Of a stretch of 64,000 nucleotides of DNA, positions 1-64,000 are shown piece by piece (the stretch's first letter is position 1; every line of letters starts with the position of its first letter). The translations under genes and the position numbers were made by a program. This DNA is from Candidatus Aldehydirespiratoraceae bacterium. GTDB lineage: Bacteria; Actinomycetota; Acidimicrobiia; Acidimicrobiales; Aldehydirespiratoraceae. Location of the stretch: contig OZ244898.1 in the NCBI GenBank assembly GCA_965221585.1, forward strand, positions 810,527 to 874,526, read 5' to 3'. The notes under the pieces were generated by a model, which was not told where the DNA came from, ran no database searches, and saw only the letters and a program-made list of their open reading frames with translations.

Positions 1-264
1 GCCTACGCAGTGAGCCATGTCGGCTGGGGAATGAACGAAGCGGCTCGCTGGGATGCGATGGCGATGTGGGACAAGGCCGAATTCAACGGCACGGAACTGC
101 GGGCCTTCGCCGGCAACTTCCTCTATTCGACCGGGGCGAATGAAGTGGCGGGGAGGTTCTGTCGCGGCCATTTCGACCTGCCGATGAGGTCGTGCACCGT
201 CACCTTGGACGGTGAGGCGGTGGTTGTCGACGGTGTGCTGGTACCGGGTCTGCGCAGCCGCTAG
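1..264 (+). CDS. 3-prime end of a gene that begins upstream of the window; possibly a NicX / M29-aminopeptidase-like metalloenzyme C-terminus
   Basis: Frame 1 is open from base 1 to TAG at 262-264. The tail SHVGWG...FLYSTGAN...GHFDLPM has a His / Ser / HxD spacing that I recall for the 2,5-dihydroxypyridine dioxygenase family. This is recollection only. Confidence 0.3.
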   Translation, partial: AYAVSHVGWGMNEAARWDAMAMWDKAEFNGTELRAFAGNFLYSTGANEVAGRFCRGHFDLPMRSCTVTLDGEAVVVDGVLVPGLRSR

Positions 265-1574
265 TGGTAGTTGAGGTATTCGTTGATCTCCCAGTCCGTC
301 GGTTCGTCTGACGGTTCGCCGCTGCCTCCCGCGGCGGTGTAGCGCTCCCATTCGGCGTGTTTGATGAACAGGAAGTTGGCGCACAGATCGGCGCCGACTG
401 CGTCCATCAGCGCAGGGTCGGCGGCGAGGTCGGCGAGTGCGTCACCGAGGTTGTCGGCGCTCGACACGTCCGTGTTGAGCTCCTCGAAGCCGTCGGTCGT
501 CAACGGGTCGGGGCAGGCGAGCTGCCCGGTGACGCCGAGCAGCGCAGCTTGCAGCACGGTTGCCGCGGCGAGGTGGATGTTGGCGCTGCCGTCGGCGAGT
601 CGGCTCTCGATTCGTGTGGCGGACCCGCGGGCGTCGGGAACCCGGTTGGCGGCGAAGCGGTGCTCGTAGCCCCAGTTGGCCCAGTAGCCGGCGAATTCGC
701 CGGGACGCAACCGCCTGTAGGCGTTGACGGTCGGCGCGCACAGCGCGGTCATTGCCTTGTGGTGCGCGCACAGCCCGGCCAGCGCGCCCTTTGCCAGCGT
801 CGAAAGACCGTCGGCGGCATCGTCGTCGATGAAGGCGTTCTCACCGTCCGGGCTGTCGAGTGAGACGTTCACATGAAGGCCCGAGCCGCTCAGACCGTGC
901 AGCGGCTTGCCCAGGAAGGTGAGGTCGTAGCCGGACTTGATGGCGGTCTCGCGGGCCATCACCCGGAACAGGAAAGCGTCGTCGGCGGCTCTGAGAGCCT
1001 CGTCGTGGCGCAAGGTCAGCTCGAACTGGGACTCATCGAATTCGGCGTTGACCGACTCGAGTTTCAGATCGCAGGCTGCCGAGACCGTCATGATCTCGTC
1101 GATCACCCCCGTCGGGTCCGCAGTGATGCCGGTTCCATAGACATAGGACCGTGGCGCGGCCTTGAGCCTCAGTCCTCCGTTCTCGTCGATTTCGAGCACA
1201 TAGGCTTCGAGCTCGAACCCAAGGCGGGGGTTGTAGCCCAGCTGCTGCCAGTCCGCAATCGCCTTCTGCAGTGCGTGGCGCGCCGAGTAGCTGAACGGTT
1301 CGCCCTCGAATTCGAGGTGACCGACGGCGACCTCGGTGTGGTCGTTCTCCCAGCCGGGTCTCAGGGTTTGCGGATCGAATCGAGCTTGAACGTCTTTGAG
1401 CCCTTCGAGCATGAACGACCCGGGCGCGGGTATCACGCTGCGGTCATAGCCCAGTCCGTACACCGACGCGCAGTGCCCTGTGCCCAGGTGTGCGATATCG
1501 GCGGGCAGGTACTTTCCCCTGGCGATCCCGAGATGGTCTGGCCACATCACACGGATCCGCTGATATTCGCCCAT
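261..1574 (-). CDS. glutamine synthetase family protein (gamma-glutamyl ligase type, GlnA-like)
   Basis: Trimmed to the internal ATG at 1574 (MGEYQRIRVMWPDHLGIARGKY...). GS catalytic-domain motifs run throughout (LEAYV..., HVNVSL, NAYRRL, RIESR). The upstream part of the 532-aa ORF is Pro/Ser/Arg-rich junk. Confidence 0.8.
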   Translation of the reverse strand: MGEYQRIRVMWPDHLGIARGKYLPADIAHLGTGHCASVYGLGYDRSVIPAPGSFMLEGLKDVQARFDPQTLRPGWENDHTEVAVGHLEFEGEPFSYSARHALQKAIADWQQLGYNPRLGFELEAYVLEIDENGGLRLKAAPRSYVYGTGITADPTGVIDEIMTVSAACDLKLESVNAEFDESQFELTLRHDEALRAADDAFLFRVMARETAIKSGYDLTFLGKPLHGLSGSGLHVNVSLDSPDGENAFIDDDAADGLSTLAKGALAGLCAHHKAMTALCAPTVNAYRRLRPGEFAGYWANWGYEHRFAANRVPDARGSATRIESRLADGSANIHLAAATVLQAALLGVTGQLACPDPLTTDGFEELNTDVSSADNLGDALADLAADPALMDAVGADLCANFLFIKHAEWERYTAAGGSGEPSDEPTDWEINEYLNYH

Positions 1575-1671
1575 CTGATCTCCTAACGGTCGGCCATTAC
1601 AGGATAAGAGGCAACGATTCGGAGCGGGACCCCGAATTCGGGGCCAGCGCACCGCATGGGTACGCTCTCGG

Positions 1672-2898
1672 GTGATGGATGCCTGGAACGATCCCGCGCT
1701 CGACGCTTTCGCTGACGAGGTCCGCACTTGGATTGAAGAGCACTGCGTCGGCGAGTTCGCGGCGTACCGGGGCCGGGGCTGGACCGGCCAGGAGGATGTT
1801 CCTGTTGAGGTCCAGTGGGCCTGGGAGAAGGAGCTTGCATCCGGTGGCTGGCTGGGCATCGACTTCCCTGAATGGATTGGTGGACGGGCCTGTTCGTTGG
1901 CGGAGCAGGTGGTCTTTCACCGGACTTACGTGGAGTCGCGCGCGCCGGGGCGTCTGCCCAACATGGGCACGACTCTGCTGGGTCCCACCTTGATGGCGTT
2001 CGGCAGCGAGGCTCAGCAACGTCGCTTCGTGCCCCGCATCCTCGCGGCGGAGGATTATTGGTGCCAGGGATACTCGGAACCGGATGCCGGTTCTGATCTG
2101 GCCAATGTCAAGACCCGAGCTGAGCTGGTCGACGGGCGGTGGGTCATCAACGGTCAGAAAGTCTGGACTTCGCTGGCGCAGTACGCCCAATGGATCTTCT
2201 TGGTGGCCCGCACGGACGCGGGTTCGCAACGCCATGCGGGCCTGAGCTACCTGTTGGTGCCGATGGACCAGCCCGGTATCGAGATCCGTCCGATCGTGCA
2301 GATCACCGGCGGTTCTGAGTTCAACGAGACGTTCTTCTCAGACGCTCACACCGAGGAGTCCCTGGTTGTGGGCGGAGCCGGCAACGGTTGGAAGGTGGCG
2401 ATGGGGACTCTGGGTTTCGAGAGGGGTGCTTCAACGCTGGGGCAGCAGGTCAGTTATCGCCAGGAGTTCGATGATCTTGTTGCGTTGGCCTCAGAGAATG
2501 GCCGTCTGGCTGATCCGGTTGTGCGCCAGGAGTTGACCCGCAGCTTCGTCGAGCTGGAGATTCTGCGGTTCAACCAGTTGCGGATGCTCACGGCCATGAC
2601 GAGCGGTGGGGTGCCGGGTCCCGAGATGTCGATCGGCAAGCTGTATTGGGCGTCTTGGCATCGCCGTATGGGCGAGTTGGCAATGTTGGTCCGTGGGGCG
2701 AGTGGCATGGTCGGGTCGTCTGGAGCGCACAACGGCCATCCGAGTTTCGGCGATCATGAGCTGCCCGACTATGAGATCGACCGTGAGCAGCGCACCTTCC
2801 TCTACAGCCGTGCGCACACGATTTACGGCGGTTCGAATCAGATTCAGCGCAACGTCATCGGCGAACGTGTGCTCGGCCTGCCGCGCGAGCCCCGCTGA
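1672..2898 (+). CDS. acyl-CoA dehydrogenase
   Basis: QGYSEPDAGSDLANVKTRA, WVINGQKVWTS and the C-terminal YGGSNQIQRNVIGERVLGLPRE are typical ACAD motifs. Confidence 0.85.
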   Translation: MMDAWNDPALDAFADEVRTWIEEHCVGEFAAYRGRGWTGQEDVPVEVQWAWEKELASGGWLGIDFPEWIGGRACSLAEQVVFHRTYVESRAPGRLPNMGTTLLGPTLMAFGSEAQQRRFVPRILAAEDYWCQGYSEPDAGSDLANVKTRAELVDGRWVINGQKVWTSLAQYAQWIFLVARTDAGSQRHAGLSYLLVPMDQPGIEIRPIVQITGGSEFNETFFSDAHTEESLVVGGAGNGWKVAMGTLGFERGASTLGQQVSYRQEFDDLVALASENGRLADPVVRQELTRSFVELEILRFNQLRMLTAMTSGGVPGPEMSIGKLYWASWHRRMGELAMLVRGASGMVGSSGAHNGHPSFGDHELPDYEIDREQRTFLYSRAHTIYGGSNQIQRNVIGERVLGLPREPR

Positions 2899-3006
2899 GC
2901 GACAACGTCTGGAGTTCAGTGTCACGCGGTGTCGTTATGCTTGTGGTTGACTCGCAGTCCGAGCAGAACAGTCCGAGCAGAAACAGAACTAGCACAAGGA
3001 GTGGCG

Positions 3007-3837
3007 ATGGGCAGGATTCGCAATACGTTCGAGTTGGCGAAGCTCTCGTGGGGAGTTTTGAAGAAGGACCGGGAACTGTTGGTGATTCCGGTCTTGTCGT
3101 TCCTGGTTTCCGCGGCGTTGTTGATTCCGCTCATGTTCGTTGTGTTCGCAACGGCCAGCACCGAGTCGGGTGGCGCTGAAGAAGCTTCAGCCAACCCCGC
3201 GATGGTGCTGGTAGGGCTTGTGGCGGCACTGGGTCTGAGCGTGATCAGCGTCTTCTTCAACGGCGCTTTGGTCGCGGGGGCTCACGAACGGCTCGCGGGC
3301 GGCGACCCGACGGTTGGTTCTGCGATCCGCAAGGCATTCAGCCGGATCCCCGGTCTGGTTCCCTGGGCGATCCTGACCGCCACAGTTGGATTGATCCTGC
3401 GCGCGCTGCGCGACCGGGCGGGTATGTTCGGCCAGTTCGTGATCAGCATGGTAGGTATGGCCTGGGAGGTTGCGACGTTCTTGGTGGTCCCGGCGATCGT
3501 GATCGACGACAAGGGCGCGATCGACGGCTTGAAGACCTCGGGTTCTTTGCTCAAGTCGACCTGGGGTGAGAACCTGGCGGCCCGAGTCGGGTTCGGGATC
3601 CTCGGGTTCGTGGCGGTGCTGCCGGCCATTCTGTTGATGGCTGTGTTCGGTTCCCTCGGCGGGATCGGCCTGATCGTGGGTATCGCCATCGGCGTGGTCT
3701 GGATTGCGTTGGTGGTTGTGGTTATGACTGCGCTGAACGCGGTGTTCCAGGCGGCGCTGTACCTTTACGCAACATCGGGAATGGCCCCGAGCGGGTTCGA
3801 AGGCTCCACCATCGGCGAGAGCTTCAGCCGTCGCTGA
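3007..3837 (+). CDS. polytopic membrane protein of unknown function (DUF6159-like)
   Basis: Starts at the ATG at 3007 (MGRIRNTFELAKLSWGVLKKDRELL). Contains several long hydrophobic helices. Confidence 0.55.
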   Translation: MGRIRNTFELAKLSWGVLKKDRELLVIPVLSFLVSAALLIPLMFVVFATASTESGGAEEASANPAMVLVGLVAALGLSVISVFFNGALVAGAHERLAGGDPTVGSAIRKAFSRIPGLVPWAILTATVGLILRALRDRAGMFGQFVISMVGMAWEVATFLVVPAIVIDDKGAIDGLKTSGSLLKSTWGENLAARVGFGILGFVAVLPAILLMAVFGSLGGIGLIVGIAIGVVWIALVVVVMTALNAVFQAALYLYATSGMAPSGFEGSTIGESFSRR

Positions 3838-3852
3838 CCCCGCTGATTCCCG

Positions 3853-4833
3853 CTAGTTGATCCCAGAGCCCTCCTCGGGTTCTTGGATCGAGTCGATCAG
3901 ACCCCATTTGAGGGCGGTGTTGGCATCGATCGTGGTGTCTTGAAGCAGCCACGCCAGGGTTCGGTGCCGTCCGATTCGTGCTGGAATACTGACGGTTCCT
4001 CCCATCCCGGGCATCAGGCCCATTCGGGTCTCTGGTAGCCGGAACCAGGTGTCGGGGTGGGCCACGATCCGACGACAGAAAGCCGTCATCTCCACGCCTG
4101 CACCGATGCACGGTCCGTGCACCTGGGCTGTGACCCGCTCGGCGATGCGACGCAGGTGCGGCGCGATGTTGGCGCTGGAACGCAGCAGGTGCGCGGTCAG
4201 CGGGTCGCTCACCGTGCCGAACTCGGCGAGGTCGCCGCCCGCACAGAACGCGGGTCCCGCACCCGTCAGGTGGATCGGCAGCGGTTCGCCGAGGGCGAGC
4301 GTCGTGAACGCGTCGATCAGCTCGTCTCGCATCCGGGCGTCGATCATGTTGCGCAACCGGGGTCGGTCGAGGACCACCTCGATGTGGTCGTCATGCTCCT
4401 CGATCCGGACCCGTGGGCCGTCGTCGTTGCGGACGCGGCGCCCCTGGGATGCCAGCCAGGTTGCGAACTCTGGTCCTGACTGCAGGGTTGCGTAGGCGAG
4501 CGATTCGACCAGCAGCGCTTCTTCGACGGTTCGGGTGGTGGTGCCCCTCAGGACCTGGGCTGTCGTCACCGCGGCCATGGGGGCCGCGAGCGCGCCTGCG
4601 ATGATCGGGTCTGGGTCTTCGCCGCGGATGTCCCAGGCATCGGCAGCAGAGCTGCCCACCCCGACTGACACGACCGGCAGTCGGGCCAACCGGGTCGCGA
4701 TCTCGGCACCGTCATGGTCGCCGAGTGCGACCGCGACCACCGGCCTGCCGACAGCGGCACCGACCTTCCGGTCGATGTCTGGTGACGCCAGCGCCTCCTG
4801 GGCTTGGGACCAAGACCAGAGGACCGCTTCCAT
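3853..4833 (-). CDS. enoyl-CoA hydratase/isomerase family protein with an N-terminal extension
   Basis: The C-terminal two thirds are crotonase-like (LDRPRLRNMIDARMRDEL, GAGPAFCAGGDL, GPCIGAGVEM). Confidence 0.7.
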   Translation of the reverse strand: MEAVLWSWSQAQEALASPDIDRKVGAAVGRPVVAVALGDHDGAEIATRLARLPVVSVGVGSSAADAWDIRGEDPDPIIAGALAAPMAAVTTAQVLRGTTTRTVEEALLVESLAYATLQSGPEFATWLASQGRRVRNDDGPRVRIEEHDDHIEVVLDRPRLRNMIDARMRDELIDAFTTLALGEPLPIHLTGAGPAFCAGGDLAEFGTVSDPLTAHLLRSSANIAPHLRRIAERVTAQVHGPCIGAGVEMTAFCRRIVAHPDTWFRLPETRMGLMPGMGGTVSIPARIGRHRTLAWLLQDTTIDANTALKWGLIDSIQEPEEGSGIN

Positions 4834-4842
4834 CGCCGAACC

Positions 4843-6375
4843 TCAGCTGTCCGTGTCACCGAGGTGGGCGTGCTGTTGGCGCAGCACTCTGCGAAGCAGC
4901 TTCCCGGTGTCGTTGTAGGGAAGTTCGTCGACCCACACGACATGGGCGGGCACCCGGCTCGACCTCAGCCGATGGCGCACCAGTTCTTGAATCTCGTGTT
5001 CGCTGACGGGTTCCGCGGATTCTGGGTCTTGGTCGGCGGGCACGATGACGGCCACCACTTTCTCGCCCCACTGTTCGTCGGGTACGCCGATGGCAGCCGC
5101 ATCTTTCGCCGCTGGGTGGGTGAGCAGTACATCTTCGATCTCTCCGGGCGACATGTTCTCGCCGCCGCGGATGATCACGTCGTCGTTGCGGCCTTGGACG
5201 AACAGGTAGCCGGCTTCGTCTACGTAGCCTTCGTCGCGGGTCGGGAACCAACCGTCGACCAGCAGCGATCCGGCTTCGAGATATTCTCCCGACACCTGTT
5301 CGCCGCGCACGAAGATCTCGCCGGATTCTCCGGCCGGCAGTTCCTCTCCGGTGTCGTCGCGGATTGATATTTCCACGCCCGGCAGGGGGCGTCCGGCTGA
5401 ACCGAGGCGCCTCTGTTCCTCTGGTTCGTCGCTGTATTGGGCCAGGCGGTGGTCGTCGGGTCCGAGGACCGCGATCGTCGAACTGGTTTCGGTGAGGCCG
5501 TAGGCGTTCACGAACGAGGTGATCGGGAACAGTTCGAGTGCCCGGGTGATGACCGGCAACGGCATTCTTCCTCCGCCGTAGGACAGGGACCGCACGCCCA
5601 GCAGTGGTTCGCCTCCCCGGGCGTCGAGGGCCTCGACGATACGGGCCAGCATGGTTGGCACGACCATCGCGTGCGTGACGTTCTCGCGTTCCACGGTGTC
5701 GATCCAGTCGTCGGGGTCGAAGCTGGGGAGTTGCACGATCCGGCGTCCCGCGTACACCGACGACAGCATCGCGGCGACGCCGGCCACGTGGTAGGGGGGC
5801 ACGCTCACGATGGTGGCTTCGTCCTCGGCGGCTCCCATGAACTCGACCGAGCCGAGAATGTAGGACACGAGATGCTTGTGGCGCAGGACCGCTGTTTTGG
5901 GGGCTCCGGTCGTTCCGCTGGTGTAGAGCAGCACGGCGACACCGTCGGGGTCCGCGGCCTCGGCGGGCGCTGTGTCCGGTGTTGTGCCGTCTGCGAGTGT
6001 CTCAAGGAACTCTTCTCTGGTGAGCGTCTCGAGTCCGTCCACTCCGCTGAGCCGGAGCGCGCCGGAGTCGTCGGTGATGGCGACGCTGGGCGCGCTTCGC
6101 TGCGCCAGAGCAGCGAGGTCGTCGTCTGCCAGCCGATAGTTGAGAGGGACATAGGGCATCCCCGCTGCCGCAGCACCGAAGAGGCAGATCGGCACGGCCG
6201 GGCTCGACTCGTCGCAGAGCAGCACCTTGTCGCCGGGGGCCGCGTAGAAACGGGCCGCCGCTGCTTGAGCTTGATCGTGGAGTTGCCGATATGAGATTCC
6301 ACCGTCGAGTGAACCGACAGCGGCCCGGTCGCCGAGTCCTTCGGCCGCCATCTCCAACAGCATCATCAGATTCAT
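4843..6375 (-). CDS. AMP-dependent synthetase/ligase (acyl-CoA synthetase)
   Basis: AMP-binding motif LLYTSGTTGAPK, YGLTE, and the C-terminal PYNDTGKLLRRVL. Confidence 0.85.
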   Translation of the reverse strand: MNLMMLLEMAAEGLGDRAAVGSLDGGISYRQLHDQAQAAAARFYAAPGDKVLLCDESSPAVPICLFGAAAAGMPYVPLNYRLADDDLAALAQRSAPSVAITDDSGALRLSGVDGLETLTREEFLETLADGTTPDTAPAEAADPDGVAVLLYTSGTTGAPKTAVLRHKHLVSYILGSVEFMGAAEDEATIVSVPPYHVAGVAAMLSSVYAGRRIVQLPSFDPDDWIDTVERENVTHAMVVPTMLARIVEALDARGGEPLLGVRSLSYGGGRMPLPVITRALELFPITSFVNAYGLTETSSTIAVLGPDDHRLAQYSDEPEEQRRLGSAGRPLPGVEISIRDDTGEELPAGESGEIFVRGEQVSGEYLEAGSLLVDGWFPTRDEGYVDEAGYLFVQGRNDDVIIRGGENMSPGEIEDVLLTHPAAKDAAAIGVPDEQWGEKVVAVIVPADQDPESAEPVSEHEIQELVRHRLRSSRVPAHVVWVDELPYNDTGKLLRRVLRQQHAHLGDTDS

Positions 6376-6391
6376 GGCGGGTCCAATTTGG

Positions 6392-6697
6392 TCAGTCGGA
6401 TGCAGGCAGGGTCTTCGGCTCGGCGACGCTCAGGAGGGTCCCGGATACGGCGATCGAACCGTCACCGCCCTTGGTGGCCAGCAGTTCGACTGTGGCTTCG
6501 GCGTTGGTGTAGCGCTTACCGAGAAGGGTGCCCTCCGCCGCGTCCGAAGCGGGCGCTCCGCCGATCTCGGCGGTTCCAGCGGCAACCATGGCAGCACCTC
6601 CGCAGGTCAACTCGGTGTCACCGTCGCCTTTCACCACTATTACTTGCGTGGTGCAGACTGTGGACTGGAAGCGTGCACCGGGCTTTAGTTCGACCAT
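6392..6697 (-). CDS. small conserved hypothetical protein
   Basis: 101-aa ORF placed tightly just upstream of the ligase gene on the same strand. Its pattern C..QVIVVK...L.CGG..M...LGKRY...LL.TKGG resembles small proteins I recall next to actinobacterial acyl-CoA synthetases. Confidence 0.45.
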   Translation of the reverse strand: MVELKPGARFQSTVCTTQVIVVKGDGDTELTCGGAAMVAAGTAEIGGAPASDAAEGTLLGKRYTNAEATVELLATKGGDGSIAVSGTLLSVAEPKTLPASD

Positions 6698-6803
6698 CGT
6701 TTGGAGCTCCTAGGCGTTGGCTGGTGCTCCATTGTGCCGCGAAGCCCGCACCAGACCAAAGCCGCGACTGTCCTCTGCACGCTTGTGGCGGTTTCGACCC
6801 TTT

Positions 6804-6858
6804 ATTTCGGAAGGTTATTACGATATTCTTCCGAAATGGTGGAAGTTTCGGAAGGTTA
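6804..6858. promoter_or_regulatory. operator-like repeat cluster at the Fic gene start
   Basis: There is a perfect 10-bp inverted repeat, atttcggaag (6804-6813) and cttccgaaat (6828-6837), with a 14-bp AT-rich spacer. The 13-bp direct repeat tttcggaaggtta occurs at 6805-6817 and 6846-6858. The right arm overlaps the ATG at 6836. Confidence 0.4.
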
Positions 6859-7972
6859 CGGGTACGCGGTCGAATCCGACTGGAATGGGCGAAAGGTCCA
6901 GGCCTGGGTCCCTTCCCCTCTACAAGAGCGCCCCATGGAGCTGTCAGCCGCCGCAGTGAGGGCCAGCGAACGGGCATGCGCCGCTTTGAGGCTTGCAGAT
7001 GCCCGGTTGCCGAGCGAATGGGAGGCCTTGGCGAGGCTTCTGTTGCGCAACGAAGGTGTGGCGTCTTCGGGCATTGAGGGATTGCGCGAACCCATCGAGT
7101 CTGTGCTGATCGCCGAGAGAACCGACCAGGGCGGAACGGCGGGTTGGGTTGCCGACAACTTGGTGGTGATCGACTGGGCGTTCGAGACTACCGGCGAGCC
7201 GGTTGCAGTCGGCACGCTGCATCGCTGGCATCGCCAGCTCATGCGGCACGGGCGGCTTCCAGCGGACATGATCGGGGTGTTCCGCCCGGCGTTGGGTTGG
7301 GTGGGCGGCACCTCACCGCTGGACGCTGCTTATGTTCCTCCGCCGCCGTCTGAAATACCGCGGTTGATGGACGATTTGATCGCCTTTGCCAACAGCGACC
7401 TCGAGGATCTCGATCCTGTGTCCCATGCGGCTGTGATTCACGCCCAGTTTGAGGCGATCCACCCCTATGGCGACGGCAACGGTCGTCTTGGACGGGTGAT
7501 GATCAGCCGAACTCTCAGGTGGCAGGCGATCACGAAACGGACCGTAGCCCCCATCAGCACGGCCATCGCCCGTGATCCCGGTGGTTACCTTTCCGGCCTC
7601 CACCTGTTCGAGCAGGGAATGCTCGACCCGTGGGTGATCTGGTTTGCTGAGATTGTGCAGAGGGCCGCTTCCACGACTCACCGGATCATCGATCAGACGA
7701 CTGCCTTGTTGGACCGATGGGAACAGGCGGTTGCTGGACTTCGAGCCGATCACTCGGCACGGGCCCTGCTTACACTTCTCCCTGCGTATCCCCTGCTCAG
7801 CGCCGGGGATGTGGCCGAGTTGCTCAGCATCTCCGAGCGTGCAGCCCGCACCACTCTGGCTGTGCTGGCCGGGTTCGGCATCCTGTCGCCGATCGAAGTC
7901 TCAACGTCGACCCCAGGCCGAAACCGCCACTGGTTCGCCGCCCCCGACCTCCTCCACCTCTGGGGCTCATGA
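6836..7972 (+). CDS. Fic family protein (class II type with an N-terminal inhibitory motif and a C-terminal wHTH)
   Basis: Fic active-site motif HPYGDGNGRLGR. Upstream SSGIEG fits the (S/T)xxxE(G/N) auto-inhibition motif. The C-terminal LSAGDVAELLSISERAARTTLAVLAGFGIL looks like a winged helix. Confidence 0.85.
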   Translation: MVEVSEGYGYAVESDWNGRKVQAWVPSPLQERPMELSAAAVRASERACAALRLADARLPSEWEALARLLLRNEGVASSGIEGLREPIESVLIAERTDQGGTAGWVADNLVVIDWAFETTGEPVAVGTLHRWHRQLMRHGRLPADMIGVFRPALGWVGGTSPLDAAYVPPPPSEIPRLMDDLIAFANSDLEDLDPVSHAAVIHAQFEAIHPYGDGNGRLGRVMISRTLRWQAITKRTVAPISTAIARDPGGYLSGLHLFEQGMLDPWVIWFAEIVQRAASTTHRIIDQTTALLDRWEQAVAGLRADHSARALLTLLPAYPLLSAGDVAELLSISERAARTTLAVLAGFGILSPIEVSTSTPGRNRHWFAAPDLLHLWGS

Positions 7973-7999
7973 CAGACCCTATGTCTAGACTGCGGCCCT

Positions 8000-10276
8000 A
8001 TGCCGCCGACGCTGTACAGACCCACCGACTATCCGTTAATCCTCCTGATCGAAGAGATAAAGAGAGGGGAGATCGCTCTGCCCGACATTCAGCGACCGTT
8101 CGTCTGGTCGTCGGCCAAGGTGCGCGACCTGTTCGACTCCATGTATCGGGGATACCCGATCGGCACGCTGCTTCTGTGGGAAACCGGTGCAGAAATCAGC
8201 ACTCGCCAGATTGGCGGCGGAGAGCACGACCGGGTCCCGAAGCAACTGATCGTGGACGGGCAACAGCGCCTTACCTCCCTGTTCGCGGTGATCACTGGGG
8301 AAAAGGTGCTCACCAAGTCGTTCGAAAGTCGCCAGATCCAGATTGGATTCAAGCCGTCGAATCAGACGTTCGAGGTGGCAGACGCTGCCATTCGAAGAGA
8401 CCCCGAATTCATCCCCGACATCGCTGAACTATGGAAGGACCGCTACCGAGCCACGGTGCGTTCGTTTCTTGCAACGCTGACCGAGAGCCGAAGCGAGGAG
8501 CTGTCCGAAGAAGAGGAAGAGGTACTTGAGAGCCGAATCGACCGAGTTCGTGACCTCAGGGACTTCCGTTTCCAGGTCATCCAACTGAACGCGAATGCTG
8601 ACCCGGAACAGGTTGCCGACATTTTCGTTCGGGCTAACTCACAGGGCGTAGACTTGAATCAGGCAGATTTCATCCTGACGCTAATGTCGGTCCACTGGGA
8701 GAAGGGTCGTAGAGAACTTGAGCAGTTCTGCCGGGACGCCGTTGATCCCGCAGTACGAGGCCCGTCACCGAAGAACTCGTTCATTGATCCGAAACCCGAC
8801 CAGCTGCTGAGGGCGAGTGTTGGCCTCGCCTTCCGTCGGGCTCGCCTGCAACATGTCTACAGCATCCTCAGGGGCAAGGATCTCACTACCGGCGAGGTAT
8901 CTCTTTCTCGCCGGAACGAACAGTTTGAGCGACTGCGCTCGGCGCAGGACCAAGTGCTGGACCTCACCAACTGGCATGAGTTCCTCAAGTGCTTGACCCT
9001 CGCCGGATTTCGAGGGCGACGGATGATCACATCTGACACCGCCTTGATCTACTGTTATGTCATATGGCTGATCGGCCGGTGCGACTTCGGTCTGAGCGTC
9101 TCTAAGCTTCAGACCGTTGTCGCGAGATGGTTCTTCATGGCCCACACGACCGGTCGCTACACGGGGTCAAGCGAAACTTCGCTGGATGCAGACCTCGGAC
9201 GGATCAACTCTCTGGAGCCGAACGACGGTGAGGCATTCTGCGCCGAGCTTGACCGTCAGATCAAGGCGAACTTCACAAACGACTACTGGGAAGTGTCGCT
9301 CCCGACCCGGCTCGACAGTTCATCAGCCAAGTCTCCGGCCCTCTGCGCCTACTGGGCCGCGCTCAACGTGCTAGACGCGGAACTTCTGTTCAGCAGCTTC
9401 AAAATGAGAGACATGTTGAAACCTGGCGAGAACGCTCCTCGGTCGGTCGAGCGCCATCACCTGTTCCCGAAAGCTCATCTGGGTGCCAGGGGTATCACCG
9501 GAACTAGACAGGTCAATGCGATTGCGAACATGGCTTTCTTGGACTGGCCGGACAACTCTGACATCGGGGCTGATGACCCGATGGAGTACTGGCCGAGAGC
9601 GTCTGGCCGTCTGAACCCCGAGCAACTGCAACGACAAGTCGGTTGGCACGCGCTTCCCGTCGGCTGGGAGCAACTGGATTATTCGGGTTTTCTTGAGAAG
9701 CGGCGAACGCTGATGGCAAGAGTGACCCGTGACGGCTTTGAGCGACTGTGGGACGACCCGAGCGGAGACCACACACTGTCCACATTGGTTGACCTGTTGG
9801 CTGCAGGGGAATCTCAGACAGTGGAGTTCAAGTCCACGGCTCGCGTCAATCTGCACACCAGCCAGGTCGACAAGAAGATCGAACATGTCATCGCTAAGAC
9901 GGTCTGTGGTTTCCTCAATGCCGAGGGAGGAAAACTCCTGATTGGAGTGGACGACGACGCGAACGTGATTGGACTCGGCGATGACCTGGGGGCGCTGGGA
10001 CGCAAACGCGACCTCGACGGCTATGAGCTCTTTCTGCGTCAACTCCTCGATAACACGCTGTCGTCTCCGACCGCTGCAACGGTGCGAATCCACTTTGAGT
10101 CCCATGCTGGCAGCGATGTCTGCGTCGTGACTGTCGCAGCCTCGGGCAAACCTGTGTTCTCGAAGGCCGCTGAGGGAGGAGGGTCCCCGTCTGAGTTCTG
10201 GGTACGAATCGGCAACGCTACCAAGCAGCTACATGGCGACGACATGATGGACTACCATGCCGACCACTGGGACTAG
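8000..10276 (+). CDS. GmrSD-like type IV restriction-type nuclease (DUF262 + DUF1524/His-Me finger) fused to a C-terminal Schlafen/AlbA_2 domain
   Basis: N-terminus: LPDIQRPFVW...YRGYPIGTLLLWE...IVDGQQRLTSL (DUF262/ParB-like). Middle: ERHHLFPKAHL...NAIANMAFLDWPDNSDIG (HNH-like DUF1524). C-terminus: ESQTVEFKST...GFLNAEGGKLLIGVDDDANVIGL (AlbA_2). Confidence 0.8.
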   Translation: MPPTLYRPTDYPLILLIEEIKRGEIALPDIQRPFVWSSAKVRDLFDSMYRGYPIGTLLLWETGAEISTRQIGGGEHDRVPKQLIVDGQQRLTSLFAVITGEKVLTKSFESRQIQIGFKPSNQTFEVADAAIRRDPEFIPDIAELWKDRYRATVRSFLATLTESRSEELSEEEEEVLESRIDRVRDLRDFRFQVIQLNANADPEQVADIFVRANSQGVDLNQADFILTLMSVHWEKGRRELEQFCRDAVDPAVRGPSPKNSFIDPKPDQLLRASVGLAFRRARLQHVYSILRGKDLTTGEVSLSRRNEQFERLRSAQDQVLDLTNWHEFLKCLTLAGFRGRRMITSDTALIYCYVIWLIGRCDFGLSVSKLQTVVARWFFMAHTTGRYTGSSETSLDADLGRINSLEPNDGEAFCAELDRQIKANFTNDYWEVSLPTRLDSSSAKSPALCAYWAALNVLDAELLFSSFKMRDMLKPGENAPRSVERHHLFPKAHLGARGITGTRQVNAIANMAFLDWPDNSDIGADDPMEYWPRASGRLNPEQLQRQVGWHALPVGWEQLDYSGFLEKRRTLMARVTRDGFERLWDDPSGDHTLSTLVDLLAAGESQTVEFKSTARVNLHTSQVDKKIEHVIAKTVCGFLNAEGGKLLIGVDDDANVIGLGDDLGALGRKRDLDGYELFLRQLLDNTLSSPTAATVRIHFESHAGSDVCVVTVAASGKPVFSKAAEGGGSPSEFWVRIGNATKQLHGDDMMDYHADHWD

Positions 10277-10494
10277 CACATATCGGAATTACGGTCCGTC
10301 GTGATTCAAGGACGGAGCCTTGAGGACTCAAAATAGGATTCGTCCAGTCTTCAAAATGAAATACGGACAGTTGCCCATTTTCTGTCTGACAGCCAGCTAG
10401 CAAGACGTTAGCGTTGGGTCATGGCGGGCACCCTGCTCAAGACAGGCGACCAGCACGGTGAGATTGGCGATCGGTTGCATTTGCGTCGGATCAG

Positions 10495-11802
10495 ATGCCT
10501 GTGGTCGGACTAGTGGTCGGTTCGCAGTCCTTGTCGGGGTTTGATGGCGATCTCGTGGCGTGGGCGTCGAGTGGCGCGATGCACTTGACCGGCCGACGTT
10601 GCGGCGCACCATCGCCAGCCCCGGCACACGTGGCTACAGCCATGGCCGCGGTGGCCGATGATCTCGCGCGGCAGACCACCCGTTGGGGCAGCGCCGTGTC
10701 TGTAGACGGACCAGCACTGTTGGGTGAACGCGCGGCGTTCACCGGAATGGAACGCAACGGCGACACGTCTGTGGGCGGCTCGGCCCGTTTCGTTCGAGCA
10801 GCTGATGGCCCGGTGGTGCTCAACCTTCCCCGGCCCGAGGACATCGAGTCGCTTCCTGCGCTTGTGGGCCAATCGTTGAGTGCGGACGACTGGTCGTCGA
10901 TCGCTGCTGGCATCGCCAAGCTCAACAGTGCTCACCTTGTGGAGACGGCAAGGCTGCTCGGGATTCCGGCGGCGGTTCCCTCGAGCTATCCGTTGCCCGT
11001 GGCCACTCCTGAGCGGGTGCTTCATCGCGGCATCCCCCGAACCGTGGTTGATCGGCCTCTGGTGGTGGACCTGACTTCGCTGTGGGCCGGCCCCCTGGCC
11101 GCTGGGCTGCTCGCTGATGCGGGCGCACGGGTTGTCAAAGTGGAAGGCGCCGGTCGTCCTGACGGGGCGCGCAGAGGAACCCCAGGGTTCTTCAACCTGC
11201 TCAATCACGCCAAGGAGTGCGTGGAGGTCGACTTCTCGAATGCCGACGATCGGGCGTTTCTGCGCGGCTTGCTCAGAGCCGCGGATCTGGTGTTAGAAGG
11301 GTCTCGGCCCAGGGTCATGGAGCAGTTGGGGATCGATCCTCACGAACTGGCCGACACGGGTGTCTCCTGGTTGTCGATCAGTGCGTATGGCCGGACTGGC
11401 GATGCGGCGTTGCGGGTTGGATTCGGTGACGACACGGCAGTGGCCGGGGGTCTCTGGTTGGCTGGCGATCCGCCCAACTTCGTCGCTGACGCCGTGGCTG
11501 ACCCGATCGCTGGCCTGGCCGCGGCGGCGCTAGGCGCGCGGCTGCTCGCCGGGGAGCAGGCGGCGGTTGCGGAGGTGCCGCTGGCCCGAGCCGCCGCTTG
11601 GGCTAATGCCGAGGTGCTGAAGGCTGCCGTTGATTCGGCGCTGCGCCGAGATGGTGACCGGTGGTCGCTTCAGGTCGCCAGCGAATGGCTGCCGGTGTCG
11701 CTGCCGAGGCACCGAGAGGTGCAGGCGGAGGCTGCGCCGGTCGGCAGCCACGACGGTCCGCTCAGAGCCGAATTTACAGCGTGCGCCTTTGGTAGGAGAT
11801 AG
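10495..11802 (+). CDS. family III CoA-transferase (CaiB/BaiF) with an N-terminal extension
   Basis: VVDLTSLWAGPLAAGLLADAGARVVKVEGAGRPDGAR. The start codon is uncertain. Confidence 0.7.
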   Translation: MPVVGLVVGSQSLSGFDGDLVAWASSGAMHLTGRRCGAPSPAPAHVATAMAAVADDLARQTTRWGSAVSVDGPALLGERAAFTGMERNGDTSVGGSARFVRAADGPVVLNLPRPEDIESLPALVGQSLSADDWSSIAAGIAKLNSAHLVETARLLGIPAAVPSSYPLPVATPERVLHRGIPRTVVDRPLVVDLTSLWAGPLAAGLLADAGARVVKVEGAGRPDGARRGTPGFFNLLNHAKECVEVDFSNADDRAFLRGLLRAADLVLEGSRPRVMEQLGIDPHELADTGVSWLSISAYGRTGDAALRVGFGDDTAVAGGLWLAGDPPNFVADAVADPIAGLAAAALGARLLAGEQAAVAEVPLARAAAWANAEVLKAAVDSALRRDGDRWSLQVASEWLPVSLPRHREVQAEAAPVGSHDGPLRAEFTACAFGRR

Positions 11803-11817
11803 CCCCAGAGTTCGCCT

Positions 11818-13347
11818 GTGATGGGCGAGTTGCTAGGGTCACCTGCGATGGGCGAAAGCCATGATTGGGGTGAAACCCTCGACGATCTGCAGGCGCGCCG
11901 GGAAAATGCGCTGGCGATGGGCGGCGCCGAGAAGTTGGCTGCCCGCTCCGCGTCGGGGCGCCTTGATGCTCGCTCCCGGATAGCGACGCTGCTCGACGAC
12001 GACTCGTTCACCGAGATCGGCACTCTGGCTGGCGGCAAGGCCCCGGCCGATGCCCTGGTCGCCGGTGTGGGAGCGATAGATGGTCGGCCTGTGGCCGTCG
12101 GCGCGGAGGACTTCACCACCATGGGCGGTTCGATCGGTGCGGCCGCCTCCCGCAAACGCTGGCGCATTGCTGATATCGCACACCGGGAACGCATCCCCTT
12201 GGTGATGCTGTTGGAAGGCGCCGGTCACCGGCCCCCGAAACCCGGTGATCCCGCTGGTGGTGGCCCTGGTGATCTCCAGGCGCAGGGACGGCTCTCGGGT
12301 TATGTGCCGATGGTGTGCGCGGTGATGGGTTCGTCGGCCGGTCACGGTGCGATCACCGCGCCGCTGTGCGACTGGTCGGTGATGACTACCGACGCCGCCA
12401 TTTTCACGGCCGGTCCGCCTGTGGTGAAGGCGTCGCTGGGTGAGGATGTGTCGAAGTCCGATCTGGGCGGCCCTGCAGTCGCGATTGCCAGCGGTGTGGT
12501 GCACAACGTAGCTGCCGACGACGCATCATTGCTGGCTGATGTACGTACGTACCTGGGGTTCTTCGGCTCATCCGCGTGGGAGCAGCCGCCCTGGTGCGAC
12601 ACCGGCGACCTCGGCCCGAGACGCTTGGAGGACATGCTCGAGATCGTTCCTCGTGACGGTTCGGTGGCCTACGACATGCGCCTGGCGGTGAGTCGAGTGG
12701 TTGACGGAGGCGGGTTCTTCCAGATCCAGCCCGATTTCGGACCCTCAATCGTCTGTGCACTTGCTCGAATCGGGGGCAGCGCGGTGGGGGTTGTCGCCAA
12801 TCAACCCGCGGTGATCGCTGGTTCGATCGATGTTGACGCGGCCGACAAGGCAGCCCATTTCATCGAGGTTTGTGACAGTTTCCATCTGCCGTTGGTGTTC
12901 TTGACCGACAATCCTGGGGTGCTGGCCGGAACCGCGTCGGAACGTGCCGGAATCCTGCGGGCGGGCGCGCGCATGTTCACCGCGCAGACCCGAGCCTCGA
13001 CGGTCAAGATCCAGGTGACGATGCGTAAGGCCTATGGTTTCGGCTCGTGCGTGATGGCGATGAACGCCTTCGACAATCAAACGCTGTCATACGCATTTCC
13101 GGGCGTGACGATGGGTGCTATGGGATCGGCGGGCGCAAGCGACGCGGTCGGTGCCGATGCTCTCACCCGTGAACAGCTTCGGCAGGCCGAGTTGGAGTCG
13201 AGTTACCGTTCGGCGTCTGGACTCGGTTTCGACGAGTTGATCGACCCGCGTGATCTTCGCAATGCGATCCTCGCCGGTCTTGAGGCGAGCGCTCGTCGTC
13301 GCATGGAGTCGCCTGAGCCCAAGGCACGGGTCGGAATCACCCCCTGA
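11818..13347 (+). CDS. acyl-CoA carboxylase carboxyltransferase (beta) subunit
   Basis: Typical AccD/PccB layout (GRLDARSRIATLLDDDSF, FTTMGGSIG, ANQPAVIAGSIDVDAADKAAHFIEVCD). The start is at 11818 (GTG), 11821 or 11848. Confidence 0.85.
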   Translation: MMGELLGSPAMGESHDWGETLDDLQARRENALAMGGAEKLAARSASGRLDARSRIATLLDDDSFTEIGTLAGGKAPADALVAGVGAIDGRPVAVGAEDFTTMGGSIGAAASRKRWRIADIAHRERIPLVMLLEGAGHRPPKPGDPAGGGPGDLQAQGRLSGYVPMVCAVMGSSAGHGAITAPLCDWSVMTTDAAIFTAGPPVVKASLGEDVSKSDLGGPAVAIASGVVHNVAADDASLLADVRTYLGFFGSSAWEQPPWCDTGDLGPRRLEDMLEIVPRDGSVAYDMRLAVSRVVDGGGFFQIQPDFGPSIVCALARIGGSAVGVVANQPAVIAGSIDVDAADKAAHFIEVCDSFHLPLVFLTDNPGVLAGTASERAGILRAGARMFTAQTRASTVKIQVTMRKAYGFGSCVMAMNAFDNQTLSYAFPGVTMGAMGSAGASDAVGADALTREQLRQAELESSYRSASGLGFDELIDPRDLRNAILAGLEASARRRMESPEPKARVGITP

Positions 13348-13398
13348 CCGGCTCTGGGCCGTTGGACCGGCAACATCCCGCGGCGTAACTTTGGGTCA

Positions 13399-14235
13399 AT
13401 GCTCAGCGCCGATGATCTGGCATCGTTCGACGAAGACGGGTTCGTGACGGTTGGTCGGGTGCTTGACTCGGAACAGGTTGGCGAGCTGCACGAGCGCTTC
13501 GAGCGGCTGTTCTGCGGCGATTTTGAGACCGGTATCGCGCCCGACGAGGTCAACTGGCTGGAGGGTGAGAGCGATCCGACGCTCACCCGGCAGATCTGCA
13601 ACGCTTGGAAGGCTGACCGGTTGGTTGCCGCGACTGTCCTCGATGCGCGGTTTGGGAAGGCGACGGCCCAGTTGGCCCGCTGGCCCGGTGCGCGGGTGGT
13701 CCAGGACAACGTGATCTGGAAGCCGCCGGGGGCCAAGTCGCTGGGTTTTCATCGTGACAACGCCTATTTGGCCTGGTACACGCCTCAAGAGATGTTCTCG
13801 TGTTGGATTGCCCTCGACGATACGACTGCGGCGGGAGGCACGTTGGAGCTGGCCCGCGGGTCGCACCGTTGGTCGACCGAGACTGATCCGCAGGGTGAGT
13901 TCCACGCTCCCGACGACTACCGGTCGACGGTTTCGCAAGCCGCCGCCAACGCTGGTGTCGAGCTTGAGATAGCTGCGTTGGAACTTCGTGCCGGCGAAGC
14001 GGCGTTTCATCACGGATGGGCTTGGCATGGCTCGGGGCCGAACCGGTCCGGGACCCACCGACGGGCGCTGGTGCTGCACTGCGCGAGCAGCGACGCTCGT
14101 TTCAACCGCAGCGAGTTCGGGTCGGGCAACGGTCCGATCTACTCCCGCTACGCCCGGCTCGACGACGACGAGATGGACGAGAACCATTTCCCGATCCTGT
14201 GGCGCGGCGACGGTTACCGCACTCCGGGTATCTGA
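13399..14235 (+). CDS. phytanoyl-CoA dioxygenase (PhyH) family Fe(II)/2-oxoglutarate oxygenase
   Basis: LSADDLASFDEDGFV start, HRDNAY... and HHGWAWHGSGPNRS motifs. Confidence 0.8.
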   Translation: MLSADDLASFDEDGFVTVGRVLDSEQVGELHERFERLFCGDFETGIAPDEVNWLEGESDPTLTRQICNAWKADRLVAATVLDARFGKATAQLARWPGARVVQDNVIWKPPGAKSLGFHRDNAYLAWYTPQEMFSCWIALDDTTAAGGTLELARGSHRWSTETDPQGEFHAPDDYRSTVSQAAANAGVELEIAALELRAGEAAFHHGWAWHGSGPNRSGTHRRALVLHCASSDARFNRSEFGSGNGPIYSRYARLDDDEMDENHFPILWRGDGYRTPGI

Positions 14236-14291
14236 ATTCGCCGCGCAGACCACACAGTTCGTGGTTCGGCACTGCTAGGGTCCGCGCCGGT

Positions 14292-15260
14292 ATGGAACAG
14301 ATCGAACTCGCCGGTTTGGGTAAACCTGTCAGCCGGCTGGTGCACGGTTCAACAGGTTTGATGGGTTTTGATGACACGGTCGCGTTTCCGGTGCTGGAAG
14401 CGGCGATCGAGGCCGGTATTAATGCGTTTGACACAGCCGCGGTGTATGCCTTCGATGGCCACAGCATGGATGCGATGCTTGGCCGGTGGATAAAGGACCG
14501 CGGCGGATGCGATGACATCGTGGTGATTGCCAAAGGTGCTCATCCGGCACGACCAGACTGGCATCTCCCCCGGGTGAACCCGGCCGCGGTGGCCGCCGAC
14601 ATCGATCTGACCCGCGAACGGATGGGAATTGATCGTCTGGACCTCTGGTTGTTCCACCGAGACGATCCGACCGTAGACGTGGGACCCTTGGTTGAGGCTG
14701 CCACGGCGGCTGTTGACCGGGGCCACGTCAGTGCTTGGGGTGTGTCGAACTGGTCGGTGGCACGGATCAAAGCCGCGATCGACCACGCCACTGCTAACGG
14801 TCTGCGCGCGCCGGTCGTCAACAGTGTCCACTACAGCCTTGCGACTCAGCTCGACAGCCCGTGGGAGGACGTGGTCACCCTCACGGGCGAAGGGCAAGCG
14901 CCCGACCGCGAATGGCATTGTGACAGCGATGTGAAGGTGGTTGCGTGGTCGGCGCTGGCGGGAGGTTTCTTGAGCGATCGGGTCAACCGGGCAGACCTGG
15001 AAGGCGAGCCTGCTGCGCATTTGGCTGACACCGCGCGATGTTATTTCAACGAGGAGAACTGGCAGCGCCGGGAACGGGCGGCTGAGGTGGGCCGCCGCAT
15101 GGGTCTGAGCTTGAGCCAGATAGCGCTGGCCTGGGTTTTCGCGGCAGACTTCCGCCCGATGGCTATCGCCGGCAGTGTCACCCCTGACGAAGTCCGTGAG
15201 AATGTCACCGCTGCGGATGCTCGGCTGAGCGAAGCAGACATCGCCTATATCAACGGCTGA
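14292..15260 (+). CDS. aldo/keto reductase
   Basis: Trimmed to the ATG at 14292 (MEQIELAGLGKPVSRLVHGS). FDTAAVYA and LWLFHRDDP motifs. The upstream part of the ORF overlaps the PhyH gene. Confidence 0.8.
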   Translation: MEQIELAGLGKPVSRLVHGSTGLMGFDDTVAFPVLEAAIEAGINAFDTAAVYAFDGHSMDAMLGRWIKDRGGCDDIVVIAKGAHPARPDWHLPRVNPAAVAADIDLTRERMGIDRLDLWLFHRDDPTVDVGPLVEAATAAVDRGHVSAWGVSNWSVARIKAAIDHATANGLRAPVVNSVHYSLATQLDSPWEDVVTLTGEGQAPDREWHCDSDVKVVAWSALAGGFLSDRVNRADLEGEPAAHLADTARCYFNEENWQRRERAAEVGRRMGLSLSQIALAWVFAADFRPMAIAGSVTPDEVRENVTAADARLSEADIAYING

Positions 15261-15283
15261 ACACCGGCTCGATCCGGCCTTCC

Positions 15284-16405
15284 TTAAGAGAGCGCCGACA
15301 CTACGAAGTCGAGGCAGGCGGTAAGGGCTTCGATGTCGCTGGGGTCGATGGCGGGGAACAGACCGATTCGGAGTTGGTTGCGGCCCAGGCTGCGGTATCC
15401 GAAAGTGTCGACAATGCCGTTCGCCACCAGCACGTCGTAGATCGTGTCGGCGCTGACCGCCTCCGAGAAGTCGATGGTCGCGACGACTTTGCTCCGCTGC
15501 TGTGGGTCTTGGACGAACGGACTGGCGAAGTCGCGGCTCTCAGCCCACGAATACATGATCTCGGCCGATTGCGCGCTGCGGCCGGCGGACCAGCTCAGGC
15601 CTCCGTTCTCGTTGAACCAGTTGACCGTGTGTGCGGTCAGGAAAACGGTTGCTAGAGACGGCGTGTTGTAGGTCTGGTCCTTGCGGGAGTTGTCGATAGC
15701 CAGTTTGAGGTTGAGCGTCGGGGGAATCCAACGGTCGCTGGCGGCGATGCGTTCGACGCGTTCGATCGTGGCCGGTGACATCATCGCGATCCACAGACCC
15801 CCGTCGCCGGCCATCGCCTTCTGGGGGGCGAAATAGTAGGCATCCGTAGCGTCGCCGTCGAACATCAGACCGCCCGCGGCGGAGGTTGCGTCGACCAGCA
15901 TCAGCGCGCCTTCGTCTTCGACCCGGGTCGGGTCCAGCATCACCCCTGTTGATGTCTCGTTGTGGGGATAGCAATAGGCGTCGACGCCGTCCACGGGGAC
16001 CAGCGGTGGGTGAGTCCCGTAATCGGAGGTCACCACCGAGGGGGCACGCAGATGCGGCGCGCCTTCGACGCTCCGCGCGAACTTTCCGCTGAACTCGCCG
16101 AAACTCAGGTGGTGGCTGCGCTCCTCGATCAAACTGAACGTTGCGCAGTCCCAGAAACCGGTGGCACCGCCGTTCCCCAGGACGACTTCGTAGCCGTCGG
16201 GTGCACGCAGCAACTCGGCGATTCCGTTGCGGAGTTCCGCCACTGCCAGGCGCACCGGCATCCGGCGATGCGATGTCCCCATGTAGTCGGTGGCCCTCGC
16301 ACTGAGGGCTTTCAGCGCATCTGGGCGGACTTTCGTGGGTCCGCTTCCGAACCGGCCGTCGACCGGGAGCATGTCGGCTGGAATGGTGATGTCTGGTATT
16401 GCCAC
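15284..16405 (-). CDS. serC: phosphoserine aminotransferase (actinobacterial SerC type)
   Basis: DGRFGSGPTKVRPDALKAL, HRRMPVRL and FAPQKAMAGDGGLW. The start is either the GTG at 16405 or the ATG at 16372. Confidence 0.8.
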   Translation of the reverse strand: MAIPDITIPADMLPVDGRFGSGPTKVRPDALKALSARATDYMGTSHRRMPVRLAVAELRNGIAELLRAPDGYEVVLGNGGATGFWDCATFSLIEERSHHLSFGEFSGKFARSVEGAPHLRAPSVVTSDYGTHPPLVPVDGVDAYCYPHNETSTGVMLDPTRVEDEGALMLVDATSAAGGLMFDGDATDAYYFAPQKAMAGDGGLWIAMMSPATIERVERIAASDRWIPPTLNLKLAIDNSRKDQTYNTPSLATVFLTAHTVNWFNENGGLSWSAGRSAQSAEIMYSWAESRDFASPFVQDPQQRSKVVATIDFSEAVSADTIYDVLVANGIVDTFGYRSLGRNQLRIGLFPAIDPSDIEALTACLDFVVSALS

Positions 16406-16510
16406 GGGACCAATCTTGACAGCAAAACAAGGGTTTCGGACGGCTAATCCGCGGAACTTCAGACAGAATTTTCCGCACAGCACGCGGGCATCTCGCTAGC
16501 GTCGGGCGGT

Positions 16511-17710
16511 ATGTCTACTGACCGCATCTCAGAGAGGGTGCAGGCCATCGCACCTTCGGCGACTCTCGCCGTATCCAACAAGGCCAAAGCACTGCGGGCC
16601 GCGGGCGAACCGGTAATCGGTTTCGGGGCTGGGGAACCGGATTTCGCCACTCCTCAACACATCGTGGAGGCAGCCGTTGAAGCCTGCCGTAACCCGCAGA
16701 TGCACAAGTACTCTGCTGTCGGCGGACTCCCCGAACTCAAAGAGGCGATAGCTGCCAAGACCCTGCGTGACAGCGGCCTTCAGTGTTCGGCCGCCGACGT
16801 GCTCGTGACCAACGGCGGCAAACACGCCGTGTACAACGCTTTCGAGGCTCTGTTGAACCCCGGTGACGAGGTGCTGCTTCCCACGCCGTATTGGACCACA
16901 TATCCCGAGCCGATTGCGCTGGCCGGGGGCGTGACCGTACCCGTGTTGACCGATGCGCTCGGTGGTTTCAGAGCTTCGTTGGAGCAGCTTGAGGCCGCAC
17001 GGACCGATAGGACCAAGGCACTCGTCTTCGTGTCGCCCTCGAACCCGACCGGCGCGGTGTATCCCCACGATGAGATCGAAGCGATCGGTCGCTGGGCGGT
17101 CGAGCACGGTCTCTGGGTGATAACCGACGAGATCTACGAACACCTTGTGTACGGCGACAACGAGCATCACTCGATGCCCGTGCTCGTGCCGGAGTTGCAA
17201 GACCGCTGCATCGTGTTGAACGGCGTGGCCAAGACCTACGCCATGACGGGATGGCGGGTCGGCTGGATGATCGCACGGCCCGATGTGATCAAAGCGGCAC
17301 AGAACCTACAGTCCCATTGCACCAGCAACGTCGCGAACGTCTGCCAGGCAGCGGCGCTAGCCGCGGTGTCGGGCCCGCTTGATGCGGTGCACGAGATGAA
17401 GGCGGCTTTCGACCGCCGACGCCGAGCGATGTACAGGATGCTGAGCGGGATCGACGGGGTGCTCTGCCCGGAACCGCAGGGCGCCTTTTATGCCTACCCT
17501 GACCTCACAGGCGTGCTGGGCCGCGACTACAACGGTTCGGTGCCCTCCACGACGATGGAGTTGGCCGAACTGATGCTGGAGGAGATCAAGGTGGCGATTG
17601 TGCCCGGCGAGGCGTTCGGTGTGGCCGGAGGGGCCCGGCTCTCCTTCGCGCTCGGTGATGACGACCTCGGCGAGGGCGTGGGTCGTATCGTCGAATTTCT
17701 CAACGGCTGA
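16511..17710 (+). CDS. class I pyridoxal-phosphate aminotransferase (aspartate aminotransferase type)
   Basis: [12 protein letters not shown], the NPTGAVY motif, and [16 protein letters not shown] (PLP lysine). Confidence 0.85.
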
Positions 17711-17714
17711 TCCG

Positions 17715-19703
17715 GTGGCCCCTTCCAAACGCGAGCACCGAGTCAGCCCCTTCGGGGCCTGGTCGTCTTCGATCAGCGCGGCCGACCTGGTAGGAGGGGC
17801 GGTCGGGGTTTCCGAGGTCAGAGCGGACCCCGTTGATGCCAGCTTGATCTGGTGGTCCGAGACCCGGCCCGAGGAGGGCGGCAGAACGGCGGTGATGCGT
17901 TACTCGATCCCTGAGGGGGAAACCATCGAACACACGCCCGCAGATGCGAACGTGCGCACGCTGGTCCACGAATACGGCGGGGGAGCTTGGTGGCCCCATG
18001 ACGGCCGACTCTTCTATGTCGACTTTGCCGACCAACGCCTTCGTGTGATCAGCCAGAGTGGCAGGGTCCGCTTTCTGAGCGATGAACCGACGCAGCCTCG
18101 AGCCGACCGCATCGCCGACGGTAGAGTCACCCCCGACGGCCTTTGGTGTGTGGTGGTCCGCGAGTGTCACCGCCCGGGTGGCGAACCGGTCAACGAAATT
18201 GTGGCCGTGCCGACCGACGGCACCGCTGAGATCAACGTCCTGTTCGACGATGCCGACTTCGTGATGTCGCCCCGCCTGTCGGTCGATGGCGATCGGCTGG
18301 CCTGGATCTCATGGGACCACCCGAACATGGGTTGGGACTCGACTCGGCTGCACATCGCCCGCTTTGCGCAAGGACGCCTCGAAGGCGAGATCCTCACGGT
18401 CGGGGCAGAGGACTCGGCGAGCTACTGTGAACCCGACTTTGGCGTGAAGGGCCTTCGGGTGTGTTGCGATCACGAAGGCTGGTGGAACCTCTACGACGTG
18501 GACGTGACGAGCGGGGAGCTCTCCCGGGCGGTAGGCGGGCCCTTCGAGATCGCCACGCCTCCTTGGGTGTTCGGAATGCAACGCTGGACAGCACACGCCG
18601 ACGGAAACGGCGACGAGCAGGTCTTCGCCGTCGCCGGAATGCCGACCGGCGACGAACTGATCGTCGACGGCAGCACGTTGTCGTTGCCGGACAGCTCGAT
18701 CAACTCGCTGTCAGCGGGATCCGGCGCCGTGGTGGCGGTCGGTTCGGGTTACGGCCACGAGACCGAGGTGATCAGCCTGCGCACGGACCGCGGTGCGTTG
18801 CACCGTGAAGTGATACGGCCTTCGAGGCCGCTTCCGTTCGAGAAGGGGTACCTTGTCGAACCCGAATGGATCACGTTCCCAACTAGTTCCGGCCCCACCG
18901 GTTCCGACCCAGAAAGTGGCCCTGATAGCGGCACCGTGGCACACGGGCTGTTCTACCCGCCGACGAATCCTGAGTATTCCGGCCCCGAGGGTGAGCGCCC
19001 GCCGCTGATGGTGATGGCCCACGGTGGCCCGACGGCACAGGCCCGACGCGAGCTTCAACCGGGAATCCTCTATTGGACTTCGCGGGGTATAGCGGTGGTA
19101 GACGTCGACTATCGAGGCTCAACGGGGTACGGCACCGCCTATCGCAGAGCACTCGACGGACAATGGGGTGTCGCGGACGTTGCCGACTGCGTCGCCGCGG
19201 CGCAGTATCTGGCAAGTCGAGGCGATGTCGACCCCGAGCGGCTGATGATCCGCGGCGGCAGCGCGGGCGGGTTCACTGTTCTGGCGGCGTTGGCTTTCCA
19301 TGACGTGTTCTCGGCCGGAGCCAGCCGCTACGGCATCGCCGATCTCGAATCTCTGGCGACCGACACCCACAAGTTCGAGTCGCGTTACCTCGACACGCTC
19401 GTCGGTGCCTATCCCGAGCAGAGGGCCGTGTACGTGGAGCGTTCGCCGATCAACCATGTCGAGGCGATCGACACGCCGTTGATCGTTCTGCAGGGAGCCG
19501 AGGACGTGATCGTGCCGCCGGCACAGGCGGAGATGATCGTCTCAGCATTGAAGTCCAAGGGCATCAAGGTTACGTACCTGCTGTTTCCCGACGAACAGCA
19601 CGGTTTCCGCCAGGCCGACAACATTGTTCGTGCGTTGGAGGCCGAACTGGCGTTCTTCGGTGAAGTTCTCGGCTTCGACCCGGCTGGTCTCGCCGATGAA
19701 TAG
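17715..19703 (+). CDS. S9 family serine peptidase (prolyl oligopeptidase / acylaminoacyl-peptidase type)
   Basis: Beta-propeller N-terminal half. The C-terminus has RGGSAGGFT (nucleophile elbow GxSxGG) and LQGAEDVIVPP...EQHGF. The start is trimmed to the GTG at 17715, just after the aminotransferase stop. Confidence 0.8.
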   Translation: MAPSKREHRVSPFGAWSSSISAADLVGGAVGVSEVRADPVDASLIWWSETRPEEGGRTAVMRYSIPEGETIEHTPADANVRTLVHEYGGGAWWPHDGRLFYVDFADQRLRVISQSGRVRFLSDEPTQPRADRIADGRVTPDGLWCVVVRECHRPGGEPVNEIVAVPTDGTAEINVLFDDADFVMSPRLSVDGDRLAWISWDHPNMGWDSTRLHIARFAQGRLEGEILTVGAEDSASYCEPDFGVKGLRVCCDHEGWWNLYDVDVTSGELSRAVGGPFEIATPPWVFGMQRWTAHADGNGDEQVFAVAGMPTGDELIVDGSTLSLPDSSINSLSAGSGAVVAVGSGYGHETEVISLRTDRGALHREVIRPSRPLPFEKGYLVEPEWITFPTSSGPTGSDPESGPDSGTVAHGLFYPPTNPEYSGPEGERPPLMVMAHGGPTAQARRELQPGILYWTSRGIAVVDVDYRGSTGYGTAYRRALDGQWGVADVADCVAAAQYLASRGDVDPERLMIRGGSAGGFTVLAALAFHDVFSAGASRYGIADLESLATDTHKFESRYLDTLVGAYPEQRAVYVERSPINHVEAIDTPLIVLQGAEDVIVPPAQAEMIVSALKSKGIKVTYLLFPDEQHGFRQADNIVRALEAELAFFGEVLGFDPAGLADE

Positions 19704-19763
19704 AATCGCCCGGTTGACCACTGGCCGAGGGCCGCGATCGGCCCGTGACAGAACAAGACGAAG

Positions 19764-20729
19764 GTGGTTTCGATGAAGCGTGTTTTGATCTCCGAATCGA
19801 TCGCTGAGGCGGGCCTGGACCTGCTCCGCTCGGCAGGCCACAACGTAGATGTACAGCTCGGCCTTTCCCCCGACGGGCTGTGCGAAGCGGTGGCGGGGGC
19901 GTCGGCTCTGATCGTGCGCTCGGCGACTCAGGTCGACGCAGCTGTGCTGGCGGCCGGCACCGATCTGATTGTTGTGGGCCGGGCCGGTGTCGGTGTCGAC
20001 AACGTGGATGTCGCCGAAGCCACAAAGAACGGCGTGACGGTTGTCAATGCGCCGCTGTCCAACGTCACCTCGGCAGCGGAACACTCGATGGCACTGTTGT
20101 TGGCGCAGGCTCGCAACGTGCCCCAGGCGCATTCGGCGATGCTGCAGGGCCGTTGGGAGCGTTCGCAGCACCAGGGAGTGGAGCTGGCCGGTAAGACGCT
20201 CGGCGTCATCGGCCTGGGCCGGATCGGTTCTCTGGTGGCGGAGCGTGCTCTGGCGTTCGGCATGAAGATCGTGGCGCACGACCCCTACATAACCCAGGAA
20301 GTCGCGGACCGGGTCAACGCCGAGCTGATAGCACTCGACGAGTTGATCGAACGCTCCGACTTTGTGACGCTGCACCTGCTGAAGACACCGGAGACGGTCG
20401 GACTCATCAATGCTGAGTTGCTGGCCAAGGCCAAGCCGTCCCTGCGGATTGTCAACGTCTCACGCGGCGGCATCATCGACGAGGAGGCCCTGGCCGAAGC
20501 GGTCCGGTCCAAGACGATCGCCGGTGCGGCAATCGATGTGTTCGACGTCGAGCCGGCGCTCGACTCGTCGTTGGTGGGCGTGGACGGGATCGTGGTGACA
20601 CCCCATCTCGGCGCCAGCACAGCCGAGGCTCAACTCGCCGCCGGAGTCACCATCGCCGAACAGGTCCAACTGGCGCTCGCCGGGGAGCCCGTGCCCTTCG
20701 CGGTGAACCAACCCGGCGCGGTCGACTAG
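19764..20729 (+). CDS. D-isomer-specific 2-hydroxyacid dehydrogenase (short phosphoglycerate dehydrogenase-like, no ACT domain)
   Basis: GRAGVGVDNVD, GKTLGVIGLGRIGSLVA and NVSRGGIIDEEAL...TPHLGAST. Confidence 0.8.
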   Translation: MVSMKRVLISESIAEAGLDLLRSAGHNVDVQLGLSPDGLCEAVAGASALIVRSATQVDAAVLAAGTDLIVVGRAGVGVDNVDVAEATKNGVTVVNAPLSNVTSAAEHSMALLLAQARNVPQAHSAMLQGRWERSQHQGVELAGKTLGVIGLGRIGSLVAERALAFGMKIVAHDPYITQEVADRVNAELIALDELIERSDFVTLHLLKTPETVGLINAELLAKAKPSLRIVNVSRGGIIDEEALAEAVRSKTIAGAAIDVFDVEPALDSSLVGVDGIVVTPHLGASTAEAQLAAGVTIAEQVQLALAGEPVPFAVNQPGAVD

Positions 20730-20781
20730 ACCAGCCGCCGCGTGCGCGGCCCGCATCCGCAAGCTCTAAGGCCGCGGTGCG

Positions 20782-21144
20782 TCAGCGCTGGGCTTTGCGG
20801 TATCCGTCTGCTTCAGCGTCGGCTTCGGTGGCGTAGCACCGGTCCGGAACCGTGCGGTCGTAGGAGCTTCCGCCCGGTACGTGGAAGATCTTCGAGGAAC
20901 TCTTCGCTTTGATTGGATAGCCGGAAGGACAGGCCCCGTCGACCGGTTCGACCCCGCTTGGCGCGAACTCCACCGGACCGCTTCGGGGCGCTGGATCGTC
21001 GGTCTCTTCGAGGGGAGGCCAGGTGGCGGAACCGGCTCCCTCGCGCCGACGACTACGTGCGATACCTCGCACGATGCCCACAGCTACACCCACGACAGCC
21101 CCGAATTTCAAGAGTCGTGCCATCCGAGCCAACACCGCGGTCAT
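20782..21144 (-). CDS. membrane-anchored small protein with a C-terminal sunset-type domain
   Basis: N-terminal TM helix, then the C-terminal IKAKSSSKIFHVPGGSSYDRTVPDRCYATEADAEADGYRKA pattern. The domain name is from memory. Confidence 0.5.
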   Translation of the reverse strand: MTAVLARMARLLKFGAVVGVAVGIVRGIARSRRREGAGSATWPPLEETDDPAPRSGPVEFAPSGVEPVDGACPSGYPIKAKSSSKIFHVPGGSSYDRTVPDRCYATEADAEADGYRKAQR

Positions 21145-21176
21145 GGCTTCGAGGGTATCGGATCCTTCGCGGCGTT

Positions 21177-21767
21177 TCAGCCGGTAGGCGTCCAGGCCGG
21201 GCGCTTCGTCTCGTAGGCCTCGATCTCTGAGAGGTGTCGCATGGTGAGTCCGATGTCGTCGAGACCCTCCAGGAACCTCTGCTGCGTGCCCGAATCCAAC
21301 GGGAACGAGGATTCGAGGCCGACCGCAGGCGCCTCCATCGTGAGACGCTCGACATCGATCGTTATCTCCAAGGTCGGATCGTCCTTCACGGCCTGCATCA
21401 GGGCCGCGCCGAACTCGGAGCTGACGGTCACCGGCACGAGTCCGTTCTTGGTGCAGTTGTTCCGGAAAATGTCGGCGAAACGTGGTGATACGACCGCTTC
21501 GAAGCCGTACTGCTGAATGGCCCAGACCGCATGCTCGCGAGAGGATCCGGTTCCGAAGTTGATCCCGGCGACCAGGATGTTGGCCTTGGCGTAGTGCTCC
21601 TGGTTGAGCACGAAGTCACGGTCGTCCCGCCACTCCGAGAAGAGGCCTTTCTCGAACCCGGTGCGTTCGACTCGTTTCAGCCAGTCGCTGGGGATTATCT
21701 GGTCGGTGTCGACATCGGCACGGTCAAGCGGGAGCGCTGTGCCGGAGACGATGCGTACTGCTTTCAT
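21177..21767 (-). CDS. leuD: 3-isopropylmalate dehydratase small subunit
   Basis: GINFGTGSSREHAVWA motif, immediately downstream of leuC. Confidence 0.9.
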   Translation of the reverse strand: MKAVRIVSGTALPLDRADVDTDQIIPSDWLKRVERTGFEKGLFSEWRDDRDFVLNQEHYAKANILVAGINFGTGSSREHAVWAIQQYGFEAVVSPRFADIFRNNCTKNGLVPVTVSSEFGAALMQAVKDDPTLEITIDVERLTMEAPAVGLESSFPLDSGTQQRFLEGLDDIGLTMRHLSEIEAYETKRPAWTPTG

Positions 21768-21812
21768 TTCGCTCAGGTTCTTTCCGGGTGTGAGGTCGTT
21801 TGTTCGGTGGTG

Positions 21813-23222
21813 TCAGGAGAGGTCGGCGGGAGTGGCGAAGGTTCCGGCAATGGCGGTAGCCGCGGCCACCGCGGGAGACACGAGGTGGGTCCGCCCGCCT
21901 CGACCCTGGCGGCCTTCGAAGTTTCGGTTCGAGGTGCTTGCCGCCCGCTCGCCCGGTTGGAGCTTGTCGGGATTCATCGCCAGGCACATTGAGCAGCCCG
22001 GTTCCCGCCAGTCGAACCCCGCTGCTCTGAAGATCTCGTGAAGGCCCTCGGACTCGGCCTGGTCCTTGACCTGACCGGAGCCGGGCACGACCAGGGTGCG
22101 CACTCCGGAGGCGACCTTGCGGCCCGCGGCGACCTTTGCCGCGTCTCGAAGGTCCTCGATACGGCTGTTTGTGCATGAACCGATGAAGACCGTGTCCACC
22201 GACACCTCACGCATCGGCGTCCCGCCCCTCAGTCCCATGTAGTCCAGCGCCCGGGCCGCGGAGTCACGGGTCGCGGCGTCGTCGAACGAATCGGGTGTCG
22301 GGATCGCACCGTGCAGCGGCATCACCTGAGCGGGGTTGGTTCCCCAGGACACATGCGCAGCGATCTCGTCGCCCTTGAGGGTCACGTATTCGTCGAAGGT
22401 GGCGTCGGGATCGCTCGGCAACTGCCGCCAATCCTCCAGGGCGGCCTCCCAGGCCGCGCCGGTCGGTGATTTCTCACGCCCCTCGAGGTAGGCGAAGGTG
22501 GTGTCGTCTGGTGCGATCAACCCTGCTCTGGCTCCTCCCTCGATCGACATGTTGCAGACGGTCATGCGGCCTTCCATCGTCAGGTCGCGGATCACGTCGC
22601 CGCGGTACTCGATGATCTTGCCGATCCCGCCACCGGTGCCGATGCGGCCGATGATCGCCAAGATCACGTCCTTGGCCGTCACGCCGTCGGACAACTCACC
22701 GTCGACGGTGATCGCCATGGTCCCGGGGCGTGCCGCAAGCAGCGTCTGGGTAGCCAGGACATGCTCGACTTCGCTGGTCCCGATCCCGAAGGCAATGGCA
22801 CCGAACGCACCGTGGGTGGAGGTGTGAGAGTCGCCACAGACGATGGTCATCCCGGGTTGTGTCAACCCCTGTTCGGGCCCGATGACATGCACGATTCCCT
22901 GTTTCGCATGTCCCATCGGATAGTTGGTCACGCCGAACTCGCTGGTGTTGGCGCGCAGCGTCTCAACCTGGAGGCGGCTGACCTCGTCGGCGATCGGCTT
23001 GTCTATGTCGGCGGTCGGCACGTTGTGGTCCTCAGTGGCGACGGTGAGGTCCGGGCGCCTTACCTTGCGACCGCTGATACGCAGACCGTCGAAGGCCTGG
23101 GGCGAGGTGACCTCGTGAACGAGATGCAGGTCGATGTAGAGCAGGTCACCTTCGCCGTCGCTTCCCTCCGTTACGACATGGCGGTCCCAGACCTTCTCAC
23201 TCAACGTTTTGGGTTCGCTCAT
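21813..23222 (-). CDS. leuC: 3-isopropylmalate dehydratase large subunit
   Basis: Aconitase-family motifs: [36 protein letters not shown]. Confidence 0.95.
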
Positions 23223-23285
23223 ACTGGGGCTCTCTTCGTCGCCACGTTCGGGGTGAATCTCAGGATAGGACGCGCGCGGACCGGC

Positions 23286-24971
23286 TCAATCGTCGAGGGC
23301 GGTGAACTCGCGCAGGCCGCTGAGCGCGTCCTTCACCACCTTTCCCGCGGCGTTGCGGGGCAACGGCTCGCTGCGGATGTCCCACACGGTCGGGACCTTG
23401 TAGGGGGCCAGCGAGTTGGCGGCCCAGGTCTGCAGTTCCTGTGCGGTCAGGTCAGTGCCGAGGTTGGGTACCACCGACGCGGCCACCAACTGGCCCGTCA
23501 TCTCGTCATCGAGTCCGTAGACAGCGACCTCCGACACCGCGGGGTGGTCCTCGATGCGGTATTCGACCTCGATCGGGTAGACGTTCTCGCCGTTGTGAAG
23601 AATCATGTCGCGGGCTCGGCTGTCGATCGTCAGGATTCCGTCCTCGAGTCGCCCGATGTCGCCGGTGTCGAGCCAGAAATCGTTGTCGATGGTCTCGGCG
23701 GTGGCTTCGTCGTCGTTCCAGTATCCGAGCATCGTGTAGGCGCTCTTGACCCAGATCTGTCCGTTCTCGCCGTCGGGCAGCACCGTGCCGTCGTCGTCTC
23801 GTATCTCGACCTGCATCGTCGGCAGGACCCAGCCGGCTGCTTCGGGTCGGGCCTTCATGTCGGCACCCCCATGGGAGGCGACTACACCCACGGTCTCGCT
23901 CGAGCCGTAACCGATGCCGACGTTGTGTGCTGTGGTCGGCAGAGTGTCACGAACCCGCTGGGCGAGGTCGGGGCTGACGGGCGCGCCCCCAAAGCCGACG
24001 TTGGTCAGACTCGACGTGTCTGTCAGGCCTTTGGCTGCTTCGTCAAGCACTCGCGGTCCCATTGAGCCGATCAGCGACCACACGGTGATGCGCTCCTTCT
24101 CCACCAGCCGAAGACCCGCTGCCGGGTCGAAACGGCCAGTCCGGAAGATCAGCGTCCCGCCTGCGACCATGTTGATGAGGGTCGAACCCGACAGTCCCGA
24201 CACGTGGAACAGCGGCGAGGTCATCATCACTCGGGGCGGATTGATCGATGGAGCTGGTGCCGGTTGGTTGGCTGCTTCGGCCTCGGCCGCGGCTTGCATC
24301 ATCCGCAGCGCGCCGTTGAGCATCTGGATCTCGACGAAACCGACCAGACCCCGGTGCGTGGCGGTCGCCCCCTTGGCGCGGCCGGTAGTACCACTGGTGA
24401 AGAAGATCGACACTGGATCGTCTTCGGCCAGCTCGACGGTCGGCAGTTGGTGAGCGCCGACATCGCGCTGGAGGCGCTCACGCTCAGCGTCCATGTCGAT
24501 GAGCGGCACCGAACACGATTCGGGAACCCGGGCGAGCCGCTTCTGGTCGCCGAGGATCAGCTTCGGGGTCGTCAACTCGGTGGCGTGGGCGATCTCGTCG
24601 GGGGTCCACCAGCCGTTGTAGAGCGCCACGATCGCGCCGGAACTCACCAGCGCGAAATAGGCGATCACCCAATCCGGTGAGTTGGCAGCCAATATGCCGA
24701 CCCGCTCTCCTTTGGCGACACCGTGATCGGTGTGCAGAGCGGCCGCCTCCGCGGCGACCAGATCGACGAACTGGTCATGCGTGATGCGCCGATCTTCAAG
24801 GACCAGGAACTCGCGGTCGCCATGGGAACGGCAGCCTGCCACGAATTCCCGCAACGACTTTCGGCGGTTGGCGAGAACAGGCACGCTGTGCCCCCGCACG
24901 TTCTCGTCCTGCACAGCGAAGTAGCCGTCGGGATCCGTGAGGCCCTTCAGCACGTCATCGCGAATCGACAT
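23286..24971 (-). CDS. AMP-dependent synthetase/ligase (acyl-CoA synthetase)
   Basis: Trimmed to the ATG at 24971 (MSIRDDVLKG). IFFTSGTTGRAKG, YGSSE and PRNAAGKVVK motifs. Confidence 0.85.
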   Translation of the reverse strand: MSIRDDVLKGLTDPDGYFAVQDENVRGHSVPVLANRRKSLREFVAGCRSHGDREFLVLEDRRITHDQFVDLVAAEAAALHTDHGVAKGERVGILAANSPDWVIAYFALVSSGAIVALYNGWWTPDEIAHATELTTPKLILGDQKRLARVPESCSVPLIDMDAERERLQRDVGAHQLPTVELAEDDPVSIFFTSGTTGRAKGATATHRGLVGFVEIQMLNGALRMMQAAAEAEAANQPAPAPSINPPRVMMTSPLFHVSGLSGSTLINMVAGGTLIFRTGRFDPAAGLRLVEKERITVWSLIGSMGPRVLDEAAKGLTDTSSLTNVGFGGAPVSPDLAQRVRDTLPTTAHNVGIGYGSSETVGVVASHGGADMKARPEAAGWVLPTMQVEIRDDDGTVLPDGENGQIWVKSAYTMLGYWNDDEATAETIDNDFWLDTGDIGRLEDGILTIDSRARDMILHNGENVYPIEVEYRIEDHPAVSEVAVYGLDDEMTGQLVAASVVPNLGTDLTAQELQTWAANSLAPYKVPTVWDIRSEPLPRNAAGKVVKDALSGLREFTALDD

Positions 24972-25014
24972 AGCCCGGGACCGTAGCGGAGTCTGGATCA
25001 GCGGAGACAACCGG

Positions 25015-25485
25015 TCACTCGATTTCGACAACCGAAACCTTGAGTGACCTGCCGTTGGGCGCTTCGTACTCGACAACGTCGCCCGGTGACGACCCGAGCA
25101 GCGCAGCACCCATCGGTGAGGCGGGCGACACCACCATCAGATCCTCGGGTTTCTCCTCGATGGATCCGACCAGGTATTTCTCGACCACGCTGTCGCCCTC
25201 GAAGACGATCGACACGACTGAGCCGGCGCCGACCGATCCGCCGTTGCTGTTCGATTCGACGATCACTGCGTTCTCGATGACGTGGGCGAGGTGCATGATC
25301 CGCCCCTCCATCTTCCCCTTCTCCTCCTTGGCGGCGTGGTAGTCGCCGTTCTCGGAGAGGTCGCCGAGCGCCCGGGCAGCTTCGATCTTCTGGGCAATCT
25401 CGATCCGGCCGCGTGTCGTGAGTTCGTCGTACTCGGCTTGGAGGCGATCAAATGCCGTCTGTGAGAGCTGCTGTACGTTCGCCAT
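25015..25485 (-). CDS. greA: transcription elongation factor GreA
   Basis: Trimmed to the ATG at 25485. AREEGDLSENGDYHAAKEE-type motif (ARALGDLSENGDYHAAKEEKG). Confidence 0.9.
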   Translation of the reverse strand: MANVQQLSQTAFDRLQAEYDELTTRGRIEIAQKIEAARALGDLSENGDYHAAKEEKGKMEGRIMHLAHVIENAVIVESNSNGGSVGAGSVVSIVFEGDSVVEKYLVGSIEEKPEDLMVVSPASPMGAALLGSSPGDVVEYEAPNGRSLKVSVVEIE

Positions 25486-25556
25486 TCCAAGAAATCTAGC
25501 GTGGGAGCAGCAGGCCGCGGCCGCTCCGTGTATAGGTATCGGTTCGGAGTTGTCGA

Positions 25557-26888
25557 TTGCTGGGGGAGACCTTGTCTGCTGCAAAGATTCTTGATGTGGG
25601 AGTTGTCGGGGCAGGACCGGCGGGTCTGATCTTGGCCCGACGTCTCGCCAAGACTTCGGCGAGCTTCGAGATCCTCGAACGGAACCAGGATGTGGGCGGC
25701 ATCTGGGACATCGATGCTGTGGGTTCGCCGATCTATGAGTCGGCCCATTTCATCTCGTCGCGAACTCTCTCGGGATTCGCGGGCTTCCCGATGCCCGACG
25801 ACTACCCGGACTACCCCGACCACGAGCAGTTGCTCTCCTATATTCGCTCCTTCGCCGACGAGTTCGACCTTCGACGCCACATTCGTTTCGGTGTGTCGGT
25901 CGACAGAGCAGTCCTCGACGCCGACGGATTGTGGGAGCTCCGGTTCGCCGACGGCGACGTGCGCCATTACCGATATCTGATCTGCGCCAACGGCGTCACC
26001 TGGATACCCAACCTGGTGAGCTGGCCCGGAGAGTTCAACGGCGTCGTCCGCCACGCCGTCAGCTACCGCTCGCCGAGAGAGTTCGAGGGGAAACGGGTCT
26101 TGGTGGTCGGGGCCGGCAACTCCGGTGCAGATATTGCATGCGACGCGTCGTTCAGCGCTGATCAGGCGTTCTTGAGCGTGCGGCGCGGCTACCACTTCAT
26201 CCCCAAACACATCTTCGGTATGCCCTCAGATGTCTTCGCGTCGCAGGGTCCGTCACTGCCGCACTGGTTGGAGGTGGGTGTGTTCGGTGTGATGCTGCGG
26301 ATACTCAACGGTGACCTGCGCCGCTACGGTCTCCCCAAACCGGACCACAGGATCTTCGAGTCGCATCCGTTGATGAACAGCCAGATCCTGCACTATCTGG
26401 CTCACGGAGACTGCATCGCCAAGCCTGATGTGGAGCGGTTCGACGGTGATTTCGTGGTCTTCTCCGACGGGAGTCGCGAACAGGTCGACCTGGTGATAAC
26501 GGCAACCGGCTATGAGCACGCGATCCCTTTCCTCGGCGACGGAGTGCTGTCGGTCAAGGGCGGGCGCCCCGACCTGTATCTGGGGATCTTCTCCCGGAGC
26601 CGAACGAATCTTGCCGCGTTGGGATTCATCGAGTTCGCCTCGGCCGCCTACGACAACTTCGACAGGATGGCCGAACTCATAGTCGCCGACGCAACCGCGA
26701 CGCCGGGATCGGCGACCGCGGAGGCTTTCGGGCACCTGAAGGCCAACGACCATCCCGACCTGAAGGGTGGTCACCACTACGTTGACTCAGACCGGCACTC
26801 CAACTACGTCGACGTGAAGACGTATCTGAAGCTCCTCGACAAGGTCAGGGAGAAGGTCGGCCTGCCAGAGAGCGGCCACGATGACTAG
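25557..26888 (+). CDS. flavin-containing monooxygenase (FMO family)
   Basis: GVVGAGPAGL dinucleotide fold, FMO fingerprint FNGVVRHAVSY (FxGxxxHxxxY), second GAGNSGADIA. The start is non-ATG and uncertain (25557-25596). Confidence 0.75.
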   Translation: MLGETLSAAKILDVGVVGAGPAGLILARRLAKTSASFEILERNQDVGGIWDIDAVGSPIYESAHFISSRTLSGFAGFPMPDDYPDYPDHEQLLSYIRSFADEFDLRRHIRFGVSVDRAVLDADGLWELRFADGDVRHYRYLICANGVTWIPNLVSWPGEFNGVVRHAVSYRSPREFEGKRVLVVGAGNSGADIACDASFSADQAFLSVRRGYHFIPKHIFGMPSDVFASQGPSLPHWLEVGVFGVMLRILNGDLRRYGLPKPDHRIFESHPLMNSQILHYLAHGDCIAKPDVERFDGDFVVFSDGSREQVDLVITATGYEHAIPFLGDGVLSVKGGRPDLYLGIFSRSRTNLAALGFIEFASAAYDNFDRMAELIVADATATPGSATAEAFGHLKANDHPDLKGGHHYVDSDRHSNYVDVKTYLKLLDKVREKVGLPESGHDD

Positions 26889-27693
26889 AGGTTCAGCTCT
26901 CATCACTGGAACTGCCTCTGGCATCGGCGCGGAGGTAGCTCGACGCTTTGCTGAGAGGGGCTATCACATCATCGCCGTGGACCGGACGCAGGAGCTCGCG
27001 CAGCGCGCTGCGGCCGATCTTGGAGCTGCAGCCACGGCGGTGGGTTGCGATCTCTCGGATCCGCCGAGCACCCGAGACCTCTGCGACAGAATTAGGGGTG
27101 AATGGTCCGATGAGCTCGACGTGCTGGTGTGCAACGCAGGCGTGGTCGTCCCCGGAGACGTTGCCGATCTCAGCCTGGAGGACCTCGATGTTCAACTCGA
27201 TGTGCTGTTGCGCAGTCCGGTGCAGTTGATCCGCGCCGCGTTGGATGTGTTCAAGGGCCGCGATTCCGGACACATCATGGCCACCGTGTCGATGGGGGCT
27301 ATCTGTCCGCTGCCGGCATCGGCGGCGTACTCCGCTGCCAAGGCTGGACTGAGGGCGTTCCTGGCTGCGCTCAACTCGGAGTTGTCGAACACCAACATCT
27401 CGGTGAGCGGGATCTACCCGACCGCGGTCGACACGCCGATGCTGCAACACGAAGCTCGCAGCGGCGGCAGTGCGCTCAACTTCTTGAGTGCGGTCAAGAC
27501 CGTTGACGATGTGGCCGACGCCTACGAGAAGGCCCTCGACAATCCGAAGCTGGAGGTATACGTCCCCTATCACGAGAGCCTGTCTGCTCGCGCCGCGTTG
27601 TGGACCCCGGCGCTTATCCCGCGCCTCATTCCCTTCTTCAACCGCATCGGTGAGCGCGGCCGCAAAAAGTACCTCGCCGGACTCGACCCCTGA
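26881..27693 (+). CDS. SDR family oxidoreductase
   Basis: TGTASGIG, NAGV and YSAAKAG motifs. It overlaps the FMO stop by 8 nt (operon). Confidence 0.85.
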   Translation: MTRGSALITGTASGIGAEVARRFAERGYHIIAVDRTQELAQRAAADLGAAATAVGCDLSDPPSTRDLCDRIRGEWSDELDVLVCNAGVVVPGDVADLSLEDLDVQLDVLLRSPVQLIRAALDVFKGRDSGHIMATVSMGAICPLPASAAYSAAKAGLRAFLAALNSELSNTNISVSGIYPTAVDTPMLQHEARSGGSALNFLSAVKTVDDVADAYEKALDNPKLEVYVPYHESLSARAALWTPALIPRLIPFFNRIGERGRKKYLAGLDP

Positions 27694-27776
27694 ACCATGC
27701 ATCCAAACGAGGGCCTGGAAGCGACGGCCAGCGGATTTCAGATGACGATTGGGCAAGCAGGGGATACACTTGCGGG

Positions 27777-27815
27777 ATGGGAACACGCGAGACGTTGACC
27801 GTAATCATTTCGTAG
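27777..27815 (+). other. candidate 12-codon leader peptide MGTRETLTVIIS (speculative)
   Basis: The mini-ORF ends at TAG 27813-27815, which abuts a 9-bp-stem hairpin. Its last six sense codons include L, V, I and I. The SD is weak. Confidence 0.2.
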
Positions 27816-27841
27816 CGCACGCCCGCTGTGGCGTGCGCTGG

Positions 27842-27871
27842 ACCGTCCACTTCGGTGGACGGTTTTCTTTT
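27842..27871 (+). terminator. intrinsic terminator / attenuator hairpin upstream of leuB
   Basis: accgtccac-ttcg-gtggacggt (9-bp perfect stem, GNRA-like tetraloop position) followed by tttcttttg. It is preceded by a second perfect hairpin, gcgcacgcc-cgctgt-ggcgtgcgc, at 27815-27838. Confidence 0.55.
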
Positions 27872-27903
27872 GTCCCCGACAGCCAGCGAACGAGAAGAAG
27901 AAC

Positions 27904-28914
27904 ATGACCCATCGAGTGGGAATAGTGGGCGGAGACGGAATCGGCCCCGAAGTCGTCAAAGAGGGCTTGAAGGTCATCGCCGCGGCAGGTGTCGAGATCG
28001 ACGCGGTCGACTACGACCTCGGAGGCAGCCGCTACCTTCGTGACGGCGTCGTGCTGTCCGATGAGATCGTGGACGAATGGCGCGGGCTCGACGCCATCTA
28101 CCTCGGCGCTGTCGGAACCCCCGATGTGCCCCCTGGAGTCATCGAGCGGGGGCTGCTGTTGAAGATGCGCTTCGACCTCGACCTGTACATCAACTATCGG
28201 CCCTTCAGCTGCGGACCCGACAGCCCCAACACCAGCCCGGTCGCCGGCGGCGAGAACGCAGAGTTCGACTTTGTGGTGATCCGCGAGAACACGGAGGGCA
28301 CCTATGCAGGCGAAGGGGGATTCCTCCGCAAGGGCACGGACCGCGAGATCGCCACGCAGGGATCGGTCAACACGCGTGTCGGCGTCGAACGCTGCGTCCG
28401 TTACGCCTTCGATCTGGCGATGAAGCGACGCAGGCACCTGACTCTGGTTCACAAGACCAACGTGCTGACCTTCTCGGGTGATCTTTGGGAGCGGACCTTC
28501 AACGAGGTGGCCGAGGAGTATCCGGAGGTCGAAACGGCCTACAACCATGTCGACGCTGCCTGCATCTATTTCGTGGACGACCCGTTCCGCTACGACGTGA
28601 TCGTCACCGACAACCTGTTCGGCGACATCCTCACCGACCTCGGCGGCGCGGTAAGCGGCGGGATCGGCTTTGCGGCTTCGGCGAACCTGCATCCTGGCCG
28701 GGTCTCCATGTTTGAACCCGTCCACGGATCGGCCCCCGACATCGCCGGCACCGGCAGGGCCAACCCGGCGGCGGCCATCCTGTCGGCGGCTCTGATGCTC
28801 GACCATCTCGGCGAGGATTCGGCTGCTAGGCGGATCCGCAAAGCCTGCTCCAACCCAGAATCGCTTACTGGCTCAACCACTGAGATCGGCGATGTGATCG
28901 CCGCTCGCCTGTAG
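27904..28914 (+). CDS. leuB: 3-isopropylmalate dehydrogenase
   Basis: VGIVGGDGIGPEV, NLFGDILTDL and HGSAPDIAG motifs. Confidence 0.9.
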   Translation: MTHRVGIVGGDGIGPEVVKEGLKVIAAAGVEIDAVDYDLGGSRYLRDGVVLSDEIVDEWRGLDAIYLGAVGTPDVPPGVIERGLLLKMRFDLDLYINYRPFSCGPDSPNTSPVAGGENAEFDFVVIRENTEGTYAGEGGFLRKGTDREIATQGSVNTRVGVERCVRYAFDLAMKRRRHLTLVHKTNVLTFSGDLWERTFNEVAEEYPEVETAYNHVDAACIYFVDDPFRYDVIVTDNLFGDILTDLGGAVSGGIGFAASANLHPGRVSMFEPVHGSAPDIAGTGRANPAAAILSAALMLDHLGEDSAARRIRKACSNPESLTGSTTEIGDVIAARL

Positions 28915-28922
28915 GAGGCACA

Positions 28923-29840
28923 ATGCCCATAACCCCCACCCCCCACATCTGGATGAACGGCGAGATGGTGCCGTGGGAGGACGCGCAAATTCATGTGCTG
29001 TCCCACACGCTGCATTATGGAACCGGTGTGTTCGAGGGTATTCGCGCCTATGAGACCGCCGATGGACCGGCCATTTTCCGACTCACCGAGCACATCGAGC
29101 GTTTGTTCAACTCTGCCCGGATCATGAGTATGCCGATGCCCTACTCGGTTCCCGAGATCGTCCAGGCTTGCAAGGACGTGGTGGCTGACACCGGGCTGAG
29201 CAGCTGCTATCTGCGTCCGATCGCCTATTTTGGCTACGGCGAGATGGGCCTGTCGATCGAGCACTGTAAGACCGACATCGCCATCGCCGCCTGGCCCTGG
29301 GGCGCGTACCTCGGTGATGACGCTGCGACCAAGGGCGTGCGCATGAAGGTTTCTTCGTGGACTCGCCACGACCACAACATCATGCCTCCGGCGTCCAAGA
29401 CCACCGGCAACTATGCCAACTCGACGCTCGCGAAGATGGAGGCGCTCGCTGCCGGATACGACGAGGCGATCATGCTCAACGGCGCGGGTCTGGTCTCGGA
29501 GTGCAGCGGTGAGAACATCTTCGTGGGTCTCGGCGACGTCGTGCTGAGCCCGCCGACCTCGGCGGGGGCTTTGAAGGGGATAACCCAGGACACCGTGACA
29601 GCGCTGGCAGGCGACATGGGAATCGACATCGCGGTCGGGGAGATGTCCCGGAGCGACCTCTATATCGCGGACGAGATATTCGTTGTCGGTACTGCTGCTG
29701 AGGTCAGTGCGGTGAACTCTGTGGACGAGCGCGCCATTCCTTGCCCTGGTCCCGCCACCAAAGCGATCGCGGAGGCTTACGGCGAGGTTGTGCGGGGCAA
29801 GAACCCGAAGTATCGGTCGTGGAACGAGCTCGTGTCATGA
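28923..29840 (+). CDS. ilvE: branched-chain amino acid aminotransferase
   Basis: IWMNGEMVPWEDA, FEGIRAY and ENIFV...TPP-type motifs (class IV aminotransferase). Confidence 0.9.
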   Translation: MPITPTPHIWMNGEMVPWEDAQIHVLSHTLHYGTGVFEGIRAYETADGPAIFRLTEHIERLFNSARIMSMPMPYSVPEIVQACKDVVADTGLSSCYLRPIAYFGYGEMGLSIEHCKTDIAIAAWPWGAYLGDDAATKGVRMKVSSWTRHDHNIMPPASKTTGNYANSTLAKMEALAAGYDEAIMLNGAGLVSECSGENIFVGLGDVVLSPPTSAGALKGITQDTVTALAGDMGIDIAVGEMSRSDLYIADEIFVVGTAAEVSAVNSVDERAIPCPGPATKAIAEAYGEVVRGKNPKYRSWNELVS

Positions 29841-31483
29841 CCGATCCCGAGGTATCGATCGAACGCACTGGAGTTCGAGACCCGGCTTGGCCCAGCCATG
29901 TCGAGATCTATGACACCACTTTGCGTGACGGTTCACAGCTGGAGGGGATCTCTCTCACCGTTGACGACAAGTTGCGGATCGCGGAGCAGCTCGACCTGCT
30001 CGGCGTCGCCTATATCGAGGGTGGTTACCCTGGCGCCAACCCCAAGGACGACGAGTTCTTCGAGCGAGCCAAGACCGAGCTGCACCTCGAGACGAGCAAG
30101 TTCGTTGCTTTCGGCTCGACTCGGCGCCCCCGCGGCAGGGTTGACTCAGACGACTCGCTGGCCAGGCTTGTGGCTGCCGGGACCGAGGTCGTCTGCATCG
30201 TCGGCAAGTGTTGGGACTATCACGTGACCGAGGCGCTCGGCACGACCCTCGACGAGGGTGTGGCGATGGTTGCCGACTCTGTCGCCTTCCTTGCCAATTC
30301 CGGCAAGCGGGTGTTCTTCGATGCTGAGCACTTCTTCGACGGCTACAAGCGCAATCCCGAGTTCAGCCTCAGGGTGCTCGAGGAGGCTGCGATCGCCGGC
30401 GTTGAAGCCGTGGTGTTGTGTGACACCAACGGTGGGTCGCTTCCGCCCGAGATCGAACGGGCAGTCTCGGCTGTGATCGCCCATGTGGACTGCGGTGTCG
30501 GCATCCACCTTCACAACGACACTGGCTGCGGCGTCGCCAATGCCCTCGCCGCGGTGCGTGCCGGAGCTACCCAGGTCCAGGGCACGATCAACGGCTATGG
30601 CGAGCGGGTCGGCAACTGTGACCTGGTGCCGATCATGGCCAACCTTGAGCTGAAGATGGGGATCACGTGCCTTCCCGAGCATCGGATCACTCGTTTGACC
30701 TCGGTGTCGCACCACATCGCTGAGTTGGTCAATTTCACTCCCGATGCCCAGCAGCCCTATGTGGGCTCCTCGGCGTTCGCGCACAAGGCCGGTCTTCACA
30801 CCAGTGCTTTGAACAGGCGGCCCGATGCCTACGAACATGTTCCGCCCGAAGCGGTGGGTAACGGCACTCGGATCGTCGTCTCGGAGATGGCTGGACGCTC
30901 GACTCTGGCGATGAAGGCCAAGAACCTGGGCCTTGAGATCGACGGGAAGGTACTCGGCGACGTTGTCGAGACGCTCAAGCGGCTCGAGCATCTGGGTTAT
31001 CACTTCGAGGTTGCTGATGCTTCCCTCGAGTTGCTGATGCGCGGAGCGGCGGGTTGGGAGCAGCCCTATTTCACGCTCGAGTCGTTCTCGGTCGACATGG
31101 CCCATCGTTCCGGCACGGGTGCGCGCCTGTGGAACGATGTAGCGGTCGATGTCGAGACTGAGGCCACGGTCAAGATCTGGGTCGACGGCGAACGCAGGAT
31201 CGCCGTTGGAGAGGGCAACGGGCCGGTCAATGCGCTCGACGCGGCAGTCCGTTCGGCTCTGAACGGTCGCTACCCGGAGATTGACCGGGTGTCGCTGACG
31301 GATTTCAAGGTCCGGGTCCTCAACACCGAGCAGGGGACCGGAGCAGTCACCCGGGTGCTGCTCGACAGCACCAACGGCGAGCGCTCGTGGTCGACCATCG
31401 GTGTATCTGAGAACATCATCGAGGCGTCCTGGCAGGCCCTGATCGACTCATTGGTCTACGGCCTGCTGGTAGCCGAGGGCTGA
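29837..31483 (+). CDS. cimA: citramalate synthase (LeuA-related, CimA type)
   Basis: The ATG at 29837 overlaps the ilvE stop (ATGA). VEIYDTTLRDGSQLEGISLTVDDKLRIA, HLHNDTGCGVANALAAV, and a C-terminal LeuA-dimer/regulatory domain. Confidence 0.8.
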   Translation: MTDPEVSIERTGVRDPAWPSHVEIYDTTLRDGSQLEGISLTVDDKLRIAEQLDLLGVAYIEGGYPGANPKDDEFFERAKTELHLETSKFVAFGSTRRPRGRVDSDDSLARLVAAGTEVVCIVGKCWDYHVTEALGTTLDEGVAMVADSVAFLANSGKRVFFDAEHFFDGYKRNPEFSLRVLEEAAIAGVEAVVLCDTNGGSLPPEIERAVSAVIAHVDCGVGIHLHNDTGCGVANALAAVRAGATQVQGTINGYGERVGNCDLVPIMANLELKMGITCLPEHRITRLTSVSHHIAELVNFTPDAQQPYVGSSAFAHKAGLHTSALNRRPDAYEHVPPEAVGNGTRIVVSEMAGRSTLAMKAKNLGLEIDGKVLGDVVETLKRLEHLGYHFEVADASLELLMRGAAGWEQPYFTLESFSVDMAHRSGTGARLWNDVAVDVETEATVKIWVDGERRIAVGEGNGPVNALDAAVRSALNGRYPEIDRVSLTDFKVRVLNTEQGTGAVTRVLLDSTNGERSWSTIGVSENIIEASWQALIDSLVYGLLVAEG

Positions 31484-31540
31484 CTCGGCGGCCCGGCACC
31501 GGCTGAGTCCGGCTCCGGCTACGCCCGGCGATAGCAAGGT

Positions 31541-33850
31541 TCAGTACAGGACGCCGGCGGATTCGAGGCGTTCAAGTTCGTCGTCATCGATGCCGAGCAC
31601 TTCGCGCAGCACCTCGTGGGTGTGATGCCCCAGCGGGGGAGCAGACTCGGCGGTGCGCAGCACGGTGCGTGACATTCGGGTGGGGTTGGCGGGTTGCTGC
31701 TCAGGCCCGTGTACCGCGTGGATCAGATCGTCCATCAGTCCCCGCTCGCACAGGTGCGGGTCGGCCAGGTGGTCGAGCGGACCCATCACCGGCATCGCCG
31801 ACACGCCGACCTCCTGGAGCATCTCGGCGGTCTGCTCAACAGACCTCAGCGACGTCCACTCGCTCAGTCGCTGGTCGAGCGCGTCATGGGCGGCGAATCG
31901 AGCTTCAACATTGCTGAGGGTCTCGTCGGGGGTCCAACCGGCGGTCTGCTCAAGCGCACGCCATGCGTCGTCGCTCTGCACTGTGATGGCGACCCAGCTG
32001 TCGTCTTCTGAACCGGGATAGACGCCTTGCGGAGCCATGTGCGGATCTCGGTTGGCGAGGTTCACGGGGTTCACGCCGGTCTCGATCGCCTCGAGATAGA
32101 GCTCGCCGAGCAGGTATGCGGCGGCCTCGGTCTGTGCCATCTCAACGAAGGAACCCTCACCGGTTCGATCTCGATGGTCGAGAGCGCACAAGACGCCCAC
32201 GGTCAACATTTTCGAGGCGATGTGGTCGGGATGGTTAAGAGAGGTGCCACACGGATAGGGGCCGTCGGGATGGCTCCACAACAAGTGAACACCCGCGAAA
32301 GCCGAGTTCAGCGGCCCGAACGCTTTCATTTCTCCCATGGGTCCGCCACGCCCGTACCCCTGCGAGGCCACGTAGACCACGCTGGGGTTGACAGCGGCGA
32401 TGTCCGGATAGTCGAGGCCGAGCTTGGCCATCACTCCGCCGCGGTTGTTCTCGGCAACCACGTCGGCCGAGGCGCAGAGATCTTTGGCCAGTTGCCGTCC
32501 GTCGGCCGTTGTCAGATCCAGGGCTATGCCCCGGCGACCTCTGCACTCCATGTTGAAGCAGAAGGACCTGTCGAGGTTGTCGAGACCGGCAGCGCGGAGC
32601 ACATCAGGTTTCTTGCGGGACTCGATCTTGATGACGTCCGCTCCGAGGTCTGAGAGCATCCAGCACAGCTCGGGCACCACCGCGGCGATCCCGAATTCGA
32701 TGACCCGCACTCCTTCGAGCAGCAGTCCGTTGCTGTCGCGGGCGCGGGTACTGGGCACACGTGGCACGGCGGCTGGTGCTGCTGTTGGCGCATCAGCGTC
32801 GCCTGGCGGAGCTTGGAATCTCCAGAGGCGGCTGGCCACCCCATCGACGAAGAAGCCTCGTTCGGTGGTCTGTGGATGGTTCACGAACTCCAACGGATGC
32901 TGGATGGAACCCAGTGGCAGCCCAAGACGCTGCGACTCCTCGAACAGTTCAGACCGACCGCGATCTGCGAAGGATCGAGTCGCTACTTCGCGGATGACGT
33001 TCATGTTCAGGACGCGGTGAACGCGGTCGTTCCACTCGTCGCCCGCGATTTCGGTGGGCGCACCGCAGAGTTCCACGAATGCCTTCCAGTCAGCTTCGCT
33101 GCCGAACACCATCCGGACATGGCCGTCGCGGCAGGGTACGACTACGTAGAAGCCCTCGGCATTGCGCTTCCCCTCAACGGGAAGTACAGGGTTGATCGAC
33201 AGGTACCCGGGGATCGCCACTCCCCACGGGTAGGTCCCACCGAGCCCTGCCTCCTGCGAACTCGCCTCGATCTGTTGGCCGAGGCCGGTGCGGCGACGGT
33301 CCATCAGAGCCGCGACCGCTGCCATCGCACCGTGCACGGAAGCGCAGTCGTGGGCCAGGTATCCGGGCAGGGCGGTGGGGAGTAGCGACGGATGACCTGT
33401 CGCGTGAAGCGCACCGCAGGCTGCCTGGGCGGGGAGCGATTCCAGATGCCAGTGTGAGCGTGGACCGCTCAGACCGAGGTCGGTGAGGCTGACGATCACG
33501 AGTTGCGGGAATCGGGTTTCGAGCGCGGGGCGGTCCAGTTCGGAACGAGGCCCTTGGTTCTCGATGAACACGTCGACGAGCGGCAGCAATTCGGGGAGTC
33601 CCTGACCGGGCGCAGCGGGGACCTTGCCGTGGTTGCGGTAGCGGTCGGCGGCGGAGTCGTCGTCGTTGTCGTTCAGCCGGATCACATGCGCGCCGAGGTC
33701 AGCGAGGATTCGCCCGCAGAGCGCACCGCGCCGGTCCGTGGTGTCGAGCACCTTGAACTCGGCGAGGGGCTGATCGATCACCGTTGGAGTCTCGCGTGCC
33801 GAGCGTGGAGGTACAACGTTTCGGTGATTCTCGCTACGCTTACCGGCCAT
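31541..33850 (-). CDS. tandem-fused family III CoA-transferase (two CaiB/BaiF modules in one polypeptide)
   Basis: Module 1: FKVLDTTDRRGALCGRILADLGAHVIRL. Module 2: LEGVRVIEFGIAAVVPELCWMLSDLGADVIKIE. The start is trimmed to the ATG at 33850. Confidence 0.75.
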   Translation of the reverse strand: MAGKRSENHRNVVPPRSARETPTVIDQPLAEFKVLDTTDRRGALCGRILADLGAHVIRLNDNDDDSAADRYRNHGKVPAAPGQGLPELLPLVDVFIENQGPRSELDRPALETRFPQLVIVSLTDLGLSGPRSHWHLESLPAQAACGALHATGHPSLLPTALPGYLAHDCASVHGAMAAVAALMDRRRTGLGQQIEASSQEAGLGGTYPWGVAIPGYLSINPVLPVEGKRNAEGFYVVVPCRDGHVRMVFGSEADWKAFVELCGAPTEIAGDEWNDRVHRVLNMNVIREVATRSFADRGRSELFEESQRLGLPLGSIQHPLEFVNHPQTTERGFFVDGVASRLWRFQAPPGDADAPTAAPAAVPRVPSTRARDSNGLLLEGVRVIEFGIAAVVPELCWMLSDLGADVIKIESRKKPDVLRAAGLDNLDRSFCFNMECRGRRGIALDLTTADGRQLAKDLCASADVVAENNRGGVMAKLGLDYPDIAAVNPSVVYVASQGYGRGGPMGEMKAFGPLNSAFAGVHLLWSHPDGPYPCGTSLNHPDHIASKMLTVGVLCALDHRDRTGEGSFVEMAQTEAAAYLLGELYLEAIETGVNPVNLANRDPHMAPQGVYPGSEDDSWVAITVQSDDAWRALEQTAGWTPDETLSNVEARFAAHDALDQRLSEWTSLRSVEQTAEMLQEVGVSAMPVMGPLDHLADPHLCERGLMDDLIHAVHGPEQQPANPTRMSRTVLRTAESAPPLGHHTHEVLREVLGIDDDELERLESAGVLY

Positions 33851-34370
33851 GTCGGCGCCGAGGCATTTCCCGAGCAGGGTCGATGGACCCAAAGCCTATG
33901 TTTCTGCGCCGCGTCGTGCGGGCAGTTGGCTGGCGAATCGGCCGGGCGAGGTTGTTGGCGGACCCCAGCCCTCGGGTCCGGCGGTCGGCAACCAGGGTCC
34001 CGACCAGGGCTATGTCCACAAGCTCGCTAGGCGTTTCGAAGCTGAGCTTGTGCTGCGCGAGGGAGAGCACGCGGCTGATGTGTTGGAGGGCGCCTGTGCG
34101 GTTGCGCTGCGCCGCGCGTCGTTGTTCGGACGGGCTCCTGTTGCCGATGATCTGCGGGTGGCGCTGGTGGTGTTCGGCTATCTCGGTGAGGCCGCCGATG
34201 AGCTTGTGGCGTTCCGCCGGCCGTTGTTCGAGGAGTTGCACCACTTGTCGTTCCACTACTTCACGGCGCGCGAGATCGCCGATCTTGTTCCTGAGGCGAC
34301 ATTGCGAATGGGCCCGGCGGCGGTGGCCTCAGCGTGTGCTGATGATTGGAGCGCTCCCCTCGGGCTCTAG
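33849..34370 (+). CDS. hypothetical protein (start very uncertain, possibly around 34050)
   Basis: The plus frame has G-rich first codon positions and an Ala/Leu/Val/Glu-rich product, whereas the fully antisense ORF is Arg/Gln/His-rich. No recognisable motif. Confidence 0.3.
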   Translation: MSAPRHFPSRVDGPKAYVSAPRRAGSWLANRPGEVVGGPQPSGPAVGNQGPDQGYVHKLARRFEAELVLREGEHAADVLEGACAVALRRASLFGRAPVADDLRVALVVFGYLGEAADELVAFRRPLFEELHHLSFHYFTAREIADLVPEATLRMGPAAVASACADDWSAPLGL

Positions 34371-34464
34371 ACGCCTGTGCTCAGTGCGGTTGCTTGCCAA
34401 TGCCCGCGGCATAGCTTCACGGGTGCCATCGCGTGCTGACCGGCGACGATTAGCCTGAGGCTTC

Positions 34465-35865
34465 ATGCAGGCTCCGCGGGTTCGCTTTGCGCCGGCACCG
34501 ACTGGCTACCTCCATGTGGGGAGTGCCCGTTCAGCTCTGTTCAACTGGCTCTTTGCTCGGCGTCACGGCGGGCAGTTCGTGTTGCGGGTCGAAGACACCG
34601 ACGAGTCGAAGAAATCTCAGGAGTTCGTTGATGCGATCGTTGAGCCGCTGCGTTGGCTCGGACTTGACTGGGACGAGGGCCCGTACTTCCAGTCGGACCG
34701 CAAACACGCCCATGAGGCCGCGATCGAGCAGCTGATCGAGGATGGCAAGGCCTACTTCTGCGATCTGAGCGCGGCGGATTCTCAGCGCCTGTCGGCCGAG
34801 GCAGGTCTGCGCGAGGGCTATCACGGCTGGTCGCGTGATCGGAATGTGGTTGACGGTGACGGGGTCGTGGTCCGGTTCCGCGTGCCTGATGAGGGTTCAA
34901 CGGTCGTTGATGACCTGATACGTGGTCGGGTTGAGGTCCCCCATGACACGATCGACGATTTCGTGATCCGGCGCGGCGACGGCTCACCGGTGTTCTTCAT
35001 TGCCAACGCGGTCGATGACCATGACATGGGGATCAGCCATGTGATCCGGGGCGAGGACCTGCTCAACACCACGCCCAAGGTCAAGCTGCTGTGGGAAGCA
35101 CTCGGCTATGGCCCGACACCGAGTTATGCCCATCTGCCTCTGCTTGTCAACGAGCAGCGCAAGAAGCTGTCGAAGCGTCGTGACAGCGTGGCCCTCTCGG
35201 AGTTCGTCGCTGACGGTTATCTTCCCGAAGCGATGCTGAACGCCCTGGCGCTGCTGGGATGGGGTCCACCCGATGAGATCGAGATTCGCCCGATTTCCGA
35301 GATCGTCTCTCTGTTCTCGCTTGAAGCGGTCAACAAGGGATCGGCCTATTTCGACCTAGCGAAACTCCGCCATATCAACAACGCCTATATTCGCGCTCTG
35401 ACGCCGGCCGAGTTTGTGGCCGCGGCGGGGCGGTGGCTTCCGGGCCACTACGACCTTGGGGTTGTGGAGGCGCTGGCACCGGAGGTACAGCAGCGCATCT
35501 CGGTGCTTTCTGAGGCACCGGCGTGGCTCGATTGGCTCTTTGTCGACGAGATAGGCGAATACGACGAGAAGGCTTGGAACAAGGCGATGGTCAAGGGTCA
35601 AGCAGCAGAGACGGTCCTCGCGGAACTCGCGGCTGTGCTCGAAACCAATCCGTTCGACGACCCTGCGCTGTTGGAGGCGTCCGTGTTGGAGGTCGGCAAT
35701 CGTCTCAGCGAGGAACTCGGCGCCCGAGTCATGTCGCAGGCACCCTTGCGGATCGCTCTCACCGGCAGCGGCGCCGGCATCCCGCTTTGGGAAGCGATGA
35801 CTCATCTGGGCAGGGAGAAGACTCTGTCTCGTATCGCCGCGGCCCGAAGCCGTCTCGCAGGCTGA
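34465..35865 (+). CDS. gltX: glutamate--tRNA ligase
   Basis: RFAPAPTGYLHVGSARSALFNW (HIGH region), KLSKRR (KMSKS). tRNA-Gln and tRNA-Glu lie downstream, as is usual in actinobacteria. Confidence 0.95.
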   Translation: MQAPRVRFAPAPTGYLHVGSARSALFNWLFARRHGGQFVLRVEDTDESKKSQEFVDAIVEPLRWLGLDWDEGPYFQSDRKHAHEAAIEQLIEDGKAYFCDLSAADSQRLSAEAGLREGYHGWSRDRNVVDGDGVVVRFRVPDEGSTVVDDLIRGRVEVPHDTIDDFVIRRGDGSPVFFIANAVDDHDMGISHVIRGEDLLNTTPKVKLLWEALGYGPTPSYAHLPLLVNEQRKKLSKRRDSVALSEFVADGYLPEAMLNALALLGWGPPDEIEIRPISEIVSLFSLEAVNKGSAYFDLAKLRHINNAYIRALTPAEFVAAAGRWLPGHYDLGVVEALAPEVQQRISVLSEAPAWLDWLFVDEIGEYDEKAWNKAMVKGQAAETVLAELAAVLETNPFDDPALLEASVLEVGNRLSEELGARVMSQAPLRIALTGSGAGIPLWEAMTHLGREKTLSRIAAARSRLAG

Positions 35866-35869
35866 GCCG

Positions 35870-36499
35870 ATGTTGCGCGGACGGCGTGGTTGGCTGTCTG
35901 CTAGGCGAGTCATCTGGGCCGTATTGATCATGGGGACCCTTGTCGTCAGCTATGTGGTCATCAACTTCATTCAGGTGCGGATGAATCTCGACGTCGACGA
36001 TCGAGGTCCGGGCGACGCCATTGTTGTGATGGGTGCGGCGCAGTACGACGGCAGGCCGTCGCCGGTGCTGGCCAGACGCTTGGACCATGCGTTGGAACTC
36101 TGGAATGACGGAGCGGCTCCTTTCATTGTGACGACTGGCTCCAAGCAGGAAGGCGACCGTTTCACCGAGGGCTTCACTGGGTTCGAGTACCTCCTTGAAG
36201 CCGGCGTGCCCGAAGCTGCGCTTCTGTTGGTGACCGACGGCGCTTCTAGCTGGGAGCAGATGTCGGCCACGGCCCAGGTGCTTCGCGACCGTGGTCTGTC
36301 GTCGGTGGTGGTGGTGTCTGATCCGTACCATTCGCTGCGCCTTGCCCAGATTTCTAAGGAGGCTGGCCTCGATGCACACATTTCGCCGACCGATGGCGAA
36401 GCGTCCTTCAGGCAGTTGGCGCGTGAGACCGCTGCCGTGTCGTTCGGGCGGATCCTCAGTTACAGACGTGTCGACAACTGGTTCGGCAACGCCAACTGA
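35870..36499 (+). CDS. YdcF/ElyC (DUF218) family protein
   Basis: N-terminal TM helix, VVMGAAQYDGRPSPVLARRLDHALELW and VSDPYHSLR. Confidence 0.75.
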   Translation: MLRGRRGWLSARRVIWAVLIMGTLVVSYVVINFIQVRMNLDVDDRGPGDAIVVMGAAQYDGRPSPVLARRLDHALELWNDGAAPFIVTTGSKQEGDRFTEGFTGFEYLLEAGVPEAALLLVTDGASSWEQMSATAQVLRDRGLSSVVVVSDPYHSLRLAQISKEAGLDAHISPTDGEASFRQLARETAAVSFGRILSYRRVDNWFGNAN

Positions 36500-36586
36500 T
36501 CTGTGCCGGATCGCGTCGCTGCGTTGTTCGTGTCGGCAGAATTCTGTGTGCGTCGGGTGCTCAACCGGGTACGATGCGGTCTCCCT

Positions 36587-36658
36587 TCGGGGATGGTGTA
36601 ATTGGCAACACATCTGGTTCTGGTCCAGACATTGGGGGTTCAAGTCCTCCTCCCCGAG
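36587..36658 (+). tRNA. tRNA-Gln (anticodon CTG)
   Basis: Folded by hand. Acceptor TCGGGGA/TCCCCGA, D stem GTGT/ACAC, anticodon stem TCTGG/CCAGA with loop TTCTGGT, T arm GGGGG-TTCAAGT-CCTCC. 72 nt; CCA is not encoded. Confidence 0.85.
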
Positions 36659-36735
36659 CTTTTGATTCCAGCCGCGCGAGGGCCTACGGCCACGGTTACA
36701 CTCGTGCGGTCGCGGATCGCTTCGGCGATGAGCCT

Positions 36736-36811
36736 GCCCCGTTCGTCTAGCGGCCTAGGACGCCACCCTCTCAAGGTGGTAGCACGGGTTCAAATCCCGT
36801 ACGGGGTACCA
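36736..36811 (+). tRNA. tRNA-Glu (anticodon CTC), CCA encoded
   Basis: Acceptor GCCCCGT/ACGGGGT, anticodon stem CCACC/GGTGG with loop CTCTCAA, T arm CGGGTTCAAATCCCG, 3-prime ACCA. Confidence 0.85.
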
Positions 36812-36815
36812 CGTT

Positions 36816-37133
36816 CTACTCGACGGGGGGTTGGTGGGCGTCCTGAAGTAGGCGCTTGAGGACCTTGCCGGCGGGGTTGCGGGGGAGCGACGATCGCCGC
36901 AACGACCCGCTCACCGGTGCGATCATCGGGGACACCGAACACCGCGACGTCAGCCACATCGAGCCAGGTGAACAGCAGGTCCTCAACCTCCTTGGTCGAG
37001 ATGTTCTCGCCATGGCGGATGATGATGTCCTTGAGGCGTCCGGTGATCGTCACGTAGCCCTCGTCGTCGATGATGCTGAGATCGCCGGTGCGGAAGCAGC
37101 CGTCGCTGTCGAAGGTCCCGCATCGAGGGTTGT
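36816..37133 (-). pseudogene. relic of the 3-prime end of an AMP-dependent ligase gene (degraded duplicate of 38462-38886)
   Basis: About 90 percent identical by eye to the 3-prime 425 bp of the intact ligase gene, with an internal deletion of roughly 105 bp and a frame break. The homologous peptides FRTGDL..ITGRLKDIIIRHGENIS.KEVEDLLFTW and LPRNPAGKVLKRLLQD now lie in two different frames. Confidence 0.75.
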
Positions 37134-37150
37134 GGAGCAACCGTGATGCG

Positions 37151-37657
37151 TTACCACCAGTCGTCGAAAGGACGCCTTGCGGTCTGTTGTGCGGTTGCGC
37201 CGCGTGGGAACCATGCCAGTTCGCGGTTGCCGCCCGCTGCTGCGGACCGATAGTCGACACCGTCAAGGCCGGCCTCGAAGACCGCTGCACCGATGCGCTG
37301 ACAGTCTTTGTGGGGGATGGGACTGCTGTCGGTGTCATGGGGGTAGGTACTCGGCAGGTGCAGCGAAGCGAGCCCGTCGTCGCTGTAGGCGTCGGCAGCC
37401 TGCCCGTCGGGGACGACTACATCCAGCAGCACAGGCGCGGTCGCGGGGTCGAGGTCTTCGGGACCGTAGGGCAGATCATGGAAGCGGCGCGCGACGTTGG
37501 CTCGGGCGGTAGCCACGTCCCGATTCAGATACAGGCACTCCATCCCCGGGGGGTTCCAGCGCTGCCCCTGGGCCGCGGCATACGAGGGATCCAGCGGGTC
37601 GGCCCATTCCGGGTCAGCGACCCGGCAGTAGGTGCCATTGATCGCGACGGTCTTCAT
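37151..37657 (-). CDS. RES domain toxin (MbcT/PrsT-like NAD-targeting toxin family)
   Basis: GQRWNPPGMECLYL (Arg motif) and GVDYRSAAAGGNRELAWF (Ser motif). It lies 3 nt downstream of an Xre/DUF2384 antitoxin gene. Confidence 0.8.
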   Translation of the reverse strand: MKTVAINGTYCRVADPEWADPLDPSYAAAQGQRWNPPGMECLYLNRDVATARANVARRFHDLPYGPEDLDPATAPVLLDVVVPDGQAADAYSDDGLASLHLPSTYPHDTDSSPIPHKDCQRIGAAVFEAGLDGVDYRSAAAGGNRELAWFPRGATAQQTARRPFDDWW

Positions 37658-37660
37658 TGC

Positions 37661-38422
37661 TCAGGCGACGCGTGTGTAGTCGAAGCTGTCCTTGACAGAT
37701 CGAAGCAGCCACTCGTGGTCGTCGTCGGCGATCACGTCGAGCATGCTGCGTCCGTCGTAGGCCTCGGCTCTGCGGCGAACAACCACTGCCGGCATTCCGT
37801 CTCGCAGTCGGTAGCTGAGGATGTCAGCGATCTCTGCCAGTACGCCGATCTTGGTGATGCGATCAACGGGCGGTCCTGCGAGCAGCCACTTCTCGACCGC
37901 CTGGCGCTTCACGCCCATCAGGTCTGCGATGTCGTTGCTCGACAGGTCCAGCGTCGTCATGGCACGACGCAACGGAGAGGCGCTGTGTTGCTCGTGCTCA
38001 ACTGCCGTCATCACCTTGTGGAGCCACGAGAAGTGATGCTCGTCAATATCTGGGCGCACCTTCACGCACTGTTGAGGCAATCCGCCGGCGACCCCTCTCA
38101 GCCGGTCGACGAACACTGTGAGTGCTCCCCGTCCGTCGTGGGACGGCGCGACCCAAAGCACCTCGCGCCAACTGTGTAGTAGCAGTTCATACATAACGGC
38201 TGGTGCGGGCAACTCCTCGGGGTAGCGGGCGGGGAGACTGGTCAGCGTGCGTGCGGCTTCGTCGGCGAACACGAAGTAGCGCCGAACCGTCGTACGATCC
38301 GTTCCAGAGGCGAGCCGTGGGACAAGATGATCGAGCGCGGCCACGACATCGGGAAGCAACTCGCAGGCAACTGCTGACCCCGCCTCAAGGTCCCCCTCCA
38401 GCAGATCTTCGATCGTGTCCAC
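37661..38422 (-). CDS. Xre-family antitoxin with a C-terminal MbcA/ParS (DUF2384) toxin-binding domain and an extra N-terminal region of about 110 aa
   Basis: HTH SSNDIADLMGVKRQAVEKWLL, then RRRAEAYDGRSMLDVIADDDHEWLLRSVKDSFDY. Confidence 0.75.
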   Translation of the reverse strand: MDTIEDLLEGDLEAGSAVACELLPDVVAALDHLVPRLASGTDRTTVRRYFVFADEAARTLTSLPARYPEELPAPAVMYELLLHSWREVLWVAPSHDGRGALTVFVDRLRGVAGGLPQQCVKVRPDIDEHHFSWLHKVMTAVEHEQHSASPLRRAMTTLDLSSNDIADLMGVKRQAVEKWLLAGPPVDRITKIGVLAEIADILSYRLRDGMPAVVVRRRAEAYDGRSMLDVIADDDHEWLLRSVKDSFDYTRVA

Positions 38423-38461
38423 ACCAACAACCTACTGCAACCAATCAGCAACCACAATAGG

Positions 38462-40012
38462 TTACCTACTCGACGGGGGTTCGTAGCCGTCCTGAAGTAG
38501 GCGCTTGAGGACCTTGCCGGCGGGGTTGCGGGGGAGCGACTCGAGCAGTTCGATGCCCTCTGGGATGGCCTGGGTCCGAAGCCCGGCGTCACCGAGGAAG
38601 TCGGCGACGCCGGCAAGCGTGGGCTCGGCCCCCTCAGCGGGCACGATCGCCGCAACCACGCGCTCACCGGTGCGATCATCGGGGATCCCGAACACCGCGA
38701 CGTCAGCCACATCGGGCCAGGTGAACAGCAGGTCCTCGACCTCCTTGGCCGAGATGTTCTCGCCGTGGCGGATGATGATGTCCTTGAGGCGACCGGTGAT
38801 CGTCACAAAGCCCTCGTTGTCGATGATGCCGAGGTCGCCGGTGCGGAAGTAGCCGTCGCTGTCGAACGCCTCAGCATCGAGGGTTGCGTCGACGTAGCCG
38901 AGCATCACCTGGGGACCCTTGACGCGGAGTTCTCCCTCAATGCCGGGCCCACACCGGCTGCCGTCAGCGGCGACCGCGATCAGGTCGACGCCGGGCAGGG
39001 CACGACCCTCAGAGTTGGCGATCTTGTCGTCGGGGTCGTTGACATCACCGTTGGTGAGCACCGGAGTTTCCGTCAGCCCCCAGCCCGAGCAGATGCCCAC
39101 GCCGCCGAGTTCGTCGACCACCCTGCGATGGAGCGCAGGCGGGATCGGCGCGCCCCCACCGGGGCAGACCTTCAAGCTCGGGAACAGCGGGCCCAGCCCG
39201 GCCTCCGACCGACGCTGTTGCGCGGCCAGGTACATGAGGTAGAACGGCGTGCCGGTCCCGGCGTGCGTGCAATCATTCTCGGACAGAAACTCGACCGTGG
39301 CGACAGGGTCCACCGTCTCGTCGAGCAGATGCGTACACCCGGTCTGCAGCGCCATGAACAACAGCCCGATCCCGCCGATGTGCGGAAACGGGAACGTCAA
39401 CGAGTAACGATCGCCGGCCCGCACGTCGAGGCGCTCACTCATGGCCAGTGGGAACGCACCCACCGTCCTGTCAGTGTGGCGAGCCCCCTTCGGGTCCGCC
39501 GTAGTACCCGAGGTATACGTCAACCACCGAACGTCGCCTGCTTCTGGGACAACTGCCTCGCCCAGCGTCGTAGCGTCGCTGGAAGGAAAAGAGCCTGGCG
39601 CGACCACCAGCGTGTCGAGGCCGTCAACCTCAGCGGCAACCCGCTCGGCCATGGCAGCGAAGTCGTAGCCCCCGAACTCCGCAGGGGTTATCAGCAGTTC
39701 GGTGCCCGCCTGGCGACAACAGAACCCCACCTCGCGGTCCCGGTAGATCGCGATAATCGGATTCTGCACGGCATCGAGTCGAGACAGCGCGCCCGCCAGC
39801 ACGACCGTGTCAACCCAAGTCGGCAGAATCCAAGACACAACGCTGCCGGACCGAACCCCAAGCTCCTGAAGACCAGCGGCCATCTCCTCGACACGATCGC
39901 GGTACTCCTCGTAGGTGCAGCGGTCACCCTGTCGCGACAACAGCATCGTGTGCTGAGGCCAGGTCTTCGCGGCGTGGTCGATCAGCTCGACGAGCGTCTC
40001 CGGTGGTGTCAT
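38462..40012 (-). CDS. AMP-dependent synthetase/ligase (acyl-CoA synthetase)
   Basis: LTYTSGTTADPKG, GWGLTE, FRTGDLGIIDNEGFVTITGRLKD and PRNPAGKVLKR. Confidence 0.85.
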   Translation of the reverse strand: MTPPETLVELIDHAAKTWPQHTMLLSRQGDRCTYEEYRDRVEEMAAGLQELGVRSGSVVSWILPTWVDTVVLAGALSRLDAVQNPIIAIYRDREVGFCCRQAGTELLITPAEFGGYDFAAMAERVAAEVDGLDTLVVAPGSFPSSDATTLGEAVVPEAGDVRWLTYTSGTTADPKGARHTDRTVGAFPLAMSERLDVRAGDRYSLTFPFPHIGGIGLLFMALQTGCTHLLDETVDPVATVEFLSENDCTHAGTGTPFYLMYLAAQQRRSEAGLGPLFPSLKVCPGGGAPIPPALHRRVVDELGGVGICSGWGLTETPVLTNGDVNDPDDKIANSEGRALPGVDLIAVAADGSRCGPGIEGELRVKGPQVMLGYVDATLDAEAFDSDGYFRTGDLGIIDNEGFVTITGRLKDIIIRHGENISAKEVEDLLFTWPDVADVAVFGIPDDRTGERVVAAIVPAEGAEPTLAGVADFLGDAGLRTQAIPEGIELLESLPRNPAGKVLKRLLQDGYEPPSSR

Positions 40013-40680
40013 GGTCCTTCCTCCTTGTCGACAAGAGCGCCGTTCTCGCGGAGTTGTTCGACGACGAGTTTCCCCTGCTCAGAGAGCATCGCGCCGTAGT
40101 GGCCGGTGGCTGCGTCGGCCCGCCCCGCCTCAAGCGAATCGGCGACCAGGGGGAGCTGGCGCCGGGCGATCGCGGCGGCTCCCACGACCTCCACGAAGAA
40201 GTTGCCAGGCACCAGCCCGACCAGGCCTCGGGCGACCGCGTCGAAACGAGGCGAGCCACCGAGCGTGTGGAGCCGTCGGCGAGCCGACAACACCCGATCG
40301 AAGAGCGAGTCGTTGTCGGGCGCATCCGCCGCCCACCGAAGATCGGCAATCAGCATGTCCAGTTCACGCCCGCGCTCGATCGCCTTGGCGATCGCAAAGC
40401 CGTCGACGCGGGCATAGAGCTCGTAGAGGTCGCTCACCGCCTCGGCTGTGAGCGGCTCCACGAACGCTCCCCGATGCGGCGTCATCGAGATCACGCCGGC
40501 GTGCGCCAGCGCGATGAGCGCCTCGCGCACCGGGATGCGGCTCACACCGAACCGTTGCGCCAGATCGTCCTGGTTCAGCCGCGCGCCGGCAGTGAGATCG
40601 CCGGTCCAGACCAGCCGCCGAACCTCCTCAGCGACCCGGTCGCTCGTCGATACGCGCTCTATCGGCAAGGTCTCGGTCAC
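40009..40680 (-). CDS. GntR family transcriptional regulator (FadR/FCD subfamily)
   Basis: The N-terminal wHTH GARLNQDDLAQRFGVSRIPVREAL is followed by an all-helical FCD-like C-terminus. There are 4-nt overlaps with both neighbours. Confidence 0.85.
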   Translation of the reverse strand: MTETLPIERVSTSDRVAEEVRRLVWTGDLTAGARLNQDDLAQRFGVSRIPVREALIALAHAGVISMTPHRGAFVEPLTAEAVSDLYELYARVDGFAIAKAIERGRELDMLIADLRWAADAPDNDSLFDRVLSARRRLHTLGGSPRFDAVARGLVGLVPGNFFVEVVGAAAIARRQLPLVADSLEAGRADAATGHYGAMLSEQGKLVVEQLRENGALVDKEEGP

Positions 40681-41948
40681 GACGGTGTCTCCATGTCCGC
40701 GAAACGGTCCACCAGCGCCGCCAAGGCGTCGGCGCAGGTGCGCGCTCCGGCGGGTGGATCGGGCAGGCGCACCGGACCGTGCTCGCGGCTCGGTAACAGG
40801 ACGGTGGCATGGCCGGGGCAGGTGGTCTCCCCACGCTGGTTCTCACCCCAGATTTCAACCTCGACTGCCGGACGGCCACCTTCGGCCAGGTACTTGCGGG
40901 TGACTCGACCACGCAACCAGTGGGTGTCGCCGACATAGTTGAACTTGCGGAACTCGACATCGAGCTTCCAGAGCCATGCGTCGTCGCCCATCCAGTCGGT
41001 ACAGAGATGGATCAGCCATGCCTCTCGCATCCGCCCGTAGTCGTAGACGGCCGGGCTGCCCGCCCGCTGCGCCCACGCAGGATCCCAGTGGACCCGTTGG
41101 TGCACGTCTGGGATGTTCAGCTCGTCGTTGCGGAAGAAGCCGGGAATCCGTGCCCGCTGCTGATGAGCGAGGTTCAGCGCCTTGACGCCGTAGAGCCCCA
41201 TGCCGACGCCGGTGTGCCACACGACGATGTCGGTGACACGCAGCGGTCCCTTGACGAGCGGGCCGAGTTCGTCACCGTCGGCGACATCCTCCCAGGTCCG
41301 CAGCTCGGCGCCTCGACGCCGGGCGGCCGCCGCCGCAACATCTGCAGCGATTCCTGCAATCTGATCGTCGGTGTAGGGCTTGATCTCGACATCGAAGTTC
41401 TTCCCTTCGTCGCCCTTGCGCTCCACCTTCTTCCGATCAGTCCGCACCATGAGGCGGTACTGTGCCGACAGCAGGCGGTCCGGCGCCCCGAAGACCTCTG
41501 CCGACCACTCATGCACGGCGCGGTCGGCGAACTCGCTCTGCTTGTCGTGCACCCCAACAAGGGCATTGCGGCGCGTGACCGCAGTACCCGGCCGCAACGG
41601 CGCCCACCACTCGCGGAAACTGCCCGAATAGTAGGCGTGAGCACCCTTGAGCGGATCCCCCTTCAGCAGCGCCTTGGTGTCGGGATCAAGCGATGTGACC
41701 TCGTTCTCGCCGATCATCGTGTCGCCGCCGTTCAGGTGCGGCGGCGCGATCGGGCCACCCCAAACCGTTGCCGAGGCGTAGCCGGGATCGCACCACAGCG
41801 GGTTGTCGTCACCGTAGGCCTCCGCGACATGACGGAATGCGTCGGTAGCCGGTTCGCGGTACCAGGGAGGCTGAGGATGGGGATGAGCGATCCCGATACG
41901 CGCTCGGAGGCGGGCGATCGCCGCGTCGGTGAGCGCGGCCTCGCTCAT
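40677..41948 (-). CDS. double hot-dog (FAS1-like N-terminal + MaoC-like) acyl dehydratase
   Basis: The N-terminus FRHVAEAYGDDNPLWCDPGYA is typical of MaoC_dehydrat_N. The C-terminal half, with VYDYGRMREAWL...GDTHWLRGRV, is hot-dog-like. Confidence 0.65.
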   Translation of the reverse strand: MSEAALTDAAIARLRARIGIAHPHPQPPWYREPATDAFRHVAEAYGDDNPLWCDPGYASATVWGGPIAPPHLNGGDTMIGENEVTSLDPDTKALLKGDPLKGAHAYYSGSFREWWAPLRPGTAVTRRNALVGVHDKQSEFADRAVHEWSAEVFGAPDRLLSAQYRLMVRTDRKKVERKGDEGKNFDVEIKPYTDDQIAGIAADVAAAAARRRGAELRTWEDVADGDELGPLVKGPLRVTDIVVWHTGVGMGLYGVKALNLAHQQRARIPGFFRNDELNIPDVHQRVHWDPAWAQRAGSPAVYDYGRMREAWLIHLCTDWMGDDAWLWKLDVEFRKFNYVGDTHWLRGRVTRKYLAEGGRPAVEVEIWGENQRGETTCPGHATVLLPSREHGPVRLPDPPAGARTCADALAALVDRFADMETPS

Positions 41949-43213
41949 CGGATCTGCACCGGGCGTTCGGTCAGGTCGAACTCGCGGAGCCCGCCTCCAT
42001 CAGTCATTCTCGAGAGCCAGTGCGGTTCGGCGGGCTCGGTGTCGGGGTCGATGCGCAGCTCCCATCGCCTGTCGTCGGTCTGTGAAACGACACTGCGAGG
42101 GTTGACGGCCTCGGCGGTGAAGCGGAAGCCGTCGAGCCAGTCCATCGGACTGCGACAGACACCGTCGTCGAGGCCCGGTCCCCCGTGGAACTCGATGGCC
42201 CCCGACACCTCGTCGTGGACCTCGACTCGGTAGTCGACGTACTCCTCGACCAGGAACGGGTCGAGCTGCAACATCTTGGCGACGGCTGACATGTCGTCGC
42301 CCTCGATCGCGAGCGCCCCCCGTAACCGGTTGACCACAGCAGGCATGATCGCCGCCCGGTGCTGGGGTGCCGCCTCGTCGAGCAGGTCGGTGCTGAAGTT
42401 CTCGTCGACCGAGAAGTAGGCGGCGCGCATAAGCAGGTGGTTGTCGAGAGCGAACTCCTTGGCCTGGCGCACCAGCACCGGGTGCGCCAGATCCTCCAGA
42501 CGGAAATCAGGCCTGAAATCGCCGGAATAGTCGTCCATCCCGCCGTCCTCGCCGGTGTCGCCGAGCGTCAGTTCGAGCTGGGCGGCCTTCGACGCGGAGA
42601 CGACGGCGAGGCTCGGTTCGCCGGGCCTCGCACCGGGCTCGTCGGCCACGACCCGGATCTCCCAGCGACAGTGATCGCCGGTGAACTCGTCAGGTTTCGG
42701 CGGGCGGTGCAGCGGAATCGCCCGCAGCCTCGGATTGGTGACTCCCAGGGTCGCATCGAAGGTGCGGTCCTCCATGTGATGGCACATGTTGGTGACCAGG
42801 TGAGGATCGTTCTTGGAGACCTGGCGGAGATAGTCGTGGGCGCCGCAGAAGGGCAGCCAGAAGTAACCCAGGTCGTGGTCGACGTACTCGAACTGGAAGT
42901 CGAGAAAGTGATGCGGTGCGCCGACGTCGAACTGGAAGCTCTTGAGGGCCGCGTCGACCCCGTCGCCGGTGATGCAGAGGTTGGCCTTGTTGCGCGCCGT
43001 GTAGACGGGGCTCGACCCCATCCACTCGGAGTCGGCCTGACGGATAGTCGCCTCCTGCCCCACGGCCATTGCGATATGGGGCATCAGCGCCCGGTCGTGG
43101 AACATCGACACGATCATCCGCTCGCGGCAGAGCCTCGCCAGCGCCGAGCGAGAGAGACGATCGAGGCTCCAGTCCTCCTCGAACGGGCCTGAGTAGTCGT
43201 CGGTCACGGTCAT
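41945..43213 (-). CDS. uncharacterised protein built from two homologous halves of about 210 aa
   Basis: Trimmed to the ATG at 43213, which has the SD gggagga upstream. The halves align by eye (DDYSGPFEEDWSLDRLSRSALARL / DDYSGDFRPDFRLEDLAHPVLVRQ; ITGDGVDAALKSFQFDVG..FLDFQFEYVDHD / IEGDDMSAVAKMLQLDP.FLVEEYVDYRVEVHDE). Confidence 0.6.
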   Translation of the reverse strand: MTVTDDYSGPFEEDWSLDRLSRSALARLCRERMIVSMFHDRALMPHIAMAVGQEATIRQADSEWMGSSPVYTARNKANLCITGDGVDAALKSFQFDVGAPHHFLDFQFEYVDHDLGYFWLPFCGAHDYLRQVSKNDPHLVTNMCHHMEDRTFDATLGVTNPRLRAIPLHRPPKPDEFTGDHCRWEIRVVADEPGARPGEPSLAVVSASKAAQLELTLGDTGEDGGMDDYSGDFRPDFRLEDLAHPVLVRQAKEFALDNHLLMRAAYFSVDENFSTDLLDEAAPQHRAAIMPAVVNRLRGALAIEGDDMSAVAKMLQLDPFLVEEYVDYRVEVHDEVSGAIEFHGGPGLDDGVCRSPMDWLDGFRFTAEAVNPRSVVSQTDDRRWELRIDPDTEPAEPHWLSRMTDGGGLREFDLTERPVQIR

Positions 43214-43253
43214 GTGTCCTCCCGGTCGTTGGTCAAGGTCATGTTGGTGACGG

Positions 43254-44015
43254 TCATGTCGGGTCCTCCCAGTCGACTCGGTCGTCGCGGTTCGGTTGGC
43301 GGCCGGTGCGCCACGGGCACAGCGGGGCCGCGGCCAGAAGAATGCGCTGCCAGTCGGTCGCCAAGCGGCGCATCTCGCTACGCCAGGCGAGCACGCCACG
43401 GTCGGCTGTCTGGGCGGCCTCACCGGCTGCCCATGCCTCATAGCCGTCGGGCAGCGCCCACAGCAACACGATCTCGTCCTCGTCGCGCATCGCCGTCCAC
43501 CAGGCCCCGCCGAGACGCCAACCGAACGGCTCGTAGGCCGCGACGGCCTGCGAGCGAACCACCTCGAGCGCTTGCGGCGCGGTACCCGGAGCCACCTTGA
43601 TGATCTCATGTGTGCATACCTCGGCCCGCAGCCCAGAGGCGAGCGACTCCCTGATCGTTGGACTCCACGGCGCCGGCAGCAGCACCCGGTCGAACCCGCC
43701 ACGGCGGAACTCGGCCGCTTCTTGCCACCACCGCTCGAGTTTCGGATCCTGTAGTCCCTCGCCGACGTTCTCGCCAGTCAATGACCGGGCGAGGCCGTCC
43801 AACCCGGGCTCCTCCCAGATGTTGCACACCTGCGGCCAGCGCCCCGTGGTTCCCACCACAGCCCAGATGCCGAAGCACAACTGGTCGCGGTCCTCCTGGG
43901 CCATCGGCGACCAGTTGGCCGCCATGTGGTGCATGTAGTTGGCCCGATTGGCTCCCCGGATGTCGATGAACTCGTGGATGTAGGCGCGGTCGTTGGTCGC
44001 TTCGGATGGGTTCAT
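43254..44015 (-). CDS. two-domain NIPSNAP-like (dimeric alpha+beta barrel) protein
   Basis: Two repeats with the pattern ...FGIWAVVGTTGRWPQVCNIWEE / ...GGAWWTAMRDEDEIVLLWAL. The assignment is by resemblance only. Confidence 0.45.
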   Translation of the reverse strand: MNPSEATNDRAYIHEFIDIRGANRANYMHHMAANWSPMAQEDRDQLCFGIWAVVGTTGRWPQVCNIWEEPGLDGLARSLTGENVGEGLQDPKLERWWQEAAEFRRGGFDRVLLPAPWSPTIRESLASGLRAEVCTHEIIKVAPGTAPQALEVVRSQAVAAYEPFGWRLGGAWWTAMRDEDEIVLLWALPDGYEAWAAGEAAQTADRGVLAWRSEMRRLATDWQRILLAAAPLCPWRTGRQPNRDDRVDWEDPT

Positions 44016-44677
44016 GCGACCTCCAGTGCTGCCCAGAGCTGGCGTTTCAGCTGCCGGAGGTGCTCGAGCGGATACGTCGCGATCTTCTCGGCCAGGAACT
44101 GGGCCCGCTCACGCAGCGCCTCGGGCTCGACGATCTCGGAGAGGATCCCGAGCTGCCGTGCACGCTCAACGCTCAGCCGTTCACGGTTGCCGGTGAAGGC
44201 CATGCGGAGAATCGACTCGGCGGGACTCTTCTTCAGCATGGCGATCGTCTCGAACGCACTCACTTGCCCGACCGACACATGCGGGTCGAGGAAACTCGCT
44301 TCGGTGGAAGCGACAACTATGTCGGCGTCGGCGACGAAGTGCAGCCCCGCACCTGCGCAAACGCCATTGACCGCGGCGATGACCGGCTTGGTGACGCCGC
44401 AGTGCCAGGCTGTGAGGCGCAACTCGGCGTTGCGCGTCTGACGCGAACTGGCCCGCAACGCGTCCGGGTTACGGGCCAGTTGCACGACATCGAGGCCCGA
44501 CTGGAAGGCGCGGCCGTTGCCTGTGTTGACGATCACCGAGACTGCGTCGTCCGCTTCGAACTCGTTCCAGGCCGACTCGAGGTCGACGAACATCTCGGCG
44601 TCGATGGCGTTACCGGCGTCGGGCCGGTCGAAGATCAACCAGCCGATTCTGCCATCGCGGCGCAGCTCAAGCGTCAC
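44012..44677 (-). CDS. enoyl-CoA hydratase/isomerase family protein
   Basis: WLIFDRPDAGNAID, GNGRAFQSGLD and AAVNGVCAGAGLHF. Confidence 0.8.
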   Translation of the reverse strand: MTLELRRDGRIGWLIFDRPDAGNAIDAEMFVDLESAWNEFEADDAVSVIVNTGNGRAFQSGLDVVQLARNPDALRASSRQTRNAELRLTAWHCGVTKPVIAAVNGVCAGAGLHFVADADIVVASTEASFLDPHVSVGQVSAFETIAMLKKSPAESILRMAFTGNRERLSVERARQLGILSEIVEPEALRERAQFLAEKIATYPLEHLRQLKRQLWAALEVA

Positions 44678-45066
44678 GGTGCCGCCTCCTCAAGGATCTC
44701 CCAGACGTTGCCCTCGGGGTCGGCGATCAGCGCGAACGCTGCGCTAGGCCGATGGTGAGTCACCTCGGTGAGCACCGTGGCTCCTTGGTCGGTCGCCGCG
44801 GCGACGACCGCTGCCGCGTCCTCGACAAGCAGTGCCGCGTAACGGAATCCGGCTACGGCGTTCCACAGTTCGGACATGTCGGCGGCGACCGGATCGGCCG
44901 GTTCGAAGATCTTGAGTCGCGCCGCGCCATTGCTGAGCCGCCGCAACCTGCCCTGCGGGAACTCGAGAACCCGGTCAACGGTGAACCCCAAGGCTGCAAC
45001 GTAGAACTCGGCGAGTACCGCGCCGTTAGCGGTCACGATCCCGACTTCCAGGCCGACCGCAGTCAT
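44674..45066 (-). CDS. VOC (glyoxalase/bleomycin-resistance/dioxygenase) family protein
   Basis: 130-aa beta-alpha-beta-beta-beta type sequence with FYVAALGF and DPEGNVWE endings. Confidence 0.7.
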   Translation of the reverse strand: MTAVGLEVGIVTANGAVLAEFYVAALGFTVDRVLEFPQGRLRRLSNGAARLKIFEPADPVAADMSELWNAVAGFRYAALLVEDAAAVVAAATDQGATVLTEVTHHRPSAAFALIADPEGNVWEILEEAAP

Positions 45067-46370
45067 GCCAGTTCCTCACTGAGACGGCGCCGCAGCACCT
45101 TGCCGGCCTCAGACCGGGGCAGGGCGTCGATGCGCCGGTAGGCGACCGGCGCCTTGTACGCCGTCAGATGGGCGCGCGCCGCGGCGTCGAGTTCGGCGTC
45201 GCTGGCATCGCCCACCACCGCAGCGACAGGCACCTCGCCGAGCCGGTCGTCGGGCGCTGCGAACACCGCTACCTCGCGAACGCCGGCGACGGTTGCCAGC
45301 ACCTCCTCGACCTCGTCGGGAAAGATCTTGTTGCCACCGCGGTTGATGAGGTCGCTGCGGCGACCTTCGATCCACACGAACCCGGCGTCGTCAACACGGG
45401 CCAGGTCGCCTGTTCGCACGAAACCGTCGGTGGTCATGCGGTCCTCAGCGAGGCCGACGGCGGTTCTGGGAGGCCGCACCAGCAGCTCGCCGACCCCGTT
45501 GGCGTCAGGCTCGGCGATCCGGATGTCGACGCCCGCGTGCGCCCGTCCGGCCGCACCGATGCGCTCGGGATGCGTCTTGGCGTCTGCTGCAGTCCAACCG
45601 ATCACCTCGCCGATCTCGGCTTGGCCGTAGCCGTTCAACACGAACGCCCCGAAGCGTTCGCTGAACCGGTTCGCCTGGAACGGCGACAGCGGTGCCGTGA
45701 TCGAGCGCACGTAGCGCAGCGGCGTGAGCGACTCGATGGACGGGTCGTCGTTCAGCATCGCGATCGCGGCCGGCGGAAGCACCGTCGAGCGGATCTGGTG
45801 CCGCCCGACGAGCGTGGCAAAGTCGGCTGTGATGAACCGGTCCATCAACACCAGCGGCGCCCCCGCCCGCAGACCGAACAGGGCGTTGTAGATCCCCGCG
45901 TTGAGCGTCATCGACACCGGTATCAGGTTGGGAGTGGGCCGACGAGAGGAGTCGGCAGGTTTCGCCCTCAACGGAGCCAACACCCGATCGATCAGCTCAA
46001 AATATGCCTCGTGCGTGTGCATGATCGGCTTGGGCTCTCCTGTCGTGCCGCTCGTCCAGAGCACGAACGCCGCGCCGCTCTCAGCAACCTCGGGCGTCCG
46101 GGCTTTTGCCTTGTCGATCGCGGCGTCGGGCTGGCGGGGATTGATGGGAACGTAGACCGCTCCCGCCTGCCAGCAGCCGAACATTGCCACCAGTGCATCG
46201 AACCCGTCAGCGACCACCTGAACGGGATGTCCTGAGCGATCGTTGATCGACGCTGCGAAGACCTTGACCCGTTCGATCACCTCAGCCTTCGTGAACGACG
46301 CGTCCAGCGTGTGAACAAGCGCGTCGTCGGGAGCGGCGGGATGCTTATCGAGCAGGTCGTAGAGGTTCAC
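45063..46370 (-). CDS. AMP-dependent synthetase/ligase (short form)
   Basis: Trimmed to the GTG at 46370, which overlaps the upstream stop (GTGA). LWTSGTTGEPKP, GYGQAE and RTGDLARVDDAGFVWIEGRRSD. Confidence 0.8.
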   Translation of the reverse strand: MNLYDLLDKHPAAPDDALVHTLDASFTKAEVIERVKVFAASINDRSGHPVQVVADGFDALVAMFGCWQAGAVYVPINPRQPDAAIDKAKARTPEVAESGAAFVLWTSGTTGEPKPIMHTHEAYFELIDRVLAPLRAKPADSSRRPTPNLIPVSMTLNAGIYNALFGLRAGAPLVLMDRFITADFATLVGRHQIRSTVLPPAAIAMLNDDPSIESLTPLRYVRSITAPLSPFQANRFSERFGAFVLNGYGQAEIGEVIGWTAADAKTHPERIGAAGRAHAGVDIRIAEPDANGVGELLVRPPRTAVGLAEDRMTTDGFVRTGDLARVDDAGFVWIEGRRSDLINRGGNKIFPDEVEEVLATVAGVREVAVFAAPDDRLGEVPVAAVVGDASDAELDAAARAHLTAYKAPVAYRRIDALPRSEAGKVLRRRLSEELA

Positions 46371-47179
46371 TGCTCGGCCTCGAGTGGTTGCCAGTCCGGC
46401 TCGCGTTTCTCGGCGAAGGCCATCGGTCCCTCGGTCTGGTCGGGGTGGCCCCACATCGACACCAGGTGCCGGGCACCTGTCACACAGGCGTCGGTCAGCC
46501 CCGCCTCAAGGGCGCCCCACAGAGCCTTCTTGGTTGCGGCCATCGCCGAGGGCGAGTTCGCAGCGATGGTCTCGCCCAGCTCCTGGGCCCGGTCGCGCAA
46601 CCGATCGGGCGGATCGACGATCTCGGAGATCATGCCCAGCTCGTAGGCGCGTTCGGCGCCGAGGCGTTCATGCTTGCCCATGAAGGCCATGCGCATGACG
46701 GCCTCGACCGGCATCTTCTTCATGAGTCCGATCGCCTCGATCGCGACCACCTGACCGACAGAGGTGTGCGGGTCGAAGAACTGGGCGTCGCTCGCGGCGA
46801 TGACGATGTCAGCGTCAGCGACCCAGTGGAAGCCACCGCCACAGCAGATGCCGTTGACGGCGGTGATCACAGGCTTCCAAACCCCCTGGTGCCACGAGGT
46901 GAAGTGAATGTCGAACTCCTCCATCGACTGGCGGTAACGCTCGAAACCGACACCGTCGGATGCGACCTCGGAAACATCGACGCCGGTCTGGAAGTCGCGG
47001 CCATTGCCGGTGTGCACGATCACCCGAACCGCCGGCTCCGCGTTCAGTTCGTTCCAGGCGTCGGCGAACTCGTCGCGCATCGCGCTGTTCATCGCGTTGC
47101 GCACGTCGGGACGATCGTTGATCAGCCAACCGACCGGTCCGTGACGCTCGACGACGAGGTGCTCATAGTCAGTGTTCAT
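46367..47179 (-). CDS. enoyl-CoA hydratase/isomerase family protein
   Basis: WLINDRPDVRNAM, GNGRDFQTGVD and AVNGICCGGGFHW. Confidence 0.85.
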   Translation of the reverse strand: MNTDYEHLVVERHGPVGWLINDRPDVRNAMNSAMRDEFADAWNELNAEPAVRVIVHTGNGRDFQTGVDVSEVASDGVGFERYRQSMEEFDIHFTSWHQGVWKPVITAVNGICCGGGFHWVADADIVIAASDAQFFDPHTSVGQVVAIEAIGLMKKMPVEAVMRMAFMGKHERLGAERAYELGMISEIVDPPDRLRDRAQELGETIAANSPSAMAATKKALWGALEAGLTDACVTGARHLVSMWGHPDQTEGPMAFAEKREPDWQPLEAEQ

Positions 47180-47389
47180 CTGCGTCCTCAGCTTTCATCG
47201 GGGAATGTCCTTCCAGGGTGCGCCGTGGAACGGGTCGGGCTCTCGGGGCAAGCCCAGCACCTTCTCTCCCAAGACATTCTTGTTGATCTCGGTGGAACCG
47301 CCTTCGATCGTGTTCGCCCGGCTGCGGACCGTGGTCTCGGGTGACAGCCAATTCCATATTTGTATACATTATGCGGGATGGGAGCGCCG

Positions 47390-48199
47390 ATGAAACCCTA
47401 CCCGTCAGCAATCGACGGTCTCGCCGTCAACCACGATGACGGCGTGGTGTCGATCCGCATCGACCGGCCCGAAAGGCGCAACGCCCTCACCGACGACATG
47501 GTGCTCGGGCTGATCGAGATCATCGATGCCGCATCGTCCGATGAGACGGCCCGTGTCGTGTACCTGTCGGGCGCGGGTGACCACTTCTGCTCCGGCTTCG
47601 ACCTGTCGCTCCGTGGCGGCATCGACGAGAAGCCACGGACCGGGGCGACCCAACGCCAGATGCGATGGCACGTCAACCGGCTCGTGCCCACCATGCTCGT
47701 GTCACAGACCCCGATCGTTTGTGCTGTCAAAGGCTGGGTGATCGGGCTCGGGATGAGCATCGCGCTCGCTTCGGACTTCGTCATCGCCGCGGACGACGCC
47801 CGTTTCTGGTCCCCGTTCACCCAGTCCGGGTTCACCCCCGACAGCGGCTCATCGTGGCTCATTCCCCGGCTCGTCGGCGTGGCCCGAGCCAAGGAAATGA
47901 TCATGCTGGGCCGCGAAGTCTCCGGCGCCGAAGCGGCCGAGTGGGGCATGATCCATCGTTCAGTGCCTGTCGAGGAGGTCGACGATGCCGCAAAGGCGCT
48001 CACCGGTGAGATCGCAACCGCGGCGACCGTCGCGGTCGGGCTCTCCAAGCTGTTGATCCACCGGTCGCTAACTACCGACCTTGCGCACCAGCTTCAAGAC
48101 GAAGGGTTGGCTCTGGAGCTGTCGAGCCGCTCCGAGGACTTTCACGAGAGCAGCCGGGCGCGGCGAGAGCAGCGCGACCCGGAATTCGAAGGACGCTAA
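47390..48199 (+). CDS. enoyl-CoA hydratase/isomerase family protein
   Basis: IRIDRPERRNAL, GAGDHFCSGFDL and AVKGWVIGLGMSIAL. Start at the ATG at 47390. Confidence 0.8.
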   Translation: MKPYPSAIDGLAVNHDDGVVSIRIDRPERRNALTDDMVLGLIEIIDAASSDETARVVYLSGAGDHFCSGFDLSLRGGIDEKPRTGATQRQMRWHVNRLVPTMLVSQTPIVCAVKGWVIGLGMSIALASDFVIAADDARFWSPFTQSGFTPDSGSSWLIPRLVGVARAKEMIMLGREVSGAEAAEWGMIHRSVPVEEVDDAAKALTGEIATAATVAVGLSKLLIHRSLTTDLAHQLQDEGLALELSSRSEDFHESSRARREQRDPEFEGR

Positions 48200-48302
48200 A
48201 CACGGAAGTCGGGGTCGGTCTCGAAGCTCCGACTCAACTGCCGTGTCCCTCTTCGTGTTTACTTGGGGGAAGTAACAGCATGCGCACCACTGGAGACCCA
48301 TC

Positions 48303-49070
48303 GTGACGGACACCCCAGCGACTGGCGAATTGATGCATGGGCGACGGGTGTTGGTCGTAGGAGCGTCATCAGGCATCGGAGCGGCCGCCGCGGCCGCGGC
48401 GCGCCGTGCCGGTGCCGAAGTTGCGATCTCGGCCCGCCGCGCCGACAAGCTCGAGGCACTTGCAGCCGAGATCGGCGGGGCTCACGTTCTCCCTGGTGAC
48501 GCAGCCGATCCCGAGGCCGCCAAAGACATTGTCAACCGAGCCGCGGAGCAGCTCGGCGGGCTCGACCTGGTCCTGTACGCCGCGGGATTCGGTGTTCTCC
48601 AACCGCTCGCCGAATGTGACCCTGAGACTTGGCAGTCGATCTATGGCGTCAACGTGATTGGCGCGAACCTCGTGGCCGGCGCGGCCATCGAGCACCTCGG
48701 CGTGGGCGGGATCATGGCGTTCGTCTCCTCGAGGACCGTCGAGGACACCCACGGCCTCTTCTGCTCATATGCCGCGTCCAAGGCCGCCCTCGACCACTGC
48801 ATCCGCACCTGGCGGATCGAACACCCCGACCGGCGCTTCGTGCGCATAGTGATGGGCAACTGCCAGCCGACCGAGTTCGCTAACCACATGGGTCTCGAAC
48901 TCATCGGCGACGCGCTCACCCTCTGGCAGAAGCAGGGCATTCCCGGAGGTCTCATGCACGTCGACGATGTCGCCGCGTGCCTCATGGAGACGCTCGCTGT
49001 CTCGCTCGACCACCCCAGCATCGACGCGTCCGAGATCAAGCTGGACGCCCCCGTTGAAGACTTCCAATGA
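48303..49070 (+). CDS. SDR family oxidoreductase
   Basis: VVGASSGIGAAAA and YAASKAAL motifs. GTG start. Confidence 0.8.
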   Translation: MTDTPATGELMHGRRVLVVGASSGIGAAAAAAARRAGAEVAISARRADKLEALAAEIGGAHVLPGDAADPEAAKDIVNRAAEQLGGLDLVLYAAGFGVLQPLAECDPETWQSIYGVNVIGANLVAGAAIEHLGVGGIMAFVSSRTVEDTHGLFCSYAASKAALDHCIRTWRIEHPDRRFVRIVMGNCQPTEFANHMGLELIGDALTLWQKQGIPGGLMHVDDVAACLMETLAVSLDHPSIDASEIKLDAPVEDFQ

Positions 49071-49187
49071 GCGAGCAGACGATCGACCCCACGCCGGAAG
49101 ACTTTGGCGCACCGTGGCACGCATCCGTATCCTGAGAGTGTCAGTCCGCCCCCACGCCGCGACCAGCCTCCTAGCAGGAGCAGTGAG

Positions 49188-50042
49188 ATGACCACAATCG
49201 AAGCCACCCCTGTCTCCGGATCCCTCGGCGCCCAGCTGTCGGGAGTCGACCTGACGAAGCTCGACGACGCATCCATAGCAGCGCTGCGCGCCGCCATCGT
49301 CGAACACGAGGTCGTCTTCGTGCATGGAGCCTTCCTTGATCGAGAGCAGCATCTAGCGCTCGGCGAGGCGCTCGGCGGGACCAACACGTTCCCGACGTAC
49401 GCGATCTTCGACGTCGACGAGCCGACCCTCACCACCATCCGCGACGGGCCCGACAGCCCACCCGCGGCCGACGAATGGCACACCGATGTCACCTGGACCG
49501 CCGAACCCCCGGACTTCGCGATCCTCCAGGCCAACGTGGTTCCCCAGCGCGGCGGTGACACCCTCTGGGCCTCGATGACGACAGCATTCGACGCCTTGTC
49601 CGACCCCCTCAAGGAGATGTGCCGAGGCCTCACCGTCCGCCACGACAACGAGAACTTCATCGAGGGTCTCGTGCGCAAGTCGCCTGAGCGGGCCGAGAAG
49701 TTCGACATCCCAGCGAAGCTCCGAGCCGGCTATCCGCCCGTCGACCACCCTCTGGTCCGGCTCCACCCGGAATCCGGCAAGGAAGTGCTGTTCATCGCAG
49801 GCAGATTCATGCGCCGGATCAACGAGCTGACCGAAGCCGAGAGCGAGGCGCTCCTCAGCCTGCTCAACCGACATGTCGACGACGCCCGCTTCCAATGTCG
49901 TTGGCGATGGACCCCGGGAGACGTCGCCATCTGGGACGAACGCTCGACCAACCACCGGTCCGCCGCCGACCACTTCCCCCAAGAGCGCGAAATCCGCCGA
50001 TGCGAGGTCGGAGGTGCCCGCCCCGTCGGAGTCAACGGATAA
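49188..50042 (+). CDS. TauD/TfdA family Fe(II)/2-oxoglutarate dioxygenase
   Basis: WHTDVTW (HxD), GGDTLWASM and WDERSTNHRS. Trimmed to the ATG at 49188. Confidence 0.8.
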   Translation: MTTIEATPVSGSLGAQLSGVDLTKLDDASIAALRAAIVEHEVVFVHGAFLDREQHLALGEALGGTNTFPTYAIFDVDEPTLTTIRDGPDSPPAADEWHTDVTWTAEPPDFAILQANVVPQRGGDTLWASMTTAFDALSDPLKEMCRGLTVRHDNENFIEGLVRKSPERAEKFDIPAKLRAGYPPVDHPLVRLHPESGKEVLFIAGRFMRRINELTEAESEALLSLLNRHVDDARFQCRWRWTPGDVAIWDERSTNHRSAADHFPQEREIRRCEVGGARPVGVNG

Positions 50043-50050
50043 GCCGCCGC

Positions 50051-50842
50051 TCAAGCGATGTGTTGGCCGGCGGTTACCTGGAGTTCTTGGCCGGTGATGT
50101 TGCGGGAACGGGGCGAAGCCAGAAACAGCACGGCCTCGGCGATGTCTGTGGGATCGACATGACGACGCAGTGCGGCCTGACCCGCGAACCGTTCGCTCAC
50201 CTCTGAAGCGGTCAGGTTTTGAGCTTCGGCCATGCGTTCAAAGAAGGCGGTGAGGGGCGCCCCTGTGGTGAGGCCAGGGGTCACGATGTTGACCCGCACA
50301 CCTTGTGGGCCGACCTCTTTGGCCATGGTCTTCGACATCGACTCCATGGCACCCTTGGTCGACGTGTAGCGCGAAAGATCCGGCATCAAGGTGGCTGCGC
50401 TGAGCGCAGAGATGTTGACGATCGACCCGCCACCGCCAGAAGCCATATGGGCCGCTGCGCTGCGGCAGATCTCCATGGTGCCGATGACGTTGATCTGCAC
50501 GGCTCTCAGATAATCGTCCCAGTCGAGGTCGGCGACAGAGACGCTGCGGCCTCCATAGGTGGCGATGTTGACCACCACATCGATCCTGCCGAATTCGCCG
50601 ACCGTCGCCTCGACCGCAGCCCGGCCCTGTGCAGGATCGGCGATGTCAGTAACAACCGGCAAGGTCCGCCGGCTAGTTGCCTCGGCAACCTCGGCGGCGA
50701 GCTGTTCGAGCGGTTCTGCCCGGCGAGCGGCGAGCACCACATCGGCACCCTCGCCCGTCAGAGCCAGAGCACAACTGCGCCCGATACCTTGACCGGCCCC
50801 GACAATGAGCGCCGCTGCGTTCTCCAGCGTTCGTTCGGTCAT
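50051..50842 (-). CDS. SDR family oxidoreductase
   Basis: VGAGQGIG, NIATYGG, YTSTKGAMES and the C-terminal NITGQELQVTAGQ. Confidence 0.85.
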   Translation of the reverse strand: MTERTLENAAALIVGAGQGIGRSCALALTGEGADVVLAARRAEPLEQLAAEVAEATSRRTLPVVTDIADPAQGRAAVEATVGEFGRIDVVVNIATYGGRSVSVADLDWDDYLRAVQINVIGTMEICRSAAAHMASGGGGSIVNISALSAATLMPDLSRYTSTKGAMESMSKTMAKEVGPQGVRVNIVTPGLTTGAPLTAFFERMAEAQNLTASEVSERFAGQAALRRHVDPTDIAEAVLFLASPRSRNITGQELQVTAGQHIA

Positions 50843-50852
50843 GATCGCAGCC

Positions 50853-51233
50853 TCACCAGTCGAGGTCTGTCTGATGCATGCTCCAAGACTCGACGATCAG
50901 CCCCGAGGCGATCCGATACTGCGCGATCCAGGTGATCTTCACCGGGGTGCCGACAGCAACGTTGACGCCCTCCAGACGGAGGCGGGCGAAAACGCAGTCG
51001 TCAACGGAAGCGATGTGGTCGAAATGGAGCTTGGTCGGCCGGATCGTCGCCACCGACGAACTGACGTGGCGGGCATAGCGTTCTGGTGTGGTGCGCTCGG
51101 TCCCGTCACGGGTATGGCGCACGAAAGGATCAGCCAACACCTCCCCGAGACGGTCCAGGGAACGGTCGAGCCAAATGTGCTTCCACAGAGTCTCGACCAA
51201 CTCTTCATTCTCACCGCTCATCGGTTCCTCCAA
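50853..51233 (-). CDS. SnoaL-like / ester cyclase (NTF2-fold) protein
   Basis: 126 aa. LADPFVRHTRDG...W and the C-terminal ESWSMHQ pattern. Confidence 0.55.
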   Translation of the reverse strand: MEEPMSGENEELVETLWKHIWLDRSLDRLGEVLADPFVRHTRDGTERTTPERYARHVSSSVATIRPTKLHFDHIASVDDCVFARLRLEGVNVAVGTPVKITWIAQYRIASGLIVESWSMHQTDLDW

Positions 51234-51249
51234 TCCGAGCGTAGGACAT

Positions 51250-52557
51250 TCACAGTGACAGGGTCTTTGTTGGGCCGATCCGGCGTCGCCAAAGCATGCC
51301 GAAACCCATAGAGATGAGTACGAGGACGCCCATCAGCGACATCATCGGGCGGATTCCGTAGATGTCTGCCAGCTTCCCGAACGGAAGCGAAGCCAGTCCG
51401 AATCCGGTGAAACTCAACATGATCAGGCTCTGGACCCGTCCGTGGTATTCGACGTCGGCGATGGTCAACGCCAAAGAGTTGTTGAGCGCCTGGAACGCTG
51501 CGGAACTCCCGCCGACGACCACCATCACGACCACCGCCATCCAGTACTGCGGAGCGACGGCGAAGGCGACGAGCGAGACGCCGAAGACGACGGCGGCCTG
51601 GATCTGCAACGCCGGAAGCCGTGACTGCTTCGCACTGGCCAGTCCCACGCTGGCGATGACCGCTCCGGCTGCCCCTGCAGTCGTGAGCAGGCCGAGTGCC
51701 CAGGCGTCGAGTTCGAAAATGTCCTCCACCAAGCCGGGCAGGAAGGTGATGTGGGGAAACCCGAGCATCACAATCAGCAAAGAGATGACTAACAGCCTTG
51801 CCAACTCCCGATTCTGGCGAACATAGGCGAAACCGTCGATGAGATCGTCGAACGCTGAGAGGCGGGACCTGTACCGGGGAGCACCTGCTGGGAGTTTCAC
51901 GGTGGCGATGACCGAGAGGACTGAGAGCGTGGCACCCACGTAGTAGACGCCACCGACACCGATCACAGCGATGCCGATCAATATCCCTCCGATCGCAGGC
52001 CCCAGCACCCGTGTCATCTGAATGCTGGCGTTGCTCAGCAGGATGGCGTTGGTTAGGGAGTCGCGTTCGACGAGGTCAGCGGTCATCGCCAGCCGCGACG
52101 GCCCCAACAGCGACATGCCCAGTCCCTGGACGCCTCCTGCGACGACGAGCATCCAGTATTGGATGGCTCCCGTTGAGATGGCGATTGCGATTCCGAACGC
52201 TGCCGCGGTCATCGTCGACTGGGCGAAGATCAGGATGGAGCGTTTGCCTATCCGGTCGGCGAGCACCCCGGATGCAGGGATTGCCACCAGGCTGGTGACG
52301 CCGAACGCGAACACCACACCGCCCAAAGCGGCGTTGCTGCCGGTGAGTTCGTAGGCGAGCCAGCCCCGGGCGATCTGCTGGGTCTGCGAGGCGAGAAAGA
52401 TGAACATCCCGCCCCACCACAAGAACCGATATTCGGGGATCTGAAGCGATGCGAACCGTGCTGGCTTGGTTTCGGGTTCAACGGGTGGTGGAGGCGGTGG
52501 TTGTGTCTCGAAACGTGTTCTGTTCGCTTCTTCGTCGCCCGTGCCGAAGTCAGACAT
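51250..52557 (-). CDS. MFS transporter
   Basis: 12 predicted hydrophobic segments, with GVLADRIGKR in the loop 2-3 motif position. Confidence 0.8.
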   Translation of the reverse strand: MSDFGTGDEEANRTRFETQPPPPPPVEPETKPARFASLQIPEYRFLWWGGMFIFLASQTQQIARGWLAYELTGSNAALGGVVFAFGVTSLVAIPASGVLADRIGKRSILIFAQSTMTAAAFGIAIAISTGAIQYWMLVVAGGVQGLGMSLLGPSRLAMTADLVERDSLTNAILLSNASIQMTRVLGPAIGGILIGIAVIGVGGVYYVGATLSVLSVIATVKLPAGAPRYRSRLSAFDDLIDGFAYVRQNRELARLLVISLLIVMLGFPHITFLPGLVEDIFELDAWALGLLTTAGAAGAVIASVGLASAKQSRLPALQIQAAVVFGVSLVAFAVAPQYWMAVVVMVVVGGSSAAFQALNNSLALTIADVEYHGRVQSLIMLSFTGFGLASLPFGKLADIYGIRPMMSLMGVLVLISMGFGMLWRRRIGPTKTLSL

Positions 52558-52779
52558 CGTGGCGACCGTATCGCTTCAACTGACCGCTCTACACATCACC
52601 CAACCCGCTGCTTACGTCTTTTTGAGCCCATTGAGATGCTCCATTTGGCTCCCGTGCCGGCGATTCACGGTGGTTGTGCGAGTTGTTTCCCGGCGTGAGT
52701 TTTCGGGTCGCAGCGAGCGCGGGAGTAGCGTTTCGGGGCATACGCGTCGCCGCTAGCCGTGAGCGGCAAAGAGGCATCG

Positions 52780-54303
52780 ATGGGCACACCGGAGACAGAA
52801 ACAATAGAAACCGCCGCGGCAAGTGTGGGTGTCGGGCCGCGCGCCGGTCGGGATCTGAGAATCGCGATCATTGGGGCCGGTCCGGGTGGGTTGTGCGCGG
52901 CTATTCGGCTGCGTCAGTCCGGGTTCGAGAACTTCACGGTGTTCGAGAAGAGCTCTGGCGTGGGCGGAACCTGGTACCACAACCGCTACCCGGGTTGTGC
53001 CTGCGACATCCCGGCCGAGCTGTACTCGTTCTCCTTTGAGGTGAACACGGAGTGGAGCCGGCCCTTCGCCCGCCAACCCGAGATATTGCGCTACATGGAG
53101 CGCTGCGCCGAAAAATACGGTGTGCTCGAGCATTGCCGGTTCAACGAGGCGGTACGAGCCGCCCGCTGGGACGGAGAGGCTTCCTGTTGGTCCCTGAGCC
53201 TGGAGTCGGGAACTGAGGTGACGGCTGACGTTGTGATCAGCGCGCTGGGCATGTTCAACGACGTGCCGATGCCCGATATTGAAGGCCTGTCCTCCTTCGG
53301 GGGCACCGTGATCCACTCGGCTCGCTGGAACTGGGACCACGACCTGAGCGGCGAGACCGTGGGGATCATCGGTTCAGCGGCCAGCGCCGTGCAGATCGCC
53401 CCGGAGATCGCCGAAGAGGTGAGCCGGTTGCATGTGTTTCAGCGCACCGCGAACTGGGTGTTGCCGAAGGAAGACGACCCGTACACACCTACCGAGATCG
53501 CTGCCCGCCGGGCCGATCCCGGCATCGTGGTGGCGCGGCGCGAAGAGTTGTTCAACCAGGTGGACAAGGGTATGGCCTTCAAGAGTGCCAAGGTTCGGGC
53601 CGGTATGGAGGAGACGGGCCTTGCCGCGCTGGAGGCGGTTGCCGATCCCGAACTGCGGGCCAAGCTAACCCCCGATCATCCGTGGGGTTGCAAGCGGCCG
53701 CTGTTCCACAACGAGTACTACACCACCTTCAACCGGGCGAACGTGGAGTTGGTCACCGACCCTATTGAGCGGATCACACCGAAGGGCGTGCTCACCTCGG
53801 ACGGCACAGAGCGGGACTTGGAAACGTTGGTGCTGGCCACGGGGTTCTCCACCACCAAGTACCTGTCGGCCATCGAGGTGACGGGCCGTGATGGACTCAG
53901 CATCGCGGACGCCTGGAACGACGGCGCGACCGCCTACATGGGCGTCACCACCAGCGGTTTCCCGAACCTGTTCATGCTGTACGGCCCCAACACCAACAAC
54001 GGTTCGATCATCACCATGATCGAGTACCAGGTGGAGTACGTGGTTGCCCATATTCGGCGGATAGCGGCGCAGCGGCTGGCCTGGGTGGACGTGAGGGCCG
54101 AACCGATGGCCCGCTACAACGACTGGGTGCAGGACGGCATCGCCGGCGTTGAACCCTGGCACGGCGGTTGCAACGGCTACTACCGCACGCCCAACGGCCG
54201 AATCGTGACCCAATGGCCCCACAACATGACCACCTTCAAGACCCAGACCTCAACCATCGACGAGTCCGCCTACGAATCGGTCCCCTTGCCCAAATCGCCT
54301 TGA
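52780..54303 (+). CDS. Baeyer-Villiger type flavin monooxygenase
   Basis: IIGAGPGGL, BVMO fingerprint FGGTVIHSARW (FxGxxxHxxxW), second GSAASAVQ. Confidence 0.8.
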   Translation: MGTPETETIETAAASVGVGPRAGRDLRIAIIGAGPGGLCAAIRLRQSGFENFTVFEKSSGVGGTWYHNRYPGCACDIPAELYSFSFEVNTEWSRPFARQPEILRYMERCAEKYGVLEHCRFNEAVRAARWDGEASCWSLSLESGTEVTADVVISALGMFNDVPMPDIEGLSSFGGTVIHSARWNWDHDLSGETVGIIGSAASAVQIAPEIAEEVSRLHVFQRTANWVLPKEDDPYTPTEIAARRADPGIVVARREELFNQVDKGMAFKSAKVRAGMEETGLAALEAVADPELRAKLTPDHPWGCKRPLFHNEYYTTFNRANVELVTDPIERITPKGVLTSDGTERDLETLVLATGFSTTKYLSAIEVTGRDGLSIADAWNDGATAYMGVTTSGFPNLFMLYGPNTNNGSIITMIEYQVEYVVAHIRRIAAQRLAWVDVRAEPMARYNDWVQDGIAGVEPWHGGCNGYYRTPNGRIVTQWPHNMTTFKTQTSTIDESAYESVPLPKSP

Positions 54304-54458
54304 CGCAGAAACGTGCCTGGTGGCCGGATCTGGCGGAGAAACGAGACCCCTGTTGTTGGTGCGCAAACTCGGACGCAGCCTGAGCGCGTCACACCCTCCC
54401 CGTAACGTTGAGACTCACTGGATAGCCTTTGGCAACTCGGTGAGGGAGGGAAGTGGTC

Positions 54459-55208
54459 ATGGCTGACCGAACCGGTATCGAATGGACTGAGACAACCTGG
54501 AACCCGACGACCGGCTGCGATCAGACCTCACCGGGATGCGACAACTGTTACGCGCTCACGTTGGCGAAGCGGCTCAAGGCAATGGGCAACCCGAAGTACC
54601 AGAATGACGGTGACCCCAAGTCCAGCGGTCCTGGTTTCAGGTTGACGCTGCACGACGACGTGCTTGAACTTCCCTACCGTTGGAGAGCACCACGCATTGT
54701 TTTCGTGAACTCGATGAGTGACCTGTTCCATCCCGAGGTTCCGTTGGAGTTCATTCAGCGGGTCTTCAGGGTCATGGCTGAAACCCCTCAACACACGTAC
54801 CAAGTGCTCACGAAGCGGTCTAAGCGCTTGGCGTCGTTGGCCGGCAAGTTGGACTGGCCTTCCAACGTCTGGATGGGCGTTAGCGTCGAGTCGTCACGTT
54901 ACGCCTTTCGGATCGACCACCTCCGCTCCGTGAACGCTGCAGTGCGGTTCGTCAGCGCCGAACCCCTCCTGGGGCCGCTCCCCGAACTTGACCTCTCCGG
55001 GATCGGGTGGTTGATCGCCGGCGGTGAGAGCGGCCACGGAGCCCGGCCGATGAAAGAGGAATGGGCCCGCGACCTACGCGACCAATGTGTTGTTGAAGGT
55101 GTTGCCTTCTTCTTCAAACAATGGGGCGGCCGAACCCCCAAAGCCAACGGCCGCGAGCTGGACGGCAGCCTCTACGATGAGATGCCCCTCACCGAGATCG
55201 CTGTGTAG
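54459..55208 (+). CDS. DUF5131 (phage Gp37/Gp68) family three-Cys protein
   Basis: TGIEWTETTWNPTTGCDQTSPGCDNCYA (C-x5-C-x2-C), FVNSMSDLF and GGESGHGARPM...FFFKQWGG. Strong SD gagggaggg 9 nt upstream of the ATG at 54459. Confidence 0.75.
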   Translation: MADRTGIEWTETTWNPTTGCDQTSPGCDNCYALTLAKRLKAMGNPKYQNDGDPKSSGPGFRLTLHDDVLELPYRWRAPRIVFVNSMSDLFHPEVPLEFIQRVFRVMAETPQHTYQVLTKRSKRLASLAGKLDWPSNVWMGVSVESSRYAFRIDHLRSVNAAVRFVSAEPLLGPLPELDLSGIGWLIAGGESGHGARPMKEEWARDLRDQCVVEGVAFFFKQWGGRTPKANGRELDGSLYDEMPLTEIAV

Positions 55209-56182
55209 TGGTTCGCACGTGGGGATACTGGACAGTTGGCAAACTCGATATTTTGCGGGCGTATCTTGACGCTTTCACTACCGCCACCAAACACCGGGTG
55301 ACTGATCGGATCTACCTCGATCTCTTCGCTGGCGGATTGGACAACCGCGAGCGGATGACGGACGAACCGATCGAAAGCTCGGCACAGATCGCGGCATCGA
55401 TCGATGCACCAGAGTTCTCCGTATTGAGGTTCTTTGAGATTGAAGGCAAGGCTCAAAGGCTTGAGTCATCATTGTTGGAGTCATATCCGGGGCGAGACAT
55501 CAAGGTGTATGGAGGCGACTGTAACGAACTGGTTCCCAGGGCACTGGAAGAACTTAAAGCTAAGGCGTGGGCCCCAACGTTTGCTTTTGTGGACCCGAAC
55601 GGCATGGAAGCGGAGTGGCGCACCCTGGAGGCCCTCGCGAACTTCCGCCGAAATCAGAAGACGAAGGTTGAGTTGTTCCTCCTCTTTGCTGCGCCGCAGT
55701 TCATCCGGCTCCTACCAAAGGACGGCAGTGGGGTCAGGCCGGAAGATGAGAAGAAGATCGACTCACTGTTCGGGACTCATGACTGGTGGCACATCTATAC
55801 CGCCCGTCTCGCGAATGAAATCGAACCTGGTGAGGCGCGCGACGAGTACTTGAATCTCATGCGGTGGCGTATCGAGCAGGTACTCGGATATGAGTGGACG
55901 CATCCACTCGCGATCCATAACGTCGACGGTGCTGAGATCTACTCAATGATCTTCGTGACAGATCACCAAGCGGGAACAAGTATCATGAGCGGGATCTATG
56001 CGAGCGCAGCGGCAAAGTTCCCAGCCATGCGCGAAAACGCGAGACGTATGCGGAATCGGGCTCGCGAGGCTGAACTTGGCGTGATGAGCCTCTTCGACGA
56101 AGACGAATCACTCGGAGGCCCGCCAAAACTTGGTGAACAATTCTACGAACACGAACCTCCGGCGCGACCGTGGTTTCTTTAG
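55208..56182 (+). CDS. three-Cys-motif partner protein (TcmP-like)
   Basis: The GTG start overlaps the DUF5131 stop. The N-terminus W..GKLDILRAYLDAFTTATK...IYLDLFAGG and the position directly after a Gp37/Gp68 gene fit the TcmP family as I remember it. Confidence 0.55.
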   Translation: MVRTWGYWTVGKLDILRAYLDAFTTATKHRVTDRIYLDLFAGGLDNRERMTDEPIESSAQIAASIDAPEFSVLRFFEIEGKAQRLESSLLESYPGRDIKVYGGDCNELVPRALEELKAKAWAPTFAFVDPNGMEAEWRTLEALANFRRNQKTKVELFLLFAAPQFIRLLPKDGSGVRPEDEKKIDSLFGTHDWWHIYTARLANEIEPGEARDEYLNLMRWRIEQVLGYEWTHPLAIHNVDGAEIYSMIFVTDHQAGTSIMSGIYASAAAKFPAMRENARRMRNRAREAELGVMSLFDEDESLGGPPKLGEQFYEHEPPARPWFL

Positions 56183-56237
56183 GGGACCTAACGTCGCTGT
56201 GGCCCGCTTGCCTGGCCCATGAGGGAGGGGACCGCGC

Positions 56238-56825
56238 GTGCAGGAAGACGTACTTGAGCAGATCGTTGATGACTATCTGCAGCACCTTGGTTACTTCACA
56301 CAGCACAACATCAGGTTCCGCCCCCGACATGATCACCCGGACTACGACTCGCAGCAGGATTCAGTCCGCTCCGATGTGGATGTCGTCGGGATCAATCCAC
56401 AGAAGCGGGGGTTGGATCGCGTGATGGTGGTGAGTTGTAAGTCTTGGCAGTCAGGGTTCGACGCGACCAGTCGACTCGCTCAGATGAAGGGCGAGAAGAA
56501 GAACCCCAAACGGGAGACTTGGCGGCATCACCGTGAGTTGTGGGTCCCGAAATGGAGCGAGGCGTTCCGAGCCGCGATCAAGGACTGCACCGGTAGGGGA
56601 GCGTTCAGTTACCGCATTGCCGTGACTCGACTCAGGGGAGAAACCTCAGATTGGGGTCGTGATTCGAACATCGCGGAGAACTTGCCGGGTTGTTCAATCG
56701 GATTTCTCACGCTCGAAGAGATGTGGCGGGATTTGGTCGCTGGTCTTGGCACTACACCCGCTAGTAGCGAGATTGGTCGTTTGGCGCAACTGTTGAAAGC
56801 CGCTGGTCTAGCGGGAAATGAGTAG
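56238..56825 (+). CDS. hypothetical protein, possible PD-(D/E)xK-fold nuclease
   Basis: Strong SD gagggagggg upstream of the GTG at 56238. SDVDVVGI...RVMVVSCKSW could be a degenerate D...(D/E/S)xK core. The fold call is speculative. Confidence 0.4.
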   Translation: MQEDVLEQIVDDYLQHLGYFTQHNIRFRPRHDHPDYDSQQDSVRSDVDVVGINPQKRGLDRVMVVSCKSWQSGFDATSRLAQMKGEKKNPKRETWRHHRELWVPKWSEAFRAAIKDCTGRGAFSYRIAVTRLRGETSDWGRDSNIAENLPGCSIGFLTLEEMWRDLVAGLGTTPASSEIGRLAQLLKAAGLAGNE

Positions 56826-57444
56826 TGATATGCGCATTATTGTCTTTGGAGCGACCGGAAAAACTGGTGTGAAGACTTGGCGCAAGGCGCTGCAGCAAGG
56901 GCATCAGGTAACAGCTTTCGGCCGTTCGGTGGACCGGCTCTCCGAGGCTGCGCCCGAATTGCACACCTTCAAGGGCGACGTCTTGGATTTGAGTGACGTC
57001 ACCGAAGCCGTAGCTGGCCACGACGCGGTCATCGTTTGTATCGGAAGTACCAACCTGAAAGACACGACGACGCTGTCTTCAGGCACCAAGAACATCGTTG
57101 ATGCCATGGTTCAACACGAGATCGAACGCCTCGTCGTCATCTCCACTGCTGGGGTCGGCGAGAGTTGGAAGCAGATTTCGCTGATGGCTCGCGTCCTGTT
57201 CAGAACCTTGCTCCGCAACGTCTTCGCCGACCATCAGGCGCAAGAAGCGATCGTTCGCCAAAGTGCGTTGGATTGGACCATCGTTCGCGCGGCTGTGCTC
57301 AACGATCGTCCCGCAACCGGATACGCGGCAAGCAACAGCAGTCCAGCGAAGCGGATCAGCCGCGAAGACCTTGCAGACTTCCTTGTCGACCAGGTGAGCG
57401 ACTCCGCATACAGTCGCCGAGCGATCTCCGTGGCAAGTTCCTGA
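56818..57444 (+). CDS. NAD(P)H-binding atypical SDR (NmrA / flavin-reductase-like)
   Basis: IIVFGATGKTG Rossmann motif. About 208 aa. Confidence 0.75.
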   Translation: MSSDMRIIVFGATGKTGVKTWRKALQQGHQVTAFGRSVDRLSEAAPELHTFKGDVLDLSDVTEAVAGHDAVIVCIGSTNLKDTTTLSSGTKNIVDAMVQHEIERLVVISTAGVGESWKQISLMARVLFRTLLRNVFADHQAQEAIVRQSALDWTIVRAAVLNDRPATGYAASNSSPAKRISREDLADFLVDQVSDSAYSRRAISVASS

Positions 57445-57513
57445 CCTCGGATCCCGCCCATTTGACCAACGGCGGTTTGGTGTTGGGGGGCTGTGGTGGG
57501 GCACCATCGGGGG

Positions 57514-58617
57514 ATGGAATTTGCGATGTTTTACGAGATCCCGGTTGCTCGGCCCTGGACACCGGGCAAGGAGCATCAGGCGTACAAGGACGTGGTCGAG
57601 CAGGTGAAGCTCGGGGACCGGCTCGGGTTCCACTCGGTGTGGACGGTCGAGCACCACTTCCTCGAGGAGTTCTCACACTGCTCCAACCCGGAGGTCCTGT
57701 ACGGCCATCTCGCTGCGGTCACCAACAACATCCGGCTCGGCTACGGCGTGCGACTCATGCCCCAGCCATACAACCACCCGATTCGCACCGCCGAATCAGT
57801 GGCGGTGCTCGACCTGCTCTCCAACGGGCGGGTCGAGTTCGGCACCGGCCGGTCGGCTACCCGTGCCGAACTCGAGGGTTTCGGGATACACCCCAACGAC
57901 ACCCGATCGATGTGGCAGGAAGCGCTCACCATGACGCTCGGTGCCATGACCAACGACGAGTTCAGCTTCGACGGCGAGTACTGGCAGATGCCCACGCGCC
58001 GTGTGTTGCCCAAGCCGCTGCAAGACCCGCATCCGCCGGTTTGGGCGGCGACCAGTTCCGACGGTGGACACCGACTCATGGGCGAGCTCGGCCTCGGGCT
58101 CCTGTCCTTCTCAGTGGGTACACCGCCTGAGGAGCTCGGCCGTCGGATCGGGATCTACCGGGAGGGAATCGAGGCCTGCACCGAACCGGTCGGCAGGTTC
58201 ATCAACAACCGTGCTGCGAGTTTCACGATGGTGAACGTCGCCGAGACGAACCAGCAGGCGGTCGAGCAAGCGGGGCCCTCTTTCGAGTGGTACCCCAAGC
58301 ACGGCGCGCACCTCATCGGCTCGGTGGCTCAGTGGCTGCGCCAGATGGAAGAGGAGCTCGGCACCTACGACTATCTCGGGTCGACCGCGGACCATGTCGA
58401 GGACGGTTCGATCGAACACCTCACCATGGACTACCTGCTCGACACCAACGCCTGCGTTTGCGGGGACCCGGACCGGGCCATCGAGATGTTCCGTGCCTAC
58501 GAGGCCACCGGCTGCGACGTGGTGTTCTGCCTCTTCAACCCCTACGACGTCGCCCACAAGGATGTCATGCAGACCATCGAGCTGATGGGTGAACACGTCA
58601 TCCCCGCGTTCAAGTAG
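57514..58617 (+). CDS. LLM-class (luciferase-like) flavin-dependent oxidoreductase
   Basis: MEFAMFYEIP..., LGFHSVWTVEHHF and GRVEFGTGRS. Confidence 0.85.
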   Translation: MEFAMFYEIPVARPWTPGKEHQAYKDVVEQVKLGDRLGFHSVWTVEHHFLEEFSHCSNPEVLYGHLAAVTNNIRLGYGVRLMPQPYNHPIRTAESVAVLDLLSNGRVEFGTGRSATRAELEGFGIHPNDTRSMWQEALTMTLGAMTNDEFSFDGEYWQMPTRRVLPKPLQDPHPPVWAATSSDGGHRLMGELGLGLLSFSVGTPPEELGRRIGIYREGIEACTEPVGRFINNRAASFTMVNVAETNQQAVEQAGPSFEWYPKHGAHLIGSVAQWLRQMEEELGTYDYLGSTADHVEDGSIEHLTMDYLLDTNACVCGDPDRAIEMFRAYEATGCDVVFCLFNPYDVAHKDVMQTIELMGEHVIPAFK

Positions 58618-58626
58618 CAGCGGCGC

Positions 58627-59763
58627 TCAGAGGTCGTAGGTGTCGCGGTAGTCGGTGAATTGTTCGTTCAGGGCATCTCGGTTCAAACCGAAGTCCTCGA
58701 AGGTGTAGCTGTGCTGGCCGTACTTGTGTTGGCGGTGCTCGGCTGCATGGGCGGCCAGCGATGCCTCGAAGGCTCTGTCCATGGGTTCGCCAAGGTCGCG
58801 ATAGATGCCTCGTACGGCGCCGACGGGATCGCTAACGAGTTGGCGGTAGGCGACATCGATGAACCGGTCGTCGCCCAGGGCAGCTCTGGCTGCACTGGTG
58901 CGTTCGATCATCTCGGTCAGGATCCGTGTCCACAACCGTCCCTCGAAGGTTGACCAGTCGGCGTCGCTGAATGTGCCGCTGAGCGACGCGGTGATGCTGG
59001 CGGTCGAGGCGATACAGGTTGCGGGGTCGCGGTGGGTCCAGATGAAACGGGCATCGGGGTAGAGCTCAGCGATCGTTGGGACGGCTAGGGCATGGTGCGG
59101 CGTTTTCAGCTGCCAACGACCCGGCACGCCCGATTGGAGTAGCTGCAGCACGCGCTGGTGGTACCGATATGTCGCGGTGTGGTCCCGCTCGAGAATCCAT
59201 TCGGCGTACGACTCGATGTTGAACATGGCGTTGTACTGCAGGCTCACGAAGTCGTGCCCCATGAGGGTCACGCATTCGATCGGCATGTTGGGCGGGTCGT
59301 GGTGCATCGCCTTGAAATCGGGGATTAGCAGGTGCAGGAAGTCTTCCGCTTCAGCTTCGATCGCAGCTAGCAGGCGTGGATCGTTGTGATAGGTAGCGGC
59401 TTGGGGCGGCGGCACGGGATGTGCTGACTCCCAGGAGAGGAGGCTGCGGTTGGTCGGGTCGACCGACAGGAGTTGACTCAGCGCGGTGGTGCCCGAACGG
59501 GACACACCAACGATGAACAGAGGTGCCTCTACAACTTGCTCGTCCAGTTCCGGATGCTGGTTCCAGTAGTCGGTGATCTTCAGCCGGTTGACGAGAGAGT
59601 CCGTGATGACTGACTCCGCTGCGGGCTCGCCGATGGCATTGAGTTGCGCTTCGTCGTTCAAAGCGTCGACGAGCACTTCAAGTCCGTCTCGAAACGACGG
59701 CTCGCCGAAGTCGTCGAGGCCGGTCGTGGCCGTCGCGTTGTCAAGCAGTTGTTCGGTGAGCAT
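58627..59763 (-). CDS. sulfotransferase family protein
   Basis: PAPS 5-prime-phosphosulfate-binding loop FIVGVSRSGTTAL. Trimmed to the ATG at 59763. Confidence 0.75.
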   Translation of the reverse strand: MLTEQLLDNATATTGLDDFGEPSFRDGLEVLVDALNDEAQLNAIGEPAAESVITDSLVNRLKITDYWNQHPELDEQVVEAPLFIVGVSRSGTTALSQLLSVDPTNRSLLSWESAHPVPPPQAATYHNDPRLLAAIEAEAEDFLHLLIPDFKAMHHDPPNMPIECVTLMGHDFVSLQYNAMFNIESYAEWILERDHTATYRYHQRVLQLLQSGVPGRWQLKTPHHALAVPTIAELYPDARFIWTHRDPATCIASTASITASLSGTFSDADWSTFEGRLWTRILTEMIERTSAARAALGDDRFIDVAYRQLVSDPVGAVRGIYRDLGEPMDRAFEASLAAHAAEHRQHKYGQHSYTFEDFGLNRDALNEQFTDYRDTYDL

Positions 59764-59868
59764 CGTGCAATCATGCCCGACCGCCGCTTCGATCAAGGAA
59801 TTTCCTCTTGGTGACGACGGATATAATCCACGCTGGCACGCGTGCCGTGAAAACGAGGTTGACGACAA

Positions 59869-61149
59869 TTGGGGAACCCAGTGAGACCACTTGCCGCGTT
59901 GCTTGCGCTAGGGCTGGTGGTCGCGGCCTGCGGCAGCGACGATCCGTCCACGACCGCGGAGCCCACCGCTGAACAGGTGACGATCTCGATTGAAAGTTGG
60001 CGAACCGATGACCAGGCGATCTGGGATGAGCAGATAATTCCCGCATTCGAGGCTGGGCACCCCCACATCAATGTCGTGTTCTCGCCGACGTCGCCGCTGG
60101 AGTACACCCCGCAGCTGCGCGCTCGTCTGGACAGTGGTGCTGCCGGTGATCTGATCACCTGCTTCCCCTTCGACCGTTCGCGTGAACTCTTCGGCGGCGG
60201 GCATCTCGCACCGCTGAACGATCTCGACGGGATCGACGGCTTCGGTCCCTCCGCGTTGAACGCGTGGCTCTCCGCGGACGGGCTGACCCCGTACTGCGTG
60301 CCCATCGCATCGATCATTCAGGGCTTCTTCTACAACGTGGACGCCTTCAACGACCTCGGGTTGAGCGTTCCCGCCACCGAGACCGAGTTCTTCGAGGTCC
60401 TGCAGGCGATCCTCGACGACGACACCTACACACCGATTGGGATAGGCCTCATGGAATGGGAGGCCGAGCACATCCTGTTCCAGAACATCGGCGCGAACTA
60501 CTGGAAGGGAGAGCAGGGGCGGCTGGCTCTGATCGGTGGTGAGGACCGGGTCACCGACCAGCCCTACGTCGACACGCTCCGCACAATGGCTCGCCTCGGA
60601 CCCTACCTGCATCCCGATGCTTCCGATATCAGCTACGCCGACGGCAAGACCCAGTTTGAGACTGGCCAGGCCGCGATCTACCCGGGTGGATCCTGGGAGA
60701 TATCGGTGTTCGACCAGAACGCCGGTTTCGAGTTCAGCGCTTTCCGGACACCGCAGCCGGATGGCCAAGACGAGTGCTACATAGTCGATCACATCGACCT
60801 CGCCATCGGTCTGAACCCGGCATCTCCCAACGCCGACTCGGCCCGCACGTTCCTGAGGTGGGCGGCATCGTCAGAGTTCGCCGACAGATACACCGCCGCG
60901 CTGCATGGTTTCTTCAGTCTTCAGAACACACCGGTCGAGTACAGCCATCCGGTCGCCTCGGAGTTCGTGTCATGGCGTGAGGACTGCGAGTCAACAAACC
61001 GAACGGGCTATGAGGCTCTTGACTCGGGCGATCCCGGGTTCCCGGTCGAGTTGAGGGAGATCAGCAATGCCGTGGTACTGGGCGATCTGACCCCGGAGGA
61101 TGGGGCACAGAGGCTTCAGGACAGCCTCGACTCCTGGTACGTGCCATGA
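59869..61149 (+). CDS. ABC transporter extracellular solute-binding lipoprotein (family 1, sugar type)
   Basis: Lipobox LGLVVAACGS, about 400-aa periplasmic-binding-protein-like body. No cognate permease genes are adjacent. Confidence 0.75.
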   Translation: MGNPVRPLAALLALGLVVAACGSDDPSTTAEPTAEQVTISIESWRTDDQAIWDEQIIPAFEAGHPHINVVFSPTSPLEYTPQLRARLDSGAAGDLITCFPFDRSRELFGGGHLAPLNDLDGIDGFGPSALNAWLSADGLTPYCVPIASIIQGFFYNVDAFNDLGLSVPATETEFFEVLQAILDDDTYTPIGIGLMEWEAEHILFQNIGANYWKGEQGRLALIGGEDRVTDQPYVDTLRTMARLGPYLHPDASDISYADGKTQFETGQAAIYPGGSWEISVFDQNAGFEFSAFRTPQPDGQDECYIVDHIDLAIGLNPASPNADSARTFLRWAASSEFADRYTAALHGFFSLQNTPVEYSHPVASEFVSWREDCESTNRTGYEALDSGDPGFPVELREISNAVVLGDLTPEDGAQRLQDSLDSWYVP

Positions 61150-61176
61150 AGCTCGGTTGTCACACCTAGCCGTCGC

Positions 61177-61210
61177 GACGACTGGATTTGAACCAGCGAC
61201 CCCCTGCTCC
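61177..61210. repeat. 34-bp direct repeat of the 3-prime half of tRNA-Pro (att-like scar)
   Basis: gacgactggatttgaaccagcgaccccctgctcc is identical to 63387-63420 inside the intact tRNA-Pro gene. The 5-prime half of the tRNA is absent here. Confidence 0.8.
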
Positions 61211-62101
61211 TCACAGGGGGCGTAGGCGTGACATAAGTGCTGCCTCAAAGTCATCTCGACTGATAGTTTCGGCTGCTCGTAGACGCTTGCTGGAATCTTC
61301 AAGAGTGAGCACTTCCCAGTGATCACGTACCAGACGGAGACCGTTGTTGGTTGTGCGCTCTAGATGTGTGACCAACCAGATGATGTCGCCTTCGTTTATG
61401 TCGTGGCACGGTTCGTCACTTGCACCGCCGATGGCATCAAAGAAAGGGCGGTCTACTCCCACGGCCAACTTGGCGCCCCATCTGCGGATTGTCGGAGCCT
61501 TGATCTCAAGTTGAGGCATCAGCCGTTTGGCGCTAGATGATCGCCAGTCGGGACGTCGGATCGCGGAAGGGAAGGGAGGGGATTCGTTGTGGTCGTTCAG
61601 TAAGGCTTCGAATTCACTGTTCATTCCGGTTCCAGAAAAATAGACCGCTTGGATCTCTAGTCCGTGCCAGCTGAGACGCTCTCCCTGCACATGGGCGACA
61701 ATCATGTCGATTTTCCCTGCAGGCTTGTCTGTTTCTGTGCTCCTCATGAACGGGACTTCTCTCGCCACTTGACACTCGTGGATAGGAAAGCCTGCGACTT
61801 CAGCGAGCCATTTGTTGACGAGGCTCTTTTCTTCGAAACGATTTGGACAAGTAATGACGGACTCACCGATGGGATCGCCGAGGTGATCGTCTGCTTTTTC
61901 TGTGTACCGTTGGATAGAGCAAACACCTCCCTTCTTTGAGCATGGTGGTTTGTTCGCTTGGAACGGACAGGGAGGAAGCTGGTCGTCTGACTGGCCTAAA
62001 GCATGTCCCGCGTAGATTCTTCGTCGCGGTGCTGTCAGTGACGTGAAGGACTGCCCGTACCACTCTGCAATCCCGTATCGCGTCTTGGTTTTGTCAGACA
62101 T
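61211..62101 (-). CDS. NotI-family type II restriction endonuclease
   Basis: Cys4 cluster PPCPF...CSKKGGVCSIQRY...VITCPNRF and LEIQAVYFSGTG resemble the NotI Fe-Cys4 region and its EIQTMDFHGS motif as I recall them. It lies 14 nt downstream of a DNA methyltransferase gene. Confidence 0.65.
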   Translation of the reverse strand: MSDKTKTRYGIAEWYGQSFTSLTAPRRRIYAGHALGQSDDQLPPCPFQANKPPCSKKGGVCSIQRYTEKADDHLGDPIGESVITCPNRFEEKSLVNKWLAEVAGFPIHECQVAREVPFMRSTETDKPAGKIDMIVAHVQGERLSWHGLEIQAVYFSGTGMNSEFEALLNDHNESPPFPSAIRRPDWRSSSAKRLMPQLEIKAPTIRRWGAKLAVGVDRPFFDAIGGASDEPCHDINEGDIIWLVTHLERTTNNGLRLVRDHWEVLTLEDSSKRLRAAETISRDDFEAALMSRLRPL

Positions 62102-62115
62102 AACTCAGAAATGGG

Positions 62116-63189
62116 TCAATCGAAGACCGCGTGGCGTGTGATCACAAGTTCGGATATTCGAGCGTGGTGAGTGTTCTTCATTACAACTTCGACGGCGTGA
62201 AATCCGTATTCGTCAATCAGTTCTGCGATCTCGGAAGACCGGTCGTAAGTCATTAGGAAGTCCATTGAGGTCGCGGCCAGGATCTTGAAGAGATGACGGT
62301 GGTCGATTTGGTGGTGGGCGTAGAGCCGATTACCAGCACGTTTACCGCCAACGGTGTATGGCGGGTCGATGAAGGCGACAGTGCCCGGGACATCGGCGAC
62401 CACCTCTAGCAGTTCTAGCCCGTCGGTTTCACAGAAGGTGATCTGTGGCGCATGAGCTTCGATGTTCTGCAGACGCTTGATGATGGTGTCGGGGTACCAC
62501 CGCGACGAGAGTCCTTTGTTGTTCTCTCCAGACTTTGTCAAGGCGGCCCCTGGGGCCAAGATACCGCCGCGTCGAGTCCGGTTCAGTACCAGAGTTCGGA
62601 ATCCGTGCGCCAGCAAGTCCCGGTTGGGTCCGTTGGCTAGGGCAGAGACGGCTTCACGTGTGGGCTGGAACTCCGAGACGAGACGACATAAGTCGGAGTT
62701 GTGGCGCAGCGCCGCGTGCCAGAAGGCAGCAACATCGTGATCGAGTTCGGCCATGATGCTTCTTTCGACTAGGTCTTCGCACACCGCTGTGAGAGCTACG
62801 GTCCCGCCACCGCTGAAAGGCTCAATGAGAACTTTGGGTCTAGGTTGGATTGAAGCAAGCCAGGCTCGAATGTGTGGAATCAACCAAGTCTTACCACCTG
62901 GGTAACGCAACGGTGAGCGTTGAGGCACCGAAGCCACGTTCACCGCGGGGATTGACGAGACAGAAAAATCGGGACCGTAGTCGGGCGAATGGGATCCCGT
63001 TGTCGATTGTCGATCGGTCATCGCGGAACCCGCTGTCTGCGAAGCATCTCCAATCCCTGCATCGCCGACAAGCATGCCACGGCCGCGATCCCCGATGGTG
63101 GAGCCACGACGAGGGTGCCCGGTAGCTTCGCGAGGCGGAGGGATCAACTCAGGAATCTGCATCTGTTCGATTCTCGGCTTCTGCTCCAT
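62116..63189 (-). CDS. D12-class (Dam-like) N6-adenine DNA methyltransferase
   Basis: SPLRYPGGKTWL near the N-terminus of the core and FIDPPY catalytic motif. The ORF has a low-complexity leader of about 95 aa, so the true start may be the ATG at 63021 or later. Confidence 0.8.
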   Translation of the reverse strand: MEQKPRIEQMQIPELIPPPREATGHPRRGSTIGDRGRGMLVGDAGIGDASQTAGSAMTDRQSTTGSHSPDYGPDFSVSSIPAVNVASVPQRSPLRYPGGKTWLIPHIRAWLASIQPRPKVLIEPFSGGGTVALTAVCEDLVERSIMAELDHDVAAFWHAALRHNSDLCRLVSEFQPTREAVSALANGPNRDLLAHGFRTLVLNRTRRGGILAPGAALTKSGENNKGLSSRWYPDTIIKRLQNIEAHAPQITFCETDGLELLEVVADVPGTVAFIDPPYTVGGKRAGNRLYAHHQIDHRHLFKILAATSMDFLMTYDRSSEIAELIDEYGFHAVEVVMKNTHHARISELVITRHAVFD

Positions 63190-63379
63190 TGCTCAAACGT
63201 AGAGATGGCGTGTGACAGTCCTGATGGTCCTTCGGGGTGACCACCGTTGCGTGGCAGCTTCCGATCCGTGCCAACCAACGAATCCCTCGCTCCGGGACCT
63301 CAACTGTCATGTGAACGTCTACTTCACGGACCGACCACCAGTGACCCGGTACCCACCGGCACGCTTGTCGCCCAAAGCT

Positions 63380-63456
63380 TGGTCGGGACGACTGGATTTG
63401 AACCAGCGACCCCCTGCTCCCAAAGCAGGTGCGCTACCGAGCTGCGCCACGTCCCG
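63380..63456 (-). tRNA. tRNA-Pro (anticodon TGG), CCA encoded
   Basis: The reverse complement folds as acceptor CGGGACG/CGTCCCG, anticodon stem CCTGC/GCAGG with loop TTTGGGA, T arm GCTGGTTCAAATCCAGT and 3-prime ACCA. Confidence 0.85.
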
Positions 63457-63595
63457 TGCCAAGAAATCTACTCCCTAGCACCCCGCTTCGCTCCCAATTT
63501 GGGTTCTCTTCGGCTTGCGGAGCAGCTAGGCGCTAGGGGAAGCGTTGATGTTCGATGTCTGCGGAATTGGGTCTTGTGTTGTAGGGGGATGCGGG

Positions 63596-63994
63596 TTAGC
63601 TATCGGTTCGATCCAGGCGGAGGGAGGCGGAATTCATGCAGTAGCGGTGGCCGTGCGGGCCTGGGCCGTCGGGGAATCGGTGGCCGAGGTGCGCACCACA
63701 TTTGGCGCATACGGCTTCTTCGCGGACCATCCCATGACTGGTGTCAGTCTGGATTCGAACGACGTCTTCGGACGCGGTCTCGAAGAAGGAGGGCCAACCG
63801 GTGCCGGAATCGTATTTGGTGTCGCTCTCAAACAGGACGGCGTCACAGACGATGCAGCGGTACGTGCCGTCGTCGTGGCAGTCCCAGTACTCGCCCGTGA
63901 AGGGGCGTTCGGTGCCGGCCTGCTGAGTCACCGTGTACTGCTCGGGGGTCAGGCGACTACGAAGCTCGGCCTCGCTATAGGTGGTATCGGTCAT
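63596..63994 (-). CDS. msrB: peptide-methionine (R)-S-oxide reductase
   Basis: Two CxxC pairs (CIVCDA, CAKCGAHLGH), GWPSF and the RYCMNS catalytic Cys motif. ATG at 63994. Confidence 0.9.
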   Translation of the reverse strand: MTDTTYSEAELRSRLTPEQYTVTQQAGTERPFTGEYWDCHDDGTYRCIVCDAVLFESDTKYDSGTGWPSFFETASEDVVRIQTDTSHGMVREEAVCAKCGAHLGHRFPDGPGPHGHRYCMNSASLRLDRTDS

Positions 63995-64000
63995 GGTCAA

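Follow-up and report, generated by a model that had tools for sequence, protein, structure and literature searches.

A decaying islet of defence-type genes in an Acidimicrobiia chromosome: a SoFic-type Fic gene beside a DUF262-Schlafen gene

Gene content and insertion site

The window analysed here is the whole 64-kb stretch of DNA. It contains a class II Fic gene followed by a gene for a 758-aa DUF262-Schlafen protein. Both ORFs lie on the plus strand at the coordinates given in the initial annotation, and they are indeed only 27 nt apart (stop at 7972, start at 8000). The locus comprises the following features:

6392..6697, minus strand: left flank, 101-aa protein conserved in Acidimicrobiia and used as site marker (ORF and relatives)
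6766..10546, no strand: inserted islet (comparison with the empty site in relatives)
6804..6858, plus strand: operator-like repeats, with inverted repeat ATTTCGGAAG-N-CTTCCGAAAT over the Fic ATG and a third TTCGGAAGG copy in codons 4-7 (site counts)
6836..7972, plus strand: class II (SoFic-type) Fic, predicted AMP-transferase, with an inhibitory helix at the N-terminus and a wHTH at the C-terminus (Pfam, PADLOC, NCBIfam, alignment, PDB profiles)
8000..10276, plus strand: DUF262 (GmrSD_N, DGQQR 86-90), BrxU-like middle with RHH..N..N (485-510) and C-terminal Schlafen/AlbA_2 nuclease domain (Ex4ExK, E604..E609.K611) (Pfam, alignment, PDB profiles, AF2, Foldseek)
10277..10423, no strand: low-G+C spacer left by deletion
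10424..10507, plus strand: 3' scar of an AAA_14/DUF4143 gene (PADLOC PDC-S01) lost by deletion
10495..11802, plus strand: right flank, family III CoA-transferase (Pfam; homology to empty sites from 10547)

The same site lacks the 3.8-kb islet in related genomes. In one of them (L171), homology to the window ends at 6765 and restarts at 10547. The islet is missing from L171/L172 and from L175/L176, where the 101-aa gene and the CoA-transferase gene are separated by 120-140 nt, and the synteny comparison proposed in the initial annotation thus identifies an inserted islet. The true start of the CoA-transferase gene is probably downstream of 10495, since homology to the empty sites begins only at 10547. 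The flanks encode ECH, AMP-ligase, CoA-transferase, carboxyltransferase and PhyH domain proteins, and the islet genes therefore interrupt a run of CoA-metabolism genes, as had been described. G+C content is 58.1% in the 758-aa gene, 53.3% in the tail behind it and 63.5% in the Fic gene, against 65% in each flank. We looked for att-like direct repeats bounding the islet and found none, so the mechanism of integration cannot be named.

The Fic protein and its candidate operator

The Fic protein has 378 residues, and its ATG at 6836 agrees with the lengths of its homologues (378-380 aa). It matches Pfam Fic (7e-16) and, weakly, Fic_N (6e-4). The PADLOC SoFic model aligns over nearly its full length (3.5e-60; residues 20-374, model positions 5-356 of 361). 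The active-site motif HPYGDGNGRLGR, which satisfies the pattern HxFx(D/E)GNGRxxR, is invariant in 15 homologues. The same polypeptide carries, ahead of the Fic core, the inhibitory motif SSGIEG (S77-S78-G-I-E81-G82), whose residues S77, S78, I80 and E81 are likewise invariant in these homologues. PDB chains of SoFic align to residues 164-358, and the wHTH chain 9z71 aligns to the C-terminal residues 302-362. The invariant inhibitory motif and the wHTH matches support the earlier description of an auto-inhibited Fic protein with a C-terminal wHTH. Its best solved relative is 7CB8 (1.5e-61), with SoFic at about 2e-21; a literature search on PDB 7CB8 returned nothing relevant.

SoFic is known from S. 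oneidensis and EcSofic from E. coli, and CccR is a related autoregulator. The protein of the window resembles SoFic in the full-length PADLOC match, the (S/T)xxxE(G/N) inhibitory motif, the HPxxDGNGRxxR active site and the C-terminal wHTH. However, its sequence relationship to SoFic is distant: with 67 bits, against an NCBIfam SoFic equivalog cut-off of 550, it represents a distant subfamily rather than a SoFic equivalog. It also differs from EcSofic in having no AS1-like small ORF downstream. SoFic is an anti-phage system of a single protein (PMC12249575). It modifies EF-Tu by AMPylation and also binds the promoter of its own gene (bioRxiv 10.64898/2026.07.09.737422). AMPylation and a role in phage defence would be expected of the Fic protein described here from its family.

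The palindrome at the start of the Fic gene is operator-like and agrees with the reported binding of SoFic to its own promoter. Four TTCGGAAG sites occur in the 64-kb window, three of them clustered at 6804..6858. The arrangement TTCGGAA-N16-TTCCGAA is kept in most distinct loci whose Fic is at least 57% identical, with or without a GmrSD-like gene downstream; its background frequency was 18 in 5000 random 120-nt windows.

The 758-aa DUF262-Schlafen protein

BrxU and GmrSD are type IV restriction enzymes that combine DUF262 with DUF1524, and the 758-aa protein had been read as a DUF262/DUF1524 enzyme of this kind. The relationship to GmrSD and DUF262 holds (Pfam GmrSD_N, 1.7e-33, residues 16-226), but that reading overlooked a Schlafen domain at the C-terminus (SLFN_AlbA_2, 1.7e-17, residues 604-744), and Pfam DUF1524/GmrSD_C matched neither the whole protein nor the isolated fragment. 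An hhalign comparison with a DUF1524 protein detected no similarity. The DGQQR motif (D86-G-Q-Q-R90) is invariant in 32 homologues, as are E604, E609 and K611 of the Ex4ExK motif (E604-SQTV-E609-F-K611) down to 48% identity, and the latter motif lines up with ESTHVEFK of SLFN14 in PDB profile comparisons. Those profiles matched BrxU (7P9K, 3.6e-13), SLFN14, SLFN8, SLFN12 and SLFN11. An AF2 model (pLDDT 84) retrieved BrxU with Foldseek across 661 columns (E 7e-13, at a TM-score of only 0.28-0.35), followed by AlbA_2 3LMM and SLFN13. The residues R485-H486-H487..N506..N510, conserved in the 32 homologues, fall in a strand-helix-strand region of the model, and the conserved RHHLFP..N..N stretch is placed where BrxU carries DUF1524. 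The protein thus shares with BrxU and GmrSD a DUF262 with DGQQR and an overall alignment to BrxU, and differs from them in its extra Schlafen domain and in giving no Pfam GmrSD_C match.

Judged from its sequence, the 758-aa protein joins a BrxU-like DUF262 core to a Schlafen nuclease domain at the C-terminus and belongs to the published class DUF262-Slfn. Fusions of this kind have been described, and EcoSlfn7, from E. coli UC4224, alone guards E. coli from T7 and other phages (PMC13056530). The likeness is one of domain architecture (N-terminal DUF262 and C-terminal Slfn nuclease domain with Ex4ExK), and the gene of the window is likewise a single gene in variable, defence-like neighbourhoods. 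The family differs in being actinobacterial and acidobacterial, 758 aa long and very conserved, with relatives in more than 590 species genomes and 60-70% identity across Actinomycetota and Acidobacteriota.

Remnant of a third gene

The region behind the 758-aa gene had been described as an AT-rich non-coding tail. Its G+C is low, as noted above, but positions 10424-10507 are the last 28 codons of an AAA_14/DUF4143 gene. A tblastn search of the whole window with the intact protein from a related locus (L081) matched residues 389-416 of 417 at 79% identity (E 2e-8). This scar had been overlooked in the initial annotation. The first ~27-45 nt of the spacer that precedes it match the spacer behind the GmrSD-like gene in L081 and L084. 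The intact L081 gene has AAA_14 and DUF4143 domains and, like its counterpart in L170, matches PADLOC PDC-S01 at 1e-143; PDC-S01 is a single-gene ATPase and itself only a candidate defence system, and the window retains none of the gene beyond this remnant.

Distribution of the pair

An orthologous Fic gene was found directly upstream of the 758-aa gene in only one of 73 informative species-level loci, and a GmrSD-like gene near this Fic subfamily in none of 38. All 758-aa copies with a linked Fic gene or a Fic scar fall in one clade (11 gene copies, support 100/100). Fic orthologues are also present at other sites without a GmrSD-like gene (L085, L088 and L089). Across 84 loci the 758-aa gene had no conserved neighbour; the largest neighbour clusters were PDC-S01 (6) and Fic (5), and neighbourhoods are hypervariable for both families. 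These counts, the single clade and the survival of each gene after loss of the other (see below) do not bear out a conserved Fic-GmrSD partnership, and the pair is confined to one lineage, the outcome that the initial annotation had named as speaking against it.

Two other associations were considered. A DUF1524-only gene behind Fic in L088 suggested that Fic might regulate, from a conserved upstream position, a nuclease cargo that varies; this was rejected because what follows Fic is heterogeneous in 42 relatives, with about half of the downstream genes on the opposite strand. A conserved pairing of the 758-aa gene with PDC-S01 was ruled out, the two being neighbours in only 6 of 84 loci.

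Linkage and independent decay within the clade

Five linked loci keep the two genes as a contiguous block, 26-47 nt apart, even where divergence reaches 72-77% nucleotide identity. The block occupies two chromosomal sites, one shared by the window, L081, L084 and L083 and the other in L001, so the genes have stayed together and may have moved together. No sigma-70-like promoter was found, the gap between the genes has no promoter-like or terminator-like site, and no terminator between or behind them exceeded shuffle expectation. Co-transcription is therefore likely, and the 27-nt spacing probably allows read-through.

Within the same clade, however, the genes decay separately. In L002 and L003 Fic is deleted to its last ~17 codons and in L082 to a trace, each time with the GmrSD-like gene intact. 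The reverse is seen in L173, where Fic is intact, the 758-aa protein is cut to residues 1-62 and 707-758 and a DUF222/HNH gene has been inserted. In L170 both are deleted, leaving PDC-S01 alone with a 54-nt 3' scar of the GmrSD-like gene. Mutual dependence was not observed in L002, L003, L082 or L173, and neither protein appears to need the other.

These observations bear on whether the pair is a lineage-specific functional operon, in which the Fic operator and promoter would drive both genes, and the wHTH-Fic would regulate the DUF262-Slfn protein or add a second abortive arm, the pair protecting better than either gene alone. The retained spacer, the block at two sites, the gap lacking promoter or terminator consensus, the conserved repeats at the Fic start and the binding of promoter DNA by wHTH-Fic proteins (10.64898/2026.07.09.737422) are in keeping with such an operon. 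Yet the linkage has a single origin, each gene stays intact after loss of the other, the partner is absent from 72 of the 73 informative GmrSD loci and all 38 informative Fic loci, and the repeats are as conserved at unlinked Fic genes. We consider this operon unlikely. It is also doubtful that a SoFic-type promoter/operator captured a DUF262-Schlafen gene in this one clade, so that EF-Tu AMPylation and nuclease arms would be co-switched in a layered operon that moved as a unit between the two sites.

Interpretation

The reading we favour, at a probability of roughly 75%, is that 6766-10546 is a small, decaying accessory defence islet of known kinds of gene: independent modules brought together once, in a single lineage, and no two-gene system. 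A defence role is suggested by family membership. On an Acidimicrobiia chromosome of sponge-symbiont type, the islet would first have held three independent single-gene modules, which came together once, in a clade's ancestor, and were then lost independently. By analogy with SoFic and CccR, Fic would repress the promoter of its own gene, its wHTH binding the palindrome that spans the start codon. Once freed from auto-inhibition, it may AMPylate a host target (EF-Tu in the case of SoFic), which would stop translation and lead to abortive infection. In the second module, the BrxU-like, NTP-binding DUF262 core may sense or bind nucleic acid and drive nuclease activity through the His-Me-like RHH..N motif, the C-terminal Ex4ExK Schlafen nuclease or both. 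The third would have been the AAA_14/DUF4143 ATPase.

Roles outside defence are improbable. Fic would then be a housekeeping regulator of translation and transcription that AMPylates EF-Tu reversibly, the DUF262-Slfn protein would act on nucleic acids in some other way, and the position of both genes would reflect neutral insertion in a spot prone to recombination. Three points would suit this: SoFic deAMPylates efficiently and has been proposed to play a physiological role in regulation (10.64898/2026.07.09.737422), conservation is unusually high in the 758-aa family, and the immediate flanks hold no known defence genes beyond Fic, the 758-aa gene and the AAA_14/DUF4143 scar. Against this, experiments have shown that both architectures have members acting in defence (PMC12249575, PMC13056530). 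Presence at this one site is patchy among close relatives, the 758-aa gene is low in G+C, both families have hypervariable neighbourhoods, and PADLOC returned matches to SoFic, HEC-05/PDC-M55C and PDC-S01.

Class I Fic proteins have antitoxins. A toxin-antitoxin-like couple, with Fic as toxin and the 758-aa protein as immunity protein or the reverse, can nearly be dismissed: the tight spacing and the adjacent partners that Fic toxins often have, such as the 47-aa AS1 downstream of EcSofic (PMC12249575), would suit it, but the Fic of the window carries its own inhibitory helix (class II), each gene is commonly alone and intact, the 27-nt spacer has no small ORF and a putative multi-nuclease partner of 758 aa is unlike any known Fic antitoxin.

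Read as a decaying islet of independent modules, the locus gives a chiefly negative result: two defence-type genes tightly spaced in one genome are not evidence of a system. It also offers a clean natural experiment, with the empty site, the full triple and three different partial deletions all at one site, from which it follows that each of the SoFic-type Fic, DUF262-Schlafen and PDC-S01 genes is kept irrespective of the others. For the families concerned, TTCGGAA-N16-TTCCGAA provides a conserved candidate operator of the wHTH-Fic subfamily, usable for testing the proposed autoregulation, and the recently described DUF262-Slfn class gains a family from actinobacteria and acidobacteria that is very large and highly conserved.

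Locus anatomy and site history

Both ORFs were found on the forward strand at the positions initially annotated:

Left flank: enoyl-CoA hydratase, AMP-ligase and 101-aa protein genes (the last at 6392-6697, reverse strand)
6836-7972, forward strand: Fic protein (378 aa), its ATG start agreeing with homologue lengths of 378-380 aa
8000-10276, forward strand: 758-aa GmrSD-like protein, the ORF starting 27 nt past the Fic stop
Residues 16-226 of the 758-aa protein: GmrSD_N (Pfam)
Residues 604-744 of the 758-aa protein: SLFN_AlbA_2 (Pfam)
Right flank: family III CoA-transferase, carboxyltransferase and PhyH genes

G+C content is 63.5% in the Fic gene, 58% in the 758-aa gene, 53% in the tail that follows and 65% in each flank. 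The 101-aa gene served to mark the site in related genomes. The synteny comparison suggested at the outset bears out an insertion, since empty sites exist, whose junction maps to window 6765/10547.

States of the site in relatives (L numbers denote loci in other genomes)
L171/L172 and L175/L176: site empty
L170: AAA_14/DUF4143 gene alone, the GmrSD-like gene being reduced to a 54-nt 3' scar
L081: Fic, GmrSD and AAA_14/DUF4143
L084: Fic and GmrSD
L173: Fic intact; DUF222/HNH gene inserted; GmrSD cut to residues 1-62 plus 707-758

In L173 (1561-6796), the DUF222/HNH gene (542 aa, opposite strand) lies between Fic and GmrSD, and the internal deletion of the latter removes ~640 codons.

The tail (10277-10494) had been described as AT-rich and non-coding. 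Instead, window 10424-10507 codes for the last 28 residues of an AAA_14/DUF4143 protein (79% identity), so that the tail is a scar left by deletion of a third gene. This protein corresponds to PDC-S01 (1e-143), a candidate defence system in PADLOC. The remnant overlaps the 5' end of the CoA-transferase ORF as annotated (10495); the true start of this ORF probably lies further downstream.

The Fic protein

The PADLOC SoFic model covers the entire Fic protein (3.5e-60). SoFic crystal chains align with it, and its C-terminus aligns with a wHTH regulator; its nearest solved relative is 7CB8. The active site HPYGDGNGRLGR and the class-II inhibitory motif SSGIEG are invariant across 15 homologues (identity down to 58%). 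SoFic defends against phages as a single protein, its toxicity being abortive and dependent on AMPylation (PMC12249575), and its target is EF-Tu (bioRxiv 10.64898/2026.07.09.737422). By homology, the protein here would have a similar activity. It scores 67 bits against the 550 of the NCBIfam SoFic equivalog and is not itself an equivalog.

An inverted repeat in window 6804-6858, TTCGGAA-N16-TTCCGAA, spans the Fic start codon and also overlaps it in L081, L083-L085 and L088-L096. It is kept at most Fic loci of at least 57% identity, GmrSD-linked or unlinked, with a background of 18 in 5000 control windows. The wHTH-Fic proteins SoFic and CccR bind their own promoters (bioRxiv 10.64898/2026.07.09.737422), and the palindrome fits such binding. 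It is a candidate autoregulatory operator of a wHTH-Fic and would mark Fic as a self-contained, putatively autoregulated module.

The DUF262-Schlafen protein

Of the DUF262 and DUF1524 domains initially assigned to the 758-aa protein, the first was recovered as GmrSD_N, the second was sought by sequence and found no confirmation, and the Schlafen domain had been overlooked. Among 32 homologues (identity down to 48%), DGQQR, the R485-H-H..N506..N510 motif and the Schlafen catalytic motif Ex4ExK (E604, E609, K611) are fully or almost fully conserved. Its AlphaFold model (pLDDT 84) most resembles the DUF262/DUF1524 enzyme BrxU (661 columns), followed by the AlbA_2 protein 3LMM and SLFN13, and PDB profile searches linked the N-terminal part to BrxU and the C-terminal part to SLFN14, SLFN8, SLFN12 and SLFN11. 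The Schlafen domain is an add-on to a BrxU-like core, because plasmid-borne relatives mostly span residues 1-585 only. P0113-P0115 are longer versions of this DUF262-Slfn protein (1004-1005 aa) with an additional ~245-aa domain at the N-terminus (PF28530), and thus one more fusion variant.

DUF262-Slfn fusions are a published class, comprising 1.8% of prokaryotic Schlafens; for one member, EcoSlfn7, the single gene is enough to defend E. coli against phages, T7 among them (PMC13056530). The 758-aa protein shares their architecture, GmrSD_N with a C-terminal Schlafen domain, and by homology would be a nuclease. The family is unusually conserved, at 60-70% identity across Acidimicrobiia, Streptomyces, Mycobacteriaceae, Microbacterium and Acidobacteriota, which suggests recent wide horizontal spread and strong constraint; relatives also include a Thiotrichales MAG.

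Is the pairing conserved?

The partnership of Fic and GmrSD proposed initially did not prove to be conserved. Relatives of the 758-aa gene occur in at least 593 species genomes; 80 species-representative genomes among these were compared, and an orthologous Fic lies directly upstream in one of the 73 loci with sufficient upstream sequence (L001). Neighbour clustering of 84 loci revealed no conserved neighbour. A Fic-centred scan of JGI metagenomes (80 loci, 34-76% identity) retrieved no GmrSD-like gene, even where 1 kb or more of downstream sequence was available (38 distinct loci), and the downstream genes were heterogeneous. In the GmrSD tree, every Fic-linked and Fic-scar copy falls in one clade of 11 (support 100/100), and the Fic tree is compatible with a single origin of linked copies. 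GmrSD is intact in L002 and L003, preceded by just the last ~17 Fic codons, and a mere trace of Fic precedes it in L082; conversely, Fic orthologues (61-77% identity) occupy other sites without GmrSD (L085-L089). Given this single clade, the partner losses and the unlinked orthologues, the juxtaposition arose once, each gene having since been kept without the other.

Several of these loci have further features. L002 (9312-11070) carries a fragment of the Fic C-terminus 3' of GmrSD-Slfn (~70% nucleotide identity to window 7547-7850), then a 416-aa NYN-domain protein. In L088 (6001-8329), the Fic orthologue (77% identity) is followed after 200 nt by a 331-aa protein whose sole domain is GmrSD_C/DUF1524 (3e-6), a second, independent case of Fic adjoining a nuclease gene. 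The L085 orthologue (586-9998; 76% identity) is immediately 3' of an imuB-dnaE2-SRAP mutasome cassette and precedes three same-strand genes (186, 282 and 444 aa), none with a Pfam or PADLOC match.

A lineage-specific functional coupling of the two proteins is improbable, although the Fic+GmrSD block is contiguous, with a spacer of 26-47 nt, through 72-77% nucleotide identity and at two chromosomal sites: that of the window, L081, L084 and L083, and that of L001, between TauD/ABC-F and an aspartyl-protease-like gene. No terminator-like site was found between the genes, and with the contiguity and short spacer this makes co-transcription likely. Against coupling stand the single origin of the pairing and the retention of each gene after loss of its partner.

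The literature searched contains no description of a Fic-GmrSD system, and the present data give no reason to define one. All activities of the islet proteins are assigned by homology. As SoFic, DUF262-Slfn and PDC-S01 have already been described, the genes of this locus are new examples of established types.

Follow-up and report, generated by a model that had tools for sequence, protein, structure and literature searches.

The stretch of DNA analyzed here (the window, 64,000 nucleotides in length) contains three co-directional open reading frames in the region 54304-56825, all of which were confirmed in the sequence and are termed g1, g2, and g3. The first of these, g1 (54459..55208, + strand), encodes a 249-residue protein of the DUF5131 or "phage Gp37/Gp68" family, with matches to PF07505, PDC-M41B, and phrog_2045. 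Its ATG start at 54459 sits 8 nt past a Shine-Dalgarno (SD)-like box; the open reading frame list gives an alternative GTG start at 54453. [quoted passage not shown] A spacing of 55 nt separates g2 from g3 (56238..56825, + strand), for which an AlphaFold2 (AF2) model and fold matches predict a stand-alone, 195-residue PD-(D/E)xK-like (Mrr/NERD-like) protein from an unnamed family. The tight packing reported in the first-pass annotation was thus confirmed, as was the unrelated redox character of the flanks, which comprise an FMO/BVMO-like gene upstream of g1 (52759-54303) and, downstream of g3, the gene g4 for an NAD(P)H-binding NmrA-like protein (56830..57444, + strand; PF13460, NAD_binding_10, E = 7.6e-47). 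The start of g4 lies 4 nt past the g3 stop codon or, if the ATG at 56818 is used, within g3 to give an 8-nt overlap.

The SD-like box upstream of g1 (TGAGGGAGGG, 54441..54450, + strand) lies 8 nt ahead of the ATG codon and recurs at 56220..56229 (+ strand), 8 nt upstream of the GTG start of g3. These are the only two exact copies of the 10-mer in the window, so that the rare shared box described previously stands for exact copies; allowing one mismatch, by contrast, yielded 3 matches in the window against 5.6 expected, which is no excess over chance. With adjacent genes and identical SD boxes at g1 and g3, local co-expression of g1, g2, and g3 in the window lineage is possible. The segment is also AT-rich, as had been judged by eye, with a G+C content of 0.55-0.59 over 54.3-57.3 kb versus 0.62-0.66 for the backbone, but the low-G+C tract is not confined to the three genes and runs on past g3 through g4. 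Third-position G+C (GC3) was 0.64-0.67 for g2, g3, and g4 (0.67 for g4 itself) and 0.75 for g1, compared with 0.73-0.85 for backbone genes. A search of the locus for terminal repeats, direct or inverted, of the kind that could delimit a cassette revealed short, chance-level repeats only. Between the genes, no matches to sigma-70-type promoters were found, and terminator-like sites were no more numerous than in shuffled sequence.

Profile searches assigned g1 to DUF5131 with E = 2.8e-101 and 338.5 bits (PF07505; gathering score of 28.9) over profile positions 2-243 of 243, and gave E = 2.2e-111 for PADLOC PDC-M41B and E = 6.5e-95 for PHROGs phrog_2045. The cysteine cluster of the protein, given initially as C-x5-C-x2-C, has the actual spacing C20-x6-C27-x2-C30 (CDQTSPGCDNC), and this triad is kept in at least 93% of 68 homologues. 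A GGE-type motif, G188-G189-E190-S191 (GGES), and a further cysteine, C210, are each kept in at least 90% of them. RadicalSAM.org lists DUF5131 within the radical-SAM superfamily as Megacluster-5-2, which puts it in one megacluster with spore photoproduct lyase (5-3) (PMC9477430). The conserved Cys triad and GGE motif, together with the RadicalSAM.org listing, support g1 as a putative FeS/radical-SAM-type protein, and the earlier wording that its cluster was "reminiscent" of such enzymes was, if anything, too weak. Like members of the superfamily, g1 has an N-terminal three-Cys cluster followed by an aromatic residue, as well as the GGE motif, but the canonical spacing is C-x3-C-x2-C rather than C-x6-C-x2-C. 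A likeness to the NCBIfam family TIGR04471, "radical SAM mobile pair protein A", lies in the organization as a gene pair borne by mobile elements; the match of g1 to that model is partial and, at 74 bits, far under the cut-off of 355.

Profile searches identified g2 as TcmP (TIGR04474, E = 5.4e-48 and 164.2 bits against a curated cut-off of 53; PADLOC PDC-M41A, E = 2.4e-25). In a Foldseek comparison with known structures, the AF2 model of g2 (pLDDT of 86.3) matched 26 or more methyltransferase chains (E <= 1e-3) with probabilities of 0.99-1.0, the top PDB matches (probability of 1.0) being TYW4, LCMT1 (LCMT1/PPM1), DnrK, and KsgA. Invariant residues of the family include D38/F40/G42, E77, G103/N106, and D129, and D104 is at least 90% conserved. 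The model, in combination with this conservation, supports a predicted class I SAM-methyltransferase-like fold with conserved SAM-binding-type motifs I-III, in agreement with the first reading of g2 as methyltransferase-like. As in class I enzymes, the seven strands of the model form a Rossmann-like fold, motif I reads DxFxG, β2 ends in an acidic residue, and a D-P-x-x sequence follows β4; however, TM-scores to these enzymes are only 0.3-0.4, with identities of 8-16%, and the motif IV region (FAFVDPNG; D129 invariant, P130 and N131 at least 90% conserved) reads DPNG rather than (D/N/S)PP(Y/F) and differs from the canonical DPPY/NPPY. No Pfam methyltransferase model matched g2. Single-sequence and profile searches of the PDB returned no solved-structure relatives of g1, g2, or g3.

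Searches of Pfam, NCBIfam, PADLOC, and PHROGs with g3 gave no match above threshold. The nearest Pfam models were NERD (PF08378; 18.3 bits, cut-off 22.1) and Mrr_cat (PF04471; 14.1 bits, cut-off 21), and weak sub-threshold matches recurred across the family, with Mrr_cat in 16 of 60 members and NERD in 12 of 60 (best E = 2.7e-4). The AF2 model (pLDDT of 90.6) contains the elements H3-16, E20-27, E45-52, and E62-68, which form a predicted α-β-β-β-α(-β) core of the PD-(D/E)xK type, and fold matches were weak but consistent, comprising restriction endonucleases, Can2, MspJI, McrC, and TnsA, all at low TM-scores of 0.3-0.44. On the strength of the model, g3 is a well-predicted, divergent PD-(D/E)xK-like protein whose family has no name, and the possible nuclease core noted at first reading is supported at the level of the fold. 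In common with Mrr- and NERD-type domains, g3 has the core fold, an invariant Asp starting β2, and an invariant Lys in β3, and it often lies beside restriction-modification (R-M) genes and recombinases. It differs in that the Pfam matches all fall under the gathering score, the motif is S-x-K, and the family consists of stand-alone proteins of 195-220 residues with a conserved C-terminal helical part. The family spans 522 representative clusters at 50% identity; its longer members contain no informative domain fusions, the matches being one GerE (LuxR-type HTH) domain and weak hits to ankyrin and beta-flower models.

Strand β3 of g3 reads S-C-K where the motif would have (D/E)-x-K, and every aligned member has S, T, or N at position 66. 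The absence of this middle acidic residue raises the question of whether g3 is a catalytically dead PD-(D/E)xK-fold protein that serves mobile elements in DNA binding or regulation, a view with which the conserved C-terminal helical region and the identity of ∼50% across phyla, unusually high for a defense effector, are also consistent. Set against this, five residues (E7, D46, D48, K68, and Q71) are invariant and map to helix α1 and strands β2 and β3 of the model, and the weak profile matches go to Mrr_cat and NERD, both of which are catalytic domains. In other PD-(D/E)xK families, the metal site can be completed by an acidic residue contributed by a different part of the fold, and the invariant E7 on α1 could stand in for the absent motif residue in g3. 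We regard a loss of catalysis as rather unlikely, although it deserves to be kept in mind.

To relate g3 to its neighbors, the window was compared with five sister loci (L004, L005, L006, L007, and L008); the closest genomes are metagenome-assembled genomes labelled Candidatus Aldehydirespiratoraceae. All three genes are intact and in the same order in L008. L004 carries, within g2, a 4.1-kb insert with IS256-type and IS481-type transposases that splits the gene; L005 has neither g1 nor g2, and an IS481-type element abuts the point equivalent to window position 56116; L006 shows a near-exact deletion of the g2 open reading frame (55211-56180); and L007 has internal deletions in both g1 and g2. 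The pair is thus interrupted or deleted in four of the five sister genomes. In contrast, g3 is intact in all five, with amino acid identities of 94-97% in four and 83% in L008, and a dN/dS ratio of 0.105, indicative of purifying selection, was obtained for g3 between L005 and L007, both of which are without a working g1-g2 pair. Because g3 persists intact with dN/dS ∼0.1 where g1-g2 has been lost, it cannot need a modification made by g1-g2 for self-protection.

A similar separation was evident in wider surveys. None of 83 TcmP loci carries g3 and, among the best 80 species-level genomes with g3, 76 have neither g1 nor g2 within 10 kb; g1 or g2 sequence lies near g3 in only 4 of the 80, all from the Acidimicrobiales lineage of the window itself. 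The two sets of genes abut only within one Acidimicrobiales family. Elsewhere, g3 lies downstream of an integrase on plasmid pMOL30 and in a further locus (L003), and it occurs together with AbiE-like genes and a serine recombinase on an element whose copies in several phyla are 93-99% identical at the DNA level; among the other neighbors of g3 are type I and type IV restriction genes, MADS, and SoFic. Clustering of the neighbors at 81 loci revealed no gene that consistently accompanies g3. The largest clusters have at most 12 of 81 loci and represent either a single mobile element common to those loci or synteny within a lineage, as with SufBD in Solirubrobacterales. As a candidate fourth component, g4 was rejected, given that it is missing from L008, which is without window segment 56826-57514, and is not a recurrent neighbor of g3 elsewhere in a Pfam census; g4 is lineage-specific cargo.

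The first-pass annotation had proposed that the three genes form a single modification and restriction unit, in which g1-g2 would modify DNA and g3 would cut unmodified or modified DNA in the window lineage. The adjacency, common direction, and tight spacing of the genes, the identical SD boxes of g1 and g3, the conserved order in L008, and the compatibility of the predicted fold classes are all in keeping with such an arrangement. It is nevertheless contradicted by the survival of g3 under constraint in genomes where g1 and/or g2 is destroyed, which is incompatible with self-protection by g1-g2, and by the near-complete separation of g3 and the pair in both directions of the survey (76 of 80 and 83 of 83). 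Homologues of g3 and of g1-g2 do not co-occur beyond chance, an outcome that the same annotation had named as telling against its proposal, and we consider a three-gene unit very improbable. Instead, the segment is best described as two independent accessory modules, namely g1-g2 and g3, to which we assign a probability of roughly 0.8.

The pairing of g1 with g2 is itself highly consistent. Of the TcmP loci, 42 have flanks of 800 nt or more in both directions, and in every one of these DUF5131 adjoins TcmP, on the same strand in 39 of them, which substantiates the view of TcmP as an obligate neighbor of DUF5131. A survey of the neighbors of the pair revealed no conserved third gene, the neighbors being heterogeneous. 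The locus has the composition of the PADLOC system PDC-M41, M41A and M41B being present and adjacent, and shares with both PDC-M41 and the related PDC-M30 the same two adjacent components, a TcmP-like protein and DUF5131. PDC-M41 is a two-gene candidate without a nuclease component, and the window leaves that definition unchanged. The 145 PDC systems are untried "phage defence candidate" listings, derived from genes located inside BREX, DISARM, and type I R-M loci (Payne et al., bioRxiv 10.1101/2024.01.29.577857). A literature search on DUF5131, TcmP, PDC-M41, and PDC-M30 found no paper giving a function, and none that assigns one experimentally to g1, g2, or g3, as had been supposed. The suggestion of an uncharacterized defense system therefore holds in part: the g1-g2 pair is a plausible candidate for anti-phage defense, but it is already catalogued as PDC-M41, and g3 falls outside the system.

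The genomic settings of the pair bear on what it may do. In Gordonia phages PantheRoc and Fairfaxidum, it sits in the lysogeny module, with the integrase on one side and the immunity repressor on the other, and the TcmP gene of temperate Gordonia phages has the same orientation as this repressor. In actinobacteriophage genomes, this is the usual location of defense genes expressed in lysogens. On the Nocardioides plasmid pNOCA01, the pair adjoins genes for an N6-methylase, an McrB-like protein, and McrC, whereas on metagenome contigs most neighbors are housekeeping genes and a minority relate to defense or mobility. Altogether, DUF5131 is present in 433 plasmid and 180 phage records. It also occurs alone among the early and DNA-metabolism genes of TChen, RR1-A, PhiCh1, and prophiGD43A-5, a position for which phage self-modification or counter-defense fits as well as defense.

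These solitary copies, found among early, replication, and DNA-modification genes of lytic-type phages, invite a different account of the pair, in which g1-g2 would have a self-serving function for a phage or mobile element, such as anti-restriction hypermodification of DNA or RNA or replication-linked nucleotide chemistry, and would persist in the window as a relic of an old insertion on its way to being lost. The many phage and plasmid records, the repeated loss or disruption in sister genomes, and the GC3 of g2 below that of the backbone are consistent with this account. It fits less well with the dN/dS ratios of 0.11-0.16 for g1 and g2 between the window and L008, which indicate purifying selection where the genes are intact, with the orientation of TcmP in temperate Gordonia phages, and with the presence of the pair in known defense loci. 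On balance, we judge a self-serving role in place of host defense to be unlikely.

A working model in line with these observations would be as follows. The first module is the translationally coupled g1-g2 pair (DUF5131 and TcmP), a PDC-M41 member that is borne by plasmids, prophage lysogeny modules, and defense-type islands. g1 would bind a [4Fe-4S] cluster and cleave SAM reductively to give a 5'-deoxyadenosyl radical, which would attack a nucleic acid or nucleotide substrate. TcmP may bind SAM and the substrate of g1, and would either methylate that substrate or present it; the resulting modification would act in conflict between mobile elements and their hosts, most probably in anti-phage defense. 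The second module is g3, with its own ribosome-binding site, which travels alone, often near recombinases and R-M genes, and may act as a single-protein nuclease or nucleic acid-binding effector whose function is independent of g1-g2. The chemistry and defense role proposed for g1-g2 are tentative when taken by themselves, and somewhat less likely to be right than wrong; as an explanation of the segment as a whole, two modules together with this chemistry and role are the best available and, in our view, probably correct.

With regard to annotation, the outcome is mostly negative but useful, in that annotations should keep g3 separate from the g1-g2 system. The g3 family is separate, strongly conserved, and unnamed, and moves between phyla on integrative elements. 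DUF5131, for its part, is a large radical-SAM subgroup whose phage and plasmid records number in the hundreds and which is without a known reaction; the question posed by DUF5131-TcmP was already raised by PADLOC PDC-M41, and the window locus is one further instance. The window supplies intact copies of both g1-g2 and g3, and the sister genomes represent natural knock-outs of the pair. More speculatively, DUF5131-TcmP may install an undescribed, radical-SAM-dependent modification for phage-host conflict, and the g3 family may constitute a new single-gene nuclease effector on broad-host-range integrative elements. Solving the chemistry of DUF5131 and TcmP could reveal a new nucleic acid modification or defense mechanism.

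[quoted passage not shown] The g1 ATG lies 8 nt past a ribosome-binding box, and an alternative GTG at 54453 is also a possible start. The g2 start codon has one base in common with the g1 stop codon, g3 begins 55 nt beyond g2, and an NmrA-like gene (g4, 56830–57444, forward strand) abuts g3. The exact 10-mer TGAGGGAGGG is present in just two copies in 64 kb, one 5' of g1 and one 5' of g3. The first-pass annotation had reported this orientation, overlap and spacing and the near-identical Shine-Dalgarno boxes of the first and third genes, and its observation is sound. The segment, described there as AT-richer than the backbone, does have a lower G+C content (0.55–0.59 versus 0.62–0.66 in its surroundings), but the tract does not end at g3 and extends through g4. 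Third-position G+C is 0.64–0.67 in g2, g3 and g4, 0.75 in g1 and 0.73–0.85 in backbone genes.

The product of g1 is a full-length DUF5131 or "phage Gp37/Gp68" protein (PF07505, E = 2.8e-101; also phrog_2045). A listing of the radical-SAM superfamily includes DUF5131 as a subgroup, in a megacluster shared with spore photoproduct lyase (PMC9477430). The cysteine cluster is C-x6-C-x2-C, not C-x5-C-x2-C as first read, and residues at least 90% conserved among 68 homologues are C20, C27, C30, the tyrosine after C30, G188-G189-E190-S191 and a fourth cysteine, C210. Sequence-based searches with g1, g2 and g3 detected no relatives of solved structure.

Assignment of g2 to TcmP was borne out by TIGR04474 (164 bits versus a cut-off of 53); no Pfam family matched. 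Its AlphaFold model (pLDDT 86) adopts a class I SAM-methyltransferase fold, with Foldseek probabilities of 0.99–1.0 to TYW4, LCMT1, DnrK, KsgA and others, at TM-scores of only 0.3–0.4. The invariant residues D38/F40/G42, E77, G103/N106 and D129, together with D104, P130 and N131 (at least 90% conserved), fall at the positions of methyltransferase motifs I to IV. In the C-terminal region (residues 300–324, window about 56105–56179), a low-confidence linker (301–310, pLDDT below 50) leads into a conserved terminal peptide, FYEHEPPxxPxF, which is modelled with high confidence, has Y313, P318 and P321 invariant and could be a docking motif.

PADLOC matched g1 to PDC-M41B (E = 2.2e-111) and g2 to PDC-M41A (E = 2.4e-25), which agrees with the earlier view of the pair as a defence candidate. 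PDC-M41 is one of 145 "phage defence candidates" drawn from genes that lie inside BREX, DISARM and type I restriction-modification loci (10.1101/2024.01.29.577857). A literature search found no paper assigning a function to DUF5131, TcmP, PDC-M41 or PDC-M30. The g1-g2 pair adds one more example to a candidate system that is catalogued yet uncharacterised.

No model in Pfam, NCBIfam, PADLOC or PHROGs matched g3 above threshold. The predicted structure of g3 has high confidence (pLDDT 90.6) and an alpha-beta-beta-beta core, and its named fold matches in PDB and BFVD are nearly all PD-(D/E)xK nucleases, all weak (TM-scores 0.3–0.44); they include Can2, EcoT38I, MspJI, McrC, TnsA, Mus81 and phage "restriction endonucleases". 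Sub-threshold matches to Mrr_cat (16/60) and NERD (12/60) were seen among 60 family members. Residues E7, D46, D48, K68 and Q71 are invariant; the beta-3 strand, however, reads S-C-K instead of the (D/E)-x-K signature. As to fold class, the possible nuclease core noted earlier is supported. The protein belongs to a separate, unnamed PD-(D/E)xK-like family, for which a search of 1.84 billion representatives gave 522 representative clusters (E ≤ 1e-3), almost all of them stand-alone proteins of 190–230 aa.

That the three genes form one unit, as had been proposed, is wrong: censuses from both sides and the sister genomes speak against it. Metagenome and viral contigs yielded 83 TcmP loci. DUF5131 was adjacent in all 42 with at least 800 nt on either side (same strand in 39), in keeping with the claim that TcmP is its obligate neighbour; a g3 homologue was present in 0 of 83, of which 57 have 700 nt or more of sequence downstream of TcmP. 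Scanning one genome per species gave 246 genomes with a g3 relative. In the best 80 of these (47–97% identity; Actinomycetota, Acidobacteriota, Pseudomonadota, Planctomycetota and others), g1 or g2 lay within 10 kb of g3 in just four, all MAGs labelled Candidatus Aldehydirespiratoraceae or Acidimicrobiales, the window's own lineage. No recurrent third gene was found among the pair loci, nor any recurrent partner among the g3 loci.

The most direct test was comparison with five sister loci, L004–L008. The g1-g2-g3 set is kept in L008, which lacks g4. A 4.1-kb insert encoding IS256-type and IS481-type transposases interrupts g2 about 90 nt from its start in L004; L005 has lost both g1 and g2 and has an IS481-type element directly against window position 56116; in L006, the g2 ORF is deleted almost exactly (55211–56180), leaving g1 beside g3; and in L007, both g1 (54454–55161) and g2 (55251–55953) carry internal deletions. 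All five retain an intact g3 (amino-acid identity 94–97% in four, 83% in L008), with a g3 dN/dS of 0.08–0.18 across all pairs and 0.105 between L005 and L007, both without a working pair. Purifying selection also acts on intact copies of g1 and g2 (dN/dS 0.11 and 0.16, window versus L008). A model in which modification by g1-g2 shields the host from g3 is rejected, because a nuclease kept harmless in this way could not outlast loss of the pair. These results argue for two independent modules, g1-g2 and g3, at a probability of about 0.8.

The whole interval from the MFS gene to the luciferase-like monooxygenase (52557–57493) is hypervariable among the six genomes, g3 being its most stable element. 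Each of the five sisters either lacks the BVMO-like gene (52759–54303) or has an internal deletion in it, and the last 66 nt of g2 mark where homology restarts past the IS481-type elements of L004 and L005. Upstream of g1, L004 (3728–3988) carries a second, 95% identical copy of window 56745–57005, comprising the g3 3' end and the 5' end of the NmrA-like gene and encoding a truncated NmrA-like ORF; this is evidence of local rearrangement. A NotI-like restriction endonuclease gene (PF12183, 61211–62101, reverse strand) adjoins a D12-class N6-adenine DNA methyltransferase gene (62116–63189, reverse strand) 4.4 kb downstream of g3. With a G+C of merely 0.52–0.54 and absent from L006 and L008, this looks like a type II restriction-modification pair.

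Elsewhere, g3 homologues follow tyrosine integrases in Cupriavidus plasmid pMOL30 and in L003, and are themselves followed in L003 by genes for a 1302-aa Eco57I-type methylase and a PLD-helicase. Neighbours no more than two genes from g3, in 42 loci, included type I restriction and methylase, type IV restriction, MADS, PbeA and SoFic genes. A segment with AbiEi/AbiEii-like genes, a g3 homologue and a large serine recombinase (L065, L068, L072, L074–L077, L079, L081; about 7600–13300 in L077) is 93–99% DNA-identical across several phyla, in isolates of Luteimonas, Methylococcus and Thermithiobacillus and in MAGs assigned to Thiobacillus, Hyphomonas, Acidobacteriota, Verrucomicrobiota and Ectothiorhodospiraceae; this distribution reflects either an integrative element of broad host range or, for some of the MAGs, a binning artefact. 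In several Solirubrobacterales MAGs (L027, L029, L035, L036, L038) g3 lies directly 3' of sufB-sufD (FeS-cluster assembly), probably as lineage synteny and not a functional link.

Defence is the most probable role of the pair, and self-modification by a mobile element is a serious rival. DUF5131 is carried by 180 phage and 433 plasmid records, and in phages including TChen, RR1-A, PhiCh1 and prophiGD43A-5 it stands on its own amid early and DNA-metabolism genes. In Gordonia phages PantheRoc (genes 40–41) and Fairfaxidum (genes 42–43), DUF5131 and a convergent TcmP-family gene, the latter co-oriented with the immunity repressor, lie between integrase and repressor; Fairfaxidum gene 43 (398 aa, annotated "methyltransferase") is a divergent TcmP. 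Convergent genes with overlapping 3' ends were seen in both phages, Synechococcus phage Ssp-JY39 and Nocardioides plasmid pNOCA01; sampled chromosomal and metagenome loci are mostly co-directional (39/42), with coupled stop and start codons. On pNOCA01 the pair follows genes for an N6-methylase, a McrB-like ATPase and McrC. In S. meliloti, up-regulation of the Hna defence gene SMa2245 is accompanied by that of a TcmP gene, SMa2243, which occupies the row immediately below SMa2245 in the published expression table (PMC12445080). Neighbours in metagenome contigs are mostly ordinary genes, with a minority of type I methylases, AriA-like ATPases, MADS, integrases and resolvases.

From the earlier interpretation, the fold classes and the candidate status of the pair are retained and the three-gene unit is not. 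As a tentative proposal for chemistry and role taken together, the g1 Cys triad would bind a [4Fe-4S] cluster, and g1 would cleave SAM to a 5'-deoxyadenosyl radical whose substrate is a nucleic acid or a nucleotide. TcmP would bind SAM and methylate or present that substrate, the product serving mobile element-host conflicts; g3, working alone, may be a metal-dependent nuclease or nucleic-acid-binding effector. The interest of this locus itself is modest, and DUF5131-TcmP chemistry is an interesting question, though not a new one.
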